Of a stretch of 26,351 bases of DNA, positions 1 to 26,351 are shown one piece after another. Within the stretch, counting starts at the first letter, position 1, and each line of letters begins with the position of its first letter. The DNA lies in IMG/VR virus record IMGVR_UViG_3300032218_000603, positions 1-26,351 of that record. One strand, 5' to 3'. Under the pieces are notes generated by a model. It had not been told where the DNA came from and searched no databases. It saw only the letters and a program-made list of their open reading frames with translations. A program made the position numbers and the translations under genes. The stretch comes from a virus. Taxonomy: Duplodnaviria; Caudoviricetes.

Positions 1-104
1 CGGTATGGGTTTTTGAACCCAAGCATTTCAAAAAGATTTTGATAAAAATCAACCATCCCTTGTGGAGGGGTTGGATAACCATCGTTGTCTACTGCCTTAA
101 CCAT
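1..104 (-). CDS. Partial gene running off the left edge; hypothetical protein (MVKAVDNDGYPTPPQGMVDFYQNLFEMLGFKNPY...), possibly an internal virion protein
   Basis: ATG at 104 preceded by a GGAGG SD; open to the window edge; same strand as the operon; not in the ORF track. Confidence 0.6.
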   Translation of the reverse strand, partial: MVKAVDNDGYPTPPQGMVDFYQNLFEMLGFKNPY

Positions 105-161
105 TGCCGCCTCCGTAATTCCATAGAACTACACTAAAACCAAATTTTTTGATAGGGGTCA

Positions 162-533
162 TTATGTATATGTCAAGGATACAATAGACCCGGTCCCTGT
201 AATGATTGTCAATCCAGTCGCGAATGGTATTTGAATTTGATATATACCAATTCCTAACGTTGATGGAATTGCATAAATACGATTCCCTGTAGTCAAAGAT
301 GAGTTGTTTGTGTCATAAATATAGCCAGTGGTTGAACCGGCAGCAATGACACTAATCGTAGCCAGCCAACCATATGTGCTTTTAATTACTTTGGTTACAG
401 TTGTTGCGCTGCCAATTTCTTTGGTATTTACAGTGCCATAATATGCAGTTCGCAACTTATCATAGTTTGCGATAGTATTAAGGGCTATGACCCCGTTTTT
501 TTGCGTTGACAGAATATCGTCTAAACTAGCCAT
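162..533 (-). CDS. Hypothetical virion protein, 123 aa, Thr/Gly-rich
   Basis: ORF coupled to the nozzle gene by a TAATG overlap at 533; composition typical of structural proteins. Confidence 0.75.
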   Translation of the reverse strand: MASLDDILSTQKNGVIALNTIANYDKLRTAYYGTVNTKEIGSATTVTKVIKSTYGWLATISVIAAGSTTGYIYDTNNSSLTTGNRIYAIPSTLGIGIYQIQIPFATGLTIITGTGSIVSLTYT

Positions 534-2689
534 TAGTATTTCCCATCAGGTGCTGCACGATAACGGATTCCGCCAAGCCGCCAGAATGTTCCGGTGTCTT
601 GAGATGACAAACTAATCGCAATCAAACGCGCTCTAATTCGGCAGGAAATGTATTCCGTCGATTGCGTCATTGGAAACGTATCAGAATAAACTGTATTGCT
701 AGGAGCCCCAGAGTACGACCCAGTCGAAACTGTTGCGTCAGTAGCGTAATTTGTCCAATACAACGTCATATAAACCGTAGCGTTTTTGTCGCCGCTGTAT
801 GTTCCCCATTTCATATCAGGCCAAATTTGGTCAACAAACATAATTTGGTCACCTTCAGCAATGCTAAAAAAACCAGTCTGCATAGATGAAGGCATAGGTA
901 AAGTCGAACTTCCGGAGGCAGCATCATATCCTATTTCATGCTGATATAAGAAATTATCAGTTCCACTGCCAATTGGGGGGCCAAGGACGGATTGGTCAAT
1001 CCAAGCAGTACGACCAACAGAACAACTAGAAGTGTCCGACCCAAAATCCCATTGGTTAAGAACTGTGTTATACTTAACATATGAATCATTTTCTCCAACG
1101 CCGTTTACCGATGGATAGAACCACATAACTTCGTTAAATTGAGAATTTACCGCACACCGAATGTTTTGCGTATATGGTATTCCATTGTAATTGTTGCCGG
1201 GCAGCAAATTTTGAAAAATTACGTCCCATACCGGGCATGGAAGAGGTTTGGGACCATCTCCGGCATTTACAAAGAATTGTTTCTGCGACATCCAATAGAT
1301 TACGTTGCCAAGCTGTCCAACACACTTGCGGCTTATCGCGCCACAGTTGGAGCCAATTTTATTGAATCCATAAACAAGCGGCGGTCCAATATATTGCATA
1401 GCCCACACGTCAAGGTCAGTCCAAATAAGACCTTGTTGCGGTCCTTGCAAACAAGTAACAATTTGAGAGCCTGTAGGGATACGGTACGACCCAGCCTGAT
1501 TGGTTGCCGTTCCGATCCACGTACTTGAGTCTTCAACATCCGACCAACGAATTAGCATTGGATCGGGTTGAAGAGTAAATGATGATCCCCAAGCAACAAT
1601 TTGTCTTTGTGGCATAGCAACGAATATGCCATCGTTAACTAATGGGGAAAATTGTCCAACAATTTGGGCATTTTGCGTTTGGCCCTCTGGGCTCCAAGAA
1701 TAAATAGCACCGCCAGTTGGGTTGGCAACCAAGTTTTCACCAAAGTTATCCAAAGACCAGTCCGTTGCCATTATAGGTGTTCCGGGAACAGACGGTTGAC
1801 TTGTTCCGGAGCCAAAACCGCCCTGTCCAAATCCGCCAATACCAAACCCCGTTCCTGCCGGTTGAGGGCCAATTGCAATGTAAAAAGTTGCGTCGATAAG
1901 ACCGCCATTAATAGCAACTGAGGCTTGAGTGGATGATGCAGTATTAGCAGCAGAAAAAGTAAATTGACCGGCGGTTAACGACCCATTTGTAGCTGGCGTG
2001 TCAATAATTAGGTAAAGGCCAAACAAAGTTAAGCCTCCCACCGATGTGGGTACACCCACGTAAAAATTTCCTCCGGGTGCATATGTATTGTCTGCTAAAT
2101 ACCCTTTTACAATGGATGAACCACTAGTTGCTGAAAAGGTGTATGAAGCACCACCATTGGACACAGTAGAAGAAGCAAGAGAATTTGCAAATATTGTATA
2201 TGAATTACCTGATGCGGTTTGTATTTTATACGGTCCCGTTAAAACCATACCACCTACAGATACAGGAGTTACATAATTTACATAATCCAAAACAGATGCT
2301 GTGATATTAGAATCAATAACTGAAACAACATTTGAGTACGCAGTTGTTGAAAAATTAGGCGCTGTATCGGTAGTAAATACTTGAGGTGTTATATCGCTTG
2401 GAAAACTTACGTTTGATCCTGATATGTTTAATATGCTTAAAGAATTTTCTGCTCCAACCGCAAGATGGTTTAGCGCGTTTAAATCCGACCAGCCTTTTAA
2501 GGCGCGGATTGTACCTGTATACGCATAATTCAAATAAGCTACCCAACCACCCCATTTTTGAACAAGACCAAGATTGTTTCGGTCTGGCATAAATCGGATA
2601 AGATTCGTCGAAGAAAGCGCCGCCTCGTTTAAGGTCGGTGTTTTGATGACATCAACGCCCGGAGTAAGTTTAAGTGTTGAATGAGCCAT
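533..2689 (-). CDS. Tail nozzle / DNA-stabilisation protein (P22 gp10 or tail tubular protein B-like), 718 aa
   Basis: Size and position after the adaptor; beta-propeller-like segments (DPMLIRWSDVED, LIWTDLDVWAMQYIGPP, VIYWMS, NSQFNEVMWFYPS); C-terminal WRLGGIRYRAAPDGK. Confidence 0.75.
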   Translation of the reverse strand: MAHSTLKLTPGVDVIKTPTLNEAALSSTNLIRFMPDRNNLGLVQKWGGWVAYLNYAYTGTIRALKGWSDLNALNHLAVGAENSLSILNISGSNVSFPSDITPQVFTTDTAPNFSTTAYSNVVSVIDSNITASVLDYVNYVTPVSVGGMVLTGPYKIQTASGNSYTIFANSLASSTVSNGGASYTFSATSGSSIVKGYLADNTYAPGGNFYVGVPTSVGGLTLFGLYLIIDTPATNGSLTAGQFTFSAANTASSTQASVAINGGLIDATFYIAIGPQPAGTGFGIGGFGQGGFGSGTSQPSVPGTPIMATDWSLDNFGENLVANPTGGAIYSWSPEGQTQNAQIVGQFSPLVNDGIFVAMPQRQIVAWGSSFTLQPDPMLIRWSDVEDSSTWIGTATNQAGSYRIPTGSQIVTCLQGPQQGLIWTDLDVWAMQYIGPPLVYGFNKIGSNCGAISRKCVGQLGNVIYWMSQKQFFVNAGDGPKPLPCPVWDVIFQNLLPGNNYNGIPYTQNIRCAVNSQFNEVMWFYPSVNGVGENDSYVKYNTVLNQWDFGSDTSSCSVGRTAWIDQSVLGPPIGSGTDNFLYQHEIGYDAASGSSTLPMPSSMQTGFFSIAEGDQIMFVDQIWPDMKWGTYSGDKNATVYMTLYWTNYATDATVSTGSYSGAPSNTVYSDTFPMTQSTEYISCRIRARLIAISLSSQDTGTFWRLGGIRYRAAPDGKY

Positions 2690-2692
2690 TTG

Positions 2693-3415
2693 TTACCCCC
2701 GTTGTGGAGTAGCAACAGGAGAAGGCGATTGCGGACCCCATGCGGAAGATTGAAACTTCTTGCGGTATTCTTCCACGGTAGCGCCTTTAAGGAGCGTCTG
2801 ATACTGCTGCTCCCAATTTACCGGCATCTGTTGGTCTGCGCCTGTAGAAGAAAAATTGCGTTGATAACCACCGATGTAAACCATGCTGGCGGCAATAAAC
2901 AAATCAGGAAGATATGTTGAAATAAACGTGGTTGTTGTCGTTGCCGAAAGAGAGTCAGCGTGGACTGTACCCGTTAATGTTAATGGATAAGCTGCGTCAG
3001 GATACGGCCCAAGGAGAATGTTTTGGCTTGTGTTTCCAGTCGTGGCTGAATCGCCACCATAAACAGCGAAAAATTTTGGCACACCCGCGCTTGCGGTGCT
3101 GTTATAGACATTTTGAATGTACTCTTTTGCAACGGGTGTTAACGGAGTTAGCACACCAACGTTGTTGACTTGAATGGTTTGCAGCGTGATGAATGACGCA
3201 GCGGGGATTGTTAAAAGGTTATTGTTCTGAGTCGTTGAAAAAGATGTATCGTCGTAAACCTGAGACGACAGAAAATCCAGATCACGTATCATGCGCAATT
3301 CAGCGTATGATATTGCCATAGGCAATATGATCTGGAAATTCGTGTCGGATGAAGGAACAACCGCCAGCGTAGAAATCTGTTGTACGTAAGAACTATACGT
3401 CAAGCCGGTTGTCAT
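2693..3415 (-). CDS. Head-tail adaptor-like protein (tail tubular protein A-type), 240 aa
   Basis: N-terminal LTYSSY...AELRMIRDL helices, GVPKFFAVY and LGPYPD motifs, T(F)ISTYLPDL; lies directly upstream of the nozzle. Confidence 0.65.
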   Translation of the reverse strand: MTTGLTYSSYVQQISTLAVVPSSDTNFQIILPMAISYAELRMIRDLDFLSSQVYDDTSFSTTQNNNLLTIPAASFITLQTIQVNNVGVLTPLTPVAKEYIQNVYNSTASAGVPKFFAVYGGDSATTGNTSQNILLGPYPDAAYPLTLTGTVHADSLSATTTTTFISTYLPDLFIAASMVYIGGYQRNFSSTGADQQMPVNWEQQYQTLLKGATVEEYRKKFQSSAWGPQSPSPVATPQRG

Positions 3416-3427
3416 GTTTAACTGTCC

Positions 3428-3619
3428 TTATTCTGCTGGCGCTTCTTGGCTAACAGGAATAGAAGCAGTTGCTGTTTCAACCTGTGGTTTTGCCTGTGAA
3501 TGTAACAAAGCAATAAGGTCAGCAACTTCAACATACACACCGTTAGATAGGTGTTTTAAAACCATATTGACGTGAGCAACAGTAAGTTTCAATTCAATTT
3601 CAAGATTTTCCATGTTCAT
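3428..3619 (-). CDS. Small hypothetical protein, 63 aa (start may be the second Met)
   Basis: LKLTVAHVNMVL...Y.EVADLI...QA.PQ pattern that I recall from small genes following phage fibre genes; ATGA overlap with the upstream gene. Confidence 0.7.
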   Translation of the reverse strand: MNMENLEIELKLTVAHVNMVLKHLSNGVYVEVADLIALLHSQAKPQVETATASIPVSQEAPAE

Positions 3620-3930
3620 TTCCCGTATGGTGGACTTTGTGGCTGTACTTGTGGTGCAGAGATGTGTTGAATTTGCAATGCAATGTTTGCTTCAACTCCC
3701 GGTATACTAATGGAATCAGACACCCATTGGAACGCCATAGCTTGCGTAATTTGATCGTATGGAACAAATTCTGCCGGATTTGGCGTACCAAGCCGTACTG
3801 TACCAGAACTTGATGAACTTACCAACCCATCTGTTCCAGTACATACCCAATTTATAGCTGTTACTACGTTGGTTAAACCATCATAGTAAGGAGAAACAAT
3901 AAATTGAGGAAATTCCCATGTAAATTGCAT
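3616..3930 (-). CDS. Tail-fibre-associated hypothetical protein (resembles the DUF7936 family)
   Basis: MQFTW...DGLTNVVTAINWVCTGTDG...FVPYDQIT...WV...VEANIALQI pattern; ATG at 3930 preferred over TTG at 3948 because of a TAATG coupling. Confidence 0.65.
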   Translation of the reverse strand: MQFTWEFPQFIVSPYYDGLTNVVTAINWVCTGTDGLVSSSSSGTVRLGTPNPAEFVPYDQITQAMAFQWVSDSISIPGVEANIALQIQHISAPQVQPQSPPYGK

Positions 3931-4010
3931 TAACGAAGTTCCGCCCAATCAACCTCTAGCCGATCAACCATAACCATTAAACCGCCGATAGTAAAATTTT
4001 TATCACCCAT
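3930..4010 (-). CDS. 26-aa mini-ORF MGDKNFTIGGLMVMVDRLEVDWAELR
   Basis: AAGGA SD overlapping the HNH stop; ATG at 4010; TAA overlaps the next ATG (TAATG). Confidence 0.4.
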   Translation of the reverse strand: MGDKNFTIGGLMVMVDRLEVDWAELR

Positions 4011-4022
4011 GTATATTGTTCC

Positions 4023-4457
4023 TTATGGATGGGTAGCTTTATATGCGTCAAAATCTGCTTTAAGTTCTTTCTTGCGTCCTTTGTTCCAAACCGAAACCTT
4101 TAAAACGCGATAGGCATGTAAACCATTTTCAGACACTGTAACCCATTCAAGATTGTCTACACAATTGTTGTGTTTGCTTCCATCTTTATGGTTTACCTGT
4201 GGTTTGTTTGATTCATTGGGAATAAATGCTCTTGCGACTAGGCGGTGTACATTATGGTTGCTTTTAATGCCGTCAACACAAAAGCTAACAATCAAATATC
4301 CACTTTTGCTTTTTCCTTGTTTTAACAATTTGGAAGGAGAGCGTCGCAAACCATTGTGAAGACGGTTAAGAACCATTCTTTCAATAGACCTAACATTTCC
4401 AAAGTTGCTCACTTCGTAATGCGTTTCAAAACCTGAACATGGATGCCAAATTTCCAT
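4023..4457 (-). CDS. NUMOD4-HNH homing endonuclease, 144 aa
   Basis: NUMOD4 motif EIWHPCSGFETHYEVSNFGNVRS; HNH motif VHRLVARAFIPN...VNHKDGSKHNNCVDNLEWVT..EN..HA. Confidence 0.93.
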   Translation of the reverse strand: MEIWHPCSGFETHYEVSNFGNVRSIERMVLNRLHNGLRRSPSKLLKQGKSKSGYLIVSFCVDGIKSNHNVHRLVARAFIPNESNKPQVNHKDGSKHNNCVDNLEWVTVSENGLHAYRVLKVSVWNKGRKKELKADFDAYKATHP

Positions 4458-5758
4458 TATTTTTCCTCCAATGCGGCAATACGGGCGGTCAAGGCACTGA
4501 TGGTGACTTGTTGCTCTTGAATGGCGGCAACAAGATGCACAACAACCTTGCTGTAATCAACACCTTGGTAAATTGGCTTACCATCTGCATCTATGGCATC
4601 TTTTGTGCCAGTCACTGCATGGGGAATAACTGCTTGTAACTCATGGGCGATAAAACCTTCGCCCTGTGATTTGTCGCTAATCCAATTATAGGTGACAGGC
4701 TTCAATGCGCTGACCGTTGCAAGGCCAGCTGTTATTGGAATGACATTTTCTTTTAAGCGGTAATCGGATGATGTGTTGTATGCGGTTGCAGAACCAGTAA
4801 CAGAAATGGTGCCAACTACTGTCCCAGAATAACGAAATTCTGCAATACTTCCAGTCGTGGTCGTTCTATTCAAAATCAGCGCATTATCGCTAGTAGCAAG
4901 AACATCAAGACTCGCACTATTTCTGTAGCATAATCCTTTGCCGGTTGTTTGAGCGTATAAATTTGTAAGAGTCGTCCCCACCAGCAGATTGCCGGAGGCA
5001 TCAAGTCTCATTTTTTCATCTGCGGTTGTGAAGTCACCGGCTGCACCAGAATTGTTATTGTAAAATGCTAATGCTCCGCCACCAAAAGCAAAACCACGGA
5101 CTAAACCAATACCAGCTTTGGTAGATGACGTTTCACCAGAACCCGCTGTATTAAAACCAATAGCCGCAACACCAGTACTATTATTAAAATTATGAACAAC
5201 CGACTCAATCTGAAGACTGCTAGATGCTGCATAAACTTCTAATTTATACCCCGGCGAAGTCGTCCCAATGCCTACGTTGCCGGATGTTGTAGCAAGATTA
5301 GTGTTACCCAAAACAGTTAATGTTGCAAAGCTGTTTGATAAACCATCATTAGTATAACGAATGTTTGTGCCATCAGAGTAAACAGAAATATTGAAACCTT
5401 GCGGGGCTTTAACGGTAGTCCCGCCGCCAGCCGACGATACTGTAATTGTAAACGCACCAGATGTTGAATTATAAATAATCCATTGACCAGCAATACCCGC
5501 CGGGAACTGCAATGTTTGATTGGCGGACAAAGCACCCGTAAGAGCGATCCGCATAGCTTGTGTTTGGCCTACCGAAACACTAGAGTTTGGACCCGTTAAT
5601 GTGGTTGTAGCAGATGCTCCAGTAGGCATGGAAACCGAAGTTGTATTACCTAAAACAGAATCAAGAATTGTTTCGTTAAAATTTAACGGCTGATCCCAAA
5701 TATTAGTATAAGTATTGTTTGCTGGTTGGTTAAGGCCAATATTTGTTGTCGTACTCAT
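4457..5758 (-). CDS. Tail fibre/spike with C-terminal intramolecular chaperone (peptidase S74-like auto-cleaving) domain, 433 aa
   Basis: GNVGIGTTSP and MRLDASGNLLVGTT fibre repeats; YNTS/SDYRLKENV cleavage motif; GFIAHELQAVIP; VDYSKVVVHLVAAIQEQ coiled coil. Confidence 0.9.
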   Translation of the reverse strand: MSTTTNIGLNQPANNTYTNIWDQPLNFNETILDSVLGNTTSVSMPTGASATTTLTGPNSSVSVGQTQAMRIALTGALSANQTLQFPAGIAGQWIIYNSTSGAFTITVSSAGGGTTVKAPQGFNISVYSDGTNIRYTNDGLSNSFATLTVLGNTNLATTSGNVGIGTTSPGYKLEVYAASSSLQIESVVHNFNNSTGVAAIGFNTAGSGETSSTKAGIGLVRGFAFGGGALAFYNNNSGAAGDFTTADEKMRLDASGNLLVGTTLTNLYAQTTGKGLCYRNSASLDVLATSDNALILNRTTTTGSIAEFRYSGTVVGTISVTGSATAYNTSSDYRLKENVIPITAGLATVSALKPVTYNWISDKSQGEGFIAHELQAVIPHAVTGTKDAIDADGKPIYQGVDYSKVVVHLVAAIQEQQVTISALTARIAALEEK

Positions 5759-5997
5759 GGCTTATCAACCTTCTGTTCTAAACGGTCAAATATCTTGGTC
5801 AACATGGCTTCAATTCGGTTTAGATGTGAAGTTAGGTCATCTTTGCTGACGTATTTTGTAGGCAAATCAACCCGTATGTCATTAATCATTTGACGATCTT
5901 TTTTAACGTCATTGACGATCTGAGCATAAAAATACCCAACTGACGCAAACCCTGCGGTAATTAGAAGATTAACAATTTGTTGCCAATCCATTGTCAT
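5755..5997 (-). CDS. Small membrane protein, holin-like (one N-terminal TM helix plus coiled coil)
   Basis: Hydrophobic IVNLLITAGFASVGYFYA followed by a charged helical tail (LPTKYVSKDD...KIFDRLEQKVDK). Confidence 0.55.
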   Translation of the reverse strand: MTMDWQQIVNLLITAGFASVGYFYAQIVNDVKKDRQMINDIRVDLPTKYVSKDDLTSHLNRIEAMLTKIFDRLEQKVDKP

Positions 5998-6027
5998 AAT
6001 AGCACCAAAGTGTATGTGTTTGCCATG

Positions 6028-8730
6028 TTAGCTGATCCTGTAGAGTGAATAAGTAGCCACACCTGTTTTTCTGGCACGGAAACGGGCAAAGCTGTTTGCT
6101 GTTGCTCCCGTTGCCATTGAACCAACAAGCGTCCAACCCGTATTGGTCAACAACGTGATGGCAAATGCAGCTGTTGTAAAAACAACAATTTCAAAATTGT
6201 AACCAGTTGCCGCATTGGTCAATTCGGTATCCAGAGCCGAAGCCAATGGAAGCGTGTAAGAAGCCGTTGCAGTAGGCGTTCCCACAATAAATCCAGATGC
6301 CACCTGTGTTGCTGTAAGCGTAACAGTGTTAGTTGCTGTGGATGTTGTGGTAGCCATAACGCCACCAAGGCCAAAGCTATACCCGCCTAGATAGCTATTG
6401 GCTGTGCTAGCCAAGTACAAAGCAAAACGGTTTGTTCCGGAGCCCATATTGCTTAAAAAACCATAAGCATTGGTAATTGTACCCGCAGCAGTGCCGTTTG
6501 TACCAATTCCACTATCAGCAACAAAACCATATTGGTTGGTTATCGTTCCAGCAGCCACTACGGTTGTTGGGTTTGCCCAAAAATGAATTTGGTTTGTTTG
6601 AGTATATACTGCGCCAGATAAATAAAGTGACGATTGAAAACCAGCCGCTGTGTTTGTTGCGGTAACAATATTGTTTGCAAAAACCGAAGTTGCGCTTGAA
6701 TTAGCGCCACTTGGCAAAGTATTACCAAGTGAAATACCAGTTGATGTTGTTGCAGTAGCCCCAATACCAAGGTTTCCAGCCATGTAATTGAGAGCCGTTC
6801 CTCCCATGTATAGATTCCAACGGTTTGTTGCTGCTGCGATGTTACCGTAAAAACCATAGGCATTGGTGACAGTTGCTGCACCAGCCGTGCCAAGGGTAGA
6901 TTCAGCGTTAAAACCAAATTGATTGCTAATTGTTGATCCTGCACCGCCAGCATTAGGGCTTGCATTAAAATGAATTGCATTTGTTGTAGTAAACGCTGCG
7001 GCAGCTAATGAAATTTGTGACGCATAACCAAATGCTCCAGATGTTACGCCAGACTGCACAACACCGCTATTTAAATGAGCATATGCAGATGTAGCACCCG
7101 TAATTAGGGCGTTTGTTAAAAGATTTACACCAGTTGAGGTGCTGGTTCCAATACCCACTTGGCCTGACGTATCAATTGTCATACGAGTGGACTGGCTGCC
7201 CGTCTTGAAAATGATGCTATCAGTTGTACCCACACCAGACGTAGATTCCAATGTCAGTGTGGACGATGCTGCCGTACCGCCAATAACCAATGGCGTTGTA
7301 AGTGACGTAGTTAGCGTTGGTGAGGCAGAGTAAGCCGGAGCAACACCAACACCTCCTGAAACTAATACAGAGCCAGTGGCAACATCCGCCAATTTTGATA
7401 AAGCAGTTGTTGTGGAGGCGTATAGTAAATCACCAACCGCATATAACGATTGACCTGTACCGCCGTTAGCCGCGACAAGAGTACCAGCAACGGTAACCGC
7501 ACCCGTTGTTGCGGTTGATGGAGTAAGGCCCGTTGTGCCAAAAGAAATTGAAGTTACGGCGGCAGTGGATGGAATAGCACCCCAAGATGGTGCGCCGCTT
7601 GTTGTAGCCACAAGCACCTGTCCAGTAGTACCCGCTGCTGTAACGCCCAATGCACTTGTAGTGTTACCGTAAATTACACCGTTAGCTGTAAACGTTCCTG
7701 CGCCTGTTCCGCCAGAACTAACAGCCAGTGCCGTGCCAAGCGAAAACACGCCAGCCGATGAGATCGTAGCCGCATCCGTTGCGCCACCATTGACTACAAA
7801 GTGAATTGCGTTGGCTGTCGTGGTTCCGATGGCAAGGTCGGCGGACGTTGCATCTAAATAAACAGTACTAGCTGCGTTAAATGCGCCCGTTCCCGTGAAC
7901 CCAGAAGAGTTCATGCCAAACTCACCAAAATAAGTTGATGCTGTGCCAAGGTTATTGGACACTAGAATGTTTGTTGAAGCAGATGCTCCAGCATTAGTAT
8001 TTTGAACAACAATTTGCGTGTAGTTATTTACCGAAGACGCAAATGACGCATAGATATTTATATCGGAATAGCCCAGCGTGCCGTAAGCATACGCGCCTTG
8101 GCTTCTTGATCCCGTAATCGTGCCGTTGGCAATAAAGAACCCGGATGTCGTTGTGCCGCTAATGGTTGGCGACGACGAGTAAGATGGAGCCGCACCTACG
8201 CCACCAGAAATTAACACCGATCCTGTAGCTACATCAGCAAGTTTGGAAAGAGCCGTGGAGGACGATGCGTATAGCAAATCACCGATTGTGTAGGATGATT
8301 GTCCCGTTCCGCCGTTGGCCGCTACAAGCGTACCCGCAACCGTGATGACACCAGCCGTATCCGTAGAAGGTGTAAGACCCGTAGTGCCAAACGAAACAGA
8401 ATCAACACCCGCCGTGACAGGGATTGTTGGTTGCCACGTTGGAGCAGAACCGGCGGACCCTACAAGGACGTAGTTTGTTCCGGTGGGGGGCGTTACTGTA
8501 CCAACGGGGCTTGTCCCATTGCCGTACAGTATGCCAAAAGATGTTAATGTTGCATCGCCCGTACCACCCGCAATAACAGGTAATGGTGAAATCCCACCGC
8601 CGCCTCTTGATAAACTGACGATCTGCCCCGTGGTAATTTGTACGGATGTGCTGTTTTGCACTCCAAGAAGTGGCTCAGTACCGTTTAAACCGGTTACCGT
8701 AGGAAGATTGGTTAATGTAATATTTGCCAT
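6028..8730 (-). CDS. Long fibre protein, 900 aa, with internal repeats
   Basis: G/T/A/S-rich; LxVxxGGTG repeats; GQVGIGT repeats; N-terminal ITLTNLP...LNGTE...VQN motif seen in fibre proteins. Confidence 0.8.
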   Translation of the reverse strand: MANITLTNLPTVTGLNGTEPLLGVQNSTSVQITTGQIVSLSRGGGGISPLPVIAGGTGDATLTSFGILYGNGTSPVGTVTPPTGTNYVLVGSAGSAPTWQPTIPVTAGVDSVSFGTTGLTPSTDTAGVITVAGTLVAANGGTGQSSYTIGDLLYASSSTALSKLADVATGSVLISGGVGAAPSYSSSPTISGTTTSGFFIANGTITGSRSQGAYAYGTLGYSDINIYASFASSVNNYTQIVVQNTNAGASASTNILVSNNLGTASTYFGEFGMNSSGFTGTGAFNAASTVYLDATSADLAIGTTTANAIHFVVNGGATDAATISSAGVFSLGTALAVSSGGTGAGTFTANGVIYGNTTSALGVTAAGTTGQVLVATTSGAPSWGAIPSTAAVTSISFGTTGLTPSTATTGAVTVAGTLVAANGGTGQSLYAVGDLLYASTTTALSKLADVATGSVLVSGGVGVAPAYSASPTLTTSLTTPLVIGGTAASSTLTLESTSGVGTTDSIIFKTGSQSTRMTIDTSGQVGIGTSTSTGVNLLTNALITGATSAYAHLNSGVVQSGVTSGAFGYASQISLAAAAFTTTNAIHFNASPNAGGAGSTISNQFGFNAESTLGTAGAATVTNAYGFYGNIAAATNRWNLYMGGTALNYMAGNLGIGATATTSTGISLGNTLPSGANSSATSVFANNIVTATNTAAGFQSSLYLSGAVYTQTNQIHFWANPTTVVAAGTITNQYGFVADSGIGTNGTAAGTITNAYGFLSNMGSGTNRFALYLASTANSYLGGYSFGLGGVMATTTSTATNTVTLTATQVASGFIVGTPTATASYTLPLASALDTELTNAATGYNFEIVVFTTAAFAITLLTNTGWTLVGSMATGATANSFARFRARKTGVATYSLYRIS
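7310..8583 (-). repeat. Two copies of a ~140-aa unit within the long fibre (about 8161-8583 and 7310-7728)
   Basis: SFGTTGLTPST...TVAGTLVAANGGTGQS.Y..GDLLYAS..TALSKLADVATGSVL.SGGVG.AP.YS.SPT occurs twice. Confidence 0.9.
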
Positions 8731-8732
8731 TC

Positions 8733-9467
8733 TTAAACCCCAGTAATCGGTATTTGAGTGTAGTTATTGGGTATACCAATCAAGGCTGTTACCATCAAAG
8801 TGCTGCCCTGTAGCAACCCTCCAGCCGGTATAGCACTATTTACTTGATACGTGAAGACTGTAGCACTTACATAAGTGACGCTATAAAAGCCATCAGCTAG
8901 TTTATTTATTAGTCCTTCAACGGCAATTTGATCGTTATCTTTTAGATTGTGAGCAGAAGAAAACGTTACAGTTATTGTGCTTGTGCCACTTTGTGATGTT
9001 ACCGATAATGGGTTAAGCGTTACTCGATAATTTTTGCTATTAATCAATGGCATAACAGCACTTTGGTCTAACCCAATAGGCTTACCAATTACTTGCATTG
9101 TAACATTTTTACCATCTTCCGTAATAATGTCTGTGGTTGATGGGATTGGAATGCCTGTCCAAAAATCCGTTACAGTTGGTGCGCTCACTGCAACGTTGTT
9201 GGTGTTGTATAAATCATATGAATCTGGACGGGCATTCAACACAGGAACTGGGTCTTGTGTAGTCAAAATTGGCTTCAATTGAGGTTGTGGTTTGTCAGTG
9301 CATTTCTCACACACCAAGAACCGCAAGTTTTGAAGTTGCGGCCCACGGAAATCAAATTGAAACCGAAGTGCTTTATGGTTGTAAATAAAGCCACAACGGT
9401 CACACCGCCCCCATGCAGATGGTGCGCTTGCATTAACAAAGGCGTGGCCGTGAGGGCGGTACGCCAT
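8733..9467 (-). CDS. Conserved phage protein: N-terminal CxxC...CxxC zinc finger plus C-terminal beta domain
   Basis: CDRCGF...LVCEKCTDKPQPQL...DP.PV.NARP; C-terminal ITVTFSSAHNLKDNDQIAVEG...FYSVT...FTY module. Confidence 0.75.
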   Translation of the reverse strand: MAYRPHGHAFVNASAPSAWGRCDRCGFIYNHKALRFQFDFRGPQLQNLRFLVCEKCTDKPQPQLKPILTTQDPVPVLNARPDSYDLYNTNNVAVSAPTVTDFWTGIPIPSTTDIITEDGKNVTMQVIGKPIGLDQSAVMPLINSKNYRVTLNPLSVTSQSGTSTITVTFSSAHNLKDNDQIAVEGLINKLADGFYSVTYVSATVFTYQVNSAIPAGGLLQGSTLMVTALIGIPNNYTQIPITGV

Positions 9468-9469
9468 GA

Positions 9470-10396
9470 TTACGATACCCTAAAGTAGCCAGAAAGTCCG
9501 GGCATAATGTACAAAGGCACGTTTTCCGTGTCCTGCGTAGCAGCAATTGTATACGCTTGCTCCGCCTTTGCATCTAACATTTGAGCGCGTTCTGGAGCGT
9601 AAATAGCAGCCAATCTTGCAGCTAACCCTGATGCCATCGCGTCTAACCAACGATACGGGATATCTACCGTTTGCGCGTCAGTTAGTTCAGAATCCTGAAT
9701 TTGTGTGACAACATAATAGTTTAATGTGTATGTGTCAGTCTGATCAGGAACTGGCCAAACCGTAATAGTTGGATTGATTAAACGATCAAACCAAAACACC
9801 GTAGGTGGCGCTTGCAACAATTTGTTAGGAGTTTGGCTGTATTCCGTGCGTGAAATAGGCATGATGACACGGTCAAATTGCGATGAAGTGCCTGTATTTT
9901 GCTGAATAACAGCATCCAAAACCATAACAACTTTTGAAGATATTGATCCTTCAACATAGCCGCCGCTAATATAACCCGGCAAATTAGCCAAAATAGAAAT
10001 TAAATTTGGGCTTAAAATAGATGAAACTGTGTATGTTCCATTAATGCTTGTAGGGTTTGCATTAGAAATTGTAATAGTTTCTCCTACTTGATAAGTAGAA
10101 GTTCCGCTATAACCTATTTGAACATAAGAACCAACTTGCCCTAATGATGTTATTGGGGAAAAATTAACTGCATTGTAAGTAGATACACCCTGTACTAGTG
10201 GTATACTAAATAACTGAACTTCCCATAAATTTACCCCTTGGTTTGCCCAAGAAGAAAGCATTAGATTAGTTTCAAACCGCGCATCCGTCATATGCTCTTG
10301 CATAATAGCAGTTCTGCGAACACCACAACGCGCAAATGCATTCAAGACAATTTCGCCAAGCGATGGATTAAAATTGTATGTGCCGCTAGTAGTCAT
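9470..10396 (-). CDS. Head-completion / adaptor-like protein, 308 aa, with an inserted beta domain
   Basis: MTTSGTYNF...EIV..AF.RCG; NLMLSSWANQGVNLW; ISRTEY...PNK; ITVWPVPD; DIPYRWLDA...GLA.RLA. Confidence 0.7.
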   Translation of the reverse strand: MTTSGTYNFNPSLGEIVLNAFARCGVRRTAIMQEHMTDARFETNLMLSSWANQGVNLWEVQLFSIPLVQGVSTYNAVNFSPITSLGQVGSYVQIGYSGTSTYQVGETITISNANPTSINGTYTVSSILSPNLISILANLPGYISGGYVEGSISSKVVMVLDAVIQQNTGTSSQFDRVIMPISRTEYSQTPNKLLQAPPTVFWFDRLINPTITVWPVPDQTDTYTLNYYVVTQIQDSELTDAQTVDIPYRWLDAMASGLAARLAAIYAPERAQMLDAKAEQAYTIAATQDTENVPLYIMPGLSGYFRVS

Positions 10397-10405
10397 TTTC
10401 TATCC

Positions 10406-11203
10406 TTAGAAGATAGTGCCGTCATTCGCTACTAATACGCCGCCAATGTTAATGCTAACAGTCGCAGCGGCTGCTGCGCTTGACGCAACTTGAAAACGCA
10501 AATCTGTTTTTTCTGCGTATGGGAACGGAAATTCGCGTTGAATTGAATATTGCGTATTGAATGGAGTTTGAACGATCATTTTTTGAACGCCAGAAGAGGA
10601 GTTGGTAATAGCGCGGTAAGTTGTATAGTTTGCGCTATTGCCGTTAAACGATGAATAAGCGCCATATCTCCAACCATAAAATGTGTAACCAGCGGGGACA
10701 GTATAAACCGCCATTTGCGTTGCGCCTAAACTGCTTGTCGTGCCGTTAAACACGCCCGTATTGATTTGAGCGTATGTTACACCACCATTAATCAAGGTGA
10801 TAACACCAGATGGGTTTGTTGCACTTCCCACTGAAACAAACATACTATTGATGCGTAAGTATTGATTGACAGTTGGTACGTTGGTTGTGCCATTTAAAAC
10901 AAGGTTTTCCGTAATAACATTGTACCCGGAATTAAGTCCAACAATTGTAATTGTAGCAGTATCACCCGCTGCCGCACTAACAAGGTTCATTGTAACGGCT
11001 GATGAAGGAAATACGTATTCGGTTGAACCCATATTTTCCCAAACGGTGCGAAATAACCCAGCCGTTGCAGGAGTAGTTCCAAAACCAAAAATATTTGTGG
11101 AAGAGTGACCCGTTATTTGGTCACGCGAAACCTGTAATTGAAACGGCTCATAAACGCCGCGCTTGGTGATGGAATCGTTAATTACATATGCTTGGCTAAC
11201 CAT
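10406..11203 (-). CDS. Hypothetical virion-associated protein, 265 aa
   Basis: Long ORF in the operon; EPFQLQVSR.QI.GH motif; beta-rich composition. Confidence 0.75.
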   Translation of the reverse strand: MVSQAYVINDSITKRGVYEPFQLQVSRDQITGHSSTNIFGFGTTPATAGLFRTVWENMGSTEYVFPSSAVTMNLVSAAAGDTATITIVGLNSGYNVITENLVLNGTTNVPTVNQYLRINSMFVSVGSATNPSGVITLINGGVTYAQINTGVFNGTTSSLGATQMAVYTVPAGYTFYGWRYGAYSSFNGNSANYTTYRAITNSSSGVQKMIVQTPFNTQYSIQREFPFPYAEKTDLRFQVASSAAAAATVSINIGGVLVANDGTIF

Positions 11204-11231
11204 AATTACTTACCTTTTTTACGTGCTGCTT

Positions 11232-11477
11232 CTAGCAACCCCACTTGCGCAATGCCTTATTAACCCGGCTCTCCGGATCATGGGCATTCTTGTGATTTGT
11301 CATTTTAGATCGCATACCTTCCATCCGCGCACAAAATGAATGATGGCGGGCATTATGCGTATCTTTGGTGGGCGCTTTTAACGTGCCACCTGTTTCAGAG
11401 TGATATGAAGCCCTACCCTTGGCATTCAAGCCACCGGATGGAGATTTACCTTCAGACCTTGTCCATGCAGCAGTCAT
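11232..11477 (-). CDS. Small basic protein (resembles the DUF6321 family), 81 aa
   Basis: AWTRSEGKSPSGGLNAKGRASY...LKAP...SFCARMEGM...DPESRVNKALRKWGC; GGAGG SD. Confidence 0.75.
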   Translation of the reverse strand: MTAAWTRSEGKSPSGGLNAKGRASYHSETGGTLKAPTKDTHNARHHSFCARMEGMRSKMTNHKNAHDPESRVNKALRKWGC

Positions 11478-11488
11478 TTAAGCCTCCG

Positions 11489-11516
11489 AAGAAAGAAGGG
11501 GGCCGCAGCCCCCTTC
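11489..11516 (-). terminator. Intrinsic terminator after the His-rich gene
   Basis: Minus strand GAAGGGGGC-TGCG-GCCCCCTTC followed by TTTCTT. Confidence 0.7.
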
Positions 11517-11536
11517 CAGAGTACCGTATTGACGAC

Positions 11537-11968
11537 TTACGACTCGCCGGGCTCTACCATACGGCCAGCAGGGGTCTTAACCTTGTTGGCGGCAGAGAAC
11601 GGGCGCATCTCAGCACCTACTGCACCACCCGACTTACGGGCAGGGCGGTCAAGGCGGTGATGAGCGTGGTGACCGTGTACTTCAAGGTGCTTATGCGCCT
11701 TATGAGCCCGACCGCCGCGCTTACGCGAAGCGTGCTTTTCACCAGCTTCACGGTGCGTTGGCGAATTGCCGCCAGCGTATACGTCAGTTGGTTCTGCATC
11801 TTCGTCAACATGACCATGCATTGGCGACTCAACAGCACCGCCCTTTTTGTGAGCAGCGCGTTTCATGCTGTGCATGGAATGCTTCTTAACCATGTGATGA
11901 ACATGGTGGCCTTCGTGGTGAGCGTGATGACCGTGGTGTTCACCATGCATTTCGTGATGTTTAGCCAT
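11537..11968 (-). CDS. His-rich basic low-complexity protein with basic-x-x-GG motifs, 143 aa
   Basis: About 28 His; HKKGG, RKRGG and RKSGG motifs; GAGG SD. Confidence 0.8.
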   Translation of the reverse strand: MAKHHEMHGEHHGHHAHHEGHHVHHMVKKHSMHSMKRAAHKKGGAVESPMHGHVDEDAEPTDVYAGGNSPTHREAGEKHASRKRGGRAHKAHKHLEVHGHHAHHRLDRPARKSGGAVGAEMRPFSAANKVKTPAGRMVEPGES

Positions 11969-11978
11969 AATTTACCTC

Positions 11979-13127
11979 TTATGCTTGTGTGACACCAAAC
12001 AGACCCGCGAACGAACCCATATTGGCTGGTAGGATGAATTGACGAATGGCAAGACGCTTGGAAGCATCAGCCGCCGATTGTAGCGCATACGTTCCACGAA
12101 CGTCACCCGTGGTTGTCGTAGCAGGAGATGTGGTAACTGCTGCAACATATCCCGTATTTGCTGTGATCGCAGCAGAGTTGTAGTTAATTGCTACATCACT
12201 GAAGAAATCCGAACGAAGTGGGAAACCATAAATGTCGGTCGTGCCAACGCTATAAGTAATTGCGTTTGTAACGTTAGGCGTTACAGAAGCAATATACTTA
12301 AAGGCTTTTTTGCCGTTGGTCGTGGTGGAAGTTGTCGTGCTTGTAGGAACAGTAATCGCTTCTGTCATTGGTACGCCATAAATGTCGTAACCAGACACAG
12401 TAAAGATAACTTGTGCCGTGCTTGTGTTGGATACAGGAACAATGCTAACCGCACGAGAAACAAGTGCCTGTGGATTCCACAAATAGATAGTGGATGGAGC
12501 ACCGAAAGGCTGCGCTAAAGCAGTTGTTCCAGTAGCCTGAGCCGTCATCGTCGTGGAAGACGCAGTATCGTCACCCTGAACCGTGTAAGTGCCAACGCCA
12601 CCGGGAGCGCCGGTAAGCTGATTTACAATGGTTGCTCCAGTGTTAACGCCCGTACCCGAAAGGGTCATTCCGATGGAAATCGTACCCGTGAGGGACGAAA
12701 CCGTAAGAATGCTGCTGGCAATAACACCCGTGAAGGATGCAAAACCATCAACCATCAACAAGCCCGTAACCGTTGCACCAGTGTTATAGTTAGTGCATGA
12801 AGCATTAACCGAAACACCAGTACTGGTGGAGTTTGTCGAAACCAACGTCATTGCTGTGTTGGCCGTAGGTGCAGCAGCAGCCGCAATAGCAGCGGAACCT
12901 AGTGCATACGGAGCATAGCTAATTGTTTGAGCATCTGATGTAGCAAAACCAGCGGTGAATGCACCGGAGGCTTGGCCGGGGATGTAGTTAAAGTTTGGAC
13001 GTGGATCAATGCGGCCTACGCCGCCCCAAAAAAGGGACGGCCCAAGGTCGGGATTGTAGTCGGTTATTGTCCCAATCGTGTTTTGACCAAACGCGATATA
13101 TGGGCCGGAGTTTGCTGTAATAGACAT
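11979..13127 (-). CDS. Putative capsid-associated (decoration/head-fibre) protein, 382 aa
   Basis: Immediately after the MCP; T/A/S-rich; AAGGAG SD; TVSGYDIYG.PMTE and GKKAFKYI.SV motifs. Confidence 0.6.
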   Translation of the reverse strand: MSITANSGPYIAFGQNTIGTITDYNPDLGPSLFWGGVGRIDPRPNFNYIPGQASGAFTAGFATSDAQTISYAPYALGSAAIAAAAAPTANTAMTLVSTNSTSTGVSVNASCTNYNTGATVTGLLMVDGFASFTGVIASSILTVSSLTGTISIGMTLSGTGVNTGATIVNQLTGAPGGVGTYTVQGDDTASSTTMTAQATGTTALAQPFGAPSTIYLWNPQALVSRAVSIVPVSNTSTAQVIFTVSGYDIYGVPMTEAITVPTSTTTSTTTNGKKAFKYIASVTPNVTNAITYSVGTTDIYGFPLRSDFFSDVAINYNSAAITANTGYVAAVTTSPATTTTGDVRGTYALQSAADASKRLAIRQFILPANMGSFAGLFGVTQA

Positions 13128-13138
13128 AGTCTAACTCC

Positions 13139-14056
13139 TTACGAGGTTGGGAATGAACCGTAGATCGAACGCCAGTTGTAGTAGCCAAGGCTGTAACGCT
13201 CATAACCCTTAACCAGCAAGTTATCAGTCGTGAAGTCTACTTGCATGTCCATTTCGAATGGAATGCGCTCCATGTACACCAGACCCTTAATGTTGGTTAG
13301 CAAGAACCAAGCATAGTTAGAGGTCAAGAAGTCCATGACCATGTAGCCTTCAGGCAGACCGCCACCGGTAAAGAGGATCGCGTTGGTATCGTTATCGGCA
13401 GTACCCGGACGAAGTTGCGTCTTCGTAAGACGAATAGCAACTGGCTCAAGCGATGGAGGAACGATCAACTTACGACCACGGGCAAAAATCTTGATGCCAG
13501 CAATATCGCGGAAGTTCTGACGAATCGAAACCATTGCGTTGAGCAAGGTAGCTTCGTTCAGATCAACCTGAACCGTTGGGGTGTTTGCAATGGTCAGACC
13601 GCCATCGATAGGATGCGAGGTCGAGCAGAGTGCCACGCCGTCAGCGCCGATAGAAGCATTGTACGTTGTTGCCGTGTTAAGCACGTTAGCAGCGTAAATT
13701 TCTTTGGTCTGATGGAACGACTCAGTGAGGCCAAGGTTGGTTGGCTTAAACTGTGCCTTGTAGAGGTTGTCGTCGATTGCCTTACGGGTGATGGCGTAGC
13801 CAAGCGCAATTTCGTTATGCTCTTGGTTGTACACGTAACGCTCACCAGCGGCGTTATCAAACTGAGTGTTACCACCTTCTTGCTTCAACTGAGCAAGACC
13901 AAGGTAACGCATTTCAGCGGTGCGTTCCAAAGCCATGTTTGACTTGGTGATTTCAAACACCTTGTCGTACTGGGATGGAATCTGCGAATATTTACCTTCA
14001 ACTCCACGGAGGCCGGGGAGGAGAAGGTCACGAATCTGACTGAGATTAATAGCCAT
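13139..14056 (-). CDS. Major capsid protein (HK97 fold, Mu gpT-like), 305 aa
   Basis: LLLPGL; K.EG....FD...E; IALGYAITRKAIDDNLY; DGVALCSTSHP; DLNEATL; RKLIVPPSL; GTADND.N; AWFLLT; DF.T.NL..K..ERYS.G...WR.IYGS; AGGAG SD. Confidence 0.92.
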   Translation of the reverse strand: MAINLSQIRDLLLPGLRGVEGKYSQIPSQYDKVFEITKSNMALERTAEMRYLGLAQLKQEGGNTQFDNAAGERYVYNQEHNEIALGYAITRKAIDDNLYKAQFKPTNLGLTESFHQTKEIYAANVLNTATTYNASIGADGVALCSTSHPIDGGLTIANTPTVQVDLNEATLLNAMVSIRQNFRDIAGIKIFARGRKLIVPPSLEPVAIRLTKTQLRPGTADNDTNAILFTGGGLPEGYMVMDFLTSNYAWFLLTNIKGLVYMERIPFEMDMQVDFTTDNLLVKGYERYSLGYYNWRSIYGSFPTS

Positions 14057-14071
14057 TTGAACTTACTCCTA

Positions 14072-14683
14072 TTACGAGCCAGCCGTGAGGCGGAAGGACT
14101 GGTTATTGAAAGCAACAATGATGCGATTGTATGCAGTTGTGGTATCCGTGCCGTTTGCGCCGGGAGGGGCGGTTACGAGCGAAAGGATACGGAACGCATA
14201 AGTCGTCGATGTGCTGATGTTTGCTTGGTTAGCATAGGCCGTGGACTGACCAGTCAGAAGCTGGTAAGCGGCTGGCGAAGCTGGGGAGTTACCGGCGTAG
14301 TCAATGTTGCTGTTGACCTGAGCCTGAGTAACCGCAGCAGAACCCGACGACTGCACGTTGAACGTGGCCTGTGGGTCTACGATAACATAAGCGTTGATGA
14401 CGGTTCCGGTTGGAACGCTGGTGCTTGCGGGCCAATATGGCGACCAAACAACACGGTTAACCGAAGAATTGTAATATTCGCAGCCGATGAAAATGCCTAG
14501 AACGGCAGTTGTACCGGCAGCGCCAGCGATGACATAGCCGCCAGAAAGCTGTACGGGGTCACCGGAGAAGATATTTGAAGAATATGCAGATTGGATTTGA
14601 TACGTCGATTGGCCCAACGAGCCAGTGCGTCCGTCCAAAAATCCAGCAAGTACGAAACCATTAGGCGCAGAAGTGTTAGCCAT
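14072..14683 (-). CDS. Putative capsid decoration/cement protein preceding the MCP (start at 14683, MANTSAPNGF)
   Basis: AAAGGAG SD before ATG 14683; IFSGDPV, LGIFIGCEY and AYVIVDP.A.F.VQ motifs; position in the head module. Confidence 0.7.
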   Translation of the reverse strand: MANTSAPNGFVLAGFLDGRTGSLGQSTYQIQSAYSSNIFSGDPVQLSGGYVIAGAAGTTAVLGIFIGCEYYNSSVNRVVWSPYWPASTSVPTGTVINAYVIVDPQATFNVQSSGSAAVTQAQVNSNIDYAGNSPASPAAYQLLTGQSTAYANQANISTSTTYAFRILSLVTAPPGANGTDTTTAYNRIIVAFNNQSFRLTAGS

Positions 14684-14770
14684 AGGTCGCTCCTTTTCGG
14701 TAGGATACAATCAGACAGCGCGTCTTCAAATATCCAACGAGGGGAAGCCCACTACGGCGCGTAATGGAGT
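14684..14770 (-). promoter_or_regulatory. Structured 5' leader with two hairpins sharing an AC-GCGCY-GU cap
   Basis: UCCAUUAC-GCGCC-GUAGUGGG and GGAUAU..AGAC-GCGCU-GUCU..GUAUCC; the second stem abuts the SD. Confidence 0.6.
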
Positions 14771-14780
14771 TATATTTTTC

Positions 14781-14809
14781 CGTATAACACTGTATTCAAT
14801 CAAGTACAA
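14781..14809 (-). promoter_or_regulatory. Candidate sigma70-like promoter for the capsid genes
   Basis: TTGTAC-17 bp-TATACG with a TGn extended -10; lies just after a terminator. Confidence 0.4.
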
Positions 14810-14810
14810 T

Positions 14811-14840
14811 AGGAAAAGGGGGCTTTCGCCCCCTTTTTTT
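14811..14840. terminator. Intrinsic terminator, potentially bidirectional
   Basis: AAAAGGGGGC-TTTC-GCCCCCTTTTTTT; GAAA tetraloop on the minus strand; T/A tracts on both sides. Confidence 0.8.
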
Positions 14841-15426
14841 ACTGTCGTGGAATTTGCATTGGCTCGTAAGACTTCTTAACACCTGTTTGACGGCGGTCAC
14901 GTTCAAATGTACCCGCTGGCGAAAGGCCAAGTGCCTTCTCTTTCTGATGCACCAATTCACGGGCCGTTGAAAGTTCGCGATCCTGAGCCATGTTGGTGAT
15001 TTCTTTTGGACGCTCCATAAGAATCATGCCTTTTTTGCGGATTGCACCGCTATGACCAATAGGCATCATGCTCTTATGGCGGCGTGTATCAACAGGTTCC
15101 CAACCAGTTGAACGCATTTCAATCATATGCTGCTCATCTGTCATGCCAGAGATTGATTCGCGCTTCCAATTGTAGTCCCAACCCTCTGGAATGATACGTG
15201 GATCAATGTAAAACTCATCATACATTGACGGGTCAAGAGAATTGCCTTCCATTTGGGTGCGAAGTTCTTCTGCACGAAGGGCAGCTTCACGTAATCCACG
15301 GTTAACTGGTGCTACACCTAACTCTGGGGATGCTTCTTCAACGGTATTGTTCATGTTTTGTTCCAATGTTTCAACAATCGGGGTTCTTACTGGCCGTCCG
15401 GGGCCACGTTTAACTAATCCTGACAT
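14839..15426 (-). CDS. Conserved head-module hypothetical protein, 195 aa, with an N-terminal AT-hook-like motif
   Basis: KRGPGRP; core IPEGWDYNWKR.S..G...GWEPV...GMILMERPKE; GAGGA SD. Confidence 0.75.
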   Translation of the reverse strand: MSGLVKRGPGRPVRTPIVETLEQNMNNTVEEASPELGVAPVNRGLREAALRAEELRTQMEGNSLDPSMYDEFYIDPRIIPEGWDYNWKRESISGMTDEQHMIEMRSTGWEPVDTRRHKSMMPIGHSGAIRKKGMILMERPKEITNMAQDRELSTARELVHQKEKALGLSPAGTFERDRRQTGVKKSYEPMQIPRQ

Positions 15427-15435
15427 AAGCTATCC

Positions 15436-16371
15436 TCACAACATGTTCTTTTGTTTGTAATATAGCTTGTTTTCAAGGTATTCCTCGTCTGACATGTCCA
15501 GATCGCGGGCTGTTTCACGTTCCGATGGGCTTAAAGTCATCGTTATCTGCTGACCAGAGCGGAAAGTTTGCGCTGAATTGGTTCGCGATACAGGTGCAGC
15601 AGCCATAGCTTGGCGTTGACGCACATGTGGAGTAGATGTTTGACCCTGATCAGCACCGTAAACCTTGTTTTCAATGTGAGCAAAGTAGTCCGGAGTGTCA
15701 GGTTGAATGCCCATTGCAACACTTTCGTGGTGTGCGGCAGTCATAAGTGACGTTTTAACCGGATCAGCAAGCACATCACGATGCGAACGTAACCAAGATT
15801 GTGATGTTGGGCTCTGAACCGCTTGAATTTGTGCTTCAATTGGGTCAAGTTGCTGTTGTTCTATCCGTGGAGCGGGTTGGCGGCGCTGTTGTTCAAGCAT
15901 TTGACGTTCATATGTCAATCTTTCTTCAACAGCTTCACGCCCTTGAGCCAATTGCATCAAGCGTGATTCAGTTTGAGCCATCTGACGCTGTATTTTGGCG
16001 GCTCTTGAGTAATCACCTTCCGCCAAAGTGTTTGCATAGTCGCGTTCAAGCATCTCTGCATCGCGTTCAAAACTGGCAATCGCATTAACAAAGGCTGTTA
16101 ATTGATTATCCTGCGCTTGAACTTGATATGTTTTGACATCTTGCTGCGCTTTATGAGCATTTTGTTCCGCCTCAATGCGTTGACGGCGGTTTTCATCAGC
16201 CTCACGCTGTTTTTCACTAAGTTGACGGCGCAAAAGATCAACGCCATCGTCTTGTTTTTGTATTGGTGCAACCGATTCCGGTGTTTTTACTGCGCCACCA
16301 AGGTCAAAATCTGCCGCTTCAGGCACATTTGGAACGGTTACAGTAACGTTTGCGGCTTCAAACTCTGCCAT
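15436..16371 (-). CDS. Capsid scaffolding protein, 311 aa
   Basis: Long Q/E/R coiled coil; acidic; C-terminal LSPSERETARDLDMSDEEY helix-turn-helix; position between portal and MCP. Confidence 0.7.
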   Translation of the reverse strand: MAEFEAANVTVTVPNVPEAADFDLGGAVKTPESVAPIQKQDDGVDLLRRQLSEKQREADENRRQRIEAEQNAHKAQQDVKTYQVQAQDNQLTAFVNAIASFERDAEMLERDYANTLAEGDYSRAAKIQRQMAQTESRLMQLAQGREAVEERLTYERQMLEQQRRQPAPRIEQQQLDPIEAQIQAVQSPTSQSWLRSHRDVLADPVKTSLMTAAHHESVAMGIQPDTPDYFAHIENKVYGADQGQTSTPHVRQRQAMAAAPVSRTNSAQTFRSGQQITMTLSPSERETARDLDMSDEEYLENKLYYKQKNML

Positions 16372-16381
16372 TTTAATCTCC

Positions 16382-16780
16382 TCAGAATGCCATGTCTGGT
16401 TCAGGAATTGTCATCTTGATTTGCGTGTCTTGAATTACGTGACACAGCACACCGTTAATGTTCAATTTCCAACCATCCGATGAACGAAGCACAACCCACT
16501 CGCCTTCTTGGATATCTTGTCCAGCAAATGAGGTTTTGTCGTCATCTTGGAACGCAATTGGACCTTTTTTCAACACAAGAACTACCTTGCCCTGATATTC
16601 GTCTTCTTTGCGGATGCCGTCTGATAGGTAAAGGCCGGAGGCCGTCTTTTCGGGCCGCTTATATACGGCGCAAAGGATGTTGTTATGGTAAACATTTATC
16701 TTAGAAATGTCCCCAACAGCCATTCTTAACTCCTGTGCGGGGTCAACCGCATGGAGCATTTTCATAGTAGCAGTCTTCAT
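16382..16780 (-). CDS. groES: GroES-like co-chaperonin (Cpn10), 132 aa
   Basis: NNILCAV..RPEKTASGLYL mobile loop; VVLVLKKGP; IQEGEWVVL; G.KLNING. Confidence 0.85.
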   Translation of the reverse strand: MKTATMKMLHAVDPAQELRMAVGDISKINVYHNNILCAVYKRPEKTASGLYLSDGIRKEDEYQGKVVLVLKKGPIAFQDDDKTSFAGQDIQEGEWVVLRSSDGWKLNINGVLCHVIQDTQIKMTIPEPDMAF

Positions 16781-16782
16781 TG

Positions 16783-16995
16783 TTATCTCGCTTTTCTATC
16801 AATGCCGACGATGTCTTCCATCGTCTCTTTCGCCCAGATAAGTGAGTCGGATAGTCCTTTTAGATACCCAACCCGGTTTTTATATTCCTCGTAGTTTTGT
16901 GCGAAACCAGAAAGAATGCTCTCTTCGTGGTTTCGCTTTTCCTCTTCAATGCGCTCCTGCAATCTGCGGTAGAGGAGCAAGTCAAGTCCTGCCAT
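16783..16995 (-). CDS. Small helical hypothetical protein, 70 aa
   Basis: AAGGAG SD; LSG.AQNYEEYK..VGYLKGL motif; tightly packed in the operon. Confidence 0.8.
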   Translation of the reverse strand: MAGLDLLLYRRLQERIEEEKRNHEESILSGFAQNYEEYKNRVGYLKGLSDSLIWAKETMEDIVGIDRKAR

Positions 16996-17003
16996 AGAAC
17001 TCC

Positions 17004-19586
17004 TTATTCAGTTCCGTCTGCAAAGGGCCACTTTATTTTTTCCAAACGACCACGACCAGAGCCGGAACCAAACTCTTTCTCTTGGTATTTTGGCATTACA
17101 TTCTCTACGCGACCGCCAGTTTTGCGGGGCATAGGAGGTCCACCAGCGCCGCCTTGAGCAGCCATAGCTGCCATAAGCTGCGGAGGAAGCTGAGGTGCGC
17201 CACCCGGAGCGCCACCGCCCGGAGGCATAGGAGGCATACCTTGCGGAGGCATTGGAGGCATCTGAGGAGGCATAGGAGGCATTCCCATGCCAACACCAGC
17301 GCCCATTGGCCCCTGCTGTCCGGATTGCGGAGAAATAATAATGTTTACGTTGGTTTTGCCTTTGGCGCGACCACCGGTAGCACGTTGTGGGCGACCAAAA
17401 CCAGCAGCACCAGCCATCGCGCCCATTGCGCCATTCATATTGCCCATAGGATTCATTTGGGCCGTCTGAGCGCCATTCATAGGAGCAACCGTTTGTTGCT
17501 GGCGAAATTGATCGTAAGCATTTTGGGCTGCTTGTTGTTGGTTAAACCCTTGCTGCGCAGTTTGTTGTAACTGCCCTTGATTGTAAGTATTGTAAGCATC
17601 TTGAACGGCTTGAGGAGGCATTCCTGCGCCAGAATTGCCCGCACCACCCATTTTCAATGAATCCAAAAGTTGTTGCGCAAATTGTGGGTTGTTTTGAGCA
17701 AATTGACCCATACCGCCACCAAAATAAGGAGGAGGAGGGTTGCCGCCACCCATATAAGGTGCAGGAGGATTGCCGCCGGGTTGCATCATGCTACCAAGAC
17801 CACCGCCAAACATACTGTTAACAAAAGGGTTGCCATGTTGCTGTGCATACCCTTGCGGGGTTGCATCATAACCACCCATGTGTTGACCCATAGGCCGATG
17901 CATTGGCTGCATGTTTTGACGCATGTTGTTTGCCATCATCTGTGGGTTAATCATTGGGTTAGCGCCCGTTAATGCGCCGCCGCCAAATTTCTTTGACCGT
18001 TTGGTTTCGCCGCCCCAGCACTTTTCAGCGCGGCCACCTTTTTTCATGCCTTCATCGTCCGTTGCAGGGACGTTTGCGTTACCGCTCATTTTATTGCGAG
18101 CCATATCAAGGCCACGCTGACGCTTGCTAATGGTTTTTTCTGTTTCCATAAGGTCGCGTGGATGATATGGGGCATCAAACCCGTACATTTCGGATTTAAG
18201 ATTGCTTAATTTCATCTGTTTTTTAGAATTTTGATGAGCAGACAAATTTTGTTTTGCTTTATCAGCATAGTTGCTCAAAAGACCTCCAGACGCTTTATGA
18301 GCGCGGCCACCTTTGTTCATACCAAACTTTGGATGTTTGCCCGAATACAAGTTCATAGGCGTATCCATTTTGGTACGCTCGTCTTCAGAACCAGACTCCA
18401 TTGCAGCAGCGCGTTTAGGATTCATGCCACGCTTTAATGAACCGGGACCATAACCCCGCTCAAACATGCCCCTGTGCAAAAATTCAAGAGCCTCGCCCAT
18501 TGCGTCAAGACCCTCTGGTTTTTTATAGTTAGGGTCACTTACTCTATCGTAAATAGCCTTATACTCTGCATCTCTTTTTGCTTGTATTTTTTTGCTTACT
18601 TCGTCTGAAGGGGGATCGGGATAACGTTTAAAACCAGAACTGCCACCAGACATTTTGTGAGCGCGGCCACCTTTTTTCATACCCTCATCTTCACCAGCGG
18701 GGATACGAGATAAATTTCCACTTAGTTTATTTGCGGCAGCACGAATACCCCGAAGGCGATTCGTTTCTTTTCGTTCAGCATCTGGGAAGTCTGGGATGGA
18801 CGCAAAAGACGAAGGATAATGTTTTTTAGAAAGACCATATCCTAAGCGCGTGGATTGATCAGCAAGGTTTAAAGACGCATCTTTAATATACTTACTAAGG
18901 CGGCCACCGGAAACCTTGTGCGCACGTTCCTTAAATGCATCTTCTTTAAGAACTTTATGCATTAACTTTTTATCTTGTGCTTCATCCGTATGCTTTGCAG
19001 CGCCACCTTTTTTGTGTGGAATATAAGTATCCGCAGCAAGGTTAGGCATACCTTTCATTTTAGGAATGCCCATTTTGCTGGACATGCCCGTGCCCTTGCT
19101 CTTGTAAGCCATTGCAGCAGCTTGCTTGCGGCCAATAACGCCGCCGCGAGCCAATGGCTCTTTAGGCTCGTAGCCGTAAGCCTCCTTAGGCGTAATTCCT
19201 TGACCCGTTTCAGTATTGGTCATAGTTCCCATGCCGCTAGGTTTAGCTGCTGGAGGTTTTGGAGGAGCCGGATTTTTATTTAAATTCTTTGGGCGAGGAA
19301 TAGGAAATGGCACAGCGCCGCCATCATCGCGCTTGCGGCGAGCAGATTTACCAAGGTTTTTGCGAGCCATCTCTCCTTCGGCATGAACGTGTTTGCCAAC
19401 CTTGCCACCACGTTTAAACTTAGATGGGGTAATAGGCATTTTGCCAGCATTGCCGCTATTCAACCCTTCAAACGGGGAACCACCGCGCTCATCCGTGAAG
19501 GATTTGCTGCCATCTGCCAACTTCAAGCCCATGCGCTGCATTTTAGCTGCGGATGCCGACTTTGCTTCTTTCTTATATTCGCTCAT
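17004..19586 (-). CDS. 860-aa low-complexity K/G/M/P-rich protein with about 15 basic-x-x-GG motifs; putative internal capsid (cargo) protein
   Basis: AGGAG SD; directly after the portal; repeated GMKKGGRAHKxSGG linkers; M/G/P/Q-rich C-terminal third. Confidence 0.8.
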   Translation of the reverse strand: MSEYKKEAKSASAAKMQRMGLKLADGSKSFTDERGGSPFEGLNSGNAGKMPITPSKFKRGGKVGKHVHAEGEMARKNLGKSARRKRDDGGAVPFPIPRPKNLNKNPAPPKPPAAKPSGMGTMTNTETGQGITPKEAYGYEPKEPLARGGVIGRKQAAAMAYKSKGTGMSSKMGIPKMKGMPNLAADTYIPHKKGGAAKHTDEAQDKKLMHKVLKEDAFKERAHKVSGGRLSKYIKDASLNLADQSTRLGYGLSKKHYPSSFASIPDFPDAERKETNRLRGIRAAANKLSGNLSRIPAGEDEGMKKGGRAHKMSGGSSGFKRYPDPPSDEVSKKIQAKRDAEYKAIYDRVSDPNYKKPEGLDAMGEALEFLHRGMFERGYGPGSLKRGMNPKRAAAMESGSEDERTKMDTPMNLYSGKHPKFGMNKGGRAHKASGGLLSNYADKAKQNLSAHQNSKKQMKLSNLKSEMYGFDAPYHPRDLMETEKTISKRQRGLDMARNKMSGNANVPATDDEGMKKGGRAEKCWGGETKRSKKFGGGALTGANPMINPQMMANNMRQNMQPMHRPMGQHMGGYDATPQGYAQQHGNPFVNSMFGGGLGSMMQPGGNPPAPYMGGGNPPPPYFGGGMGQFAQNNPQFAQQLLDSLKMGGAGNSGAGMPPQAVQDAYNTYNQGQLQQTAQQGFNQQQAAQNAYDQFRQQQTVAPMNGAQTAQMNPMGNMNGAMGAMAGAAGFGRPQRATGGRAKGKTNVNIIISPQSGQQGPMGAGVGMGMPPMPPQMPPMPPQGMPPMPPGGGAPGGAPQLPPQLMAAMAAQGGAGGPPMPRKTGGRVENVMPKYQEKEFGSGSGRGRLEKIKWPFADGTE
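18027..18683. repeat. Three 24-bp direct repeats AGCGCGGCCACCTTT(T/G)TTCAT(G/A)CC at 18027-18050, 18300-18323 and 18660-18683
   Basis: Read directly from the sequence; they encode GM(K/N)KGGRA. Confidence 0.9.
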
Positions 19587-19610
19587 TTTATACTCCTGCT
19601 GCGTCCAGCA

Positions 19611-21923
19611 TTAAACGTTAGGGTTGTTAACTAACCCATGAATTTCCGGTTTAATAAACTGTTCCGCCTGAGAAGCACTCTCTGGATGAACTGCAATTTC
19701 ACGGGCCAGTTGCAACATGGCAATCCGTTCCTTGCTTTCTCTATCGGCAGCATGGTTCTGAGCGTCAGACATTGCGCCACTAGCCTTCAATTTAACTTCC
19801 GCCATTTTGGCTTCGGAGTCAATCATTTTTGCTCTTGCCATGATCATTTCAGGTTCTTGTGAATGTCTTGGCATGAGATTTGTCGATTCAACCCACTTTT
19901 CGTGGTCCCTATCTTGATTACGATGTTGGTCCTCAGTAATAGCCTGAGCCTTTTTAATTTGAACTTCTTCCATCTTGGATTGCGCATCCAGCATTCTGGC
20001 TTGAGCAATAATCATATTTGGATCAGGCGGCATAGCCTGTGGAGGTGCTGGTGGAACAAACAAGTCCATCGCATCTTCAATGCCAAGCATGGTTAAAATA
20101 CGTTCATCAACCTTTTTAGCATCGTAAAGTGTTGGGTTGCCCTGTTGCAATTGCTTAATTGCCATTGCTTTTTGAATACGAACCGCATGTGAAGGCGTAT
20201 TTGGGTCAGCAACGGGAACAAGGTTAATGTTATTTAACGCTGCGATTAACGTTTCCGATGTCCATTGGTAAGATGGATACCTGTTGTTTTCCCAAAATGC
20301 TTCTGGGCATTCTTTAAACAACTCCGCCAGCAACTGAAACTCACGGGCCTGAGCAGCGTGCATACGCTTGTGAACGGCAGAGATGACCTTCTGAGCCTGT
20401 TCAATCAACGCAATGGTTGTACCTACCGGAGCCTCTGCGTTGCCCTCACCTACGTTTGTTTCCGTAGTTGAAGCCATACGTTGACCGCTGGTTTCAATCA
20501 ATTGAAGTAATTGTAAAAATTGCCCATCAACGCTGCGGTAAGGCAATGGCATAATAGCCGATTGGATTGGGCCGCCGTTCGTGTCAATTGGCATACCGCC
20601 GCCGGGAGGAACCCGAAACTCGTTAGTGTTTTGCCGACCAGCCTGTTTGGCATACAAGAATCCCGGAAAGTTAGCAAACATTCCGTTATCAATGCACAAC
20701 CGCCAGCCAGCAGTTAACGCCATCGTGGTGTTACCCACAAGATGAAGAAGACCCAAGCCGTAGAAGCCAAAGCCGGGAACGAAGATATAATCAACAAACA
20801 CTTGCCTACGCAGGAACTGGTCGTCATCTTCCTTCCACCATCTCCGAATTTCTAAAATTTCTGACGAACTTTTGTCTAAAGTAACCCGATATGGAAGCTG
20901 AAGACCGGTTGGCCCTTCGTCATCCTCATGTTCGTAGCCGGGAATATCCAATTCACAATAACACTCATAAATCTCGCGAGGAGAATTATCCGTATTGCTC
21001 ATGCTGCGAGGAATAATGCCCTGAAGAGATTCAATTTTGTCTTCAACCACGTTATTCTTTGGTGGTTCAGCATGTGTCAGTGGCACATTGCGGTACATGC
21101 CAACCAATTGCAGCCGCTTTAAGGTGCTTGGGGGCATCTTAATGACATGGGTGATTCGCTGCGCAGTTGCTACCGTTGTTTCAGCATTAGAAACAATAAT
21201 TTCCGGGATGCTGACAAATTCCGACACCGGGCGGCGGCGGATTGGGCAGTAGTAAATTTTCTTAAATGTTGTTCCACCAAAGCCCAACGCAAAGAACATC
21301 CGTTCCGTATCAGGATAATATTCAGATGCGGTTACCGTTAGATAATGGTTAAAGTCTTTCTCCAAGGCTTCAGCCTGAGCATTGATGTTGGCGCTATCCA
21401 ATCCATCGTTACGAATCTTAACAGGGCCGCTAGAAGGCAACAACTCACCGCGAGCGTTGGCTTGAAAACGAACAATTGACTCTAAAAGCAACGGATGGCG
21501 TACAGTTGCCTGTCCTTCAACCGCCGTAGACCCATCTGATGCGTTGCTGCGGGGCGTTTCAATCTTGGTCCCCAACAAATCAAGGCCCATAACGTACTGC
21601 TGAAGCAGTTCTTGGCGGGATTCGTTGTCCTGCTCAATCAAACGTTTTAGTTCGTTAGAGATTTGACCCAGTGTGCTGTTGTCAAGATGAAGCGCAAGAT
21701 TCTCATGAAAATCTTCTTCGCCATCGTGATCAGGTTTTTCTTGCCCGCCAAATGAAATAGTTACAGAGCCATCTGGTAATTCTACTTTGACGTAAGGAGA
21801 TTTAGGATTAACCTTAACTTCAGCATCGCCTTCAGCCGTCATATCCATATCAAACGCATCAAAATCGTCTGGCCGACTTCCCAAAACGGGAACTTGACGC
21901 ATGTTCATGGGGGCTAATGGCAT
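19611..21923 (-). CDS. Portal protein (P22-like, extended C-terminus), 770 aa
   Basis: After TerL; V.HPLLLESIVRFQA.A..ELLP..GPVK; G..FKKIYY; LPY.VT.D..S.EIL.IRR.W; PGFGFYG.GL.HL.G; APVGTT.AL.E...KV.SAVHKRMH; PVADPN. Confidence 0.9.
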   Translation of the reverse strand: MPLAPMNMRQVPVLGSRPDDFDAFDMDMTAEGDAEVKVNPKSPYVKVELPDGSVTISFGGQEKPDHDGEEDFHENLALHLDNSTLGQISNELKRLIEQDNESRQELLQQYVMGLDLLGTKIETPRSNASDGSTAVEGQATVRHPLLLESIVRFQANARGELLPSSGPVKIRNDGLDSANINAQAEALEKDFNHYLTVTASEYYPDTERMFFALGFGGTTFKKIYYCPIRRRPVSEFVSIPEIIVSNAETTVATAQRITHVIKMPPSTLKRLQLVGMYRNVPLTHAEPPKNNVVEDKIESLQGIIPRSMSNTDNSPREIYECYCELDIPGYEHEDDEGPTGLQLPYRVTLDKSSSEILEIRRWWKEDDDQFLRRQVFVDYIFVPGFGFYGLGLLHLVGNTTMALTAGWRLCIDNGMFANFPGFLYAKQAGRQNTNEFRVPPGGGMPIDTNGGPIQSAIMPLPYRSVDGQFLQLLQLIETSGQRMASTTETNVGEGNAEAPVGTTIALIEQAQKVISAVHKRMHAAQAREFQLLAELFKECPEAFWENNRYPSYQWTSETLIAALNNINLVPVADPNTPSHAVRIQKAMAIKQLQQGNPTLYDAKKVDERILTMLGIEDAMDLFVPPAPPQAMPPDPNMIIAQARMLDAQSKMEEVQIKKAQAITEDQHRNQDRDHEKWVESTNLMPRHSQEPEMIMARAKMIDSEAKMAEVKLKASGAMSDAQNHAADRESKERIAMLQLAREIAVHPESASQAEQFIKPEIHGLVNNPNV

Positions 21924-21926
21924 GGC

Positions 21927-23528
21927 TTACACCGGGTACAATTGTGAATTACGACTTGACTTGTATAGCATACCTTCAGTCTTCTCCGCTACTATTTCTA
22001 CAGGTTTTTGTGCAAAACCAATAAGACGAAGATGTGTCAAGGCTTGTGTCATACTATCTACTAAGTCATCATGCTTGGCTTTAGGAAATGCTTCGGTTTG
22101 ACTTATAACCATTTCCGCCCATTCAAAGTCAGGGGCGTAAATCATTCCCTCTGAGAACAAATGTTGGATAGCATAGGCGCGAGCAACTTTATCACCGCGA
22201 CCCGGATCAACAAGCTGAATGCCCCAGCTTTCGCGGGCAAAGTGAGTCCGCAACTCTTGGGCAACAGAAATACCAGCCGCCTTGGATTCGATAAGCAACT
22301 TGTCAATCTTGAACGTGTTGCTTTCCTTGATTACCTTCAAAACCAATTTAGGAAACTCTAAACGTTCTTGCCAAGCGTGAACCAACATAATACGGCGGTT
22401 GCCGTTTCTATCCGTCCATACGCCCCACACCGTCATGGCGCTGTAATCGTTTTCTTGTCTGGTCGTATAAGCGGTATCAAGCGATGCAATGACGTATTCA
22501 AACGGTGGAAAAACGGTTTTAGGCAAACCTTCCGCACCAGAAACTGTTTCATCCCACAAAACCCACCAGTCACGCTTGATAATACCACCACCTTTTGGGC
22601 GGGGACGTTGTTGCAATTGTCCAGCCGCCGCAAACGGGCCAAGAGCGGCTTCAAGAGAAGCTACTTCCGCTTCTCCAAAACGGTCTTCAACCAGAAGTTC
22701 ACCTTCTGTTCTATCGTCTACAAACCATTTGGTAATGCATTGGCGATCTGGTTCAAAGCGCATGGGCAAGCAAAGATGCGTCCACTCACCCCGGTCTTTA
22801 GACAATACGTGGCCGGTCAGGTCTGATTCGTGTAGTCTCTGCATAATAACAATATATGCGCCCGTTTTGGGGTCGTTAAGACGGGTTGACATGGATTGGT
22901 CCCACCAATCCAGCGTTCCTTGACGGACAAGATCGGATTCTACTTCATTAGCGTTGTGAGGGTCGTCAACTACGATAATAGAGCCACCTTCACCCGTCAG
23001 TGCGCCATCAACCGATGTTGCAAGCCTGTAGCCGCCTTTGTCGTTGTCAAATCTAACCTTGGTATTCTGGTCAGACACAATCTTCATACTTCTCCCCCAG
23101 TAATTTTGGTAATAGGGGGATTCAATCAAGCGGCGGGTTTTGATGCTATCGCGGATAGAAAGGGATTGCGCGTAGGATGCAAACAGAAACTGCACATGCG
23201 GGCCGGACAGGGGGCCGTATTCGGATTGCGCCCATGTCCATGCAGGAAAACAAACGGACACCATCGATGATTTGGATGTACGAGGGGGAACGTTAATTAC
23301 CAATCGGCGGATTTCTCCACGGGTTACCGCCTGTAAATGTTCCGCAATGGCTTCCAGATGCCAACCATATTTGTATGGATTAGGGTCAATGTACTTCCAA
23401 GCGCCCTCTACAAAAGACACCATGTCCTCTTCAAGGTCCAACCGCTCCAATTCCCGCAGGGCTTCCTCCGGGTATTGCTTGATAGCGTGTTCTATGTTGG
23501 CGGCGCGAAAAGCTACTTGCTCATTCAT
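21927..23528 (-). CDS. terL: Terminase large subunit, 533 aa
   Basis: RLVINVPPRTSKS (Walker A variant); IIVVDDPH (Walker B); IMQRLHESDLTG; SLDTA; IESKAAG; FP.AKHDDLVDS nuclease motif. Confidence 0.96.
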   Translation of the reverse strand: MNEQVAFRAANIEHAIKQYPEEALRELERLDLEEDMVSFVEGAWKYIDPNPYKYGWHLEAIAEHLQAVTRGEIRRLVINVPPRTSKSSMVSVCFPAWTWAQSEYGPLSGPHVQFLFASYAQSLSIRDSIKTRRLIESPYYQNYWGRSMKIVSDQNTKVRFDNDKGGYRLATSVDGALTGEGGSIIVVDDPHNANEVESDLVRQGTLDWWDQSMSTRLNDPKTGAYIVIMQRLHESDLTGHVLSKDRGEWTHLCLPMRFEPDRQCITKWFVDDRTEGELLVEDRFGEAEVASLEAALGPFAAAGQLQQRPRPKGGGIIKRDWWVLWDETVSGAEGLPKTVFPPFEYVIASLDTAYTTRQENDYSAMTVWGVWTDRNGNRRIMLVHAWQERLEFPKLVLKVIKESNTFKIDKLLIESKAAGISVAQELRTHFARESWGIQLVDPGRGDKVARAYAIQHLFSEGMIYAPDFEWAEMVISQTEAFPKAKHDDLVDSMTQALTHLRLIGFAQKPVEIVAEKTEGMLYKSSRNSQLYPV

Positions 23529-23985
23529 ACTCTTCTACCTCGCCCTCAATAGTGAGAGGTGGTGGGGATACTTTTTGCAAGAGAGTTTCCCTGAGAGCGG
23601 CTCGTTCCTCAAAAGATAGGCTACCAAAGTCGAATACAATGCTTGGTCTATTGTCTTTTGCTTCTTCTTTTTCCCGCCAACCCATGCGGGATTTGGCAAT
23701 AAACATAGCGGCGGGCATCGCTGCGGGGGAATCTTTCATCGCTTGCTGGTAAATGTTCTCCACCACCAATGCATCCGCCAGTTCTTTTCCGCATTTTAGT
23801 TCGTGCTTGTAGGTATTTTTCAAATGTGTGGTGCTAACTCCTATGATATCCGCAATTTCCGATATGGTTTTACCTTGTTTTGCAAGCCCCATTATAGCTT
23901 TGCGCACCAATTCCGTATCGTCAATCTTGTGCTTACGGCCCGGATCGTCCTTGCCTTTGCGGTTATCGTAGGTTGTTTTTGTCAT
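23521..23985 (-). CDS. terS: Terminase small subunit (HTH), ~154 aa; start at ATG 23985
   Basis: GAGGGG SD before MTKTTY; HTH GKTISEIADIIGVSTTHLKNTYKHEL; AAMFIAKSRMGWRE; overlaps the TerL start. Confidence 0.8.
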   Translation of the reverse strand: MTKTTYDNRKGKDDPGRKHKIDDTELVRKAIMGLAKQGKTISEIADIIGVSTTHLKNTYKHELKCGKELADALVVENIYQQAMKDSPAAMPAAMFIAKSRMGWREKEEAKDNRPSIVFDFGSLSFEERAALRETLLQKVSPPPLTIEGEVEEYE

Positions 23986-24058
23986 AGAAACCCCTCGCTT
24001 TTGTTCTCTATATATACTATTAGTTGACAGGACTGCAAGTGTTGAAAAGGAGATTGAA

Positions 24059-24271
24059 GTGGCTGACAAGTTTTGCGTGGACTGCAAGTGGGTTATTCCC
24101 GGTGATAACACTACTTACAATTGTTTAAACCCTATGAATGACAATCTTTATGATTGGTTTAATCCTTCAACGGGGGATGTGATTCGGGATATCCGCCGGT
24201 CATCCGTTACGTATGAAAAAAATACATGCGACGAATTTGCACAAAAGAAAAAATCTTCGTCATCAAAATGA
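24059..24271 (+). CDS. Small Cys-containing hypothetical protein, 70 aa (possible Zn-binding)
   Basis: AAGGAG SD before a GTG start; FCVDCKW...C...C. Confidence 0.65.
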   Translation: MADKFCVDCKWVIPGDNTTYNCLNPMNDNLYDWFNPSTGDVIRDIRRSSVTYEKNTCDEFAQKKKSSSSK

Positions 24272-24318
24272 TTAAAATGTTGTATAAAGTAGTATCGTCA
24301 ACAATCGAGGAGTTTCTT

Positions 24319-24729
24319 ATGGGATTAGCAGTACAATCAATCACTTACGAATTTACTGTTGGGGCTTTGCCCTTTCTTACTGTCACTTCTAGTTTTTCTA
24401 ACATAGGGAATGATAACATGTCTTGGAACTATCGCGTTGTATTAGAGCCAAAAGATGAAAATGACAGCCTTTTTGCAGAAGATAGCTTCTCGATCCGGGA
24501 AGTATTCTACAATGACGAAGGCGAGATTGACTTCTGGTCAGACGAAGCAGCCGCTCCTTATGGGATTACCTTTCAGGAAGTTGCTGACGACTTTGATTTG
24601 ATGGCTGAGGCTTTCAAGCGTCCCGTTCTTGTCTTTAAAAAGAACGAAGATGGCGAAGATGAACTCGTTGAGGCTGAAGATGCCTTTGAATACGAGTATC
24701 CAGTAGAGGAAGAAGAAGAGGGGGAATAA
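24319..24729 (+). CDS. Highly acidic hypothetical protein; in-frame starts at 24319 (GAGGAG SD) or 24418 (MSWNYRV)
   Basis: WNYRV...SIREVFY...P.G....E...D...M..AF..PVL phage motif; D/E-rich tail. Confidence 0.75.
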   Translation: MGLAVQSITYEFTVGALPFLTVTSSFSNIGNDNMSWNYRVVLEPKDENDSLFAEDSFSIREVFYNDEGEIDFWSDEAAAPYGITFQEVADDFDLMAEAFKRPVLVFKKNEDGEDELVEAEDAFEYEYPVEEEEEGE

Positions 24730-24737
24730 TCCCCCTC
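24708..24737 (-). terminator. Hairpin terminator between convergent genes
   Basis: GAGGGGGA-ATAA-TCCCCCTC (24718-24737), followed on the minus strand by TTCTTCTT. Confidence 0.6.
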
Positions 24738-24740
24738 CCC

Positions 24741-25670
24741 TTAAAATACGTGGTCGCCTCTGAATACGGGGCGGCCACCCACCATCTCGCATAGTTCAGG
24801 TGGTAACATCCGCCCTTCATCATCAAAAGTAATAACGACAAAACCTTGCTGAGAGCGTGAGGGTGATCCCTCTGAGTATTCAAACTGAGGACCAAAAGGG
24901 TCCGCCAAAGTTCCAGTCTCTATCCCCCAACGCGATCCGTTCCTATCACGCATGGCGGTAACTTGTAGCTGGTGGGTATGTCCGGTGACCATATTAACCC
25001 CGGAGTGCAACGCATTATTCCAGCCCGCATGGATACCGGCCCTAAAACGATGTCGTACTTCGGTTCCGTTGATTTCAAAAGCGTAAGAAAATTCCCAATC
25101 ACGGAAATGCTCCGCCAGAGACATGATGTAACCATCCATCTCACTCGCATTAGAAGCGATGTAATTGTCAACTCGCGCATCGTGGTTACCCATTGTCCAT
25201 AATTTGTGCTTGGCTTTAGGTAGCATACGCAGCCACTGCTTGGCGGTTTCTATCTCAATTTCAATCTTGGGAGCCTTAGACCCCCGTATCGCGGGATGGC
25301 GGCTAATCCTAGCCCCGTCAATCACATCCCCATTCATTATAATGCCGTCTACTTTAAGAGACTTGGCAACCTTGATAAAGGCTTGGTAAATCAAAGTTGG
25401 ATCACCACTCCACACATGCAAATCAGAACCAATAATCCAACGTGTACCCGGCAAGTCCTTGGTAATCATCCGGGGATATGTCCACCGGCCTTGAGTAAAA
25501 TGTTCCGGAATGCCATCCGGAAAATGTTTCTTCGCTGTATCAATCCTAGCCCAGAATGTTTTTATATTAACACCTATTGATCTCGCCGCCTGTGTCGGGC
25601 TGTTCCCGTTTGCCGCTAAAACACGCAGCGTTTCAACCATCAACTCTTTACTCATGGGGGGTGTAGGCAT
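24741..25670 (-). CDS. Calcineurin-like metallophosphoesterase with an N-terminal Fis-like HTH, 309 aa
   Basis: GSDLH, NGDVID, GNHD, H and GHTH motifs in order; N-terminal GNSPTQAARSIGVNIKTFWARI; AGGAG SD. Confidence 0.9.
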   Translation of the reverse strand: MPTPPMSKELMVETLRVLAANGNSPTQAARSIGVNIKTFWARIDTAKKHFPDGIPEHFTQGRWTYPRMITKDLPGTRWIIGSDLHVWSGDPTLIYQAFIKVAKSLKVDGIIMNGDVIDGARISRHPAIRGSKAPKIEIEIETAKQWLRMLPKAKHKLWTMGNHDARVDNYIASNASEMDGYIMSLAEHFRDWEFSYAFEINGTEVRHRFRAGIHAGWNNALHSGVNMVTGHTHQLQVTAMRDRNGSRWGIETGTLADPFGPQFEYSEGSPSRSQQGFVVITFDDEGRMLPPELCEMVGGRPVFRGDHVF

Positions 25671-25696
25671 GTTTCTCTCCTGTTAAACCCGCACAC

Positions 25697-25747
25697 TTAC
25701 TACCACTATTTGTTGGGGTTTACAACTGTTAAGATACAACGTATAGA
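25697..25747. promoter_or_regulatory. Overlapping divergent sigma70-like promoter candidates
   Basis: Plus: TTTACA(25719)-17 bp-TATAGA(25742). Minus: TTGTAA-17 bp-TAGTAA with TGn (25697-25725). Confidence 0.45.
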
Positions 25748-25753
25748 GTTTAC

Positions 25754-25820
25754 AACTTCCGTGGATGTATCGGAAGGCAAGTCATAAAGCCGTCAGGGGA
25801 AACTCTGGCGGTTTTTGTTT
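25754..25820 (+). ncRNA. Candidate small RNA (two hairpins, ends in an intrinsic terminator)
   Basis: CTTCCG-9 nt-CGGAAG; GCCGTCAGGG-GAAA-CTCTGGCGGT-TTTTGTTT; promoter-like site upstream; no ORF. Confidence 0.45.
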
Positions 25821-25953
25821 GGGTATGGGGGGGGGTTCCAAAAAAGGGGGTGGGGGGTTAGTTGTTTCAGAAATGAGAAGTAGTGGGGAATTTTGGTAGA
25901 TTTTGGGAGGTGGGGGGTTCCTTTTTATGGGGTAGGGGTATGATAATAGGGGG
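25821..25953 (+). other. G-tract-rich non-coding segment
   Basis: Runs of G3 to G9, all on the plus strand. Confidence 0.85.
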
Positions 25954-25955
25954 TC

Positions 25956-26155
25956 TACCCATACTTCGTATGGGTATTGTCAATAAATTGACATGTAAGA
26001 TTATTGACATGCCATTACATTGACACGTCAATGTAATGACAATGACGTTAGGTAAGCGTTGCTTACCTATGGTTATCACCTTACCTATGGTAAGGTGCTT
26101 ACTATACGTTAGCAATGCTTGACGTTGCGTCAAGCAAGCTATGCATTTATGCATA
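25956..26155. repeat. Array of perfect inverted repeats plus 16-bp-period direct repeats
   Basis: Stems at 25956-25976, 26013-26038, 26049-26069, 26077-26097, 26116-26136 and 26140-26155; A(T/A)TGACA at 25987, 26003, 26019 and 26035. Confidence 0.9.
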
Positions 26156-26246
26156 TCTGCCACGCGCTTGCATGGCTATCTCAACCTGTCAAAACGTTTA
26201 TAGTCGGGACTGTAAGCAATTCGCTTATGAATGTGGAGATGAAGAC

Positions 26247-26351
26247 ATGAACTACGTTATTGAATATGGATATCATAAGCTAATCATTCCCGTTAACGCT
26301 CGTACCGCTGAAGCGGTATCTCTTCTCTTTGCAGAGAAGAATGTTTACGAG
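26247..26351 (+). CDS. Partial gene running off the right edge (MNYVIEYGYHKLIIPVNARTAEAVSLLFAEKNVYE...)
   Basis: GGAGA SD, ATG at 26247, open to the edge; divergent from the structural operon. Confidence 0.6.
   Translation, partial: MNYVIEYGYHKLIIPVNARTAEAVSLLFAEKNVYE

Follow-up and report, generated by a model that had tools for sequence, protein, structure and literature searches.

Two hairpins with matching five-nucleotide loops form a leader RNA that is retained ahead of the decoration and capsid genes in hundreds of related phage contigs. This twin-loop leader is real, conserved and absent from the Rfam catalogue: its structure is maintained, it is tied to the decoration gene, its two loops change in concert and the first codons of the gene that it precedes are constrained. 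We propose that it acts as a translational ON switch of the decoration-capsid mRNA, opened by a two-site protein reader, a tentative reading to which we give a probability of roughly 0.45. The element was found in "the window", by which we mean the whole 26,351-nt stretch analyzed (positions 1 to 26,351 of the IMG/VR virus record IMGVR_UViG_3300032218_000603, Caudoviricetes).

Phage, host and gene neighborhood

On its minus strand the window carries tailed-phage head and tail genes in the order terminase, portal, 860-aa protein, GroES-like protein, 311-aa scaffold-like protein, the 195-aa protein p195 and, after a spacer of 155 nt, a 203-aa protein followed by the major capsid protein; many kilobases of virion genes lie downstream of the leader on the same strand. 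The major capsid protein (13139..14056, minus strand) matches the phrog_371 major head protein (E 2.9e-14) and PF10124 (E 2.6e-6). The 203-aa protein (14072..14683, minus strand), encoded by the first gene after the leader, is predicted from its structure model (pLDDT 83) to be a capsid decoration (cement) protein. The best structural match is the HFTV1 head decoration chain (Z 8.1, rmsd 3.4, 121 aligned), the next are the FCWL1, Sf11 and TW1 head decoration chains (Z 7.2-7.5), and nearly all of the best 18 matches are phage head chains; Foldseek gave a best E of 1.9e-3.

Two candidate readers are encoded just upstream. The 311-aa protein (15436..16371, minus strand) had no PHROG or Pfam family match above cut-off and is probably the scaffold, judging by its position after the portal and GroES-like genes and by a conserved C-terminal helical motif. 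The other, p195 (14839..15426, minus strand), is the last gene of the upstream unit and has a homologue in 435 of 497 records, but no PHROG or Pfam family matched it. Its predicted fold is a small beta-alpha-beta core with a long helix (best PDB match Z 4.1). The protein is kept in nearly all relatives, cultured pelagiphage-type phages included; its core is confident in the model, without a solved-structure match, and an N-terminal RGPGRP-like (AT-hook-like) motif is frequent.

The gene order is common to HTVC023P, Pag-Yong1, Caulobacter phage RW and DSL-LC04, with 29-35% identity in the decoration protein. The host is probably an alphaproteobacterium, because closer relatives sit in Rhizobium, Bosea and other alphaproteobacterial assemblies and because two complete genomes of the window clade carry GcrA homologues (L778:16029-16505 and L775:8767-9246). 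A GcrA-related family occurs in six of ten element-bearing genomes. Elsewhere in the window, a histidine-rich basic 143-aa protein is encoded among the head genes (11537-11968; a similar family is found in 8/10 element-bearing genomes), the 860-aa protein between the portal and GroES-like genes (17004-19586) is of low complexity with repeated GG-containing motifs, and an ORF that looks HNH-endonuclease-like by its sequence is inserted among the tail-fiber genes (4023-4457). One related 90.6-kb record with inverted terminal repeats (G007; loci L512/L528) carries the capsid module twice in opposite orientation, possibly as an assembly artefact.

Structure of the leader

Directly after the p195 stop codon the sequence contains a terminator-like GC hairpin with a GAAA loop and a T run (14814..14837, minus strand). 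Similar hairpins are found in most window-clade relatives, though the hairpin in the window was not among the matches of a strict terminator scan. The twin-hairpin leader that follows, on the same strand, is supported by sequence, folding and covariation. Hairpin 1 (14748..14768) has 8 pairs and the pentaloop GCGCC (14760-14756). A pyrimidine linker of 7 nt (14741..14747) joins it to hairpin 2 (14697..14740), whose long irregular stem consists of an apical helix of 4 pairs, a 4x4 internal loop, a 6-pair lower stem and 3 further pairs, and whose pentaloop is GCGCU (14721-14717). Within the linker, CUUC (14747-14744) pairs with GGAG (14693-14690) of the Shine-Dalgarno sequence (SD) AGGAG (14690..14694), in which GGAG is at least 90% conserved. 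The 91-nt leader folds exactly into this structure (-29.0 kcal/mol, z -2.7); the two hairpins proposed in the first-pass annotation lie where it had placed them. The opposite strand reaches -24.7 kcal/mol (z -1.2), and the energy of hairpin 1 is -9.6 on the mRNA strand versus -5.8 on the opposite strand.

The element is longer than first described, however. The decoration gene (203 aa) starts at the AUG at 14683, and the structure continues into its first ten codons, where a start-codon hairpin (14656..14688, minus strand) pairs GGCG with CGCC; three of the four pairs are present in the window, and synonymous-codon constraint marks this hairpin in relatives. An alternative fold, in which the AUG region pairs with the loop and 3' arm of hairpin 1, is 98% paired among relatives, without covariation.

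Taken alone, the loop 9-mer that occurs twice in the window is within chance (12 of 100 shuffles); the hairpin pair is accepted as real because of its conservation, not because of the repeat. A covariance-model search of the window for further copies returned this one site, the next best match having an E of 0.82. The idea of a regulon was dropped after exact loop patterns were searched in 9 genomes: none of the 12 additional matches examined is a free intergenic hairpin, and nearly all lie inside long open frames, on either strand.

Occurrence and link to the decoration gene

Protein homology gathered 496 loci, and the start was located in 470 of the 497 records (window included), yielding 281 distinct leaders. 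A finder based on a central G, a Watson-Crick closing pair, stem strength and spacing detected twin pentaloop hairpins in 211 of these 281 decoration-gene leaders versus 2.3% of shuffles, a count that is not blind since the limits of the finder were chosen after the leaders had been viewed. The twin loops are about 39 nt apart, and the spacing is 37-43 nt in 186 of the 211. Of the 70 misses, 27 have spacers shorter than 45 nt, which leave no room for the element; these belong to the group of cultured relatives (spacers 14-53 nt). Many of the other misses show twin loops by eye and are not included in the 211.

Scans of IMG/VR with gene-free patterns were independent of the choice of gene. The window-type pattern gave 119 matches, of which 58 form both hairpins; 57 of the 58 precede a decoration gene and the remaining one is on a cut contig that shows the same start. 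For type A, the commonest loop type (CCGGY), 89 of 120 sampled matches form both hairpins, and all but one of these (88/89) precede a decoration gene, the exception being a simple repeat. The 120 were sampled from about 920 stored IMG/VR stretches that match the type-A pattern. GenBank record MW202675 has type A even though small genes part p195 from the decoration gene, and the element therefore travels with the downstream gene. It is also present in proviruses of cultured Rhizobium-type hosts (L081 and L083; G010 and G011), which offer a laboratory handle.

Two other structures were seen near type-A leaders. Roughly 100-115 nt ahead of the AUG, many of these leaders (e.g. L100, L102 and L104) have an extra short, variable hairpin, placed between the promoter-like motif and hairpin 1, that the window clade lacks. 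On one phage contig a small RNA resembling MmgR (suhB, RF00519) lies directly upstream of a type-A leader (L698:377-459), with 39.7 bits versus a gathering score of 41 (E 3.7e-5); its core motif was absent from the other loci checked.

Conservation and covariation

An alignment of 29 distinct window-clade leaders, from relatives with 68-99% protein identity, contains compensatory changes in both hairpins. In hairpin 1 all 232 of 232 cells are paired, 59 of them as G-U, and one column is compensatory. Pairing is also complete (100%) in the apical stem of hairpin 2, where 3 columns are compensatory; the lower stem of this hairpin has 5 such columns at 73% pairing, partly owing to alignment slip. 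The anti-SD helix is paired in 99% of cells, with one-sided changes only, in agreement with the CUUC-GGAG pairing suggested at the outset. The covariation score of the clade, 0.262, was reached by 0 of 500 shuffles, and slid controls gave at most 0.099. Type A, which has a bulge on the 3' side, showed compensatory changes at 12 of 14 pairs (61 leaders). Compensatory change is present in two clades, and the earlier claim of G-U pairs that work on the mRNA strand only is upheld by the 59 G-U cells and by the better fold of that strand.

Codon use at the start of the decoration gene agrees with the start-codon hairpin. The second codon, for alanine, is GCG in 162 of 199 element-bearing genes versus a 19% background, and in 0/18 element-less genes; the alanine codon before proline is GCG in 138 of 169 versus the same 19%, and in 1/13 element-less genes. 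These figures indicate that the hairpin spanning codons 1-10 is under synonymous constraint solely in phages that bear the element.

Promoter and transcripts

A sigma-70-like promoter (14781..14809, minus strand) lies between the terminator-like hairpin and the leader. Its -35 box TTGTAC (14809-14804) and -10 box TATACG (14786-14781) are separated by 17 nt, and the predicted +1 is near 14774; a consensus promoter scan missed it. Of 37 window-clade leaders, 27 have a TTG-N20-TA motif whose end lies 11-12 nt ahead of hairpin 1, and in 26 of these the last -10 position is not T. A missing final T of the -10 box is a trait of alphaproteobacterial promoters. One group of leaders (L048-L058) lacks the terminator-like hairpin, and its promoter region, some 95-130 nt ahead of the AUG, is an inverted repeat that runs from -35 to -10.

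Lake RNA runs gave contigs over the decoration and capsid genes from a relative with about 89% similarity, and in three of the four runs these contigs stop at 14769, 14752 and 14748, the last with 25 unaligned letters. For a second phage (L027), two RNA contigs start 86 and 78 nt before the AUG with no loose ends, a third RNA run starts inside the decoration gene, and contigs of a probably-DNA run continue upstream. RNA contigs are deep over the decoration and capsid genes; no conclusion on expression level is drawn from the low RNA cover over p195. Because this evidence consists of assembled contigs, it offers a weak hint that both hairpins are part of the decoration-capsid mRNA. The first-pass annotation had made its proposal depend on a start upstream of the hairpins. 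The predicted +1 does lie just upstream of hairpin 1, and the RNA contigs stop around the 5' edge of that hairpin, itself a weak hint.

Loop sequences

The loops follow the consensus C-[N C G N Y]-G. The closing pair is C-G in 199 and 191 of the 211 leaders for the two hairpins, whereas the next pair varies, and a C2-G3 core is present in 196 and 183 of the 211 loops. After type A, the main types are GCGCY in the window and RGGCC in the Rhizobium proviruses. The shared cap noted at first sight is lineage-specific rather than fixed.

The three commonest types contain the palindromic 4-mers CCGG, GCGC and GGCC and therefore cannot separate kissing between the loops from recognition by a shared reader; the rarer types can. 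Concerted non-palindromic pairs include ACGAU/ACGAU (7 leaders) and CCGUU/CCGUU (9 leaders, with two origins on the scaffold and p195 trees), and CCGAU/CCGAA, ACGGU/ACGGC and GAGCC/GAGCC are further concerted pairs; all five permit just 2 loop-loop pairs. Loops that differ yet are complementary occur in no lineage. Among 51 distinct loop pairs, identity within a pair averages 3.51 of 5 positions versus 2.55 ± 0.13 when permuted, and the longest loop-loop pairing run averages 3.18 versus 2.93 ± 0.07. The excess is about 7 s.d. for identity and 3.5 s.d. for complementarity, both inflated by related lineages. Discordant loops exist (e.g. CCGGU/GCGCU in 2 leaders), and 12 of 211 leaders share at most one of four positions. 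Since the loops change together, non-palindromes included, a trans-acting reader is favored over kissing, and loop positions 1 and 4 may be a lineage code matched to this putative reader.

Predicted access to the ribosome-binding site

Energy predictions give the decoration gene a far less accessible ribosome site than the capsid gene. Opening positions -14..+9 takes a median of 13.5 kcal/mol versus 6.3 for the capsid gene of the same phage, with 34 of 34 window-clade leaders in this direction. The type-A values are 14.4 versus 8.4 kcal/mol (harder in 98/101), and in the mixed remainder the decoration site is the harder one in 16/25.

The two clades are predicted to respond differently when the loops are bound. 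In type A, hairpin 2 is mostly unformed in the free leader (median P 0.12), and its 3' arm pairs over the AUG (86% of cells paired in 61 leaders, changes mostly one-sided). With a loop-binding bonus the site opens in 73 of 106 leaders and closes in 7, with a median gain of 1.6 kcal/mol, although the site stays fairly closed. The twin-hairpin fold of type A thus competes with the AUG-covering helix, which suggests activation. In the window clade a plain bonus opens 3/35 and closes 8/35, because the twin-hairpin fold already includes the SD helix; it follows that binding without bridging would repress. Holding the linker single-stranded in this clade lowers the cost from 7.0 to 1.9 kcal/mol at a price of 5.6, the opening being built in by the constraint, and no other fold recaptures the SD.

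Proposed mechanism and alternatives

In the ON-switch reading, a late promoter just behind the terminator would start the message about 6 nt before hairpin 1, and the ribosome-binding site of the free leader is predicted to be kept paired, with competing folds. From the loops we infer a reader, probably a phage-encoded protein, that would bind both identical loops and open the site. In the window clade the 7-nt linker would be the anti-SD; while it is paired, hairpin 1 would stack on the base of the hairpin-2 rod with the loops pointing apart, and a reader that kept the two loops together would draw the linker away from the SD, a geometry like that of the guanidine-II model. For the large CCGGY clade the proposal is that hairpin 2 can instead give its 3' arm to a helix over the AUG, so that stabilizing this hairpin would free the start codon. 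The likeliest candidates for the reader would be the scaffold-like protein or p195, made just upstream, and either would tie capsid synthesis to scaffold supply. A bolder form of the proposal is an assembly checkpoint, in which the scaffold (or p195) would read a lineage-specific two-letter loop code and switch on decoration and capsid translation only when present, so that capsid output would follow scaffold supply and co-infecting relatives could not cross-activate; we regard this form as speculative and quite unlikely to hold in full.

The opposite direction of control, put forward in the first-pass annotation, is a two-site operator for feedback repression in which free decoration, capsid or scaffold protein would bind the loops and lock the SD-paired rod. 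The coexistence of hairpins and SD helix in one window-clade fold is consistent with it, as are the 32 of 35 leaders of that clade in which the site stays closed, or becomes more so, under a binding bonus, and the scaffold of P22 is reported to autoregulate translation (10.1101/2022.12.13.520362). However, the genes concerned encode the most abundant virion proteins, for which a site predicted to be closed already without ligand would be unusual; the decoration and capsid trees fit loop type worst; and in type A, the largest clade, binding favors the open fold. The fold competition there points to activation, and we keep repression as an unlikely rival. An RNA-only switch, in which kissing of the loops, perhaps aided by a small ligand as in guanidine-II, would free the SD, agrees with the self-complementary common loops, with wobble variants (UCGG, GUGC) that keep the pairing, with the modest excess of loop-loop pairing, with the C2-G3 core and with an anti-SD in the 7-nt linker like that of the guanidine-II model (PMC5558903). 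Identity nonetheless explains the loops better than complementarity, C2 is replaced in GGGCC, GAGCC and GUGCU loops, lineages whose identical loops can form only 2 pairs are well conserved, complementary but different loops do not occur, and the genes downstream encode virion proteins. The GCGC kissing suggested earlier is accordingly disfavored, and we consider an RNA-only switch improbable.

The remaining alternatives place the function outside translation. Twin hairpins at the 5' end might act on RNA polymerase, like HK022 put, to carry it through the late operon, or might protect the message against degradation; about 6 nt separate the predicted start from hairpin 1, kilobases of same-strand virion genes follow, and the RNA contigs over the decoration and capsid genes are deep. 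Such a role would leave the conserved anti-SD, the AUG-covering helix and the synonymous-codon constraint unexplained, the surface of a host polymerase should not need a lineage-specific loop code, and put hairpins are adjacent and unlike each other, all of which makes it very improbable. Two inverted repeats about four helical turns apart could also be a pair of DNA operators bound by a transcription factor, and the narrow loop spacing would suit this. But the stems vary freely yet keep pairing, and many G-U pairs work on the mRNA strand only; the covariation appears largely to refute a DNA-level operator, to which we attach hardly any credence.

Candidate readers

The search for the reader found none, and the only pointer to its identity within our data is a tree fit that is slightly better for the scaffold. 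Among 131 loci (minimum 7), loop type changes 9 times on the tree of the scaffold C-terminal region, versus 12 on the p195 tree, 12 on the decoration tree and 13 on the capsid tree, the difference between 9 and 12 being small. This fit, together with the reported control of translation by P22 scaffold, may point to the scaffold. Against p195 or scaffold as the reader of an ON switch, both genes also occur in element-less relatives, and no residue columns in four neighboring proteins track the CCGUU loop change.

For p195, the best Foldseek match (a U1-70K chain, E 0.14) is not significant, and a search of the ESM Atlas returned unnamed viral clusters only. Its W-x-Y, GWEPV and MERP motifs presumably resemble DUF4177; a relationship to that family was set aside, without Pfam support. 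When gene content was compared between 10 element-bearing genomes and 5 without the element, no RNA-binding candidate stood out. One family is in 10/10 of the former and 0/5 of the latter; it looks acetyltransferase-like, lies among virion genes and had no Pfam match. Divergence confounds this comparison, as p195 itself was detected in only 2/5 element-less genomes.

Comparison with known RNA elements

At the gathering threshold, Rfam 15 gave 0 matches in the whole window, 0 in 20 diverse loci and none on the element in 20 type-A loci; at E up to 10 the leader region gave terminator-driven weak matches only. The leader thus stands as proposed, an undescribed, cis-acting, two-site element of the mRNA strand on the decoration/capsid message. 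HK022 put comprises two hairpins right behind a phage promoter, adjacent and differing from each other, whose RNA brings about protein-free antitermination by binding RNA polymerase; our leader likewise has two hairpins near a promoter, but it is coupled to the ribosome-binding site. Leaders bound by CsrA/RsmA carry GGA in hairpin loops, whereas here GGA loops occur in a few single hairpins only and never as the shared type.

A literature search found no description of a twin-loop leader, its comparison leaving aside the unnamed candidate alignments of PMC10690425. That study (Fremin et al. 2023), drawing on the same source collection, IMG/VR, describes 8,495 unnamed structured-RNA candidates, five of them upstream of a major capsid domain with no function given there, and our leader may be among them. 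The P22 scaffold, which is described as autoregulating translation by acting on its own message (10.1101/2022.12.13.520362), is a likeness in that a head-assembly protein would set head-gene translation; here, however, the leader lies downstream of the scaffold-like gene, before the decoration and capsid genes.

The leader would work most like two families of paired hairpins while departing from the loop features that define them. ANTAR targets, described as dual hexaloops with A1 and G4 (PMC8934654), also have two similar loops read by a protein (putative here), a hairpin 2 that competes with an inhibitory helix and constrained spacing. Our leader instead has central-G pentaloops on longer stems, and no ANTAR domain was matched in p195 homologues or in 12 other proteins scanned. 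Guanidine-II (mini-ykkC) is described as two hairpins with ACGR tetraloops on two G-C pairs and a linker of 7-40 nt with an anti-SD (PMC5558903). Shared with it are two hairpins, identical small loops with C-G at positions 2-3, an anti-SD linker of at least 7 nt and a likely translational control. In the window clade the linker is 7 nt long and its CUUC-GGAG pairing is present in 99% of cells, while type A has chiefly the 3' arm of hairpin 2 as its competing strand. In contrast to guanidine-II, the leader has pentaloops N-C-G-N-Y closed by C-G (the nearest to ACGR being ACGAU, 7/211), the pair below the closing pair is variable, the loop code varies with lineage and hairpin 2 is a long irregular rod; guanidine-II precedes guanidine carboxylase or SugE-like genes, and our leader precedes decoration and capsid genes.

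How scaffold, capsid and decoration proteins are balanced is known in few tailed-phage systems, and an RNA switch that activates capsid translation would be uncommon. The element is compact and widespread, its natural loop variants make the reader testable by swapping, and it could supply orthogonal RNA-protein switch pairs. If the checkpoint exists, it would parallel the guanidine-II riboswitch but be gated by a protein, and its natural variants would be orthogonal to one another.
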